From Octopus vulgaris (Eukaryota): a stretch of 64,000 nt of DNA. Positions within the stretch are counted from its first letter, which is position 1, and every line of letters starts with the position of its first letter. Both the position numbers and the translations under genes were made by a program. Below the pieces are notes generated by a model that was given only the letters and a program-made list of their open reading frames with translations, searched no databases and was not told the DNA's origin. Positions 1-64,000 of this stretch are shown here, in pieces. The DNA is taken from positions 1,364,001 through 1,428,000 of the forward strand of contig OX597817.1 of assembly GCA_951406725.2 (NCBI GenBank). Direction: 5' to 3'.

Positions 1-546
1 CAACAACAACAATAACAACAAAAACAACAATTTATAGTAATAATATTAACAAAATCTGGAACCGAAAGGACGGAGTCAGCGATAACAGCTAGAATGATTA
101 CGATAGCAATGACGCCATCAACTACAACAACAATAACAACAACAACAACAACAATACAACAATAACAACAACAGCCAAATTGCACTCCAATATCCGTTCA
201 CCCTAACCGAGTGAGGAAGAAACTTCAACATGGCAGCTCGAACTGTTCGAAGTGACATCCAAAACCTTCCCATCCCCCGCTTCAATAAACACTCATCACT
301 GTTTAAAATGAGGACCACATGTTGAACTTAAGGACTGCCGTAATATAGGCGGGAAGCGCTCTACTTAAACATATGATGAATTTTAAAATCCAAACCGGAT
401 GTGGGACACCTTATATTTACACTAGGGTAGCCCGGCTTTCGTCCAGCTCAGTTTGTGTCGGTAGTGGTAAGCTATTGATGATCTGATTTCGGATTTTCGA
501 AAATTCCGCTGTCAAATATCGCCCAATGGCTTAGGAAAATTTTAAT

Positions 547-673
547 TTCGCGCCGAGGTCAATTTTGCCTTTTATCCTTTTGGGGTCGATAAATAAAGTA
601 CCAGTGAAACACTGGGGTCGATGTAATCGACTAGTCCTCTCCCGCAAATTTCAGGCCTTGTGCCTTAAGTAGA

Positions 674-748
<75 letters not shown>

Positions 749-1052
749 CATTATTATTATTATTAGAAGGTAGCACGTTGACAGAATCGTTAGCAAGCCG
801 GACAAAATACTTAGTGGTATTTCGCCCGTCGCTACGTTCTGAGTTCAAATTCCACTGAGGTCAATTTTGACTTTCATCCTTTCGGGGTTGATAAATTAAG
901 CACCAGTGAAACACTAGGGTCGATGTAATTGACCAATCCCCTCCTCCAAAATGGCTGTCCTTGTGGCAGAATTTGAAACCATTCTTCTTCTTCTTCTTCT
1001 TCTTCTTCTTCTTCTTCTTCTTCTTCTTCTTCTTCTTCTTCTTCTTCTTCTT

Positions 1053-1083
<31 letters not shown>

Positions 1084-1428
1084 ATATTATTATTATTATT
1101 AGAAGGTGACGAGCTGGCAGAATCATTAGCACACCGGACAAAATGTTTAGTGGAATTTTGTCTTTACGTTCTGAGTTCAAATTCCGCCGAGGTCGACTTT
1201 GCCTTTCACCCTTCAGGGTCATTAAAATAAGCACCAGTTAAGCACTGCAGGTGATGAAATAGACTTCTCCACCTCTTCAAAAATTGCTGGTCTTGTGCCA
1301 AAATAAGATAGGATTATTAGAAGGCAGCGAGCTGACAGAATCGTTTGTATTCCGGACAAAACGCTTAGCGGGATTTCTTCCTACTTTACGTTCTGAATAG
1401 AAATTCCGACTTTGCCATTCATCCTTTT
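547..1428 (+). mobile_element. Cluster of four Nin-domain-type tRNA-derived SINE copies (approx. 547-676, 768-982, 1103-1318, 1321-1428) separated by (TTA)n/(TTC)n
   Basis: Repeated consensus GGCGGCGAGCTGGCAGAATCGTTAGC...GAGTTCAAATTCCGCCGAGGTCGACTTTGCCTTTCATCCTTTCGGGGTCGATAAA..AGTACC. It has A/B-box-like motifs, and the central part resembles the Nin domain. Confidence 0.85.
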
Positions 1429-2059
1429 AAGGTCCATAAGATATAACTTCCCACAAAATATGAGACATGTGTTTTTGTATGATGAAGTGAGTGTAAGTTG
1501 ATTTTGCAGGAAGCAACTCTACTCTGAAGCTATAATTAATTAACCGCCTTAACATTTGATAAAAATATTTCACAGCAACGAAATGGCAAGACCTCCTCAA
1601 ACCATGAATAGACACACTATTTCTAAGGATAAATAAATTAATAAATAAAATATACTGATTAGATAGCCATGCTTTTAATGCCTTTCATTATAGTTGAGAG
1701 GAGGACCAAAATGATTAAAAGTCTTGCATAATTGTGCATGCTCATTTGTGAAGTAACTGCGCGCGAATATATCTACATATTTGTTTTGTGTATTTACATA
1801 TATACGTGTGTATGGCTTCCGGCTTTGTGTGCATGAGTCATTTAGTTTTGGAAACAAGTCGACTAGCTGGCAGAATCGTTAGAGCATCGGAAAAAATCTT
1901 AAGTGGTGATAAACTTACTGCATACAGTGCTCTGGTGCACTACAATTCATCAGGAAAGGTAGTCAAAAGTGCATGTGAAGTATGCAGAATGAAGCCCCAA
2001 AAGAAAGTTAACAGTGAATGACTCATAAAAACGAAACCTCGGATGTAGCGTTGGCGAAT

Positions 2060-2215
2060 TTCGGGAAGCATGGAAGTCCTGAAGGTTGTAGTGTCATGGC
2101 AACTGACATCTAATGCTGACATCTGATGCAGGTAGTTTATTCCATGTTTTGGCAATTCTGAGGGTGAAAAAATGTTTCCGAAAGTCATGAGTGATGTGCT
2201 GTTTTTTATTTATTT
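2060..2215 (-). mobile_element. CR1-type LINE 3' fragment
   Basis: Minus-strand translation RKHFFTLRIAKTWNKLP matches the CR1 ORF2 C-terminal motif (R..FF..RV...WN.LP). Confidence 0.65.
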
Positions 2216-2716
2216 TGTGAGCGCCCACGAATGGAATTTCAAAATGGTACTCAAGGCTGTTATTAGAAAGATGGGGAATAATCTTATGGGAGTCTACCAA
2301 GTCAGTTGCCAAACGTCGGGGCGTTAATGTGTCCATGCCCATAGAAGCAAGTCATTCGGAATATTTTAAAAAGAAATCGTTGCTTGACAATCAGTAGAGT
2401 GAGTGTCATGCAGTATTTAAATACAACTCTTGACATTCTGAGTTCAAATCCCATTTGGGCCTCCTTGCCTTTCACTCCTTTCAAGGCGAAAAAAAAAACT
2501 ATTCAAGTATCGAAGTTGATAGAATCGGTTATACCCCACTACAGAAATGACACCCATCACTAAATTGTTGGCCTTGTGCCGAAATTAAAAATCAATATCG
2601 GAAGCCAGTAGATGGTTGTATAACATGCTAGAAATAGCGACTAAATCTCATTACTCTACCCTTCAATGAAAATGCAAAAATGGTCACAACATTATCTTCA
2701 TTATTTATTAATACAA

Positions 2717-2932
2717 AGGCGGCGACCTTGCAGAATCGTTAGTGCACCGGGCAAAATGCTTAGCAACATTTCATCCGTCTTTACGTTCTGGGTTCAAATT
2801 TCGCCGGGGTTGACTTAGCCTTTCATCCTTTCGGGGTCGATAAAATAAGTACCAGTTGATCAACGGGGTCGATGAAATCGACATACCCACTCCTCTGAAC
2901 TTGCTGGCCTTGTACCAAAATTTGAAACCATT
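2717..2932 (+). mobile_element. Nin-domain-type SINE copy
   Basis: Full-length match to the SINE consensus at 768-982. Confidence 0.85.
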
Positions 2933-3907
2933 ATTAATTCTATGATGCGTGCAATTCAGGCAAATTGGTTTTTGAATTTTGTTTCACTTCTTTGACAGAA
3001 TATATTCTTAATTCCATGAAAACCCCATTTCTTTAAGTGCAGTTGGGTCACAAGGGTAAAGTAAAACACACAGAAGATTTTGTTTTTCTAGAATAAATGC
3101 ATTGTAGAAACCCTCTGAACCAATCGAGTGAGTCCGATTAAGGTTTTCAGTGCATGTGTAAGTATGGAAACGTTCTCATGCGTGACGAACATAACAGTAC
3201 ATCCGTCGTTTAGTCTAGGAAGGTTTGCCTATCTATTTATATATATATATCCGGAGTTTTGTACTCAAGCAGACATCACAATCCTGGATTACTATTCCGC
3301 TATTCTTTACGCTAATGACTTTTAAAAGATGCATTTTCTTTCTGGATACATGCGAATAATGACACTGTGTATCACTGTGTGTATGACATCAGGGTGGAGA
3401 CAGGGTGGGCTGGTGTAAGTTTTTACACTACATCGGTTGTAGTCAGTAGTCCTTTATAATGTCACTCCTTCACCATTTCCGTTCAATCGCCACTTATATC
3501 CGCACATTGTCATTCATGCATGTATATCATGTATATTTGTTCGCCGGGAATTATATATACTCACGTATGCGCGCGCACACACACACACACATATTCGTAC
3601 ACGCGCACATATACACACGAGAGAGAAAAAGAGAAGTGTAGTGAGCTGCACTAGCGATACGGACTTGTTACCCGTTAGACGTTTGCTGGGAAAAGCAAAT
3701 ATCTAACACACATCATCACACTCTTTATAATCTAAACGCCATAAGGATGATAGCACCGATTTCACATAATTGCTCTGGTATGTGCATGTACACATGTATG
3801 TATGTATGTATGTATGTATGTATGTATGTATGTATGTATGTATGTATGTGTGTGTGTGTATGTGTGTATGTATGTATGTATGTTTGTATGTGTGTGTGTG
3901 TGTCTGT

Positions 3908-3947
<40 letters not shown>

Positions 3948-4154
3948 AGGTTCGTGTATAATTATGTCTTTATAATGTATAAGTACATATCACGTGAACA
4001 TGTAGCCGAGTAGACTATCGGATATTCCTATACATCGCTAGTCACAATGTGCTTTGCATAGTTTTAGCTTTTGAATAATGCTACTCTGCTTGCTTGCTAG
4101 GCGTAAAGACATTATGAATATATGTGTGTATGTATGTGTGTGTATATGTATACA

Positions 4155-4223
<69 letters not shown>

Positions 4224-4228
<5 letters not shown>

Positions 4229-4715
4229 CAGAAAATAGAGAAAACCTCAGATTAACAAACACATTTATAGCTTATTTTTTAGTATAAAGCATAACATAAC
4301 AAGTAGGTGACGTAACATATCTTACGGCCGTTTCCGATCCATTGCCAAAATGCTGTCCATAAATAAATGGTCCGTAGGTAAAAGAGTGAGATAACTCTTT
4401 AACCTACAGCTCTCGTAGCCCCTAGATGGTAGATTATATGCTTTTAACATAATGGGTTTCTGGATTTTTTGTAGGCCATATTTTCTTCCCTTTGTTTATA
4501 TTGTATGCTCTTGTTTTTTTACATCCTATGAAGATGAAGAACTTTATTCTCGCTTTTATTTATAGATAGCATTTTGGCAACGGATCGGAAACGGCCGTAG
4601 GATATGTTACGTCACCTATTTGTTATGTCACGCTTTGTATATTTAAAAAATGGGCTATAAATGTGATCTAATCGATGTGTTTGTTAATCTGAGGTTTTCT
4701 CCATTTTCTGATTAT
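4224..4715. repeat. Imperfect inverted repeat (arms ~4224-4367 and ~4555-4715) next to (TA)n; possible inverted pLTR relic
   Basis: AATCAGAAAATAGAGAAAACCTCAGATTAACAAAC... is mirrored by ...GTTTGTTAATCTGAGGTTTTCTCCATTTTCTGATT. The right arm contains GAAA-CGGCCG-TA. Confidence 0.8.
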
Positions 4716-4934
4716 TTGTATTTGTTTCCTGCTAAACCCTTGCTTATCCTGTTGTTACCTGCACTCAACGTGCATAGTGTGCCTGCACACGAAATGCCCG
4801 GGATAACGCGAGTAACATATACCGATAGTATATACGGATATTTTATCCCTTAGTCGGTTATTATAACCGCTAACTCTGTTGTTTACACTATATATATCAA
4901 TATATACGTGTGTGTGTGTGTGTGTGTGTGTATA

Positions 4935-5093
4935 GTCGCTGGAGTGGGGGTGTGGTAAGAAGCTTGATTCCCAACCACATGGCTCCCTGTTCAAGCCGAC
5001 TGCGTGGCATCTTGGTCAAGTGTCTTCTTCTATAGCCTCGGGCCGACCAAAGCCATGTAAGTGGATTTGGTAGACGGAAACTGATAGAAGCCG
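4935..5093 (+). mobile_element. tRNA-derived SINE, second family (related copies ~26461-26595 +, ~26720-27125 +, ~28955-29115 +, ~60712-60870 -)
   Basis: Shared TGTGTGGTAAGAAGCTTG...CAAGTGTCTTCT..TATAGCCTCGGGCCGACCAAAGCC...GGTAGACGGAAAC motif. Confidence 0.75.
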
Positions 5094-5980
5094 AGTGAGG
5101 GTGTGGTTGTTACTTTCTGTTGCTTCCTTTCTGTTTCTTATCACCACATTCTCCCTCTTTGTTTCTCTCTCACTTTCCCGCTCTTTTACTCTTCCTTTCT
5201 TTCGGACTCTCTCTCGCTTTCTCTTACTCTCTATCTTTCTCTATCTATCTCTCTCCCACTTATAAAAAACAAAAGATCTTGAGTAAGTTGAGAAAGAAAA
5301 ATATTTTAAAAGATCAATCATAAATATCAGGCAGTGACAACGGAAAACACACTTGCCTTTTGTACGTGCCACTGTTTGAGCGATTAAAAATAAGGAAAAA
5401 AGAATTTCTTTGTTAAATTTAGTACTTATTTTGGGAATTTTTCGACGATTGACTATACAAATGAAAGCTCTAAACACGGGCTACATGCAGCTGTAAATTT
5501 CTTTCAGGAAAAATGAAAACTGTAAACAATAAAAATTAAAAGGCAAAAATTCGTAAAAATGAGAAATTTTTTCATCTTCAAAAGTTTTGCCTAATTTTTA
5601 AAATTTCGAACCCCAATTAAAAATCTGCTTCCACTTTACCATGTTGAAAATTTGATTGAAATCGGGCAAAAGGTGTCCAATCTAGACCTCCAAGTGTCCC
5701 CAATTAAAATTTAATATAAATTGTTCCCCAGAAAGTTTTTATTTCACGCTGGTTACTTGATAAAATTATTAAAGTAGTTTTATGCTTAATTTTGTAAAAT
5801 ATGTGGCTACTCGCTTTACTGCTTAGTATAGTTACGCGTTCGCCACCACAACCTCATTTACGCTTAGCAGCGCTTCCTGTTTCTGTTTTCACTGTCCTGT
5901 TTGTGTTACCAATATTGACCCTCCGTAAAATCTCAAATTTTATTTAATTTGCTTTGCGGTAGCAACTGTTTTATCGAATG

Positions 5981-6043
5981 CGCATGTTGTTGTTAAATGC
6001 TCGAAATACGAGACTAGAAAAATAGCCAACAACTGACGAAGCG
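5981..6043 (+). ncRNA. Rearranged hammerhead-like motif, copy A (degenerate; G at the cleavage position)
   Basis: CGCAT-G-TTGTTG..CTC-GAAA-TACG..CAACAA-CTGACGA-A-GCG; homologous to 21075-21136 and 50824-50884. Confidence 0.55.
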
Positions 6044-6175
6044 TCGTTTTTTATGTTGTTAGTTTTGTTTTCTATTTGTGTCTTTCGTTGTTCGAAAGAA
6101 TCGTTCACATTCCATGTACTCGTGATTCGTATTTATTGTTGTTGTACACGTTTCATGACGCCCTGTCCCCACATA

Positions 6176-6230
<55 letters not shown>

Positions 6231-6373
6231 ATCTGCATATATAAATTATTTATATTGAACGTTTGTTTTTTCCCCTTTTTTCGCTATCCTTTTTTTTCTA
6301 TTTTTTTCATACGATAATTTTTTTTTTTTGTTTTTTTTTGTTTTTTCGAACGTTTTTTTTTCGCTATCCCATC

Positions 6374-6826
6374 ATGCCGGATCCTAGGTCCTACCTCCTC
6401 ACCCTCCATCACCGTTTGAAGGATCATCTACGTTCGCTTCCTGTATATTGCCTTCAGCCGTCCGTTAATCTCTCTCTACTTCTTTTTAAAAAAACCCGCT
6501 TCTCTAGCCATGTCTCTTTCCTAAGCCGCTGCCTACATCACCGACTCATCCCTAAAGGTTTCCGCCTCCACTTCCACCCTGCTCTCCACTCGGATTCTTC
6601 CATCTTACCCATACTCCGCACCACATCTTACCGCCTTATGCGGGCCACCATTCGCTCCAATCTCTCCAAACTACATGCCATCAACCGCCTTCTTCCTCCT
6701 GCTTTCTCCACCTTCTTCTCCTCTCTGCCGCCTCTCTATGCTCCAAACACGCTACGCTTCATTATCCATTTGAATCAACTCTTCCATCAATTTCTTTCTG
6801 ATACCATCGCCATGTTGATTCGTTAG
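6374..6826 (+). pseudogene. N-terminal fragment of a Penelope-like element ORF (truncated before RT)
   Basis: ATG at 6374. HVSFLSRCLHHRLIPKGFRL resembles the H..FL..C....IPKG motif of PLE N-terminal domains. Flanked by two HHR-like modules. Confidence 0.65.
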
Positions 6827-6880
6827 CTACTGCACGCATTTTTTTCTCTCCTTCTTTCTGTGTTTTTCTCTCTCTGTGTA

Positions 6881-6918
6881 TCTTTCTGTTGAAGAGCGTA
6901 GGCTCGAAACGTTAAAGA
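6881..6918 (+). ncRNA. Minimal type I hammerhead-like motif (A6->U variant)
   Basis: TCTTT-CTGTTGA-A-GAGC(GTAG)GCTC-GAAA-CG-TT-AAAGA; same architecture as 57625-57660. Confidence 0.6.
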
Positions 6919-7941
6919 CTTGTTTTATTTATATTTCCTGAGCGCCATACTAATACAATTGTTTGTTTGTTTTCCACCTGCCTTCGTCTTTTGTTTATTT
7001 TCATAAAGCTTCCCGTTATATATATATATATATATATACGTATATATCCGTATGTCTGATTGTCTGTCCGTCTGTCTGTCTGTCTGTCTGCATGTATGAG
7101 TGTGTGTATGCGTGTATGTATTTAAGTATTCGAAAGATGTACCACGTAGTATTTTATCCAACGCCATAATGATTCTATCGGTCTGCCACCCTTAAGTGTG
7201 ATTATGAAAACGATTATTAACAGCTGTGTATAGTAACCTATGGCTCGACGAGGGAGCGTACCGAAGATTGGAAAAAACCCCACACAAAGTACGTGGACAG
7301 GCTCACCCTTCCTCAGTTGCCGACCAAAAATCATGACAATTTTGAGGCCTTATTGATAGTATTGTTTAATTAGGTGGCATCAGCTATCTGCTGGACTATG
7401 TATGGCACACCGAAACAAGAGGGAAAGGTGGGGGAGGGTCACTAAATAGAACGGTAAACCAGACGAGTAACTAAGAGAATGGAAAACTATATAAAACAGA
7501 AAAGTAATATATACGTTTTGATAAAATCAAACATTTAGATAAAGTGTAACAGAATAGCGTTAAACTGATGCGTTAATAAATGTTTATTATAATTGAAAAA
7601 TTGTTAATTGGAACAACTACTATTTGGATAAATTGTTTTCGACAGACTGCTTTAGATATTTGTATTTCAATCATCTATTTATGATCAACTGAACATTTGC
7701 CTACACAATATAGTATACTAGCTATAAATGTTTATTATAAGTTTCCCATGTTTTCAAATTAGGAAACAAGAACATTCCTTAATTCATCATTAATATTTCC
7801 AAATGTCCACGCTTTACTCTTCTACATAACGTGCTTAGTGTCTGGTACCAAACGGATTGATGTCTTTGATATTAACACAGGATTTGTATTTTTGATCACG
7901 TTTTTCAAAGCCTGTTTTCTAATAATTCTTCTCATATATAA

Positions 7942-8019
<78 letters not shown>

Positions 8020-8144
8020 GCACGCACACGCACACCCACACATACACGTACAAATAAATGTATATGTATGTATGTGTATATAAGCGTAATTGCACATCTG
8101 TATCTACACACATATATGTATACATATATATGAATATATGTATA

Positions 8145-9330
8145 CTAGCTGAAGGTGACCCGCTCTACGCGCGGTTAGAGTGTGGGTGTTACTTTCTGTT
8201 GCTTCCTTTCAGCACGTAAAAAGCACCATCCGAACGTGGCCGATTGCAGCACCGCCTTGACTTGCTTCTGTGCTGGTGGCACGTAAAAAGCACCAACCGA
8301 TCGTTGCCACTGCGAGCCCCCTGGCACCATTGCCGGCGGCACGAAAGAAGCACTCACTACACTCACAGTGTGGTTGGCGTTAGGAAGGTCATCCACCTGT
8401 AGAAATACTGCCAGATCAGACTGGAGCCTGGTGCAGCATCCTGGCTTCCGAGACCCCGGTCACACTGCCCAACCCGTGCTAGCACGGAAAACGGACGTCA
8501 AACGATGATGATGATGATGATTCTCCGTATTTGTTTCTCTCTCCTTTCTCTCTCACTTTCCCACTCTCTTACTTTTCTTTTCTCTCTGACTCTCCCTCGC
8601 TTTCTCTTACTCTCTATCTTTATCTATCTCTCTCCCATTTATAAACAACAGAAGATCTTGAGTAAGTTGAGAAATAAAATATTTAGAAAGATCAATCAGA
8701 AATATCAGGCAGTGGCAATGGAAAGGTCTGCTTCAAGGCAGACAGCAAAACGCTAACATTCAAAAGGGACAGACGAACTTGCGAGCTGAATAAAAATAAT
8801 AAAATATTGGAAACCAAAGTTTGAAGGGATAGAATTTGAGGATAGTAGAGTCACCATGGCTGGCATTTGTTAACGACGGACAGCAACGTAGTGACAGTTT
8901 AACGGCTGGCGTAAAATTTTGAACTTGATGTAAAAGAAAATTCGTAAACACCAAGTTTTGAAGTGATTCTTTCTCACGACAGTAGACTCACGATGGCAAG
9001 CATTCAAAACTTCTTTATCATGGACGGCAACACATTGACGATTAAAAGGCTGGCGCAAATTTTTTAGCTTGATGCAACAGAGAATTCCTAAACACCCGCT
9101 CTTTGAAATTATAATCCCCTTCCAGCCCCATTTAGACCCCTTTTCACATTTTGGTTAATATAACCCGATTTCATTCGGGTGTACTGGGGCCACATTTTAT
9201 AAGATGAGGAATTTTGTCCTAGAGGTCACGCCTTTCATTTGAGGAACAAAATAGTTGTGATGCAAACTTGTCAGCACCTTTAACATAGGTGTGCATATTT
9301 TCAGGTGAATCGACCAACTACGTAATGCAC
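8145..9330 (-). mobile_element. Non-autonomous Helitron-like element, 3' part (related sequence at ~5095-5345)
   Basis: The + strand reads A-CTAG followed by a GC hairpin (CCGCTCTACGCGCGG), i.e. a minus-strand hairpin-CTAG|T end. The body is shared with 5095-5345. The distal boundary is uncertain. Confidence 0.55.
8211..8520 (+). mobile_element. SINE 3' part with RTE-like tail ending in (GAT)n, inserted in the Helitron-like element
   Basis: Interrupts sequence that is contiguous in the 5095-5345 copy; contains GCACGTAAAAAGCACC-like repeats x3; ends GGAAAACGGACGTCAAACGATGATGATG. Confidence 0.6.
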
Positions 9331-9517
9331 ACATATATATATGTGTATATATATATATGTGTGTGTGTGTGTGCACGCATTATATATACAAATGTATACA
9401 AATGAGATATATATCTGTATAAATTAAATTAGAGATAAAACCACTAATAGGCAAATCAAACAGTGAAAAACCAAAAACAAAAACATAAAAAAAAGAAAAT
9501 ATAACATAGAAAATATA

Positions 9518-10532
9518 TCTATATATATAAAACTGTAGTTGTGTGAGTGTCTGTCCCCTTCGATTTAGATTCCTAACTACTCCCAAATTTTGCGGTGCAG
9601 TTTAACCAAATTCGGGTATCTTATAGTCGTGATTCATATCGAGCCCGTCTGGGTATTAGCGCGCGTCTACGATGAGTCTACGATTTTAAAAATTAATTTA
9701 ACATCATTTTTTATTCCATTTTAATGCATATTTTTTCGTGTGTCGATGGCGGCGGAGTTGGCGTCCACGCTCACGCCTGAACCTGTGTTGCTTCTCCCCC
9801 TTCTTCCCTCCCTCGTGAAGCTGTGGGGAAGGGAGTGTAAGGAAATCAACGTCGTAATGCGTTGTGAAGGAGACCAGCGTTCTTTTAGAACAACGACTTC
9901 ATGGCTTGAAGTCGCCAAAACAGAGATCGCTAAAAAAGCTGAAACAGATCCACAAAAACGGCAAAAACCGCCACACAGGGCAGGTTTCCTGTGCAAACAA
10001 TTTGCACAACCGAATGTTTTAGTTGTTGCACAAATCTTTATATATAAAAGTAAGGTTGTGTGTCTGTCTCCTACGATTTAGATTCCTAACTACTCCCACA
10101 TTTTGCGGTACAGTGTAACCAAAACCGGGTATCTTATAGTCGTGATTCATATCGAGCCCTTCTGGGTATTAGCGCGCGTCTACGATGAGTCTACGATAAA
10201 AAAAAAATTACCATCATTTTTTATTCCATTTTAATGGATTTTTCGCTATTATATAAGGGAAGTAACTCTCTAAAAATGTCTACGATGAGTCAACGATTAA
10301 AAAAAATTACCATCATTTTTTTATTCCATTTTAATGCATTTTTCGCTATTATATAAGGGAAGTAACTCTCTAAAAATGTCTACGATGAGTCAACGATTTA
10401 AAAAAGAAATTACTATCATTTTTTATTCCATCTTTAATGCATTTTTTGCTACTTTTTTTGCTATAACTCACTAAAAATGTTTATATAGTTATTTCCCTTA
10501 CAAACCCGAGCAACACCGGGCGATACTGCTAG
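9518..10532 (+). mobile_element. Non-autonomous Helitron with duplicated 5' end (second A|TC start at 10035) and ~100-bp internal tandem repeats (~10178-10445)
   Basis: Starts A|TCTATATATATAAAAC; ends CCCG-AGCAACAC-CGGG-CGATACTG-CTAG|T; inserted between A and T with no TSD. Confidence 0.8.
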
Positions 10533-10679
10533 TAAAATATAAAATTGAAAACTTTAAATTATTTAAATTGAAAATAAAAATTATTAAATTATATTTATAA
10601 TTTGTTTAAAAATATATATAACTATGAAAAAGTATGAAAAAGTTTAATATACATAAATACAGATATATACACTTTGTAT

Positions 10680-10845
10680 ATATACATTATATATACATAT
10701 TTATATATAGAACACACACACACACATACATTATATATACATATTTATATATAGAACACACACACACACATACATTATATATACATATTTATATATAGAA
10801 CACACACACACACACATACATTATATACATATATATATATATAGA

Positions 10846-10875
<30 letters not shown>
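10680..10875. repeat. Minisatellite of ~45 bp x4 (ATACATTATATATACATATTTATATATAGAACACACACAC)
   Basis: Direct tandem repetition. Confidence 0.85.
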
Positions 10876-10876
<1 letters not shown>

Positions 10877-10899
10877 AATGAACGCAAGAATATCTGATT

Positions 10900-11281
10900 C
10901 ATAATATTTGTTCTCATGCTGGTGTGTTGATTGTTGGTGACAGACATATACTTAAAAGAACGCCGCCGAAGTGATAGGAAGGTAGGAAACAGTGTCAGTG
11001 AAAAAGAAAGGAAATAGCGATAGTGACAGATACTTTAAATAACCGTAGTGGACTTCTGAAAGTTATGAAGAGGAGTGACAGAGTACTGGAGGAAATAGGG
11101 TGAGGTAGGAAGATGGCCCCTAGCAACCACACCTTTTAAGATAGGGATTTCTAAGGTAGCCCACGCGCATCGTCACCTCATTCTACATGTCCCTGTAAAT
11201 TTTGGAGCGAATCGGACGGGATGTAGTGGCATTGAAAGCGATCCAAGCGGTAAAAACGCATTTCAGTTTTATATATAGAGA
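10900..11281 (-). mobile_element. Helitron-like 5' end fragment
   Basis: Minus strand starts A|TCTCTATATATAAAACTG, nearly the same terminus as at 61615 and 9518. Confidence 0.5.
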
Positions 11282-11516
11282 TATGTATATACATAAACCT
11301 GATTCCTTAGACCACTCAGCCATCTAGCCATATCTATATGTGTGTGTGTGTATGTGTGTGTGTATGTGTGTGTATGTGTGTGTGTATGCGTGTCTGTTCA
11401 AATGGGAGACAATTACACTGATGAATGTAGACAGATATCTTAATTGATTTAATTCTCCTTTGATGCCTGGTTTCTACCATAATCAATTTTTGTACCTGCG
11501 TGATCCATAACATATT

Positions 11517-12128
11517 CTTTCCAAGTCTAGGCACTAGGCCCAACATTTTGGGGGAGGGGGCCAGTCGATTAGACCGACCGTAGTATGCAACTGGTACTCA
11601 ATTTACCAACCCCGAAGGTATGAAAGGCAGAGTCGACCTCGGATTTTCAACTCAGAACATAATGATAGACGAAATACCTATTCCTTTCCCACCCACAAGG
11701 GGCTAAACACAGAGAGGACAAGCAAGGACAGACAAACGGATTAAGTCGATTATATTGACCCCATTGCGTAACTGGTACTTATTTAATCGACCCCGAAAGG
11801 ATGAAGGGCAAAGTCGACCTCGGCGGAATTTTAACTCAGAACGTAGCGGTAGAAGAAATACCGCTAAGCATTTTGTCCGGCGTGCTAACGTTTCTTGCTT
11901 CTTTATTGCCCACAATGGGCTAAATATAGAGGGGACAAACAAGGACAAACGAAGGGATTAAGTCGATTACATCGACCCCAGTGCGTAACGGGTACTTAAT
12001 TTATCGATCCCGAAAGGATGAAAAGTAAAATCGACCTCGGTGGAATTTGAACCCAGAACGCAAAGATAGACTAAATACCGCTAAGCATTTTGCCCGGTGT
12101 GCTAACGTTTCTGCCAGCTCGGCGCCTT
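11517..12128 (-). mobile_element. Three tandem Nin-domain-type SINE copies
   Basis: Reverse complement of the SINE consensus three times (CCCCGAAAGGATGAAAGGCAAAGTCGACCTCGGCGGAATTT). Confidence 0.85.
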
Positions 12129-12445
12129 CTGATCCATAACATATTACAAGAGCTGTGTCCCGTGATGATTCACGAAAGGGTATATGCGCCTCGTGTCCCT
12201 TACCATTTGCATAGTTATCACAGTATATATAGGCATATGTGGGTCTGTCATGTGAGTACTTAAGACAGGGAGGAGGGTGTAGGTACTTTAATTGTGGCAC
12301 TGCTTAATGTGAAGAGACCAAAAGATTCCTGACGCTATTTTCAGGTGCAGATGGACGCCGTATGTGCCGGAAGTTGTCGTATTTTAAGGCAACGCCAGTT
12401 AAAGGGCAGCAGATCTTATCCTCGAAGTTATTCACAATGTGTATT

Positions 12446-12453
12446 TCTCTAAC

Positions 12454-12525
<72 letters not shown>

Positions 12526-12553
12526 CCTGTCTGTCCGTCTGTCTGTCTATCTG

Positions 12554-12613
<60 letters not shown>

Positions 12614-12645
12614 CCTGTCTGTCCGTCTGTCTGTCTGTCTATCTG

Positions 12646-12711
<66 letters not shown>

Positions 12712-12731
12712 AATCCATCTATCTATCCATG

Positions 12732-12783
<52 letters not shown>

Positions 12784-13125
12784 AATATAAAATGTGACTT
12801 CATTGACCGAGGTTACCGTGGTCTTTTCCGTAGGCTTTTCTTTCCACGGGTAAACCTCACCTGTCCTCCCCTTTACACTTCATATTGACATTTCTGTGAT
12901 AACGATCCCTATTGATCAATTTTTTTTCTCTCCCCCTTTTTTTTAACCCCCCTTTTTTTGTCCTCTTTCTCTCCTTTTACGATCCCTTTTGATCGAAACT
13001 CCCCCTTCATTTTTTTTTTTTTTTTTTTTAAACCTTCAAAAGAAAAGCTCTACCTTGTAATTTGTTCTATCTGTGTGCAGCCCTGTGTGGCTAATAAAGA
13101 AACATATCTATCTATTTATCTATCA

Positions 13126-13165
<40 letters not shown>

Positions 13166-13185
13166 GTCTATCTACCTGTCTGTCC

Positions 13186-13250
<65 letters not shown>

Positions 13251-13274
13251 CCTGTCTGTCCGTCTGTTTGTCTG

Positions 13275-13310
<36 letters not shown>

Positions 13311-13311
13311 A

Positions 13312-13342
<31 letters not shown>

Positions 13343-13353
13343 CCTGTCTGTCC

Positions 13354-13430
<77 letters not shown>
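12446..13430. repeat. Compound (TATC)n/(TGTC)n microsatellite array interrupted by a LINE 3' UTR
   Basis: Direct reading; higher-order unit CCTGTCTGTCCGTCTGTC recurs. Confidence 0.95.
12784..13105 (+). mobile_element. Tx1/L1-like LINE 3' UTR (5'-truncated copy)
   Basis: Closely similar to 29948-30258; ends CCCTGTGTGGCTAATAAAGAAA followed by (TATC)n. Confidence 0.8.
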
Positions 13431-14369
13431 AATATATCCCCATATACGAATATATATAACATACACATATTTGGGTAAGCACTTAGATAGATAGATGGAT
13501 AGATAGCTAGATAGATAGATATATAGATAGATAAAGAGACACACATACATACATGCATGCATGCATACGTACATACATGAATGTGTGTATTTGTGTGCGT
13601 ATACAGATGCTAAATTACCGGCATACGTAAAAAAATTCACATAAGCATTAATACATATGTAAGGGTCAACCGGTACACTTTGATTGCACCTAATGCCCCT
13701 TCCGCATAAAGAGATGACGGAGAAAAATGTTGTCGAGAAAGTAATGTGTGTCTGTTTATGTGCGCGCGTATATGGATATATGTATATGTATGTTTGTATT
13801 TGTGAATGCGTGGATATATATGTTAAGATCCATTGAGAAAAATATAGGGGGAAATCTACAGAACAAAAGATGAGATGTATTTTAACAAGTGGCGTGTGTC
13901 AGAATGTCTGGTAAAGGAGAGCAGCGCTTTATGGTATAATGATGAAAAACAGGAATTGTTTGCGTGAGTGGAAGAGTGTGTGTGCGAGAGAGAGACAGAA
14001 GGAGTGAGTTATAAAGAGGAGGAGGAGGAGAGATAGACAGAGAACGCTAGCGAGAGAGGTGGAGAAAAAACAAAAAAAATTGGAACGGCTATTGCGTTCT
14101 GTGTAATTAGGAGTAGAAGGTAATTAATTTTACACTCGAAGGAAGCTAAAGGGGAGAGTTCAACCATTCGCAAAGTTGTACTTCATCGAAGTAAAAGCAA
14201 AGAAGAAAAAGAAAAGTGTTGAAGGGCAGAGTATAGTATTGAAGGAATTGTGGAGGGAAGTGCGAGAATGGAATGTTGTTTCACCGCCATATTTCCGTAT
14301 TCTTTGATTGGAATAGAGTATTGTCGTATCGACAATTTTTGCAAGCTCCCGAAATAACATCAAAGTGGA

Positions 14370-14433
<64 letters not shown>

Positions 14434-14576
14434 CAGAGTAGAAATAGAACGTGTTATGCAGGCGAGTGGTTTCTGCACCTAAGCTCCCCGTTTGTTCAAA
14501 TGTGGTTACAAGTTCCAATTTCATGATCCAATGTATTACATTTCGTTGCTAATAATTGCTATTATTAGCACTCTTA

Positions 14577-15125
14577 AGGGTGGCCAACTTGCAGAATCGT
14601 TAGGCCATCGGACAAAATGCCGTTCGGTATTTCTTTCAGTTCGTTACGTTCTGGTATTAAATCCCGCAATGGTCAAACTGCTTTTCATCCCTTTGGGGTC
14701 GATAAAATAAACTCCCAGTCAGATTCTTGCGTCGGTGTAAACGACCAATCTCCCCCTCACCTCTCCCCTCAAAACTGTTGGACTCGGGCCTAAATCAGAA
14801 AGCATTATTAGCACTCTTACAGCTGGGTAGCTGGCACAACCGTTAGGATGCTGGGCAAAATGCTTACCGGCGTTTCATCTGTTGTTATGCTCTGAGTTCA
14901 AATTATTAAGGCGGCGAGCAGGCAGAATCGTTAGCACGCCGGGCAAAATGCTTAGTAGTATTTCGTCTGCCGTTACGTTCTGAGTTCAAATTCCGCGGAG
15001 GTCGACTTTGCCTTTCATCCTTTCGGGGTTGATAAATTAACTACCAGTGAAATACTGGGGTCGATGTGATCGATTGTTCCCCTCCTCACAAAACTCCAGG
15101 CTTTGTGCCTATAGTAGAAAGGATT
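14577..15125 (+). mobile_element. Three Nin-domain-type SINE copies (one partial)
   Basis: Match to the SINE consensus; 14908-15125 is full length. Confidence 0.85.
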
Positions 15126-15131
15126 ATTAAA

Positions 15132-15409
15132 AGGGTAAAGACCCCCTTCGGTCATGAATGACCATGGGATTGCACCTAGAAAGTTACCCTCCTAGAAACA
15201 AGTCCGGGCAAGTTTGTTTATGGAAGACCAGCAGTCGCCCATGCATACCAGCCTCCCCTCTCCACGCCACCAGTGTTATCCAAGGGAAAGACAAAGGTTG
15301 ATACAGCTTGGCACCTGTGACGTCGCAACTCATTTCTACAGCTGAGTGAACTGGAGCAACGTGAAATAAAGTGCCTTGCTCGAGAACACAACACGCAGCC
15401 CGGTCCAGG

Positions 15410-15410
<1 letters not shown>
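15132..15410 (-). mobile_element. tRNA-derived SINE with Meta-like central domain (related to 22470-22700)
   Basis: Reverse complement TCCTGGACCGGG..TTGTGTTCTCGAGCAAGGCACTT..CACGTTGCTCCAGT.CACTCAGCTG is shared with 22532-22610. The domain name is tentative. Confidence 0.65.
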
Positions 15411-15475
<65 letters not shown>

Positions 15476-16034
15476 GTTATTATGTGACAGAGCAGTCAAC
15501 GTGACACTGGTGTAAAATATACGAAGCCCAGTATAACCATCATGACTACCCGTCTAATAAGGTTACACCAGGCACATTCATATTGACCATATGTGCGCAA
15601 CATAGTGACCTCATATCGAGATAAACAGTGCATGACCTTGCAGGTGGGGTCCAGTTAGAATTTTCTTCAGGTCGAGGAGCAAATCCCGCTCAAAAGGTCT
15701 CTGAGTAAGGGTTGTTTAAAGATAATGAACAAAACACCCATGTTTCCAAAGAGGATTATCTAAACTTCCAAGAATCCCTCTCAACACATGGCTATGAAGC
15801 TTCCCACTACTTCTGCTTGTGATCAGAGATGCACATATCGTCAGCCACTAAGGGACATACTCAACTGGTTATGGTCAAACAACCGACAAGCAAATCTGTG
15901 GTATTGAGCAGAATATTTGTTGTAGCCCATCTTTTATACCAAGACAAAACAATGTACATGATAACACTTCCAATCAATTAAGATCAGAAGCCATGAGAGC
16001 CACTGCCTGGTACTGCATCAGGGCATTTATTATA

Positions 16035-16102
<68 letters not shown>

Positions 16103-16121
16103 GTTGTTGTTATCATTATTA

Positions 16122-17027
16122 TTCCTTCGTAACACAGTGTAGGTAAAAATGCACCGGAGTCTTTAGTCATCTGTCAAGTCACAACAAGGACCTCAGACAG
16201 ATAATACTTTCCTTAAGATGAGTTTTGTACCCAATAAGACTGCTTTTTGCAAGACATCAATCTTGCATGGGATTTCCAGTTGCCTTAAGAAGTCTTGAAG
16301 TTTCAATGGGACTGAGCCCAACCCACCGTTCACCACTGGTATCACTTTTACATTGCCCTCTCGCATTCCATACAGTCTTGCCATTTCCACTTTCAATTCG
16401 GAGTATTTGGTGATTTTTTCAGCCTCTTTACTCACAACATTCAGGTCATTTGGTATGGCTACATCAATGATCTGACAGTATTTGTCTCTCTTATTCAATA
16501 TGACAATATCCGGCCGACGGTGTTCGTCTGAAAATCATAGTCCCAGAGTATCGTTACTTTTCTATCCTCCTGCATAACTTTACTTGGTACATGCTCATAC
16601 TAGTTCTCTGTTACTTCATATTGGTATTTACAGCACAAGAGCCAATGAAGATACGCAAACACTTTTTCGTGGCGGCGCTTGAATTCTTTTTGTGCAGGGC
16701 TCTCGCATCCACTTACCGAGTGGGTCACATTTTCGACACTCATTCCACAGAGTATGCATTTTGGGATGTCAGAAGTTTTATTGGAGTTATACTTCACTGA
16801 CTTGGTAGCGAGAGCCTGGTCTTGTGCAGCAATGATCAGGCGTTCGGTTGTACGCTTCAAATCACCTTTCTCAAGCCGTGCGCACGATGCTGTATTATCC
16901 TTAACGTCCTGTGTATTCCTTTCAAACTGTCCATGCATTCTCATTTCAAGAAGGTCTTCTTTTCGCTTCTCCTCAGCTCTTTGGTTAAACTCTTCCTTGC
17001 TCATCATTTCATCTACATTTACACCCT
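16122..17027 (-). mobile_element. R4/Dong-clade non-LTR retrotransposon, 5'-truncated relic (CCHC finger + restriction-like endonuclease)
   Basis: MHGQF..., AAQDQAL.T, CILC..ENVTH..SGC, RRHEKV, RPDIV, IIDVAIP, KITKY; (TAA)n-like tracts on both sides. Confidence 0.85.
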
Positions 17028-17055
17028 TATTATTACTATTACTACTACTATTATT

Positions 17056-17293
17056 GAAAAAAGGCACCTGCCATGAGACTCATGGTTATTTGTGGGGTTT
17101 TTCCATGAGCAGCCTTCGAACGTCTCCTCCTAATTGAGGATCACACATTGTTGATTTTAGATCTTGTTGGTCTTGTTTACACGCAAAACCCTCGCAACAC
17201 ACACCCACTCACACACACACACATTCTTTGTTTTGTCCTGTACTGTCAATAATGTTTTTCTTAATGTAAACCCTTGTGGTTAATAAAGAAATC
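17056..17293 (+). mobile_element. Probable Tx1-like LINE 3' end in a (TTA)n tract
   Basis: Ends CCCTTGTGGTTAATAAAGAAA, like the (TATC)n-associated LINE tails. Confidence 0.45.
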
Positions 17294-17311
17294 ATTACTA
17301 TTATCATTATT

Positions 17312-18492
17312 TTCTCTTTATCACATGCTTTGTTGGAACCCTTGGAGTCTCGCATGCGTAGCGGATTTACTACCTGCAGCCTACGGTACCATATTATTCG
17401 TTCTTTTCAGCTATCTAATAATTTCCAGATTATTCTGGCCCTGCCAAGGAGGCAAAACTTTTGTAACACTTCTATTGGGCACTGTATTTCAATTTCCTTT
17501 ATATTCCTCTTGATGCCCTCTGATGCTATTCCCAAGCACCCAACAATAACTGGCACTATCTTCACCTTCTTCACTTTCCATAGCCCGGATAATTCGTACT
17601 TAAGAGGGTTATATCTATCTATCTTTTCGCCTTCCTTCTTGACTATTCGTGGGACAAAGAGGCATGCAACGTCAACTATATAGCATATGTGGTGCACAGG
17701 TCCGGTCTGTTATGATCTAGCACTTGATCTATTTGGATTGGGAAATCCCAGATGATTTTGTTAATCTCCGACTCTTCCACTCTCTGCGGTTTGTGCTCAT
17801 AAACCACATCTTACTTCTCTCTAGCCCCACTTTAGCACAGTTTCCAATGTAGCACTTTCGCAACCTGGTCGTGTCGCCACAACTTGTAGTGGTTTTGGGC
17901 AAGTCTAGGGCATTCGTTCATGATATCGGCAATAGTTTCATCCACTCTGTTGCAGATGCGGCACAGCGAAAACACTTGCTCATTCCTCAGGTTGATCCTC
18001 CAGTTCGTGGCCAAAGCTTGGTTTTGCGCTGCCAGTATAGTGCTCACGGTCTCTTATTTTAGGATTCCTTTCATCAGCCAATCCCACCTATTTTTCCAAC
18101 AACTTCTGTTGTGGCTACATGTCCTTTTTTTGTCCTTCTTCCTTTTTTTCCCCTTTTTTCTCTGCTCTCAATACTCCCTCGTTCCTGTCACTTGCGGTCT
18201 TCCACACTTATTGGTCCTCTTCCTCCATTTGCTCTCTTCATGTAAAGGCGATCAGTGTCTGCACGTAGATGATGGGCTCCATGCATTGTTAGAAGCTTTC
18301 TTGACTTTCGGTCCATCTCCTTTAGCTCCCCTTCTGCCCACTACAAAATAGAACTACTGCGAGTGGGTGCGAGTTTATTGTTGAAATCGTGTTCTGGCAT
18401 TCAGCTTTGAAACCAATATTTTTCTTACTCGCTGCAGGCACTCTCTTTTTATCTTTTCCTCTATGTCGTGGTGTTTGATTCTATCTGCCACT
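17312..18492 (-). mobile_element. R4/Dong-clade non-LTR retrotransposon relic
   Basis: AAQNQALATN, CRIC..ETI..IMNEC, RHDQVAKVLHWKLC, IVDVAC, VKIVPVIVGCLG; frameshifted. Confidence 0.85.
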
Positions 18493-18782
18493 TAGGGCCG
18501 GCTGCTGTAAACGTTAGGACGATGGCCAAAACGACTGGCAATATATAGGTGAATACTTTTACATTCTGAATTGATACTTCGTCAAGATAGCATTGGGGTT
18601 ACATGTCTCAGGCGTTCGATAAACTAAACAAAATAAAATCAAACACCAAGTACAGAATACCAATGTAGTTCGCATGATCCCTCCTACGAAATTTCTAGGC
18701 TCGTATTATATAAGAAACCATTTTTACTATTTTTGTTGTCTTTGTTATTGTTGTTGTTTTTGTTGTTGCTGTGGTTTTTAGG

Positions 18783-18982
18783 AAGGCGAGCTGGCAGAAT
18801 CATTAACACACCCGACAAAATGCTTAGCGGCATTTCGTCCGTCTTTACGTTCAAATTCCGCCAAGGTCGACTTTGTTTCTCATTCTTTCGGGGTCAATAA
18901 ATAAGTACCAGTTGAGCACTGGGGTCGTTGTAAACGACTTACCCACTTCTCTGAAATCACTGGCCTTGTGCCTATAGTAGAA

Positions 18983-18985
<3 letters not shown>
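18783..18985 (+). mobile_element. Nin-domain-type SINE followed by (TTA)n(TAG)n(TTG)n
   Basis: Match to the SINE consensus. Confidence 0.85.
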
Positions 18986-19064
<79 letters not shown>

Positions 19065-19472
19065 ATAGTAGTAGTAGTATTGTTGTTGTTGTTGTTGTTG
19101 TTGTTATTAAATTTTATCTTGTCTATTTTTTTCCTTATGTAGTATTTAGCTTAAAGTGTCACGTCACTTTTGTTTTCTCTGTTTTTATTTCGAAATCTAA
19201 TTTATCACGGTTAACCAATTTGGTGTCATATCTTACGCGAATTAAAGTTGGTGTTGTCATTCTTCAAAGTCCGGTCAGCTATACGATACCAATTGGAGTT
19301 GCTATCTGCCACCTGTTGACCCAGTGTTGATCTCAAATGCTGGTGGGGTCAGCCGAGGAATTAATTGCCTTTCAATGTCAACCAAGAATATCGAGAATAT
19401 TTTCCGTGTATGTTCGTTGTGTATCGTACGTAGGTAATATTACATGCCGCCCCCATACAAACACACATATAA

Positions 19473-19508
<36 letters not shown>

Positions 19509-19591
19509 CACACCTATATGTGCGCGCGCATGTGTATGTATTTATGCATGTACGTATATATATGTATGTATATATGCGTATATATATATGC

Positions 19592-19636
<45 letters not shown>

Positions 19637-19735
19637 GTGTGTGTGTATATATATATGCGTATATATATATATATATAATATATATATATATATACATACG
19701 AATATATATATATATATGTATGTATATATATGCGC

Positions 19736-19778
<43 letters not shown>

Positions 19779-21074
19779 AGAGCAATAGTAATTACCACTG
19801 TTCGAGCATGAACTGAAGAGTAGCAGAGAAATAATTATCTGGGCGGAAATGTAGGCAGGCAGAGAGATTACTGGAAATAAATATATAAATAAACATGTCA
19901 ATAAATAAAGCAAAAGTTGTCGGTTGGCTTGGTAAACAAAAGCAAATAGAAAATTGTAGTAGAGAAGTATAATCTAAACAAACAGAAACATACGATCAAG
20001 TAGCCATGACAGCAAACAGGAAATTGAAGGCGGCCATTGCTGTAAGAGTCATATTTGGCCGACTGAATATTATTATTAGTTTTTTTTTGTTGTTTTCTTG
20101 TCTTTGCATCGTGGTTTGTAATTTTGTTTATCATCGCATCGCTGTCGTTGCGCTGTTGTTAAGGACTTCAGTTAAGTTCTTGATTATATTTTACTCTCTT
20201 AACAGAGACCCGGTATGAGCATCCCAATGTTATAGCAGACTCTACAACGTTGAAGCGTCTAACGTACGCGTTCGACAAGAAATTGTTATTTACAACTATA
20301 CACACATACTCATACACAAATATATACAGATATAAACATACACTCTCGTACGTGCAGACACTCTCACAGGCACACATATTCTTCAGTTACACGAAATGTA
20401 TTGGCATCAAACAGATACTAGATAATGCACAAATTTTACCATTCTACTCCACGTTCCATTTCTGACTTTACTCTACAAGAGACTCGTTTTCGATTCACAA
20501 GATTCCTTGAATACAATGTTTGCCAGTAATTTTTGTACTGTTATACTATTGGAATTAGCAGTAAACATCGCATTAATGGAATCATGTAGACCAGGCAGTA
20601 GTCTCACGCAAATATCTCTTCCCATGAGGAATTTTACACTTTGTGACTAACAAGTCACTCGTGAATATTCTAGCGCGAGTGCTGTCTACAACAGTGAGTT
20701 AGTTATACGCTCACCATTTCTTTAAAAATAAAATGTCCATGGATACTTAGCCATGGATCCGTGGATGCTTGATTATGGATAAAGTGCTGCATAGGTAACA
20801 TATATGACCTACTAATAGCTAGATTGGTTCTGCTGTACTTAATGGATGCTAGTTACCATAGGATGGATTGAGGTTAAGTTTCCCACAGAACTTTAGTAAA
20901 TTTAATTACAGCTTTCATTAGTTTCGTATCTTCAAATGGTAATTTTCATTCGTAGTTCATTATATTTTGGCCTGTTGGGACAAAATGCTAAGCAGTATTT
21001 GCCCGTCGTTGCGTTCCGAGTTCAAATTATACCGAGGTCGATTTTGCCTTTCATACTTCCGGAGTCTTTGAAGA

Positions 21075-21136
21075 CTCATATTGTCGTTGAATGCTCGAAA
21101 TGAGGAGTAGATAGACAGCCGACAACTGACGAAGGG
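21075..21136 (+). ncRNA. Rearranged (non-circularly permuted) hammerhead ribozyme candidate, copy B
   Basis: CTCAT-A^TTGTCG..CTC-GAAA-TGAG..CGACAA-CTGACGA-A-GGG: stem III CTCAT/ATGAG, stem I TTGTCG/CGACAA, stem II CTC/GGG. Confidence 0.65.
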
Positions 21137-21291
21137 TCTTTTCTCTTTGTTTACTTGTCATGTTTTCCGTTCTTTTCTCTCGTTGTTTACGTAATTCATG
21201 TTTGCACAGTTGGTGATGTCCTGTACCCATATATGCACGCACACACACACATGCATGCATACATACATACATACATACATACATACATACA

Positions 21292-21381
<90 letters not shown>

Positions 21382-21439
21382 ATATGTAACATTTTTATCT
21401 ATTTATAATTCTAACTATACGATATATATATATATATAT

Positions 21440-21740
21440 CACCGTGATCACCGTGACTGACCAGGCTATCAGATGTTGCTACACATCGCTGGTCACAATG
21501 CGCTTCGCGTTGTTTACGCCTTCAAATGACGCCACCCCGCTGGCTAAGCGAGTAGGCCAAGAGAAGAAAGAGTGAGAGAAAGTTGTGGCGAAAGAGTACA
21601 GCAGGGATCGCCACCACCCCGTGCTGGAGACTCGTGGATCTTTAGGTGTTTTCGCTCAATAAACACTCACAATGCCCGGTCTGGGAATCGAAACCGTGAT
21701 CCTACGACCGTGAGTCTGGTGCCCTAACCACTGGGCCATA
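21440..21740 (-). mobile_element. tRNA-derived SINE, third family (related to 60200-60590)
   Basis: Reverse complement TGGCCCAGTGGTTAGGGC...GGTTTCGATTCCCAGACCGGGC..TTGTGAGTGTTTATTGAGCGAAAACACCTAAAG; A and B boxes present. Confidence 0.8.
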
Positions 21741-21799
21741 TTATATATTATGTGTGTGTTACGTTGTAAGAATATATTCCATGTAGAACAAGAAGATGT

Positions 21800-21850
<51 letters not shown>

Positions 21851-22395
21851 GAGGTATTACATTTTGAGACGTAGACGTTGAATAGAAGATTCATGTTCTT
21901 TTGACGTCTTGAAAATTCAGTTTTCAAGCAAAGTAATTATTGTACAAATTTCGAGATGATCAAAAAATAATAATGTTCATCCTAACCTGGGCCACTTATC
22001 ACAACTGGACGTAAAGGTAGTGTGGGATCTGGTGTAGGATGGGATATGACATGGTTGAAGATGCAATGAGCGACGAATCAATCGAGTTTGCTTGAGTCGA
22101 GGTCGGGGGCGCAAGACAAATGAAAAAGATGAAACGATACTTCTGTGCCGGAGAGTTTGGTGTGAGTTGGTGAGTGACTTTATGTTCCATTCAATCGGAT
22201 TACTTTTCTTTTGATTTGGTCAAGCAAATTCACCATCTCAGATGTAGAAGCAGTTCTCCATTGAAGAACTTATCTGAAGTTTGCTGAAATTTAATAATTG
22301 TAAGAGACTGCAATACTTTCTGAGCCATGAAGGAAGATTAGAGGCAGTGAGTTGCTGGTAATAAATACAGAAAGCGAGAATAAAGTAAATTAAAC

Positions 22396-22465
<70 letters not shown>

Positions 22466-22469
22466 TTAG

Positions 22470-22700
22470 TGGAGGCGCGTGGCTTAGTGGTTAGGATGTC
22501 AGCACCATGATCGTAAGATTGTCGTTTCGATTCCTGGACCGGGCGACGCGTTGTGTTCTTGAGTAAAACACTTCATTTCACGTTGCTCCAGTCCACTCAG
22601 CTGGCAAAACTGAGTAACGCCGGGGAACACATACGCCATAGAAACCGGGAAACCGGGCTCGTGAGCCTGGTTAGGCTTTAAAAGGGCGCATTTATTTATT
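22470..22700 (+). mobile_element. tRNA-derived SINE (A box TGGCTTAGTGG, B box GTTTCGATTCC)
   Basis: Pol III boxes followed by a Meta-like domain; inserted in (TATC)n. Confidence 0.8.
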
Positions 22701-22828
22701 ATCTGTCTATCTACCTACCTTATATGTATGTATGTATTTATGCATGTATGTATGTATGTATGTATGTATGTATGTATGTATGTATGTATGTATGTATGTA
22801 TAAGTGTGTGTGTATGAGTGTGTGTGTA

Positions 22829-23662
22829 CACGAGGTGTGTTTAAAAAGTATCCGACTTTATTATCTGCCCGCCAAAATTATTGCCACATGGTAAAATCGT
22901 TGTGGTGGGAGCTGACATCACTCTTCCCTGCGCAAGCACGAAAATTTCCGTACCAGGCCGCTTCCGTTTCCGGTTGTTGGACTTAGAGTATAGACGTATA
23001 GTGCACCGCCCATAGGTTTTCATTTTCAACGAGCGCATCGAGCAGAAATATTGCACGGAGTTGTGCCAAAAGCTTGGTGATACTCAAACTCGGGCCATGT
23101 AAAAGATTCGGAAGGCCATTGGCGCTGATACTATGGGCAAAACTCAGATTAACCGCTTCAAAGATGACCGTACCTCAGCGGAGAGCGAGGCATGCTCAGG
23201 TAGGCTATCCACCGGCCAAAACTAGAAGCAGTCATGTAACAATTCAGTAAATTGCCCTCGAAGTGGGATTTAGTACAGGGCCAGTGCATTACATTTTGAC
23301 GGAGGATTTGTGCATGCGGAGAGTGCCTGCGATGTTGGCAAAGGTGCTGGCGGTGGAGCAGAGGCAACTCCATATGCAAATCGCTCAGGACATGGTGGAC
23401 TGTGCAAACCACGACCCAGACTTGATGAAGACTATCATCGCTAAGGATGAGACATGGGTTTATCGTCTCAGCTCGATGCGTTCCGTCATATTGTGCGAAA
23501 ACAAAAATCCGACGAACGCGCACTACATGTTTGTACTCTAGGAGTAACAGCCGGGAACTGATGTGGCCAATGAAAGGCTGATGTCTTCTCTCAACCAAAG
23601 GATTTTGCTCACGTGGCATTAGATTTTGGCGGGGAAAATGGATACTATTTGAACACGTCTCG

Positions 23663-23664
<2 letters not shown>
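22829..23664 (+). mobile_element. Mariner transposon, internally deleted and degenerate
   Basis: Imperfect 25-bp TIRs (CACGAGGTGTGTTTAAAAAGTATCC / GGATACTATTTGAACACGTCTCGTA); transposase fragment HYILTEDLCMRRV...IIAKDETWVY. Confidence 0.85.
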
Positions 23665-23714
<50 letters not shown>

Positions 23715-23845
23715 CATATGTAGACATCCATGTTTGTGCGTATTCATGTAAGTGTTACCTGTACTTATATACATATATTGTGCGCTAAATAAATAATGAT
23801 ATGAGTAGTACAGTAACTTCGCGTACATAAATCATATAAATATGA

Positions 23846-23895
<50 letters not shown>

Positions 23896-24071
23896 AAATC
23901 AAATTGCGATAAAATAAAAATAATTATAATCGCTGGTATTACTAACACAAGCCATATATTTTCCATATATCAGTACATTAAGGCGAAATATGTGCTAGGA
24001 ACACAGAAGCTTGATAAATTAAGTGAAATGAAGATAAAAACATTTACTAACTCGGTTATTCTCATATATAT

Positions 24072-24114
<43 letters not shown>

Positions 24115-24373
24115 TATGAAAGTATGGAACGTATTGCATACAAAAATACATAGAAATTCACTAAGGATATCCATATATTCTTATGTTCAACCGCTATAAT
24201 AAGCAAATACAGGGAAACACTAACATCTAAAACAATGATATGTGAAGATATATATATATATATATACATACATATGTATGGGTATGTGTGTTTGTGTATG
24301 TGTATTCATATATAAATATACATAAATACAGTCGTTTATATTTATCATACATATATACATTTAGAGAGAGCAG

Positions 24374-24419
<46 letters not shown>

Positions 24420-24809
24420 GTATACGCACTATATGTATACGTACATTAATGTATATATTTGATGTGTTGGTTGTGTGTGTGAGTGTGTCGATTTATGTGT
24501 GTATTTGATGTTACAGCGAAGAAAGAGACTATTTCGGGCATCTGTCATGTTTACAGAAACAAACTGCTTTGTAAAGTTAAGAAACCTTAACGAAGTCGAT
24601 CAAAGGAAGAAACAAGTGTATAAAATTATATCAGTAGCTTGTACATCAAAATGGCGACAACCATTCCTTGCTCCGACACCCCCAAAATAACAGTTATTGA
24701 AAGCAGATGTCTGTGTGTAGTTTAAATTCAGTTGCTTTATACAAAGAACTACTAACTACAGGAAGCAGAGAAGTTACAGTGGATGAACGGATCATATAAT
24801 AGAAATAAG

Positions 24810-24890
<81 letters not shown>

Positions 24891-25059
24891 CGGAGTATGT
24901 CAGAAGGGCAAGTATATATATATATATATATATAACGGAGTATGTCAGAAGGGCAAGTATATATATATATACATGTACATACAGACACACACACGTATGT
25001 ATGTATATATGTATATATGTATTTACGTGTGTATGTATACATGTATATATGTATTTACG

Positions 25060-25109
<50 letters not shown>

Positions 25110-25217
25110 ATTATATGCAACTTACCTACTTATATGTAGAGACACGAAGACATAGACACACGTGTATACACCTATTGGGTATGCAGATATGTGTATGTGT
25201 ACATGTAGATATATGTG

Positions 25218-25268
<51 letters not shown>

Positions 25269-25405
25269 GTATATACACATTATATATGTATATATATGTG
25301 CATGTGTGTGTTTATGTGTACATCATATGTACATGTCTATGTATGTGCGTGTACAAATTTATATGCTTATACATACATACATACATACATACATACATAC
25401 ATACA

Positions 25406-25441
<36 letters not shown>

Positions 25442-26424
25442 TGTTAATTAGTTGCATATGGCGTTAACCAGTGTAAATTGATAGTTTTGTAAAGCAAAGA
25501 ATGTATGTTTTAAAACGTTACGAATCACCAGCAACCATTTTGAAGGATTTATCGTGAAAGACATTGTACCTGGATTAAAATGATAGTTATTATTATAATA
25601 GCAGAAATTTTAGAGTGTGTTTACCTATGCCCCTGTGGCGAGAACATATTTTCGGGGATAACGTACTTGTTAGCATAGAGTGTTCCTATGTTTTATTGTA
25701 TGCCAGTAATTCCATAACCGTCTTTGAATCTGACATATACCACCGATTGCTTGTTTGTTGAGAGAAGTAGGGCTCTCATTCAAGAGGAATAGCTTCCAGA
25801 CGCAAGAGGTGTACATTTTGCTGATCAGAAGTTACGTTGGCGCCAGTTTACACTATGTTCTACCTCCATTATTCTGTCTTTTGTTTTATTTTTGTGTTCG
25901 TTTTCTTTCCGTATGTCTCTGTTTCCGTTTCCCCTCCTTTCCTCCTTTTCTCTTTCAATACATTTAGGGTTTACCACCATTTTCTCACCAGCTTATAAAC
26001 GTATATTTTCTTCCTCACTTTTTTCGTTTCCCTTCGTATACGGCCACGTCTTTTTCTCCACAAATTTCACTACGCCTAAGGCGCGTATACATCACTTCCC
26101 CCATATAACCAACTCGTCCACAAAAATCAAAAACAAAATAAAACAAACAGAAAACCACAGTCTGATGACGATACGTAAGTCTAAACTTCGAAATCAATTT
26201 CTATTATAATTTTGTCTTGCAAAAATAAATATATTTGGTATTCTACGGAAAAGCAGAAGATGATCCTTCAGTTTAATGCTTGATTGTTTTTGAATATAAA
26301 TATACTGCATATGTGTGTGTATATGTATGTATGTATGCATGTATGTATGCATGTATGCATGTATGTATGTATGTATGTATGTATGTGTGTATGTATGTAT
26401 GCATGTATGCATATATATATATGC

Positions 26425-26461
<37 letters not shown>

Positions 26462-26593
26462 AGGCGCAAGAGTTGCTGTGTGGTAAGATGCTTGTGGAAA
26501 GAACATGGCCCCGAGTTCAGTCCCACTGCGTCTTCTACTATTGCACTGGGCCTTGTCACTGGATTTGGTAGATGGAATAGAAAGAATCCCGTC

Positions 26594-26664
<71 letters not shown>

Positions 26665-26819
26665 CATACATATATATATATTTATATTTGTATGTATCTG
26701 TATTCATGCTATATGTATACGCACTGTTTGGCAACTTGAGCAAGTGTTTTCTGCTATACCTTCGGGCTGACCAAAGCCTTGTGCAAGAATCTGGTAGACG
26801 GAAACGGAAAGAAGCCCGT

Positions 26820-26913
<94 letters not shown>

Positions 26914-27134
26914 CTTTTGTGTTTGCTTTTGTCTCCCCATCACCGCTTGACAACCGCAGATGACGTGTTTACTTTCCCGTAACTTAGCGGTTCGGCAAAG
27001 AGACTGATAGAATAAGTACTAAGCTTGAAAGAATAAGTCTAGGGTTCGATTTGTTGGACTGAAACCCATCAAAGCGGTGCCCCAGCACGGCCGTAGTCAA
27101 ATGCCTGAAACAGGTAGCAGAATATAAGAACATA

Positions 27135-27350
27135 GGCGGCGAGCTGGCAGAAACGTTAGCACGCCGGGCGAAATGCGTAGCCGTATTTCGTCTGTCGTTA
27201 CGTTCAGAGTTCAAATTCTGCCGAGGTCGACTTTGCCTTTCATCCTTTCGGGGTCGATTAAATAAGTACCAGTTACGCACTGGGGTCGATATAATCTACT
27301 TTATCCGTTTGTCCTCTCTGTGTTTAGCCCCTTGTGGGTAGTAAAGAAAT
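27135..27350 (+). mobile_element. Nin-domain-type SINE with LINE-like 3' tail
   Basis: Full SINE head and body; tail TTTGTCCTCTCTGTGTTTAGCCCCTTGTGGGTAGTAAAGAAA. Confidence 0.85.
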
Positions 27351-27900
27351 AGATATGTATACCCATGCAGATAACTCCTCCCCCCTCTGCACACATTATG
27401 AAGTTTGTGTTGGTCACAACAGCCTTAATTAAATAAAAAAATTATGTCCAAGAAAACTAAGTCTGTCATCGATAAATACGTACTGGAGGTTGCCTGATTG
27501 ACTGAAACATCTTGTCACAGCATGTCTGCAACCCATTGACCGACAGTAGTAAATAGATAAGAAAATAAAAAAAAGAGAAAGGCGAAATAGACTTTATTGA
27601 TAACATATTGATAACAAAATAAACTTTATAAGATAAAATTCCATACGTGACCAGGATGTATCAGGGACAACAACCTCTGTTGTGCTTTTCCATTTTCTTT
27701 GACAGGTGGGTATCATATAAAGAACATTTGTCAGATTGAACACCCGAAAAGTTGGTGGCCCTTGTTTTTGATCAAACAGAACTATGACTAAAACCATTCC
27801 AGCCATGACCATTCCATCTTTTTCAGATATAATTTAAGTCGGACTACATTATACAACGTAACTCTACCGCCCATGTACAATATTTACACACATTTTACTA

Positions 27901-28404
27901 CAGTTATCACTCGCCATATTACAGTTCACCTATTGCACCCTTAGTACATCGCGGATTTTTCTTGCTAATATATGTAAATTTGCATCGCGGACACCTCAGT
28001 ATATCGCGGGTTTCTGCAGTCGATAGGTATTTATATTTCTTTAGATTTTTAACTAAATCTGTGGTAAAATAAGCATTTTCACGCTTAAAGGTTAATAAAT
28101 TAATAAATAAAAATACTGTACTGCAATGTCTAACACATTAATTAAATTATATTAAAAGAAGATTCGTAGTGTATCATAGATGAGAAAAAAAAAAAGAATT
28201 GCTCATACTGTATGGAAAACGAAACTCCTTAGACTGTGGGAAGAGTTTATCAAAGCTTAAATATTTAAAAATAATAAAATAAATATATACAAATGATATA
28301 AATAATTAAAAAAATATACAGTACAATTCTGTTTCTCTTTCGCGGATTTTCACCTATCGCGGGGGATTTTGGAGCGTAACACCCGCATAGTCGAGGGATT
28401 ACTG
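27901..28404. mobile_element. pogo/Tigger-like MITE
   Basis: TA|CAGTTATCACTCG ... CGAGGGATTACTG|TA: imperfect TIRs with TA duplications, subterminal ATCGCGG repeats and an AT-rich interior. Confidence 0.7.
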
Positions 28405-29567
28405 TATTTCATCCATATTTTTTAAAGACAGTAAAATGAGATTTGAAGTTTTGGCTGCTATTTCTAGCAAAACGAACGACTATGAAAGGCTTCTTCGTTT
28501 CGTAAATTCGTTTCCTTTGTCAATTGCACCTTAAGCTTTTCCAGGTCATTGAAGACACCTAAGTTAAGGTCTATTTTAGGGATGGCTACCTGACAGTAAG
28601 TGTGTATATCCCTTTAGAAGTATTATGTCTATTACTAGCCTCTGAGTCAGGTGACTGCTTAATAGCTAATCACTTCAAGCCGTAGTGAAATAGTGTTTGG
28701 TGACTGGGGAAGAGACAATAATAGAGTGTCTGTGACGGGATTAGAACTTCCGATCCTTGAACCGAGGGGGTCAATAATTTATCAAATCACTCAAGCATGG
28801 CGACGCCACTGTAGGAATAATTAGACACGTATAGTGTAACAATGCGACAAACACAGAGACGTAGACAAAATATATACAATGCTTGCTTGTGAATGTTCAT
28901 CATACATACACTTATATATATACACACGCACGAACGTATACGTACAGTCAGTGGTCGCAACGGGGCGAAATGGTTTAGAAGTTTGCTTCGTGACTTCTAG
29001 GTTCCAGGTTCAGTCCCACTGTGCGGTATATTAGTAAAGCTCATTTTATCATAGCTTCAAGTGCACTCAATCGGTGTGAATAAAACTGAACAGGCAGAAA
29101 CTATTTGAAACCCGGCGAATGAATTTTACCCATAATTCTGTAATTCTCTCGTCCAGCCTTCTTGAACTGTGTTGCACGCTCATTCTTTCTAAGAATTACG
29201 TTGAGGGGTACAGATGTCTGCAGAATAGTCATCAACCTCGTTCGTTAATTCAAAGAGAAAAGGATTCAGTTGATTGAACTACTGAATACTCACCGTTCAA
29301 ACCAACGGAGAATCCATTACACGCAAGCGCACGGACACACTCACAGAACCATACGCCACAAAGCATTACGTAAAACCATAAATGTTGTTAGAGTATCTGA
29401 GCGGATGCCTTGCGCTGCCAGTTTTGGCTGGGCGCGATCTCTGAATCCCGTTGAGACTTTCGTAATAAGACAGAAGCGGTATTTGGTAGGGGGCTCAGTA
29501 AACAAGTGCCTAAGTATTTCAGCCGCTCGCTGTCAATGACAGCTTACAGACTCGAAGAGAAAGTAAC

Positions 29568-29653
<86 letters not shown>

Positions 29654-30258
29654 GGGAAGGGAGAGCTATTTTCATCATCCTTGTGGCTATGGCGAAAGAA
29701 TGTATCTGGTGAACGCGCCTGAAAGGATTAGAGACAAACACTTTCCTCTCTGGTCAATCTCTCATCAACTTCTTCAAGTATCACTTGAAGAGGAAAGTGA
29801 GAGTAGAGAGACAAGTTTTGTCTAGTGAATGTTTTTAGAAAAGATGGGTGAATGTAGCAAGGATGGCACGTATGAATGACGAAGCCACCTTGACCATGAT
29901 CCCATGAACCGTAAAAATTAATACAGAGAGTTGCTTATTTGTAAAAAAATATAACATGTGACTTCATTGACCGAGGTTACCGTGGTCTTTTCCGTAGGCT
30001 TTTCTTTCCACGGGTAAACCTCACATTTCCTCCCCTTTACAATTTATATTGATATTTCTGTGATAACGATCCCTATTGATCGATTTTTTCTTTTTCCTTT
30101 TATTCACCCCCCCTTTTTTTTTTTTGCTTTCCTCTTTCTTTCGTTTTACGATCCCTTTTGATCGAAAACCAAACCCCCTTTTTTTATCCTCAAAACAAAA
30201 ACTCTACCTTATAATTTGTCCCGTCTGTGTGCAGCCCTGTGTGGCTAATAAAGAAACA
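29654..30258 (+). mobile_element. Tx1/L1-like LINE, 5'-truncated (ORF2 end + 3' UTR)
   Basis: Homologous to 35880-36425; (TATC)n on both sides. Confidence 0.85.
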
Positions 30259-30343
<85 letters not shown>

Positions 30344-30344
<1 letters not shown>

Positions 30345-31226
30345 ACTAGCTAGCTGACTCTGCACCTGGAAAATCAAATCCATGCCATCCAACAGCGCCT
30401 CCACTATGGGACATTGGACCGACGAACCGGTTAAATTCCTTTCCTCTGGGTCTGGGTCGGTCCAGACCTCGAAATGGAGAAGAACTGGGTTGAGATAACG
30501 AGCGGGGTGGTCACTCTCACCCAGCCATGGGCCGAGAGGAAGCTCTCTAAAAAGTCGGGCTGAGGTGGCAAATGCGTACGTCGCATCCGTCATCCACTAC
30601 CGTCTGACCGTTGTGCCTTTCTGTGGAAGGGAAGCGTTCCGATGGTTAGGGGATCCATTTGCTGTCAACATCCGCTAAATGGAGGGCTAGGTATGCCATG
30701 ATTGGTGATGCGCAGACGTGCACTGAGACCATGACACAGCCATCGTTTCATAGACGACGGTGAACACGTGTGGTCGCCGTTTGTGAGGCCCGTTTTCCGC
30801 AGCTCGTCTCATTGACTGAGGCTGGGCGAGTGGCACTGTGAGTGTCGCTATGCTCTCGAGAAGCTCTGCTATCCAGGTTCAAACTTGTGTAATTTCAATT
30901 CCACCAAGGTGTTCTATAGGGAAATAGTGGAGGGGAAGTACGACGACGTTCTCGGGGAAACTCTGGGCGTCGACAGGGAATACTTGACTCGCCTCTTCAG
31001 GACCACTTTCGGGCTAGGACCTATAGAAAACTTCTAGAGATGCCTGACCTGGTAGTGCTATCGGGGAGCATTGCCTGTTCGAGATAAGGTCTACAGACAA
31101 GGATCAAGACACACCGAACCCACCTGTCTGAGATGCAGTCAGAATGACAAAAACGTTCTGCACGCACTCGTGCAATGCCCAAATGTTGTCCCCTCTGTGT
31201 TCAGCCCTGCGTGGCTTAATAAAGAA

Positions 31227-31228
<2 letters not shown>
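30344..31228 (+). mobile_element. Tx1/L1-like LINE, 5'-truncated and internally deleted
   Basis: LPVRDK..CLRC...VLHALVQC zinc-finger region; same tail; (TATC)n on both sides. Confidence 0.85.
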
Positions 31229-31306
<78 letters not shown>

Positions 31307-31544
31307 GTATATCTATCTATCTGTCTGTCTGTCTGAATGGACTGTTGACAGATCGGCTCCAAGTAAGTTGGCTTTATTTCTGTAGAAAAACTGTTGTTAA
31401 ATATTTTTTGTTAAAGAGTGGTTTAATATCTCCTTCAACCTAAGTAAATCTTTTAATAGGAATTTCCACCCCACCCCCACCCGTGGTTGAATCTCCAAAA
31501 TTAAAAAAATTTCATCGGTTTTCTTTGCCATCTTCTAAACGAAA

Positions 31545-32946
31545 ATGACTAAATCAAACCAAGAAGTCAGCATTCCTCCCATCGACTTCCGGCCTCTACC
31601 AAAGCCAGAGGTGAGGGAGGCTGAAAAGAACGTCGTCTCGTTTGAACGCACAGAGAAGAACGCCACTCTGGCCGTGGAAGATACAAACAAAGAAGCAAAG
31701 ACAACGTTTACTGCTACAAATACTGCCTCCACCACTGCCACCATCACCACCACCATCACCACCATCACCACCACAACCAATACGAACACTCAAAGTAATT
31801 TTGCCGCAGCTTTAAAGCTGAAGAAAAGAATTATGTCCTTTACGAAGGTAGAACCGCTTGCTTGCAAGACAATGTTTAAAAAAGATGAACACATTATTCT
31901 GCAAACACCGCAGAATATCATGGAGGACATTTCCAAAAAACAATGATTTACAAAACACTCAATTTTAAAACAATTTTTTTCGAAACCGCCTCCCAAGAAA
32001 CAGTAGAAAAATGTTTAAGGCCCCATATGGGCCTTTAAAGAATATATCACCAGAAGAAAAAGATTTGCCACGATCGAAGTTAGATTCCACAGTGAATAAC
32101 GAGCCACGGGACCTCTCCAAAAGTCTTTTGAATGCGAGACCCTAATGATCCCTACATACCTTGGTCATAGGGCCATAAAAATAAAAATCAAAGATGTGCC
32201 CCCTGAGATACAAATAAAATAGCTTGTGTCTGACATTTGTTATGATATCGAGGAGGCAATCCATATCTTGGAAATCGCTGTCCTGGATCAGTAAAATTGG
32301 ATTGGTCAAGGAGTGGAAATCCTTGCTCAAGTTGATCCAATCAACATTGATACGATTCTATATCTTATCAAACTGGCAGACGGTTCGAATTTGCATGTGG
32401 CTGTCGAAGACAGAAAGCCACGTTGCTACGTTTGTGGTGCAATTCACACCTGAAAAATCAATTGCTCATTAGCACAGAAACAACAGCAACATCAACAACA
32501 ACGACAACAACAAGATCAAGAACAACAACAATAACAACAACCACAACAAGAAAACCAACAAAAAACCAGCACTACTAACCACACCGCCATATGCACAACT
32601 GATAAAACAGCTCTGCCAACAAATGAAAGAACATCAGCAACCAACAAGCCAGCCCAACCAAACTACACTACCATCAGCGCCACCAAGAACAGAAACAACA
32701 CCATCACCACCACCACCAACAACAACTCCAAAGGAAGAAGAGAAAACCAAAAGGAGTCATACACCACATCCCAACTGTCATCAAACAGCACCAAAACCAA
32801 CAACAAAATCAGCACACTCAGAAATAGATCCCAATGCCCTTCCCCTCCTAATTTCTGATTCCTCCGACATGTCGCCAGATGAAGACGACACAGATGATTG
32901 GCAAGTAGCCACAGGGGGAAGGAGAAAAAGAGGTAAAAAAGAATAG
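31545..32946 (+). pseudogene. LINE ORF1 relic (RRM-like part, zinc knuckle CYVCG, Q/P/T-rich linker, DDWQV..RRK)
   Basis: Frameshifted pieces: RFATIEVRF at ~32060, CYVCGAIH at ~32425, and ORFs 31545-31946 and 32623-32946. Confidence 0.7.
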
Positions 32947-33312
32947 AGAAGCAAACAAAGTATGGAGGTTTACCACACCTGAAACCAAAACACCCGCAGA
33001 AAACAAAGGCATTAACACAAACACACAAACACCAAATGGCCCAACAATGTTGACAGCTATAAACACTAACAATCCAGACTTAATGGAATACATTAGGTCA
33101 AACACTGACATAACAGAAAACGATACCAAAACAAATAATCACCCACCACAACACATTAAAATCATACGTGTAACACAGAACACACACAACACACTGAAAT
33201 CTCTCTACCCTGATGCAGTAGGGAGATTTAAAAAATACTCCTCTAAAAACTGTACAAAAACCTTCTTGGAGAAGACTGTGAGGTGAAGGACAAACAACTT
33301 TCGGACAGTAAG

Positions 33313-33365
<53 letters not shown>

Positions 33366-33399
33366 CTCTTTCGTCTTCCTTTCGTTTGTAAAACACAAC

Positions 33400-36120
33400 T
33401 TTCGATAGGAACATACTCAAAATATGTTGTATAAATGTGCATGGTTTCTGGTCGCCTTGGAAACAAGGCTACCTGTTAAATGTCATCAAGTCACAGAATG
33501 TGCATGTCATAGCCATCAATGAGACTAGATTCCACAACCCGCGGACCTTCCAGCACGTGTTCAGCGGACATTTCGACATTTATTTTTCTCCGTGTCTGCC
33601 GAGAATGGGCGGAGGTCGCACCGCAGTGCTTTTTCGGAAGCGTCTGTACCTCAAAGTTAGTGCAATTTTCCTAGATCAGGATGGTAGGCTGCTCATCTTG
33701 GATACCGATGGCAGTAATAGGTGTGCTTTTCGATTGAGAACAGTTTATGCACCGTCCTTAACAGGTCGGCCAGATTTCTTTCGACTTCTAGAAGTTTTCC
33801 AGGGAACGTCTTAATCTTTACTTTTACTGGGGGATTGGAACGCTACCTTGGACACGCATCTATTCTACGTGGACAGAGATAGAAAATAGGAGTGGATGTA
33901 AATGCGTCAAAGGCCTGCTCAGATGTTTCCAACTGTCTGACTGGACCACCCGAATGTGCCAATGTGGACATGGAGCAACCGCATCCGGTCATCCAGATCG
34001 TAATTAGATAGAGTATTCTGTAAGACAGTGGATAGGGAGAGTGTAGGTTGTCCACAATTCCATATAGTCAGCTACAGAGATCACAAATTTGTGACTTGTA
34101 CGCTTGACTTAGATAAGAGTCACAGGCGGGGTCCCGGTTACTGGAAGCTGAACGCACCGTTTACGGCACGCCAGGCTTACAGGGACCGGATTAGCACATT
34201 AGTTAAGAGAGCTTTGACGGGCGCCATCGTCAACAATAGATGGTGGTATGCTCTAAAGAAAGCAATTAAAGTAGAATCGGTTAGGTATAGTAAGGCTCTA
34301 GCATTAGACCGAAATAGAATAGAGTGAGATCTAGTTAAGAAATTAGAAGAGGCACTTTGAACTGGCATTGCATCCAACGTACTGGCAGCCAGGTTAGTTT
34401 TCGGCCAGCACCTCAACGTCAAACACGAAGGATGCGTTGTCAGAGCCAGAATGTGAGATCTGAGGAACGAAGGATTTGTAGCCGCCCGAGAATCTGAGTG
34501 GCGGAGGGCCAACGAGGCAACAAGGCCACCATTAGGCTTCTGACAGATGAGCAAGGGCGCGAATTACTCGAGCCCGAAAGGAAGTGTGAGGCCTTTCAAC
34601 AGCACTTTTCCCGACTGTTCGGGACAACTGGTGGGTCAGAAGCAGGGTGAACTTTAGTGCCTACTACATGGCTTGCCACGACTCTCGGCAAGAGAGGCGG
34701 AGTGTTGTGAAAGACCCATCACAGCCGCGAACCTACGGGATGTGATGGTAGGCTGCGCGGGAGACAATTCGCCAGGCTTCGATGGTCTGCCCTACGAATT
34801 CTATTGTCATATGCCAGACTTGTTTGGAGGTGTCTTGGCAGCAGTCTACTGCAACTGGCAGCAAAACGGGAGTATTGCCGTTTCTGTGAAGCGAGGAGCG
34901 GTGGCACTGCTAAAGAAGGATCCAAACAAGAGGAACGTCATAGATAACTTTAGGCCCATCACTCTGCTCAACGCAGACTTGAAGATTTTGGCCAAAGTGT
35001 TAACCGAGAGGTTGGCGCTTCTCATCGAGAAACTGGTCGGCAAGGCTCAAACCTCCATCTGATGCGCTACGTCATAGACAGGGTAGTTAATGAACCTGTC
35101 ATGGGTGGGGCGCTGATCAATTTGGATCAATCGAAAGCTTTCGACAGGGTGCACCACCGTTACCTAGTGGCTGTCCTTAAAGTGGCTGGTTTCGGTCCCG
35201 TCTTCCGCGGTCGGATCGCTGCCTTATACAGCGGCATCCGCTCAGTAATTCGCGTAAATGGTTATCTGTCCAGACCGTTTAACATCACGCGTTCAGTCCG
35301 CCAAGGATGCTCCCTCTCGTCGCTTCTGTACGTATTGACTCTAGAGCCACTACTGCGGAAGCTGGCGTCGCTGAGGGGCATCCCACGAGAACTGGGATGC
35401 GGGAGGAGCGTGTCTGCATACGTCACCGTGATAGTGTCAAGCCATAGGCACATCGACCTGGTCGGCGAGACACTAAAAGAATACAAAACGACTTCAATTC
35501 CACCAAGGCGTTCTATAGAAGATTAGTGGAGGGGCGGTACGACGACGTTCTCGGTAAGAATCTGGGCGTCGACGAGGACACCTGGCCCGCCTGTTCAGGA
35601 CAACTTTCGGGCCGAGACCTATGGATAATCACCAGAGATCCCTGGTCTAGCAATGCTATCGGGAAGCATTGCCTGTTCGGGACAAGCTCTACAAGTACGG
35701 TTCAAGATACACCGGACCGACTTGCCCGAGAAGCGGTGAGTATGACGAAACCGTTCTGCACGCATTCGTGCAGTGTCCAACCATTTCGGACCTGTGGGAT
35801 TATGTCGAACGGCTGCGACGAATTCGGTTGTCGGCCGAGTCTATCGGGAAAAAAGCTCCGCCACCTTCCCTTAACCGAGAAGGCAATTTTCATCGTACAG
35901 GTGGCCACGGTGAAAGAATGTGTGTAATGGAGCGTAAGGTTTAGATACAAACAATTTTCTCTCTGGTCAATCTCCCATCAACTTTTTCAAGTACCACTTG
36001 CAAAGGAAGGTGAGAATAGAGAGGCAAGTTTTGTCTCATGAAAGATTCAATAAAAGGTACGTGAATGTAGCAAAGATGGTACGCGCGAATGACAAAACCA
36101 CTTTGTGCATGATACTGTAA
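33400..36120 (+). pseudogene. LINE ORF2 relic: AP endonuclease + reverse transcriptase + C-terminal zinc finger
   Basis: VIAINET, VYAP, GDWN, DHK, GYWKLN, SPGFDGLPYEFY, FRPITLLNADLKILAK, LDQSKAFDRV, SVRQGCSLS, ETVLHAFVQC; multiple stops and frameshifts and a deletion near 35490. Confidence 0.9.
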
Positions 36121-36424
36121 ATCCGAGAGAGAGAGCTCTTTGCTCTCATGTGTTTTTTCCCTCTCTGCCTGATGTTACTGTGGTCTTTTACGTATGCTTT
36201 TCTTTCCACGGATAAACCAAATGTGTTTTTCTACATTTTTAGTCTGTTCAGTGATACACGATCCCTTTTGATCGTTTTTTTTTTTACACGGTCCCTTTTC
36301 ATCGGACTTTTACCCCCTTTCCCCTTTTTTTCTTTATTAGTTAGTTCGTTTTCTTTCGAAAAGAAAAGCTCTACATTGCATTTTGTCCCCTCTGTGTTCG
36401 GCCCCATGTGGCTAATAAATAAAG

Positions 36425-36512
<88 letters not shown>

Positions 36513-37231
36513 AGGAAGCGAGTGCATAAAATCGGCTGTAGGGAGAGAAAAAATGAGGAATGGGAGGAAGTTCCTGAGGTAGAAAGGGGCTAGAAATATA
36601 GGTAGATAGGCATATGCATAGATAGATGTATAGATGTATAAATAGATAGTCAGAAATATATATGTATATATATATATAAAGAGAGGTTGAGAGAAAGTGG
36701 AAGGTGGAGGAGAAACAGTGAACGTATTGTGAAAGTACTAAAAAAGCGACCGACAAAAGAAGAAAACGTAGGGCGGGCGGGTGCAAAAGGCCGAGGGCAA
36801 ACAATATTTGGATGTATTGAAATTACAGAGAGTACAAGGAAGTTTATACAAGAAGCCAAGTTTCAGAGGCATTGATATGTGCATGCATAGAAGCGACACA
36901 CGGACGCCCAGACATGCATCTGTTCCCTCCGCTCTCTCCACAACACATCTGGGCACAGGCACTACTCTGCAGTTTAAAATTTTACTTGGCAACCAAGTGA
37001 TCGTGCTTTTCAATGAATTTTTAGTGAAATACTGTGGACATAAGCAGTTCAGTAGTTTGCCAACACTCAATTTATTTTTCATTGGCCCAATTTATATATA
37101 TATATATATAAAAATATAAAAATCTCTGACAAAGGATATTTACAACATTTCTAAAAATAACCCAACAATTGCTGCTTCGGCCAGGGTCAAGATACAGGAC
37201 TCTTGACCTGTCCAACAAAGCGTGATGCCTA

Positions 37232-37376
37232 AACCAATCAGCTCAACCAACCAATCAGCTTAAGTAATTGAGTGATACTACACACTGATTGGTCAGAATA
37301 CAGTTTGCAAAACCTAGCACTCTGGAGCCTACCCAGCTGTATTTATAGCACAGAATCACTCATCTTGCTACAGTCA
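37232..37376 (+). promoter_or_regulatory. Putative Pol II promoter in the pLTR
   Basis: AACCAATCAGC twice plus TGATTGG (CCAAT boxes), TATTTATA at ~37340, and Inr-like CAGT ~30 nt downstream. Confidence 0.55.
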
Positions 37377-37410
37377 AAAATTGTGAAGCATGACTGTCAA
37401 CACTACTACA

Positions 37411-37455
37411 TGAACCCGAAGATTGCAGAATTCAATGCATGAAAGTACTAGTTCA
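37411..37455 (+). ncRNA. Minimal type I hammerhead ribozyme, U4->C core variant
   Basis: TGAAC-CCGAAGA-T-TGCA(GAATTCAA)TGCA-T-GAAA-GTAC-TA^GTTCA. Confidence 0.75.
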
Positions 37456-37662
37456 ACCAGAATGAATATTTAACATTCTACTATTTCATTTTATTTTATT
37501 CAATTATAATATATTATCTTATAATATATCATTATAAGATTGTAAATAAAACGTGAAAATCAGACAAGGTTGGAATTCTTTTTATTAATATATTCTTCTA
37601 TACACAATCACACACACCCATATATATATATATATCTATATTCCTATTGTGTATATGCCAAC

Positions 37663-38955
37663 ATGTCTGGAAAGCAACAAACAAAATTAACAGAATCCGA
37701 AAGAATTCTAATGGAAATTTCATCGAAATTATCAACACTCATCACGATGATTGACACACAATCCTCTATTTTAAAGGAAATAGAAAAACAGTCTACAGAC
37801 GGAAAACTTGGAAATGAACACATAAACTCTGAAATTAAGAATTTAGCTGAAATGATACCAACAATTATAAAATCTACAAGAGAAAGCCTACCACAACCTC
37901 CTTGGATGTCAGAAATAAACGAAAGAAATCTGGAAAAAGAGGCACACCGAAAAAGAGAAGAGATACAGAAGACATGGAAAAAACTCCTTAACATAAGAAA
38001 ACAAAACTTCTGGAAGGCATATAAATGCGAAAAATATGCTGAAATACATTCGAAATGGATATCTTTAGCGGCACCCATACTTCCTCGGAAGTACCTAATT
38101 AAAGAAATTGCAGGAGAACCAGAGGAAGAAACTAAACTTCGATGGGACCTTAGTTTGATAAAATTCAGGACCGACATCTCCATTACCCTGTCTAAACAAT
38201 CCCGCTACAAAGCCAAATACGAAGCTATCGATGATCAAATCAGAGATGAAATATCCAAACTAACGACCGGCAATATAGCAGAAAAAATGCGAGAACTATG
38301 GATCAGAGATATCTCAAAAGAAGAAAGCAGATCAAGAAAGTTTTGGCAGCGGAAACAATTATTTCTCGACAAATATGCTACAAATTACGGTAAAGACACC
38401 AGAACTCCGAGAAATAGCATTAAAAGTGGACAACCTCACCAACGCAACATACACCAGAACACGTGGCAACATGAACACCCGTTTCACCACGAATCAAAGA
38501 CGAACTACGGTAAGAACTCTTCCCATTTTGTATGCAAACACCCTAATGCACACAACATGAACAAAAAGCACAAACAAAATAGATATTGTTTTGAACAGAC
38601 CATTAGCAGTAGAAATAACAGGAGATCATTTTCAAGACCTCAACAGAGATTACCCACAAGAAACTGGACAAAAAACCGATCTAGATCTAGAAGTAAACCC
38701 AGATCATTTCTCCAGGTGGTTAAAAACAATGCTAACAAGAAATTGAAAAGTAGCATACATAATACCAAAAACAAGACAGAAAACATAACGAAACCAAGTA
38801 AAGTACCACAACCAAAACGCAAAATTCATCAAGCAAACATCAACAGGAATATAAATCATAACCAGAAAAAAATCCATTTTTTTACGTCAGGACAACAAAC
38901 ACCGGAGAAAGAAAAAATCCAAGAGGAAACATACCCCAAACAACTGAACGTATAG
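37663..38955 (+). CDS. PLE ORF1 / N-terminal region (helical charged N-half, basic low-complexity C-half)
   Basis: First ATG at 37663 (GCCAACATG); open for ~430 codons inside the element. Confidence 0.75.
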   Translation: MSGKQQTKLTESERILMEISSKLSTLITMIDTQSSILKEIEKQSTDGKLGNEHINSEIKNLAEMIPTIIKSTRESLPQPPWMSEINERNLEKEAHRKREEIQKTWKKLLNIRKQNFWKAYKCEKYAEIHSKWISLAAPILPRKYLIKEIAGEPEEETKLRWDLSLIKFRTDISITLSKQSRYKAKYEAIDDQIRDEISKLTTGNIAEKMRELWIRDISKEESRSRKFWQRKQLFLDKYATNYGKDTRTPRNSIKSGQPHQRNIHQNTWQHEHPFHHESKTNYGKNSSHFVCKHPNAHNMNKKHKQNRYCFEQTISSRNNRRSFSRPQQRLPTRNWTKNRSRSRSKPRSFLQVVKNNANKKLKSSIHNTKNKTENITKPSKVPQPKRKIHQANINRNINHNQKKIHFFTSGQQTPEKEKIQEETYPKQLNV

Positions 38956-40901
38956 ATCCTAAAATAATTAATTTATCAAAAAGAGATCTTGACAATGATG
39001 AAATCCAACTTCTGTCAAAAGGACTGAAATTCACACCTACACCAACAGCCAACCACCAAGAATTAAAGGAGGATATCCAAAAATTCTGTCGAAAATTACG
39101 ACTTGTAGAATTCTTCGCTAACAAAAGTAATGAGATTGATGAATCCCTAGTAAGGAATAAATCAAATTTCACCCCACCAAAAGGAAGAAATAACTACCTT
39201 GACCAATACATTGATATCCTGTCTAAATTTCCCCTTAGACGCAATACCAATGTTAGGCCAAACATTAGCAAATCAGAGATGTCTGCATGTAAACGTATAC
39301 AAAACGATCAAACAATAATAATTAAACAAGCAGATAAAGGTGGTGCAATTGTTATTATGGATACCGAATACTATAAGGATTTGGTTGAAGACCAACTGAA
39401 GGATACAACCTTCTATTGTGAAATACCCGCAAATATAGACCATCACATCATGAAAAAGATCAACAACCTGATTTCAACACACCACAACTCACTTACGGAT
39501 AATGAAAAAGACTACATCACCAATTTTGAACCAAAACCCAGCAACTTCTACGGCTTACCAAAAATACACAAATCAAAAAACATTCAACAGGCAGTAAAAG
39601 AACAAGAAAGTGAGTACATAAAATTATTACATCCAAAAGACCTAAAACTTAGACCTATTATAGCTGGTCCAGCATGCCCTACACACCGTCTAAGCAATTT
39701 TATTGACATTGTTTTGAAACCACTATGTACTTACATACCAAGTTTCATCAGGGATGACATCGACTTCCTGTCCCATCTTCCCAAAACAACAGAAACAAAT
39801 TCAGTTTTGCTAAGTTTTGATGTGGTAAGCCTCTACACCAATATTCCACACGATTTAGGAATAAAGGCGATTAAATACTGGTTAGAAAAACATAGAGAAG
39901 TGATTCCCAGCAGATTCACAGTGCCATTTATATTAGACACAGTCAAACTTATTCTAGAAAATAACACATTCTTCTTCAATGGAAAGAATTACATCCAAAT
40001 TAGAGGCACGGCGATGGGAACGAGGTTTGCTCCCGTTTACGCCAACTCTGTAATGGGATACTTAGAAGAACAACTCTACCAAGAGGTGGAGGTAAACTAT
40101 GGCACTGGATTTAGAAAGTATATTGAAAAGGCATGGAAGAGATACCTAGACGACTGTTTCATAATCTGGACAGAATCTCTAAATACTCTGGAAGAGTTCA
40201 ATATCCTCCTGAACAACCTACACCCATCTCTCAAATTTACAAAGGAGATGAGTAGTACCAAATTACCATTCCTGGATATAATGGTAATTAAAAAAGACAC
40301 CACCATCACCACAGATATATACTATAAACACACAGACACACATCAATACCTAAATTTTAAGTCGTGCCATCCACCACATACAAAACGTAACATCCCATAC
40401 TGCCTAGCCAGAAGAATTTGTACTATTGTAGAAGATGCAAATATCAGGAACAAACGCCTAATAGAACTAAGAGAATTTTTGCTCAAACAAAAATACCCAT
40501 CTCTACTTATAGAAAATGGCATACAGCGGGCTATAAAAATACCTATACAACAACTTAGGACAACCCAAGGAAGAGGAAAACAAGAACAAGTCATACCATT
40601 CATAGTGACACACAACCCATGTCACCAGAATATCTTCAACATTGCCAAAGCAAACCTACCAATCATTGCCCAAAGTAATGAATTAAAAGACATAATCAAG
40701 GATCGAGCTATGGTGCTTAGTAAAAGACAGCCTAAAAACTTGAAAACATTACTAACAAAGGCAAAATTTGACCTCAGCAACAAAGACCAAACATTCACGG
40801 TATCTAAATGCAATGATAGCCGATGTGGCACATGCCAATTCATACATACCGGTCAATATATAAACACAAAAACCGGAAAATATTCACAAACGCGAATATG
40901 A
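38862..40901 (+). CDS. PLE reverse transcriptase (frame open from 38862; first ATG only at 39279)
   Basis: IINLS..LLSKGLKF.P, ADKGG, FYGLPKIHK, LRPII, SFDVVSLYTNIP, QIRGTAMG, RYLDD, LPFLDI, YLNFKSCHP, CNDSRCGTC. Confidence 0.95.
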   Translation, partial: PEKNPFFYVRTTNTGERKNPRGNIPQTTERIDPKIINLSKRDLDNDEIQLLSKGLKFTPTPTANHQELKEDIQKFCRKLRLVEFFANKSNEIDESLVRNKSNFTPPKGRNNYLDQYIDILSKFPLRRNTNVRPNISKSEMSACKRIQNDQTIIIKQADKGGAIVIMDTEYYKDLVEDQLKDTTFYCEIPANIDHHIMKKINNLISTHHNSLTDNEKDYITNFEPKPSNFYGLPKIHKSKNIQQAVKEQESEYIKLLHPKDLKLRPIIAGPACPTHRLSNFIDIVLKPLCTYIPSFIRDDIDFLSHLPKTTETNSVLLSFDVVSLYTNIPHDLGIKAIKYWLEKHREVIPSRFTVPFILDTVKLILENNTFFFNGKNYIQIRGTAMGTRFAPVYANSVMGYLEEQLYQEVEVNYGTGFRKYIEKAWKRYLDDCFIIWTESLNTLEEFNILLNNLHPSLKFTKEMSSTKLPFLDIMVIKKDTTITTDIYYKHTDTHQYLNFKSCHPPHTKRNIPYCLARRICTIVEDANIRNKRLIELREFLLKQKYPSLLIENGIQRAIKIPIQQLRTTQGRGKQEQVIPFIVTHNPCHQNIFNIAKANLPIIAQSNELKDIIKDRAMVLSKRQPKNLKTLLTKAKFDLSNKDQTFTVSKCNDSRCGTCQFIHTGQYINTKTGKYSQTRI

Positions 40902-41188
40902 ACTGCAAAAGCAGAAATTTAATTTACTGCATCAAATGCCCAAATTGTGAAGAAATATATGTAGGTCAGACGGGAAACGCACTATTAGAACGCTCACGTG
41001 TACACCGGCAACAGATTAGAGACCCAGAGGTCCGTCAGATACCTTTGAGTAACCACCTAGCAACATGTGGTCGGAAAATATATATAATATTTCCATTCTA
41101 CAAATTACACAGCCCAAGTGAAATCGAGAGGAAAATCAGAGAAAAGAATTTTATTGATAAATTCGAACCCAAGCTAAATAAGCAATAG
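40880..41188 (+). CDS. GIY-YIG endonuclease domain of the PLE (out of frame with RT by 1 nt)
   Basis: NLIYCIKCPNCEEIYVGQTG..RSRVH..LSNH..RKIREK.FI..LN. One extra A in GGAAAA at ~40877-40880 would restore the fusion. Confidence 0.9.
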   Translation: MFTNANMNCKSRNLIYCIKCPNCEEIYVGQTGNALLERSRVHRQQIRDPEVRQIPLSNHLATCGRKIYIIFPFYKLHSPSEIERKIREKNFIDKFEPKLNKQ

Positions 41189-41377
41189 TAATAATACTTA
41201 GAGGTATTACTTCCACTGCTACGACCATGACCACTAACAACAACAACAATACTAAAGGTGATCAAGACGAAGATAGCAGGAAAATTATCTTATTTAGGGT
41301 TAAAAGTTCTATTGCCACCACCATCACCACTAGCAACAATAATTAAGGTGCTGACAATGATGATGATGACAATTGAA

Positions 41378-41852
41378 ATATAAAAATATAAAAATCTCTG
41401 ACAAAGGATATTTACAACATTTCTAAAAATAACCCAACAATTGCTGCTTCGGCCAGGGTCAAGATACAGGACTCTTGACCTGTCCAACAAAGCGTGATGC
41501 CTAAACCAATCAGCTCAACCAACCAATCAGCTTAAGTAATTGAGTGATACTACACACTGATTGGTCAGAATACAGTTTGCAAAACCTAGCACTCTGGAGC
41601 CTACCCAGCTGTATTTATAGCACAGAATCACTCATCTTGCTACAGTCAAAAATTGTGAAGCATGACTGTCAACACTACTACATGAACCCGAAGATTGCAG
41701 AATTCAATGCATGAAAGTACTAGTTCAACCAGAATGAATATTTAACATTCTACTATTTCATTTTATTTTATTCAATTATAATATATTATCTTATAATATA
41801 TCATTATAAGATTGTAAATAAAACGTGAAAATCAGACAAGGTTGGAATTCTT

Positions 41853-41858
<6 letters not shown>
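41378..41858 (+). repeat. 3' pseudo-LTR with HHR copy at 41683-41727 and AATAAA
   Basis: Direct repeat of 37106-37586, followed by (TA)n. Confidence 0.95.
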
Positions 41859-41890
<32 letters not shown>

Positions 41891-43248
41891 ATCATACATA
41901 CATACATATTTGCACGTTGCTTAAAGTCAAACTATAGAGAAAGGAACGCTCATTACATTTTGTAGAGGATATGATTTTTTTAAAATTAAGAGCGAAAACT
42001 GTTTCTTGCGGTTCGAGTTTCACGCCTCGGCGATCCTCAGGTGAAACCCGTAATTTAGCGGTCCATCAAGAAGGAACTGGTAGAATATGCACCAGGCTTT
42101 AAAAATACAAGTAGTAGGGTAGTTTCGTTTAACTAAATATTTTCCAGGCGGTGCCCCAGCATGGCCGCACTCTACTGACAGAAACAAGTAACAGATAAAA
42201 GATAATGAAGATCACAGTGACGTGAAAATAGCAGCTGTTAACTTAGAAACGTATTCCCTGTTTGTCTGAAAATATATTTATGCGGGAGCGTATAGATATA
42301 TATGAATGTATACACACAAACACACACATACACATTCACTAACACACACACATACACATATTTAAACGATCTCAATTAATGGGACTCATTGTGTTCATCA
42401 GCAAAACGTAACTATTTATTCTTTCCCAATTGAGCCATGTCAGTATTGATTTCCAGCCTTTCAATAAGGCTACATATCTGGAGTGAGATTAGAACCGATT
42501 AATCGACACCAGTTCTTCACTGGTGTATTACTTTATCTTCAGCGAAAGATATGTAAAGCTTTTCTCGACGAGGTTACAAATCAGACTGTAAAGGGGCATA
42601 ATTAATACCGCAAGGGACTTCATCCGACGCTCTAACCATCCTGACATACAGGTATAAGTAATATATTCCTACTATTGTGGTTTTCAACAATTTTTCTACC
42701 TATGAACCCTTTTGATTTCAATTTTACTCGGTTGGACCCTCTTAGCTATTTGATGGCTTGAAATGGGTCCTTAAGCGTCATATGGACCGCGACTGAAAAC
42801 CATTGATCGACTATAAATGAATATAACACTAAGCTATATTTTTAAGTGCTTGTCCATGAAACTAAAATGATTACACTACTCTGTTGATAAAGTCAGTTAG
42901 TATACATTTTCTATGCGTTTATATAATCAATTTTATATATAAACATATTGCTGCAACGTTTGATATGAAGTGTATTTGAAACGTATATTTCATATTTCAA
43001 CATCACAACATGTTTGAGGTTTATGCATGCAGACACATATTCACACGTATTCACAAGAATTAACGCAAGCAAACAAAACCACATGCATATAAATAGGGCC
43101 GGCCTGGGGTTGTTCGTGCAAAGGTTACGCTGACTTTCGGCACACTTCTAAGTATAATTTTTGCTTAAATTTACACATGAATAAAACTTGCGAATGAGGA
43201 ATAAAAGGCTTATTATAATTCATTAAATATAGAAATAATGCAATTATT

Positions 43249-43280
<32 letters not shown>

Positions 43281-43437
43281 CATTATTATTATTATTATTT
43301 ATTTATTTATTATTTTCACATTTTTCCTCTTTGTATTTCTTGGAAGATCCAAACTAATGAGGTTGTTTGCATTTTTGACCGGATCTGTATATCTGTATAT
43401 AGCTCCCAATCTCTCTCTCTCCTCCCTCTCTCTCTCT

Positions 43438-43487
<50 letters not shown>

Positions 43488-44369
43488 GTGTGGGAGTATA
43501 TATGACATATGACCTTGGTTGGATATAAGAATGCGTATGTGTAAGAAAGTATTGGGTTGGGAATGAAAGGAATCATTAAAAAAGTTTTACAAAATAGGTT
43601 CTAATTAATTTTGCTATCATGTTGTCAATATCGTCTCATTATTCACAAAATCATTGCGTAAACAATATCAGAAATGAATAAAGGCAAGTGGCTATGGGCT
43701 GATCATTTTAGTTCTTCATAATTGCAACATAATAGCTTCCAGCTTTGATTAGAAGCAAATATTCATTATTACAGCTTCAATCTCAGTTCAGCCTTTTCAT
43801 AAATAGGATAATACATTTATAGATAAATTATCATTATGAATATTAATATTATTATCACAATTATAATTATGATAATTAGTAGTAGTAGTATCAATTTTGT
43901 GATTCGTATTGATGTTTAATCATTATTTATAACCCTCAACTTAACCAAAAAAAATAATTTGCCACCGCAACGCACGATGTAAAAACAAATGGAAACAAAA
44001 GCAACATGGCGGTTTTCTTTCAGACCGTAATTCATTATATGTCGCATTATTTTTTAAACAATGGGAGGACAATGCCACGCAAATAACATCTGATGTATAC
44101 ATTATATCTTTTTAATTCTTTTGTTCGATTTGATTGCCTAATTTTCAGTGACGTAATTTTCCTTCTAGAATCAACTTTCTGCTACACTCTGGACCTCGTC
44201 TCTTTATAATTATTAATATTATATTCTTCAGCGAACGACAATTCTTCTGCTGAAACAATAACGAAAACAAAAGGAAGATTACACACGCGAATGAAGACAC
44301 GCCAATGCATCCCACACATGTACTCGTTCATGTGTATGTGTGTTTATAAGTATATGTGTATGCGTGTTC

Positions 44370-44400
<31 letters not shown>

Positions 44401-44444
44401 GTGATATATATATATATATATATATACATACATACATACATACA

Positions 44445-44477
<33 letters not shown>

Positions 44478-44610
44478 GTATGTATAAGGTCACACACAGC
44501 CATGCGCATGCTTATGCACACATGTGTGTGATTACAGGGCTCTCACTAACAGACTCGCGTTCTCTCTGTATCTGTATACAAACGTATATAAATACATATA
44601 TCTATATCTA

Positions 44611-44678
<68 letters not shown>

Positions 44679-45242
44679 TAGATAGATAGATAGATACACA
44701 CATACATACACATACATACACACATTATATATATATAAATATATATATTCATAATCTGCGAACTGCGTACACAAGATGACAATTTTGTAACTGAAATGCT
44801 GGTTTAATACAAAGCAATAACACACCCAACTATTCTACCTAACAATTAGAAATATAATTTCTTACTACACTGTAACCATGATGAAACTGAATTCTTCTCT
44901 TGAATAATTATGAATAAACTACAAAAACACATATATATATATAAATATATATATATATATGTGTATGTGTGTGTGTGTGTGTGCGTGTGTGTGTGTGAGA
45001 GAGAGAGTGTGTGTGCGTGAGTGTGCATGTATATGTATACATATAGATGTATGTGTCTATCTCTCAACGCCTACACGTATATGTGTATCTATATAAGTGC
45101 GTATTCGTGACTGCGTATATGAAAAGTTGCATATGTTTATGCAAATATTCATACCTATTAGCGTTGCTGCCTCTGCTAAGCTCTGGCATTTTCGTTTCCT
45201 TTGCCTTTCTTCCATATTTCTAATAACATTTCTTTTCTTATA

Positions 45243-45450
45243 AGGCAGAAACGTTAGCACGCGCCAGGCGAAACGCTTAGCGTTATTTCGTCTGTCTTTA
45301 CGTTCTGATTTCAAATTCCGCCGAGGTCGACTTTACCTTTCGTCCTTTCGGGGGTCGATAAATAAAGTACCGGTTGCGTACTGGGGTCGATCTAATCAAC
45401 TGGCTCCCTCCCCCAACATTTCGGGCCTTGTGGCTAGAGTAGAAAAGAAT
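45243..45450 (+). mobile_element. Nin-domain-type SINE
   Basis: Match to the SINE consensus. Confidence 0.85.
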
Positions 45451-45565
45451 ATTTCTTTTCTAATGAAGGGTCAAATTTAAAAACAAAAAAAATGTTGTAA
45501 TGGCTTGTCTTCAGGTGCATCAACTAATTAAAGCTTTATGCAACATATCTGCAATGTCGTATTTG

Positions 45566-45609
<44 letters not shown>

Positions 45610-45694
45610 CACGCGTATTTATGCATTCTTACAAACATTTGAGTGCATAACTATGTGAGTGCGTGTTTATATAGACGTATAGTATATATACTAT

Positions 45695-46028
45695 ACACAA
45701 CATCATAAGCGGAAAGTGTAACCTCTCGAAAGAGCTGTTCTTCACTCCTGCTCCAGAGCGTCGGCTGCGGGGTCACTCCGAAAAGCTCTACCTGCGACGA
45801 TTTCATCTCAATCGAAGGAGAGGAGCTTTCTCCATCCGGGTTGCGGATCCGTGGAACAAGCTGCCAGACGAGATGGTGAAGATGCCGACGACCGCTTTGT
45901 TCAAAGCCTCCCTGGACCTCAAGTGGCCTGAACTCTTTACATGAACACCACCCTGTACTTAACTCCATGTCCCCCTACATGGCCTTGCTATTTGCTTTTG
46001 AGCCAATTTAACGAACTAACTAACTAAC
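45695..46028 (+). mobile_element. CR1-type LINE 3' end with (TAAC)n tail
   Basis: LRGHSEKLYLRRFHLNRRRGAFSIRVADPWNKLPDEMV...FKASLD, a short UTR, then tandem TAAC. Confidence 0.8.
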
Positions 46029-46042
46029 ATACTATATGCATA

Positions 46043-46096
<54 letters not shown>

Positions 46097-46260
46097 CATG
46101 ACGGGGTGTTGAAAAGTTCATGGCTTTAAAGGTATTGCAAAAGACCTAGTTGTGGGCTAAAAGTTACAGATTTCACTCAAGAATCACAATGGCGTGAAAT
46201 TCGATTGTATTGAGCACTCCTTTCTCTTTCGTTCGACTTTAAGCAACGTGGATATATATA

Positions 46261-46440
46261 TACGAGGGTGTGCTGAAAAGTTTTGGGCTTTAAGGGTGTT
46301 GCTAAAGGCTTGGTTGGAGTCCCAACATTGTGAGTTCTCGTACAGGGCTTAGAAAAACTGAAGGACTGCTGCAGTAAGTGTGTGAATCTGAGAGAGAAAT
46401 ATACTGAACGAAATCATAATTAACTGATCCTCTTGTAATT
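46261..46440 (+). mobile_element. Mariner-derived short relic
   Basis: TIR-like TACGAGGGTGTGCTGAAAAGT, then a GLEKL...KCVNL..Y.E-like transposase C-terminus; a similar TIR start lies at ~46100. Confidence 0.5.
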
Positions 46441-46739
46441 TCCTTTTTCTGGAATTGAGTAAAAGAAATTACAAGAGGATCAGTTAATTATGATATTATT
46501 ACGTATATTTCTCATATGAAAACAATCGAAACTCCTTCCCGAACCATAGCGTCCTAAGGTCAGTCTTCCAGATTCGGAGGCGCATATCTCTCCCCACCTT
46601 GCTTCTCTTGACGGGTCGTATGCTGACTCATTTTTGCAAGGTGAATGAAACGAAGTGCTTTGCTCAAGAATACGATGAATTGTCAGTCCTAGGAATCGAA
46701 ACCACATTTTACGGTCACTAAGTCACTCAGGCTCGCACG

Positions 46740-46802
<63 letters not shown>

Positions 46803-47191
46803 TCTCACACACACACACGCGCGCAGAGATGACACTGGAAAAAACATGTTATATAATGAAGTTCATTCGCTCACAGTTCTCTCTGTAAGTTGATGAAATG
46901 CATTACATAGCATAGTATTCTGGACCATACGTATATTGAGTCCGACACCAGGTTATTAATCTCACTAGGCCGAAACAAAATTGTTGGTAAAACATGCTCT
47001 TTGTTTTTCTCCTTATAATCTTGGAGATTTTGGATAAAGTTATACTAATGAGTCCTTCAAATTTAATCGAATTCTATATTTTTGTGCAGCTGAAGATTGT
47101 TCTACATTTTAAATTGATGTAATTTTTGCATTGTTCAATTAAATGGAGTCGCATGAGACAATCGTACTGCGTTACCTTGTTCCTTATTTTG

Positions 47192-47228
<37 letters not shown>

Positions 47229-47352
47229 ACAACAATTGAGGAATGGCCTTAATAGGCCATTCGACCCACTAGAAAGAGCAGCCATGACTCAAACCGCCAA
47301 GTAGTAGTAATTCAGAAATTAGAGAAAATTTAAAAACATTTACCCTAAATCA

Positions 47353-47451
47353 TCTTTAGACAATGCATTGTTTCGGTGTTTTTAATGGCAAACCAGCTTA
47401 ATTAAATTAAATTAAGTCAGTCCACCAAAGGCTACACCTCATCGGTAAAGA
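47353..47451 (-). ncRNA. Type I hammerhead ribozyme (CCGAUGA core)
   Basis: Reverse complement: TCTTTA-CCGATGA-GGTGT...ACACC-GAAA-CAATGCATTG-TC^TAAAGA. Confidence 0.8.
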
Positions 47452-48037
47452 AGCCAGGTGAGACGGATATAAACGAGGCATCTGTATCTATGCCCTAGGA
47501 ATATCTGCCCTAAAAATTTCAAAACCATCGTACTCGCGCCAACTTATCAGCAGTAAATATAAACTGCTGATTCAATTTCAGAATTAGTCAGAAAATCATC
47601 AATTAATCAATATAGGGTAGCAAAAAATTCAATAGAAATTTATCGCCACCAGCGGTCTAGTGAGAAAGAGAAAATAGTCAAAGACTATATATATAAATTC
47701 AACAACAATTGAGGAATGGCCTTAATAGGCCATTCGACCCACTAGAAAGAGCAGCCAGGACTATTAAGGCCATTCCTCAATTGTTGTTGAATTTATATAT
47801 ATAGTCTTTGACTATTTTCTCTTTCTCACTAGACCGCTGGTGGCGATAAATTTCTATTGAATTTTTTGCTACCCTATATTGATTAATTGATGATTTTCTG
47901 ACTAATTCTGAAATTGAATCAGCAGTTTATATTTACTGCTGATAAGTTGGCGCGAGTACGATGGTTTTGAAAATTTTAGGGCAGATATTCCTAGGGCATA
48001 GCTACAGATGCCTCGTCTATATCCGTCTCACCTGGCT

Positions 48038-48135
48038 TCTTTACCGATGAGGTGTAGCCTTTGGTGGACTGACTTAATTTAATTTAATTAAGCTGGTTTG
48101 CCATTAAAAAACCGAAACAATGCATTGTCTAAAGA
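48038..48135 (+). ncRNA. Type I hammerhead ribozyme (CCGAUGA core)
   Basis: TCTTTA-CCGATGA-GGT..long stem II..ACC-GAAA-CAATGCATTG-TC^TAAAGA. Confidence 0.8.
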
Positions 48136-48354
48136 TGATTTAGGGTAAACGTTTTTAAATTTTCTCTAATTTCTGAATTACTACTACTTGGCGGTTTGAG
48201 TCCTGGCTGCTCTTTCTAGTGGGTCGAATGGCCTATTAAGGCCATCCCTCAATTGTTGTTGAATTTATATATATAGTCTTTGACTATTTTCTCTTTCTCA
48301 CAAGACCGCTGGTGGCGATAAATTTCTATTGAATTTTTTGCTACCCTATATTGA

Positions 48355-48395
<41 letters not shown>

Positions 48396-48402
<7 letters not shown>

Positions 48403-49113
48403 ACAAAATAAGGGCAAAAGAAAAATTCTATTGCCAAATATGCCGAAAGCAAGACAAAATTGTCAATAACCACTATAATTTATGCGTCTCGAAACAAACC
48501 GATAGAAATTTCTAAAAAATCCGTTATTACCGTATTGGTCCCAATTTCGGGGTTAATTCATAAGAATTTTCCCCTCTTCAGCGATAAATACGTGAGATAT
48601 AAGTGGAATACTTACTCAAACCCATGGAAAAAGCAAGCACTAAGTCATGGGCAGACCTAAGTACCCCAAATATATCCAAAATAGAAAATCTTCGGCACAT
48701 CTCGAGATACGTGTGATTCGAACTAGAAACTTTCACAGAGTGAGAGAATCCGGAAGTGAACACTATTTAATTTATAACTAATGTAGGACAAAATATTTTT
48801 CGGGAAAAAAATTTTATCAATGGCCATGCTTGCTTTTTTAGCTGAAGAGGGGAACATTCTTATGAATTAACCCCGAAATTGGGACCAATACGGTAATAAC
48901 GGATTTTTTAGAAATTTCTATCGGTTTGTTTCGAGACGCATAAATTATAGTGGTTATTGACAATTTTGTCTTGCTTTCGGCATATTTGGCAATAGAATTT
49001 TTCTTTTGCCCTTATTTTGTAAATTATTCGTAAATTTGACCTTTAAAGGTATTTTTTGATATGCTGGCCATTGATAAAATTTTTTTCCCGAAAAAAATTT
49101 TATCCTACATCAG

Positions 49114-49118
<5 letters not shown>
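48396..49118. repeat. Module with crossing inverted repeats (48396-48582/48841-49027; 48773-48826/49065-49118)
   Basis: Direct reverse-complement matches; (TA)n on both sides. Confidence 0.9.
48527..48587 (-). ncRNA. Type I hammerhead ribozyme (canonical core); stem-I-truncated inverted copy at 48841-48896 (+)
   Basis: Reverse complement: TTATCG-CTGAAGA-GGGG...CCCC-GAAA-TTGGGACCAA-TA^CGGTAA. Confidence 0.8.
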
Positions 49119-49178
<60 letters not shown>

Positions 49179-49312
49179 GTGAAATAGAAAGATGAATAAT
49201 CTTGTTGCAGATTAATCAAAAGTTTGGCCATGGGCTCTTAGGAGCCTCCTCGTTCGATTTGTTTTGCTGCGCCTCTGTTCTGTTTTTGTCCTGCCAACGG
49301 AATTCCTATTTC

Positions 49313-49392
49313 TTCCTGAAGAGAAAGACACAATATGGTCTCCTTATTCAATCGGAATTTGGTAAATTGTGGCTTTCGAAACACGTGTAGAA
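49313..49392 (+). ncRNA. Type I hammerhead ribozyme (canonical core)
   Basis: TTC-CTGAAGA-GAAAG-a-CACAAT...ATTGTG-g-CTTTC-GAAA-CACGTG-TA^GAA; AATAAA just downstream. Confidence 0.8.
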
Positions 49393-49451
49393 TGCAATAA
49401 AAGGATTTCTGTTCAATCTTCGTTCAACTCCATTTCTTCAATTCACTAATA

Positions 49452-49583
<132 letters not shown>

Positions 49584-49740
49584 AGACGAACGTCATTCCT
49601 CCAACTGATTGGCTTGAAAATGGTCAAGATATTAAGATATTTTTCTTAACATGGAACTAATGGTTGTCTTAATACACAAATAAAGAAAGTTTATCCATCA
49701 ATGTAGTGCCAAGTATTCATTCTCGCTTTTTGCCAGTTAC

Positions 49741-49796
<56 letters not shown>

Positions 49797-50150
49797 ATAA
49801 AATTGAGAAATACATCTAAATCAAATATCAATTACCAGATAATACTCAATCACATACTTTATCAAACCACCACATAAGAGACTGTAGGGTTAAATATAAA
49901 AAGCAGAACAAATCAGTGTACATAAAGGAATGTACATAAAAAAGTGTACATAAAAGAGTAATGTTGTATAATAAGTTGTATTAGTAACTTGTGGTAAATC
50001 ATTTTACCGTTGCCCATATAATACAGTAAATGAATTGATTGCATCGCAATCATTAACATTTATATATTAACTTTGTTGGACACTTCACTAGCAGTATATT
50101 GGATATATGTTATCCCATAGAGGGCTGCATTTACAACCCCTATCTCAATT

Positions 50151-50188
<38 letters not shown>

Positions 50189-50823
50189 TAAAAGGCTATG
50201 GTCAGGTGGGGTGTGAAGCTGGAATATTTCCAGGGAAGCACTCGACCCGAATAATGGGCTCTCAACTGTCGGGTTCCAGGCGAAAGCTGGAATTCTTCAG
50301 GTGTAGAAAATCACGACGACTACACTGTTAAATCGGTTTCCCGAAGAGTAAATAATCCAATGAGATGGTACAGAAACAAATGTAACTTATAATTAAAGAA
50401 ATAATTTTCCTTATCTTCTTTTCATTGGGTTATATCCTTCTGTAATTCCCTTTTCCTCATCCCCCCTTCACCGTTTTCTATCTGTCCCTCTCCCTCCCCT
50501 CTTTCTCTTTTCTCTCTTTCTCGCTCTCTCGTTGCTCACATGTGACCATCGTCCATCTTTCTTTTCCTCACGTGACCATCTTTCTTTTCCTGCACAATCG
50601 TTTAAACGAACGGACATGTTTTTCTCTCTTTCTCTCTCTTCTATGTTTTCTCTTTTCAAAAAATGTTTCTCCCATCGTTCACTATTTTCCTCTCGGTCTG
50701 GTCTTCTGATCCTCCGTGTTTCTTTTCGTTCGGCTTCCTGTAATTGTTTCCCCGCCCAACTTTGACCCTCCATAAATCCTAAATGTTATTTTAGAATTTA
50801 TGGGCGCAACTGTCTTTGAAGAA

Positions 50824-50884
50824 TCATATTGTCGCTGAATGCTCGAAATGAGGAGTAGACACACAGCTGACAACTGAAGAAGAG
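50824..50884 (+). ncRNA. Rearranged hammerhead candidate, copy C
   Basis: TCAT-A^TTGTCGCTG..CTC-GAAA-TGA..CAGCTGACAA-CTGAAGA-A-GAG. Confidence 0.65.
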
Positions 50885-51036
50885 ACTTTTCTTTGTGTTA
50901 ACTTGCCCTTCTTTCCAGTGTTTCTCGTTATTTACATATTCCACTCATTTTTCCCTAGGTTGTTTACGTATTTCATATTATTTGTAACGTTGGTGACGTC
51001 CTGTATCCATATACATACATACATACATACATACAT

Positions 51037-51092
<56 letters not shown>

Positions 51093-51128
51093 TGATATTA
51101 TTTAGTATTTTAAATATATATATATGTA

Positions 51129-51214
<86 letters not shown>

Positions 51215-52144
51215 CAGAGAGAGAGATATAAATAAATATATATAGATATATATGCACACATACATATATACCTATACCAGCTCACGTACAAATTCAATCT
51301 CACGTGCACAAACAAATTGGTACACGTAAATAGACGTGTGTGTAGATGCGAATGTTCTTTTTTCTGCGTGTGCATCTGTTGTGTATTTCTGTGTGTGCGT
51401 GCGTGTGTGTGTGCGTATATGTGCGTGTGTGTGTGTTTCCATGCGTGTGTAATTGCTAGCAGCATGTAAAACAGCTACCTTTTTTGTTATATGGTTTCTT
51501 TTATAATAAACTGCTGTTTCATATGTCCGTGCATGTCTGTGTTTGTGTTTGTGTGAGTGTGCGTGTGCGCGCGCGTGTGAATGCGCGCATGAATGCGCGC
51601 ATGCGCAAACACATAAGACACATATAACGATAAAACCCATTTGCATTGCTCCACCGCTCATACCCTTACGCTCTCCTTCATACACACGCTTACACGCGAC
51701 TGCTATTATTGTCCACACCGATCATTCTCACCACCATCGCCACCAATACCATCATCACTTTTCCTCCTTCGCTACCACCACCACCACCACCACCACCACC
51801 ACCACTACCATCATCATCATTATCATTATCAATTATACTTTAATTTGGATATTTTCTAAAGGCAAAAAAAAAATGTAATGCACGTCACGTGTTTGAATCT
51901 TGGTCGTCTATCTTCACTGGTTTTGTTTCTTTTGTTTTGCTATATTTTCCGTTTTTCTTTATTACTTGTTTGTTTTTGCAATACCCGCTTCAAGATAATG
52001 CTAGTTTTGTTTCTCTTTTTATATAATCACCATAATTTAGCTTAGTAGCTAAAATAACTGTCGTTTCTAATTATAAATCTATATATTTGGTTTTTATTAT
52101 TTTTATCATCATCATCATCATCATCATTATCCTCCTCCCCCTCC

Positions 52145-52234
<90 letters not shown>

Positions 52235-52504
52235 GCATCATCATCAGTATTATCATCATTTAACAGCGTCATTGTCGTCGTCGTCATCGTCATCATCATC
52301 ATCATCATCATCATCACGTGTATCTGCATGATTATTGTTTATTTATATTTTTCATCTTTCACGTTAATATTAAAGAAACAAATTATCATTGTTATGAAGA
52401 AAAGAGTTTTATAAAATAATCATTTCTTTTTTTACCATCACGCTGACGGATGAAGGGAGTATTACAAAGGCGAATGCTAAATAATAATAATAATAATAAT
52501 AATG

Positions 52505-52538
<34 letters not shown>

Positions 52539-52574
52539 TAATAATAATAATGATAATAATAATAATAATAATTG

Positions 52575-52792
52575 CAATCCTCTCTACTAAAGGCACAAGG
52601 CCTGGAATATGGGGTGAGGAAACTAGTCGAGTACATCGACCCCAGTGTTTCTCACTGGTACTTCATTTATCGACTTCAAAAAGGATGAAAGGCAAAGTCA
52701 TCCTCGATGTTATTTGAACTTAGAACGTAAAAATGGATGAAATGTCACTAAAAATTTTCCCCGGCGTGCTAACAATTCTGCCAGCTCGCTGT
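52575..52792 (-). mobile_element. Nin-domain-type SINE inside (TAA)n
   Basis: Reverse complement of the SINE consensus. Confidence 0.8.
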
Positions 52793-52795
52793 CTT

Positions 52796-52832
<37 letters not shown>

Positions 52833-52872
52833 CAATAATAATAATAATAACAACAACAACAATAATAACAAC

Positions 52873-52929
<57 letters not shown>

Positions 52930-52930
<1 letters not shown>

Positions 52931-53880
52931 TGTTGATCAGTTGTCAGGATTGTGTTGAAGCAGAGGAAAACAACCGAGGGTGGGATGTAAAACATGCGAT
53001 GGAACCATTGAAGAAGACCGGTATCATCAAAATTGATAATTGTGTTAAGAAAGAGAAATTTAAAGAGAAAAAGAATACAAAAGAGAAAAGGCATGGAGAG
53101 AGAGAGAGAGAAAAATCTTTACTGTCAGTTTGCAAGAGATACGAGCTCCAAGACAGATATAGAAGGCCGCTGGTTATCGATGTGGAGGAGTGACCTGTCG
53201 AGACAAAAACAGGCAATGAGGACAAACTATGTTAAGCGCAAAAATAATAACATAATTCAGATTCACAAATGCTGAGTGTGTGGTGAGAGGGGTGGAACAG
53301 TATGGCACAATGTTAGAGAATACCCGAAATTGGCTCAACGCGAATACAAAAGACGATATGATAATGTGGCAAGAATGATCCATTGGTTGATCTGTGGAAA
53401 TTATGGCCTAGAAGGATCAAAGCAAGATCAGAGGGAGTTGCTGAGGATGAAAATTGCAAAATCTTCTGGGATGTATTGATTCAGTGTGACCATCAGATTA
53501 GACATCGGAAACCTGACATTATTGTGATGAACAGAAAAGATAAAACATGCCTGATAATCAACGTACCATGACCGGGTGACAGTAGGATCGCGGAGAAAGA
53601 GGAAGAGAAAGAGAACAACCATGATGAATTGGACTGGGAAATACGCAGGTAGTGTGTAAACAGAGTGGACATGATACCAACTACCAACATAACTGACAAA
53701 GAATAGTACAAATGTAAAGATAGAACACCTACAAAAATCAACATTGTCTAGAATTGCAAGGGTTCTCCGCAGGGTTCTTGAAGCATGCTCAGTAAACAAG
53801 TTTCCCCTTAGTTTGCTGGTTGTGGGCAGCTATCAATTTCCATCATACTCAGCAAAATAAGCTGAGAAGCTTCATAAAAA
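52930..53880 (+). mobile_element. R4/Dong-clade LINE relic after (TAA)n
   Basis: LISCQDCVEAEE, C.VC, LAQREYKRRYDNVARMIHWLIC, IFWD..IQCD..IRHRKPDIIV. Confidence 0.85.
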
Positions 53881-54086
53881 TAGCAATGATAATGATGATG
53901 ATAAAGAATTAATCTCACAATTATATCTAAAATATATATACATAAAATAGCTACATTGAGAAATAAATCCATTAACAAAATAACAAATAAAGAGAATTCA
54001 GAACTGTGATTTACTGAGAGATCAGGCCCTGGTTGAATAAAAATATGGGCGCCTACGAGCGAAGCGGCCCAACACATATATTTACA

Positions 54087-54139
<53 letters not shown>

Positions 54140-54174
54140 ATACTCATTCAGAATTTCAGGAACTAATATCCACG

Positions 54175-54395
54175 TAAGGGATTGTTAAAAACAATCCTGA
54201 TGCCAACTGGGTTTAACCAAATATATCGATAGGAAGATGCAATAATCTGTATATTCTTAGATATCTCCTCGAAAAATAAGTGTATTTTAGTCTTGAATCC
54301 TGAGAAATAACTGTTTATACACATATATATTGATGATCTTCCTATCAATATATTTGGTTAAATCCAATTGGCATCAGGTTTTTAACAATACCTTA
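54175..54395. repeat. MITE-like element with ~60-bp imperfect inverted arms
   Basis: TAAGGGATTGTTAAAAAC..CCTGATGCCAA..AACCAAATATAT.GATAGGAAGAT is mirrored at 54336-54395. Confidence 0.7.
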
Positions 54396-54579
54396 TATAT
54401 ATACATGCAATAGAAACGCAAACATTATCTTTCCTCAGTTTATGAGAGACATGACTTTCCATAGAAACTCTAGTGATAAGAGCGTAAAGGACGCTGGACC
54501 TTAAGGGACACCCTCTATCTCGGCAGTTGTTCAAAACAGATGCAGACTAACCTCTGTCGATTTCTAAGTCGGCATCAGT

Positions 54580-55380
54580 AGATAATAGAGTAATGAAGAG
54601 GAAATAGACAAATGAAGAGAACCGGGTAGTGATGCAGTGCTACTTGGGTAATGAGCCCAAAGTAAGAGATTACAGAAAAAGAATGTTTGGCGTAACAGAG
54701 CAAAGATCAGCGGGTCAGGCTAAGAGTACTAAGAGAATTTAGTAGATGAGTGAATTGGAAGTAGTAGATATCGCAAGAATGACCAAGAAATAGAACCATG
54801 ATGAAGCGAATTGCATAAGTGATATAATTCAAGCCAAAGAAGTCTACGAGAAAAAAATGATAGCCCTGCCAATCAGGAAGAAAACATTGACACCAGTGAC
54901 TTAAGTGAGGAAGATTAGGATTTTAGATGAGTTGAAAGGAAGTAATTAATTAAGAAGAGAAAAAAAAAAGATTACTAGCATTGAACGGTGTCAGTAGAAA
55001 GAAGTTGCTTTATATTTCAGCGAATGTAGATTCTGTTAGCAATGGGATTGATCCTAGAAATATTATACTAACTTATTGATCTATGTAAGCGGGGTATTAG
55101 TTACTAGCATACCAGGTATTCCACATGAAAAGAATAGGATGAAGCAGATGTAGAAAACGAGAATAGAAAATAAATTGAAGACTTCATGACAAGATCTGAG
55201 TAGATTAGAAACCTGGAAACAGGACAAGTTAGGAAACACAAGATTTAAATCTTCTCTTGAAGAAAAATAAATAGTCAAGGAGAAAGGATTTGAGACAGTC
55301 ATGGAAGAGCTGAAACAAAAACTAGCTAAAAAAGAAAGAAAAAAAAACCAGAACACAGAAACAAAAATATCTGACTAGTA
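54580..55380 (+). mobile_element. Highly degenerate R4/Dong-like LINE N-terminal region
   Basis: Fragments NEENRVVMQCYL, RDYRKRMF, QDLSRLETWK, KGFETVMEELKQKL resemble the R4-clade pre-RT region. Confidence 0.5.
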
Positions 55381-57624
55381 ACAGAAAGCTCTGCATGGTA
55401 TAATTCTAAAGATAGTTGTTGAAAGTAGTGAGACATTATTATGATTGTACGTCACACATTCTGCCATCCACCATTATCAAATCAAATTTATCCCCGCAGA
55501 ATGTTACGAGACTTGACTAATTACCGCACATTATTTTGCCCAGCATTTACTTTTGAAAGGATTGCATTACCCAAGTGAAGGATGGAACCCTAGCAATGAG
55601 AGTAGAGTGTCCAGCTCATGATCATAACGTGGTTTTAACCACTGGACCAGTAATAGGTGTTCTTGCAAAGGCACAATATTTCTGTTTACTTGTTTTCAGT
55701 CTACATATTTTCAATGAGTAGCAGCTGGGTGTTGTGCAACTCTTTCTCTGTTTCTAGTCGTCACATCCTGGAATTTCTGTTAGGCCAAGGATGAGAGAGA
55801 AGAAGGGATGTCTGTGTCAGCTTATAATTACCGAGATCATTAAAAGAATTAGTGAAATCATGGTACATTTTTAACAAGTCCTACTTTGCTCACGAGTGAC
55901 AACTGGATGTACATTACACAAAGAAACACAGCTTGAGGAAAATAGGTATATAAAGCACATTCCCGCCATGACAATCCCATCTTTTCCAGGCATAGGGTAC
56001 CCATCACGGCAGTACCTCGTGTGTTTTTATTTAAATTGGTGGCACCAGGTTAATACTGATGGAGCATAAGCGTTCCAGTAGTGATTATCTCGTTTTAATG
56101 TATAACAGGGTTAACTTTAACCAGTATTATTCCACTTAAGGCGATTGCGTGGCACTAAAAAGAGACTTGACTGCTATTTCTAGCATAGCATGACACCACC
56201 AGAGACCAACGAGGGATATACTGTGAGGCTGCATAACTTGATTGAACCAGCAGACAAATTTACATCAAACACGCTCCACTGTCATAAGGAAGGAGACGTT
56301 TACTAATTTGTTCTTGTGTTCTCAGCACACAAAGGAGAGATCAACGGCTAAACAAGAATAACAACCACGTAGAGACGACCTGTCATGCAGTCAGCTCATG
56401 TTCAAGATGGTGGCGACAGCAATGGTGGCTGCAAAGTTGGCGTCGGTGTTGGCGAAAGTGCTAGCGATGCAGATTACAACTTACAAATTAAGAAAGCAAT
56501 TTGTATACTTTAATTGCCTAATACCATACGATCTGGAAATAATATAATTATATAATGAACACGTTAATTATGATAATTTTGATAAATGAAGATACTAACT
56601 TTATTGCAAAAGATAATGGAGCTGATGTTGCAGTTGTTATCGTTGTTGATATCGATGATGTGATTATAAGGAAGGCGAAGATGAGAATGATCGAATGACG
56701 TTCATAACGACGTTGATGATGACAAGTATGATGATGATGATGATGATGACTACGATGATGGTGGTGGTGGTGGTGCTAATTAATTGCTTATTAAAGCTTT
56801 CTTATATTACCTACAAGGACAGTGGTTTGATGATTGACTACGAACTGTGCAAAAATATTATTTAACCAAAAAAAAAAAAAAAAACAACAACCAAAAAACA
56901 AAAACTGATCACGTGTAGTAGTTATTATTTCATTAATCTCAGATCGGTTCCAATCGAACTGACATACTGAGACATGATGATTTCTATTCCAACCGTGCCG
57001 TCTTCTTATATTTTGTTTCTTGCTTTATAGACATAATGTACCTAGGACCACATTATCCCTTTTTTATAGCAACATGTGTGTGATTTAAGTGAGCTTTGAT
57101 TGTTATTTCAGGTGGGTTGCGTCACCATATAGAGAGTCACCCAATGAACTACTAGATGCTGGTCATCGATCTTGGGCAAAAGTAGACAAAAACTGATCAA
57201 CGTGATATTTCTATTTATTTTTCTCTCATTGAGGGTCCAAATTATTTCTCTGTTTCTCCTCTCAATATCTTATACCCATACTCCTACATACATTACCCCT
57301 TCACAATCTGCTCCCCTTTGCTTTTGCATCACACTCAATTTTGCCCCCACCTCTTCACATCCGCACTTAACGATTACACACGCACACACACATTTCATAT
57401 CCTCGCTATATCTCTTTACAGTAGCTCCGTACATGCGCAACTCTTCATACATCAAAAACAACACACCCGGCATTTCCCTATTTTGCTAATCTCAAATCAC
57501 TGATACATTCCTACACGCGCACACCCATCCACCCCTTATCCTTTCTTAACAACTTGTTAGAACTTCATTTCGACTTGCCTCATTTTTTGTTTCTCAATTA
57601 TTTCTTTGCTTTTTTCTATAATTT

Positions 57625-57660
57625 TCTTCTGATGAAGGACTAGGATCCGAAACGTTAAGA
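57625..57660 (+). ncRNA. Minimal type I hammerhead ribozyme (canonical CUGAUGA)
   Basis: TCTT-CTGATGA-A-GGA(CTAGGA)TCC-GAAA-CG-TT^AAGA; palindromic AACGTT at stem III. Confidence 0.7.
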
Positions 57661-57875
57661 CTATTTTACCTTCTTTTTAAGCATTAAAATTAATACATTT
57701 GTCAAAACTTGTCCAACTTGTGTTGTCTTTTCTCTTTGCCTTTGTCCATTGCCTTCACAACAAGCTACAAACATACAAAGATACATACATACATACATAC
57801 ATACATACATACATACATACATAAATGCATGCATACATGCATGCATACTTACATATATATGTATGTCTATATACA

Positions 57876-57911
<36 letters not shown>

Positions 57912-60034
57912 TGTATAACCTCAGCGGAATTTGGACTCAGAACATGAAGGCAGGCGACACAACTGCAGGCAATTTGCCCGGTCTAATAACGATTCTACCA
58001 GCACGCTGCCTGAACTGTCTAGCAATATTAATACAAGCAATTAACGTTAATATTTTTCATGGAAAGAGCATTAAATAGCTAACTATAAATAATTACGTGG
58101 AGATGGGAAACAACTAAAAAAATATGATATTAGTCAATGAATAACATTGTTTTCATTTTTGTATCATGTACAAGAGACAACTCCCTCACAACTCCGGACT
58201 TAACCAAACTTGCGGAATGTATTGATGAACGAATCCCTTAGCAGATGAACAAAATGTCCATTGGTCGATGTCGGTAAATAGGATTCTTTAGAGAATTATT
58301 TTGAATAGCCATACGCATAAAAAAAAAATCACACAATGAGTTACAGGTAAGTTAGTGTTAAAGTATTTGATTGCATGTAACATAGACTACTAATAATTAT
58401 GCAGTGAGGAAAAAAAATTATTAGCCAATAATATTTTGTCAGTATCGGCGTAGAAGTAAAGTGTTTTTGTCTTAATTTTTATTTTCTAGACTGGAATAAA
58501 TAGTTTTGAGTTACAATTGAGGGGAAGAGTACGGAATGCCCAATAATGTAGAACATCACATCTAATTTTTATAACCACTAAAATGTATAGAAAGAAGAAA
58601 TCGATGCTCTATTATCTGTGAGAAATAGAATGGAACCATTGCCGGAAGAGGAAATAGTATGGAACTACGGCCAGATGAAGAAATACAACGGAATTAGTAG
58701 GGTTTGCGAAATAAAGGCTTGGTGTTTGAGGAATTCAAGTAAAAAGTAATTGAAAAATTTGCCAAGAGAACTTGGAAAAGAACTAAAGTGTGTAATTAGG
58801 TGTTTGTAATTTTGGCGATGCTGTTTGGTAGCAGCATTTGTTTTTATTGTTATTATTGCTGTAGTTGTTGTTTGTGGCTATTATTTATGTTGAATAAGAC
58901 ATCAATAAATTTATGTACGATGATATATGCTTGAGTACGATAAGAATAACGCTTCATGGGCTGTTGCTTATCCCTAAATAGCAAGATCGCCTACTCGGTT
59001 GGACGAATTGTTAGAAATAGCAACCAAATTGCCTCTAAACTTACCAATTTAAACAAAGAAAGGGTACATAACATAGGTATATAAATATATTGAATGAAGG
59101 TGGTGGTCGTAGCTAGAATAGATTTAATCATGACTTCTTTCAGTTCAGGGTTGATGTAGCAGTAGAGCTAAAGACCATCGCCGCCATCACCACCAACAAA
59201 ATATCCCGATGCTCTTTATGTCAAAAGCATAAAACTAATTGTAGGCCTAACATGCTGTCAACATTTTCGTATAAAGCCAAAGACTTGAAGAGATTTCAAA
59301 CCCATTGGACACATAGTTTCATGCAAACAAGTACCAGTCCATTATCTAGTGCTCCTGTTGCTTTACATTTTGGCCGATTCCTTATCGACTTTTTCAAGTT
59401 TAACTTGAAAAGGAAGATGAAGGGGAAGACGGACACATTATCTTCAAAGGAGTTTATTGAAAGATGAGTAAAAGTAGTGCAAGACAGTCAGAGTGGATGG
59501 GATCTCTCTAATTATAAGCCTGCAGATTGAAGAACGATATTTGGGGAGGGCACTTGTTCCTGCTAATCAGGGTGAACTTTGATGGTGAGATTTCTCGACT
59601 AGCTGTAGATAGATGTCCTTCTGTATCAAAAAGATTACACCACCACCACGTTAAATTACAAACAATATTTTACAACAGTATATACCCATACTAGGCCATC
59701 TATAATATACATGTATACATCAAAATACACAGATGCATGCACATGGTTCCATACATATATAGGCATACATATGTAAGACATAAATATACGCACAAATACA
59801 CATATACACATATACATATATGTACGCAACCATTCCCGCATACAAAAATCTCTTGGTGAATACATATACAAGTCAGTTATAACAGACAAGAGAGATAGGA
59901 AGTATATCTTAAAAGTAGGGAGGGGTAAAGAAAAAGAAAATAAGAACTCTAAACGTAATAGCTACCGAAAGAAAGACGGAAGTAAGGGGGAGGGAGAAGA
60001 GGAACGCATTGTTTGAAGACGCTATCAAAGTAAC

Positions 60035-60198
<164 letters not shown>

Positions 60199-60201
60199 AA
60201 A

Positions 60202-60590
60202 CGGAGACGCAATGGCCCAGTGGTTAGGGCAGCGGACTCGCGGTCATAGGATCGTGGTTTCGATTCGCAGACCGGGCGTTGTGAGTGTTTATTGAGCGAA
60301 AACACCTAAAGCTCCACGAGGCTCCGGCAGGGGATGGTGGTGATCCCTGCTGTACTCTTTCACCACAACTTTCTCTCACTCTTACTTCCTGTTTCTGTTG
60401 TACCTGTATTTCAAGGGGCCGGCCTTGTCACTCTCTGTGTCACGCTGAATATCCCCGAGAACTACGTAAAGGGTACACGTGTCTTTGGAGTGCTCAGCCA
60501 CTTACACGTTAATTTCACGAGCAGGCTGTTCCGTTGATTCGGATCAACCGGAACCGTCATCGTCGTAACCGACGGAGTGCTTCCACATAT
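60202..60590 (+). mobile_element. tRNA-derived SINE, third family
   Basis: A box TGGCCCAGTGG, B box GGTTTCGATTC; shares its head and body with 21440-21740. Confidence 0.8.
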
Positions 60591-61614
60591 ATGGGAATAA
60601 TAAAAAAACATTTTAACTATTCTTAATGCATTTTCAACTTCTATTTTTCGTATATTTCTACTCGTGCAGAATAAAATAACTTTGTTTTCTATGTGTGTGC
60701 GTCTGTGTATGTACGACGGGATTCCTCCAGTTTCCATCTAGCAAATCTACTCACAAGGCTTTGGTCGGCCTGAGTCTATAGTAGAAGACACTTGCCCAAG
60801 ATGCCACGCATTGGAACTGAACCCTGGACCTCGCAGTTGAGAAGCAAGCTTCTTACCAAACAGCTATGTCTGCTATTTTCCCTTCTTTTTCCGTGTGGTG
60901 TACTAAGTAATCAGGATGGCTCGAGACTAGAATTATCTTCGATCATATGTCTCTTAATCAGGTAGGTCTATTTAAGCTAACCATCTGTTATAACAGTTCC
61001 AGAACCTACTTTCAGCAAGAACGTCATGGATGGAATGTCTTTGATCATTCATCTATTCAATCACTACTAACTTGTGACCTAAATAATACAGATAATACTG
61101 ACGTCTCCATGCCCCTGCTCGTCTTCCTCTCCTTCTTCTCCTCCTCCTAATCATCACCATTATCATCATCATCGTCGTCGTCGTCGTCATCATCATCATC
61201 ATCATCGTTGTCGTCGTCGTCGTCGTCGTCATCATCATCATCATCATCATCGTCGTCATCATCGTTGCCATTTTCGTCACCAGCAGCATAAAATCCATAA
61301 ACATCAGTATCACCATAATAATCATGTTCTCTACTTCACGTCATATTATCTACATTAACACCTTTCGGCCAACAAACTTATGACACAGCAGTTGAAGAGA
61401 AAGAATAGCGAGAGCCTTGGACTGCCTCGCGATATTTACAAACAGCTCTTCACGTTCTTTGTTCAAATCTAATAAATCTAAGGTAGCAATCAACCACAGG
61501 GGTCAATATAATCTAGTAGGTATGCCTCCCTATATTGGTGTCTTGAACAGTGGCATAGCTAAAGTGTGTGCTACTGGGTCAGTCTACGAATTCCCCACTC
61601 CCGAGGGAGTGGTA

Positions 61615-63231
61615 TCTCTATATATATAAAACTGAGAATCTGTGCCTGTCTGTCTGACTGTCTGTGTGTTTCCCTAAAACTTGAGAACTACACAACCAAT
61701 TTCATTCAAATTTTACACATGCCTTACTTAGGGTTCGGGGAGTGTCATCGGCAAAAACATTTTTAACCTTTTGCCCACAGCAATATCATATCTCTCCCCT
61801 ACGATTCCCTAAAACTTGAGAACTACACAACCAATTTCATTCAAATTTTACAAATGCCTTACTTAGGGTCCATGTAGTTTCATGGGCAAAAAAATAAATG
61901 TTCAACTTCTTGTCTAGGGCGAGCCCATAGCAATATCATATCTTCTCCACTATTTCAGTATTACGTGTTAAAAGTGAAACAAAAACATTTCTCTATTTTA
62001 TGTCAGATACTTTCACTTTAACAATAAAAAATAGCGATAATAATAACAATTGAATTATATGTAGTAAGTAGTAATTAAAATAAAACTAAAGTATAATATA
62101 ATCGTAACATAACAAAAGTAAAAATAGCAATTGGTATAAAATTGCGTCAATGACTTGAACTTGAATAAGTGGTTTCACATGAATGAGAATAAATTAAAAA
62201 TAAAATTAGCGTGCAGAAATGGAATAGTCCAGATGGAGGTGTGCAATACCCTTTACCACGGCTTTTACATTAGATTATCTGCTAATTAGCTGGCATTAAG
62301 TATCTATATGAAGTTTGGCTGTATGTAATGTCTGTTTTCTCGAAAAGCGCTTCTACTGAGTACTGTTATTATTATTACTGTTTAACTATTGTTATCATGT
62401 TTGTTGTTTCCTTGTAAGGGAAACGTTGTTGTGTTGCATTTGTTAAATAATTGTAAACTATAACCCTCCCCCTTTGGGAGAAGGGGCTTTGGTTAGTGTT
62501 TAAAACTTGAATTGTGTCCCTGTTTGGGGAAATTGACAATATTTTCACCGTTTACACGGAAGCATTTTTGTTAGAATGCCTTCGATAGAAGAAAGTCCAA
62601 AAATGAATTTCGCTGTAGCCGAACTCATTAAAATTAAAATGGAAGAAATACAAACCTATTTCGGACTGATCACCAACAAAGACAGTGAATCTAGGATAAC
62701 ACCACCAAACGAAATGAAAAATTAAATTAAAGAAAAGACTATTGTCTATAAAGTATACAATGTAGAGAAAAAAAAGATTTGAACACCTGGAGGAAAGCAC
62801 CATCGAAAAGTGTCTTGGTGCGACTATGAAAGATATCTAACCAGAGGCGGTAAATTCGCCACAATAGAAGCAAGGTTCGAGTCAACGGAGCGTGCAAGGG
62901 AGTACTCGACTCGAACCTTGCAAAGTGGAAATATTTTATTTTTACCTTTATATCTGGGACATAGGACGTCTCGGATAAAAATTAAATTTCCCCCCAGAAG
63001 TAGAGGTAGGCTGGATTGTAGCCACACTTCTAAACAAGAGGGAGGACAAGATACAATTGATACAATTCCAGTCTGTTATATATTTTCACTATTGTTATCA
63101 CTAGCGATATCAAGATATAACCTTGTATTTTGTATTTTATGTGTAGATGTATATATAGATGTACATGTAATATGTACACATATATACATGCACTAGCACT
63201 ATGACACGGCAACGACGGGTCATAATGCTAG
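61615..63231 (+). mobile_element. Non-autonomous Helitron-like element (whether the two ends belong to one element is uncertain)
   Basis: Starts A|TCTCTATATATATAAAAC; internal duplication 61669-61734/61805-61870; CGGCAACGACGGG..CTAG|T end at 63231. Confidence 0.55.
62810..63000 (+). pseudogene. Tx1/L1-like ORF1 fragment
   Basis: YLTRGGKFATIEARF...PLYLGHRTSRIKIK aligns by eye with YITRRKRFATIEVRF...TYLGHRAIKIKIK at ~32043-32195. Confidence 0.7.
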
Positions 63232-64000
63232 TAGCCTATACAGGGATGAAGAGTAGTCTGGACAAGTGCTCCGCAACCTTTTTTTAATTTGCGGTACATA
63301 TATCTTTTTAGAAATCGGCAGCACACCTGAACTAAAAGTACGGTGACTGGAAAAGCATAAGAGAGGTAATCTCTTAATTCATCTTGTGTTGTCTCCCTAG
63401 TATCTGTCACCGATGAGGTGATAACTACTCCGAAATGCTAGTATTTCACTATCTAGGTAGATGGCGCTGAGAACCGATCCAGGTGTATACACACCATTTG
63501 TCAAAACGCAGTGGGTAGCTTGTTCCTCAGTTCGAACGTGCATCAAGCATATTCGGAATGATAGTAACGCTGCAATAACTAAAAGTATAGGGGAAAAATT
63601 ATATTCAGGTTACACTGTGGCACCCCTAGCATCGTCTCATGGCACGCGAGTGTGCCACGTCATATCGATTGCGGAACACTGGTCTAGAAAGTGCTGCCGT
63701 TATAAAAACGTTATATATGGTGTTTGTATATGAGTTTCCGTATATAATGATATGTGTCTGTATATATGTCCCTAAAGTTAGCGGTGCTAAACAAAATTTG
63801 TTTAAGCAAAAACTGGAGTGGACTACAAATCCTTCGAGACGCTACTCCAGCTTGGCTGCAGCTAATGAATGAAACAAGGAAAATAGTTAAAAGTGACTTC
63901 TATACGCACACGTATATGCACGCAGATAGAGGCACTTTAAGGGAAATTAACACACAAACGTACAAATAACACATACAAACACATGACCCAAAAAATGATG

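Follow-up and report, generated by a model that had tools for sequence, protein, structure and literature searches.

Copy A of a dispersed repeat in Octopus vulgaris carries the conserved blocks of a hammerhead ribozyme in rearranged order, with a hairpin immediately upstream. The locus raises the question of whether these letters belong to an RNA structure maintained by selection, to which hammerhead class such a structure would belong, and whether it cuts. The window (the whole 64,000-nt stretch of DNA that was analysed) holds three copies of the repeat, A, B, and C (Table 1). In the reading to which we give a probability of roughly 0.7, copy A is a decayed Penelope-type repeat, and its intact relatives are predicted to form a hammerhead whose core has its break between A9 and G10.1 and which likely cuts after position 17. 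All of the copy A strings quoted by the initial annotation are found on the forward strand at 5917-6045; the reference letters CTCAT and CGACAA, which it had given for copies B and C alike, are those of copy B, and copy C has ATCAT and TGACAA instead.

Table 1. Positions of the repeat copies in the window and of the predicted ribozyme parts of copy A
Feature	Position	Strand	Remarks
Copy A	5832..6255	+	5'-truncated non-coding repeat; ends in its own TA-rich tail; 87% identical over ~420 nt with A copies of greater length
Helix Px, 5' strand GACCCT	5917..5922	+	predicted partner 6040-6045; 49/50 Watson-Crick cells, little variation
Upstream hairpin	5923..5959	+	abuts Px and stem II with zero spare bases; arms CCGTAAA (5923-5929) and TTTGCGG (5953-5959)
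Stem II, 5' strand (10.1-10.5)	5960..5964	+	TAGCA in copy A, GAGCA in the subfamily; partner 5998-6002
Helix P0, 5' strand, and GAA side of the internal loop	5966..5980	+	from pairing comparison among subfamilies
Stem III strand ending in U16.1, CGCAT	5981..5985	+	47/50 Watson-Crick, p = 0.0003; private T to C at 5983
Position 17, G	5986	+	the cut is predicted 3' of this base; each of the 10 subfamily majorities has A or C
Stem I strand after the predicted cut, TTGTTG	5987..5992	+	50/50 Watson-Crick, p = 0.0003
Stem II 3' strand (5998-6002), GAAA (G12-A15.1, 6003-6006), and stem III second strand	5998..6010	+	
AGUAG/ACUAG side of the internal loop and P0 3' strand	6011..6025	+	TAG and the next A invariant in 11 aligned copies
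Stem I second strand CAACAA (6027-6032) and CUGANGA (C3-A9; CTGACGA, 6033-6039)	6027..6039	+	
Helix Px, 3' strand	6040..6045	+	AGCGTC in copy A, AGGGTC in the subfamily
Copy B, subfamily BC	21064..21381	+	core ~21080-21140; starts 17 nt 5' of the predicted cut
Copy C, subfamily BC	50505..51178	+	ribozyme region 50764-50886 (about 50760-50890)

The repeat family and its copies in the window

Copy A reads as a decayed member of a non-coding repeat. The repeat unit spans 700-840 nt (706-723 nt in subfamily A, 819-836 nt in D and D3) and begins anew behind a TA-rich tail; copies start and finish in (TA)n. Most are single, dispersed, and 5'-truncated, some carry inverted 5' pieces, and partial tandems also occur. 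The longest open reading frame (ORF) of the subfamily D unit is 68 aa, the fetched flank upstream of 189 candidate copies is free of ORFs, and the unit shares no homology beyond simple repeats with Naiad 3' UTRs or with the young Penelope-like element (PLE) beside copy A. A search for an autonomous partner among upstream ORFs, by homology, and at Naiad reverse transcriptase (RT) loci found none.

The pattern running from GAAA to CUGANGA has 5,764 + 210 exact matches in the genome (i.e., at least 5,974 core-intact copies), and the reversed-pattern control has no exact genome match. A genome search with copy A returned 2,385 candidates, 40 of which were scored, at ~91% identity. Scaled from 7 copies in 76 evenly spaced 10-kb stretches (0.76 Mb), the family is estimated at ~26,000 copies per 2.8-Gb genome (range, 10,000-53,000). 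Across the fetched loci (1.94 Mb, an enriched sample), a descriptor of the full structure had 81 distinct hits, against 0 in two shuffles; copies A, B, and C of the window all fail it. The 274 distinct copies gathered include 266 that were assigned to 11 subfamilies by hand-made signatures. Subfamily F (one full copy) was left out, giving 10 majority sequences (full copies: A 36, BC 64, BC2 3, D 31, D2a 7, D2b 7, D3 7, G 12, E 23, and H 5) that are 48-95% identical in the ribozyme region. Copies of subfamily D are 97-99% identical, and by sequence this subfamily is young. Among the sequencing runs listed for the element, none is on record as RNA; it is present in contigs of four runs guessed to be RNA, and these contigs are uninformative on ends and expression.

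Copies B and C belong to one common subfamily, other than that of copy A. Copy B, which starts at -17 relative to the predicted cut, is without Px, the hairpin, and the 5' strand of stem II, and copy C has mismatches in stems II, III, and Px. Copy A differs from its own subfamily at 9 of ~130 positions. Among 37 subfamily A copies, position 17 is A in 30, G in 4, and C in 3, which makes G17 a minority state; the C of copy A at 5983 is likewise rare (T 32, C 2, and 3 unscored), and G stands at 10.1 in 29 of the 32 scored copies, where copy A has U. The initial annotation had judged copy A inactive from G17, and with the change of G10.1 to U and the mismatches in stem III and Px added, these four lesions suggest that it is probably dead.

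Donor-like GTAAG sites follow the TA tail of the unit in three loci (L207 1400-2620, L007, and L030), and the subfamily A unit also contains a long run of pyrimidines that closes with TAG, which is what a retained PLE intron would be expected to show. Among the run contigs compared, none showed the unit spliced.

Helices of the repeat and their order

Pairing was scored in the 10 majorities and compared with a null in which the tree was taken from the 3' flank and the changes counted in each column were kept and scattered over its branches, with transition bias (3,000 simulations). Stem I, for which the initial annotation had proposed covariation from TTGTCG/CGACAA to TTGTTG/CAACAA, is Watson-Crick paired in 50 of 50 cells and exceeds this tree-aware null (p = 0.0003). 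Copy A alone would be weak evidence because its difference from copies B and C in stem I lies at a CpG on both sides; this worry is removed because the deeper sample of subfamilies also covaries. The supposed extension of stem I (TTA/TAG) does not behave as a helix, with 8 of 30 cells Watson-Crick paired (p = 0.85). Its TAG is a minority variant in subfamily A (CAG 25, TAG 5, and 7 unscored among 37 copies), and the CAG that had been assigned to stem I pairs with an upstream CTG in a different helix, P0.

Stem III is compensated as proposed (47 of 50 cells; p = 0.0003), not, however, as one compensated pair and one mismatch: CGTAT/ATACG in subfamily A against CTCAT/ATGAG in BC amounts to two compensated pairs, and the mismatch is private decay of copy A. 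The base of the upstream hairpin also covaries (46 of 50 cells, 4 extra pair types, p = 0.006 and 0.002), with two compensated pairs between CCGCAAA/TTTGCGG in subfamily A and CCATAAA/TTTATGG in BC. Stems I and III and the hairpin base each exceed the tree-aware null across the 10 subfamily majorities. The CUGANGA and GAAA blocks are conserved in the 10 majorities while the stems turn over; the exception is G12A in the majority of subfamily E, which stems from the search query, itself a carrier of G12A. The tree-aware test and the pair counts support the earlier suggestion that RNA structure is under selection across subfamilies.

The strand before GAAA pairs with an upstream strand to form stem II (49 of 50 Watson-Crick cells, three double changes, p = 0.0003), as GAGCA/TGCTC in A and BC and as GAAGG/CCTTC in D, E, G, and H. 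The three double changes share one branch (A/BC versus the rest) and therefore represent a single episode. Helix Px joins the bases after CUGANGA to the CCCT run directly 5' of the hairpin (49 of 50 cells; p = 0.10, because Px barely varies inside the family). Px, the hairpin, and stem II are contiguous, with zero spare bases in 10 of 10 subfamilies, so the hairpin is not the separate feature that the initial annotation had described. Helix P0, which continues stem III across an internal loop, is CTGTTTT/AAAACAG in A, CTGTCT/AGACAG in BC, and GTTTC/GAAAC in D; its register was chosen post hoc and it stood outside the tree test. The registers of stem II, Px, and P0 are best matches, and the subfamilies were drawn by hand.

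A pair count on 11 real copies, which took in only 3 stem III pairs, found 97.4% of 233 cells paired and double changes in 12 of 22 pairs, versus 38-50% paired in slid-register controls. In a shuffle control, pair types exceed those observed in 500 of 500 shuffles. With the strand before GAAA paired upstream and the bases after CUGANGA paired on the 5' side of the hairpin, the break in the core falls between A9 and G10.1; hence the hairpin would be part of the ribozyme, and the fold would not be of type SGC. Comparison among the subfamilies establishes the helices as well as the sequence of their strands: the ribozyme region runs from the 5' strand of Px through the hairpin, the 5' strand of stem II, P0, the internal loop, and stem III to the cut site; stem I, a short linker, the 3' strand of stem II, and GAAA follow, and then come the second strand of stem III, the internal loop and P0 again, the second strand of stem I, CUGANGA, and finally the 3' strand of Px. 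The internal loop of the repeat fits either a kink-turn or a loop E, and that of Naiad_Ovul, read by eye, fits a kink-turn; the geometry would imply a kink at this loop.

An unlikely alternative is that the repeat is a type-SGC hammerhead, in which the partner of the strand before GAAA is the G run after CUGANGA and one extra A is bulged after A9, the hairpin being a separate element and the upstream pairing an inactive or storage fold. The block order (cut site, GAAA, and CUGANGA) and the ~3-nt linker fit this arrangement, four pairs (two of them G-U) are possible in 9 of 10 subfamilies with one position alternating between G-U and C-G, and an extra A is found at the same spot in the canonical PLE hammerhead of the window and in CChMVd. 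Against this, stem II in the SGC register is Watson-Crick paired in 19 of 50 cells, with no extra Watson-Crick pair type (p = 0.65), and in the 11 copies it is paired at 76.4% versus 96.4% upstream. The type-SGC pairing is also 6-15 kcal/mol weaker than the upstream wiring (isolated-duplex energies of -10 to -15 versus -19 to -25 for upstream stem II plus Px, 10 of 10 subfamilies), and Naiad_Ovul, by eye, allows 2 pairs in the SGC register versus 6 Watson-Crick pairs upstream. Type SGC had been the initial reading of the analysis and was dropped on the upstream stem II pairing in Naiad_Obim and the 10-subfamily covariation.

Relation to known hammerhead classes

The split-core fold, with its core opened between A9 and G10.1, keeps the conserved core letters (C3-A9, G12-A14, A15.1-U16.1, and H17) in 10 of 10 majorities, where N17 is A or C; copy A departs from them at position 17. 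Three stems with covariation support (I, upstream II, and III) meet at this core. They cross, and the circularly permuted, non-crossing order of types I, II, and III is therefore absent. The order of type SGC is present, yet its intact Block C, with a stem II strand directly after CUGANGA, is not (19 of 50 cells versus 49 of 50 upstream). The predicted fold is thus that of a hammerhead by sequence and stems, and it lacks what defines types I-III as well as what defines type SGC. It is strongly supported as a structure by subfamily comparison and predicted as a catalyst. Rfam gave no hit at gathering score on 5 loci and no relevant one among the 150 of 194 window matches listed, and the literature searched (mostly open-access, and the main texts only of Eckert et al. 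and the 2026 preprint) holds no description of a split-core fold. In viral contigs, 18 pattern matches were seen, none with stems by eye, and these were treated as chance.

In the accessible sections of Eckert et al. (2023; PMC10085705), type SGC (HRIMA-1 and variants) resembles the repeat in block order, crossing stems, the short linker from stem I to stem II, and conserved core letters. The two differ in that stem II of type SGC lies directly after CUGANGA, whereas the repeat has the first strand of stem II upstream and bridges the gap with two additional helices. Type SGC is described there from outside the genomes of known organisms, whereas the split-core repeat is genomic and animal. The same sections assume the CUGANGA block (Block C) to be unbreakable.

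Animal non-LTR retrozymes, as portrayed in the portions available of bioRxiv 10.64898/2026.07.22.740005 and PMC7229834, are likewise non-coding, ribozyme-bearing, and tandem, and likely move by Penelope-like enzymes. The repeat shares their non-coding tandem unit with one ribozyme each, most copies being single. Retrozymes, however, carry type I hammerheads, which the repeat does not have; it carries the split-core fold in units of 700-840 nt that are mostly dispersed and 5'-truncated. An extra base at A9/G10.1 and a position near the 3' end of the element are shared with the minimal type I hammerheads of PLE pseudo-LTRs and with the CChMVd (+) hammerhead; in the parts available of PMC4209133, PMC3705267, and PMC1636495 this base is tolerated in CChMVd (+) and usual in PLE minimal hammerheads. 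Those ribozymes have canonical strand order and a short, dimer-dependent stem III, unlike the repeat, and one base at A9/G10.1 where the repeat has a break closed by two helices. The portion available of Perreault et al. (2011) reports core insertions of one or two bases only.

The same layout in Naiad elements

The 3' UTRs of Naiad_Obim and Naiad_Ovul, read by eye, have the layout of the repeat ~75 nt from their 3' ends. In the supplement of Craig et al. (2021; PMC8557442), as far as available, the strand before GAAA of Naiad_Obim pairs with an upstream strand. Four more records there share the layout by eye (three that end ahead of the headers Aacu, Anas, and Movir, plus one other), with unrelated stems of 5-10 pairs, and one further record has a looser version. 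The accessible text of the same paper reports no canonical hammerhead in Naiads, describes cephalopod Naiads as long inactive, and lists 8 Naiads, including Naiad_Ovul, as 'HHR_half_core', with the half core 35-50 nt from the other half; PLEs show (TA)n ends and inverted 5' pieces. The octopus genome holds near-identical copies of the Naiad_Ovul 3' end. A Naiad-type motif has 378 matches in it (control, 0); of the 7 loci with a Naiad RT motif, 3 have the Naiad-type motif following at a distance of 1.3-1.5 kb; Naiad RT copies are few, and all frames are broken.

The repeat resembles these Naiads, as represented in the available part of PMC8557442, in its 3'-end ribozyme layout, (TA)n targets, and tandem and inverted copies, including partial tandems and inverted 5' pieces. 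It differs from them in lacking an ORF (the Naiad type has an N-terminal GIY-YIG and a C-terminal RT), in showing no detectable homology to the Naiad 3' UTR, and in having a young subfamily, D.

Probable footprints of cleavage and copying

Two sets of 5' ends were compared with the predicted cut. The first comprises 93 copies for which a motif 145 nt downstream was the sole selection criterion; 40 of them extend past -75 (i.e., read through the predicted cut). The other 53 ends fall 3 at -74..-30, 0 at -29..0, 17 at +1..+15, and 7 at +16..+30, with 1-7 ends per 15 nt beyond +30 (p = 2e-6 versus uniform). In the second set (123 copies chosen by the core, partly overlapping the first), 27 of 48 ends lie at -2..+12. 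The 5' ends peak at +5..+7, not at +1, and 4 of 48 are within 1 nt of the cut (p = 0.08); the offset of 5-7 nt may reflect microhomology joining with TA. Copies starting at the cut cannot rebuild the fold because the upstream strands are missing, as they are from copy B. On the 3' side, none of 30 copies chosen by an upstream motif ends at the cut, and 28 reach +223 or more (the tail), which implies that copying starts inside the RNA. In a lizard PLE, copying starts inside the RNA in vitro. For a PLE other than the octopus repeat, no RNA reads ended at the hammerhead cut and the main template was uncut RNA (PMC11167929).

Whole units also occur head to tail, with tandem periods of 819, 832, and 836 nt. 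A three-unit array of subfamily D3 (L513-L515; G000:C1:18815098-18819781) has a period of 832 nt and lies between (TA)n runs; two of its units are identical over 600 of 600 nt, and the cut site is passed three times. Four of 8 tandem pairs rank among closest relatives. The two units in L206/L207 differ, which is not what a single circle would give, and tandem-pair identity, with a mixed outcome over the 8 pairs, was given up as a test for circles.

Fold-back copies, with an inverted piece attached inside the ribozyme, were seen in L085, L234, L241, L277, and L303; for L241 and L277 this junction lies exactly at the predicted cut.

The 40 read-through copies and the peak 5-7 nt past the cut are also what speaks for a fold that is selected without cutting, or that cuts too slowly, acting as a binding or stop signal for RT, with the 5' ends marking transcription start or stalling; hammerhead cleavage was dispensable for the lizard PLE in vitro (PMC11167929). 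We consider this improbable: CUGANGA, GAAA, U16.1, and a non-G base at 17 are kept in the 10 majorities while the stems turn over (save the query-derived G12A of E), a stall at the remaining hairpin predicts ends near -27, where there are none, and in L340/L341 the cut is where two Naiad-type copies begin. That the compensations reflect mutation bias (CpG decay) and shared descent with no structural selection, as the CpG change on both sides of stem I, the private decay behind several copy A features, and the relatedness of the rows would allow, is very improbable, because a null with tree, per-column changes, and transition bias is still exceeded, changes in stems II and III include transversions and non-CpG sites, unrelated Naiad sequences retain the same helices, and a control helix (the stem I extension) fails the same test.

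Neighbouring elements in the window

An internally deleted copy of a young PLE is inserted in the tail of copy A (6256-7016, forward strand) and joined to it by a 7-nt microhomology. Full copies of this element encode ~1,076 aa with RT plus GIY-YIG at the C terminus, many at 99% identity. It carries a canonical minimal type I hammerhead (about 6880-6920, forward strand) with an extra A after A9, and in the window and in L106 this hammerhead reads CUGUUGA (A6 replaced by U). The ORF at 6374 was rejected as the parent element of the repeat, since it belongs to this separate PLE with its own canonical hammerhead; the young PLE is a candidate enzyme donor for the young subfamilies.

A second, diverged PLE lies at 37546-41900 (forward strand), with a 469-aa open frame, a 679-aa RT frame, and a GIY-YIG-like end; a loose hammerhead pattern has no match in its 3' region. 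Nested inverted repeats occupy 47226-49027, with 353-nt arms that are 99% complementary across a 26-nt gap and 193-nt arms that are 98% complementary. Copy B adjoins a SINE-like fragment (about 20985-21063) containing GTTCAAAT, which we take to be B-box-like; ARAGORN found no tRNA in the window.

A model for cutting and copying

In the split-core hammerhead proposed here, Px and the hairpin would stack and hold A9 next to G10.1, and the internal loop would bend stem III-P0 back toward the far ends of stems I and II. The split core may be a one-base A9/G10.1 bulge that has grown into a junction of two stacked helices. A Penelope-type RT would act in trans, nick (TA)n, and prime copying inside the TA-rich tail of the RNA. 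On a cut template, run-off at the cut would leave short, dead copies, whereas read-through on an uncut or re-ligated template would yield whole units and tandem arrays. After cleavage, Px, II, P0, and III would still tie the products together, and unit-length RNA could re-ligate to a circle, a step that would be favoured because these four helices bridge the cut.

We think it probable that this topology, a four-helix junction, lies outside the six permutations of 2023, that it is the missing Naiad ribozyme across animal phyla as well as that of an active octopus family, and that circles are copied. If true, the repeat would provide a fourth break point in the best-studied ribozyme, one held unbreakable by the 2023 permutation scheme; it would explain hammerheads in Naiads that descriptor searches missed and answer the 'half core' note of Craig et al. 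Standard hammerhead searches would miss all such copies, an estimated 10,000-53,000 in the genome. The split core puts to the test both the function of a hammerhead core without the A9-G10.1 link and Penelope-type copying from circles.
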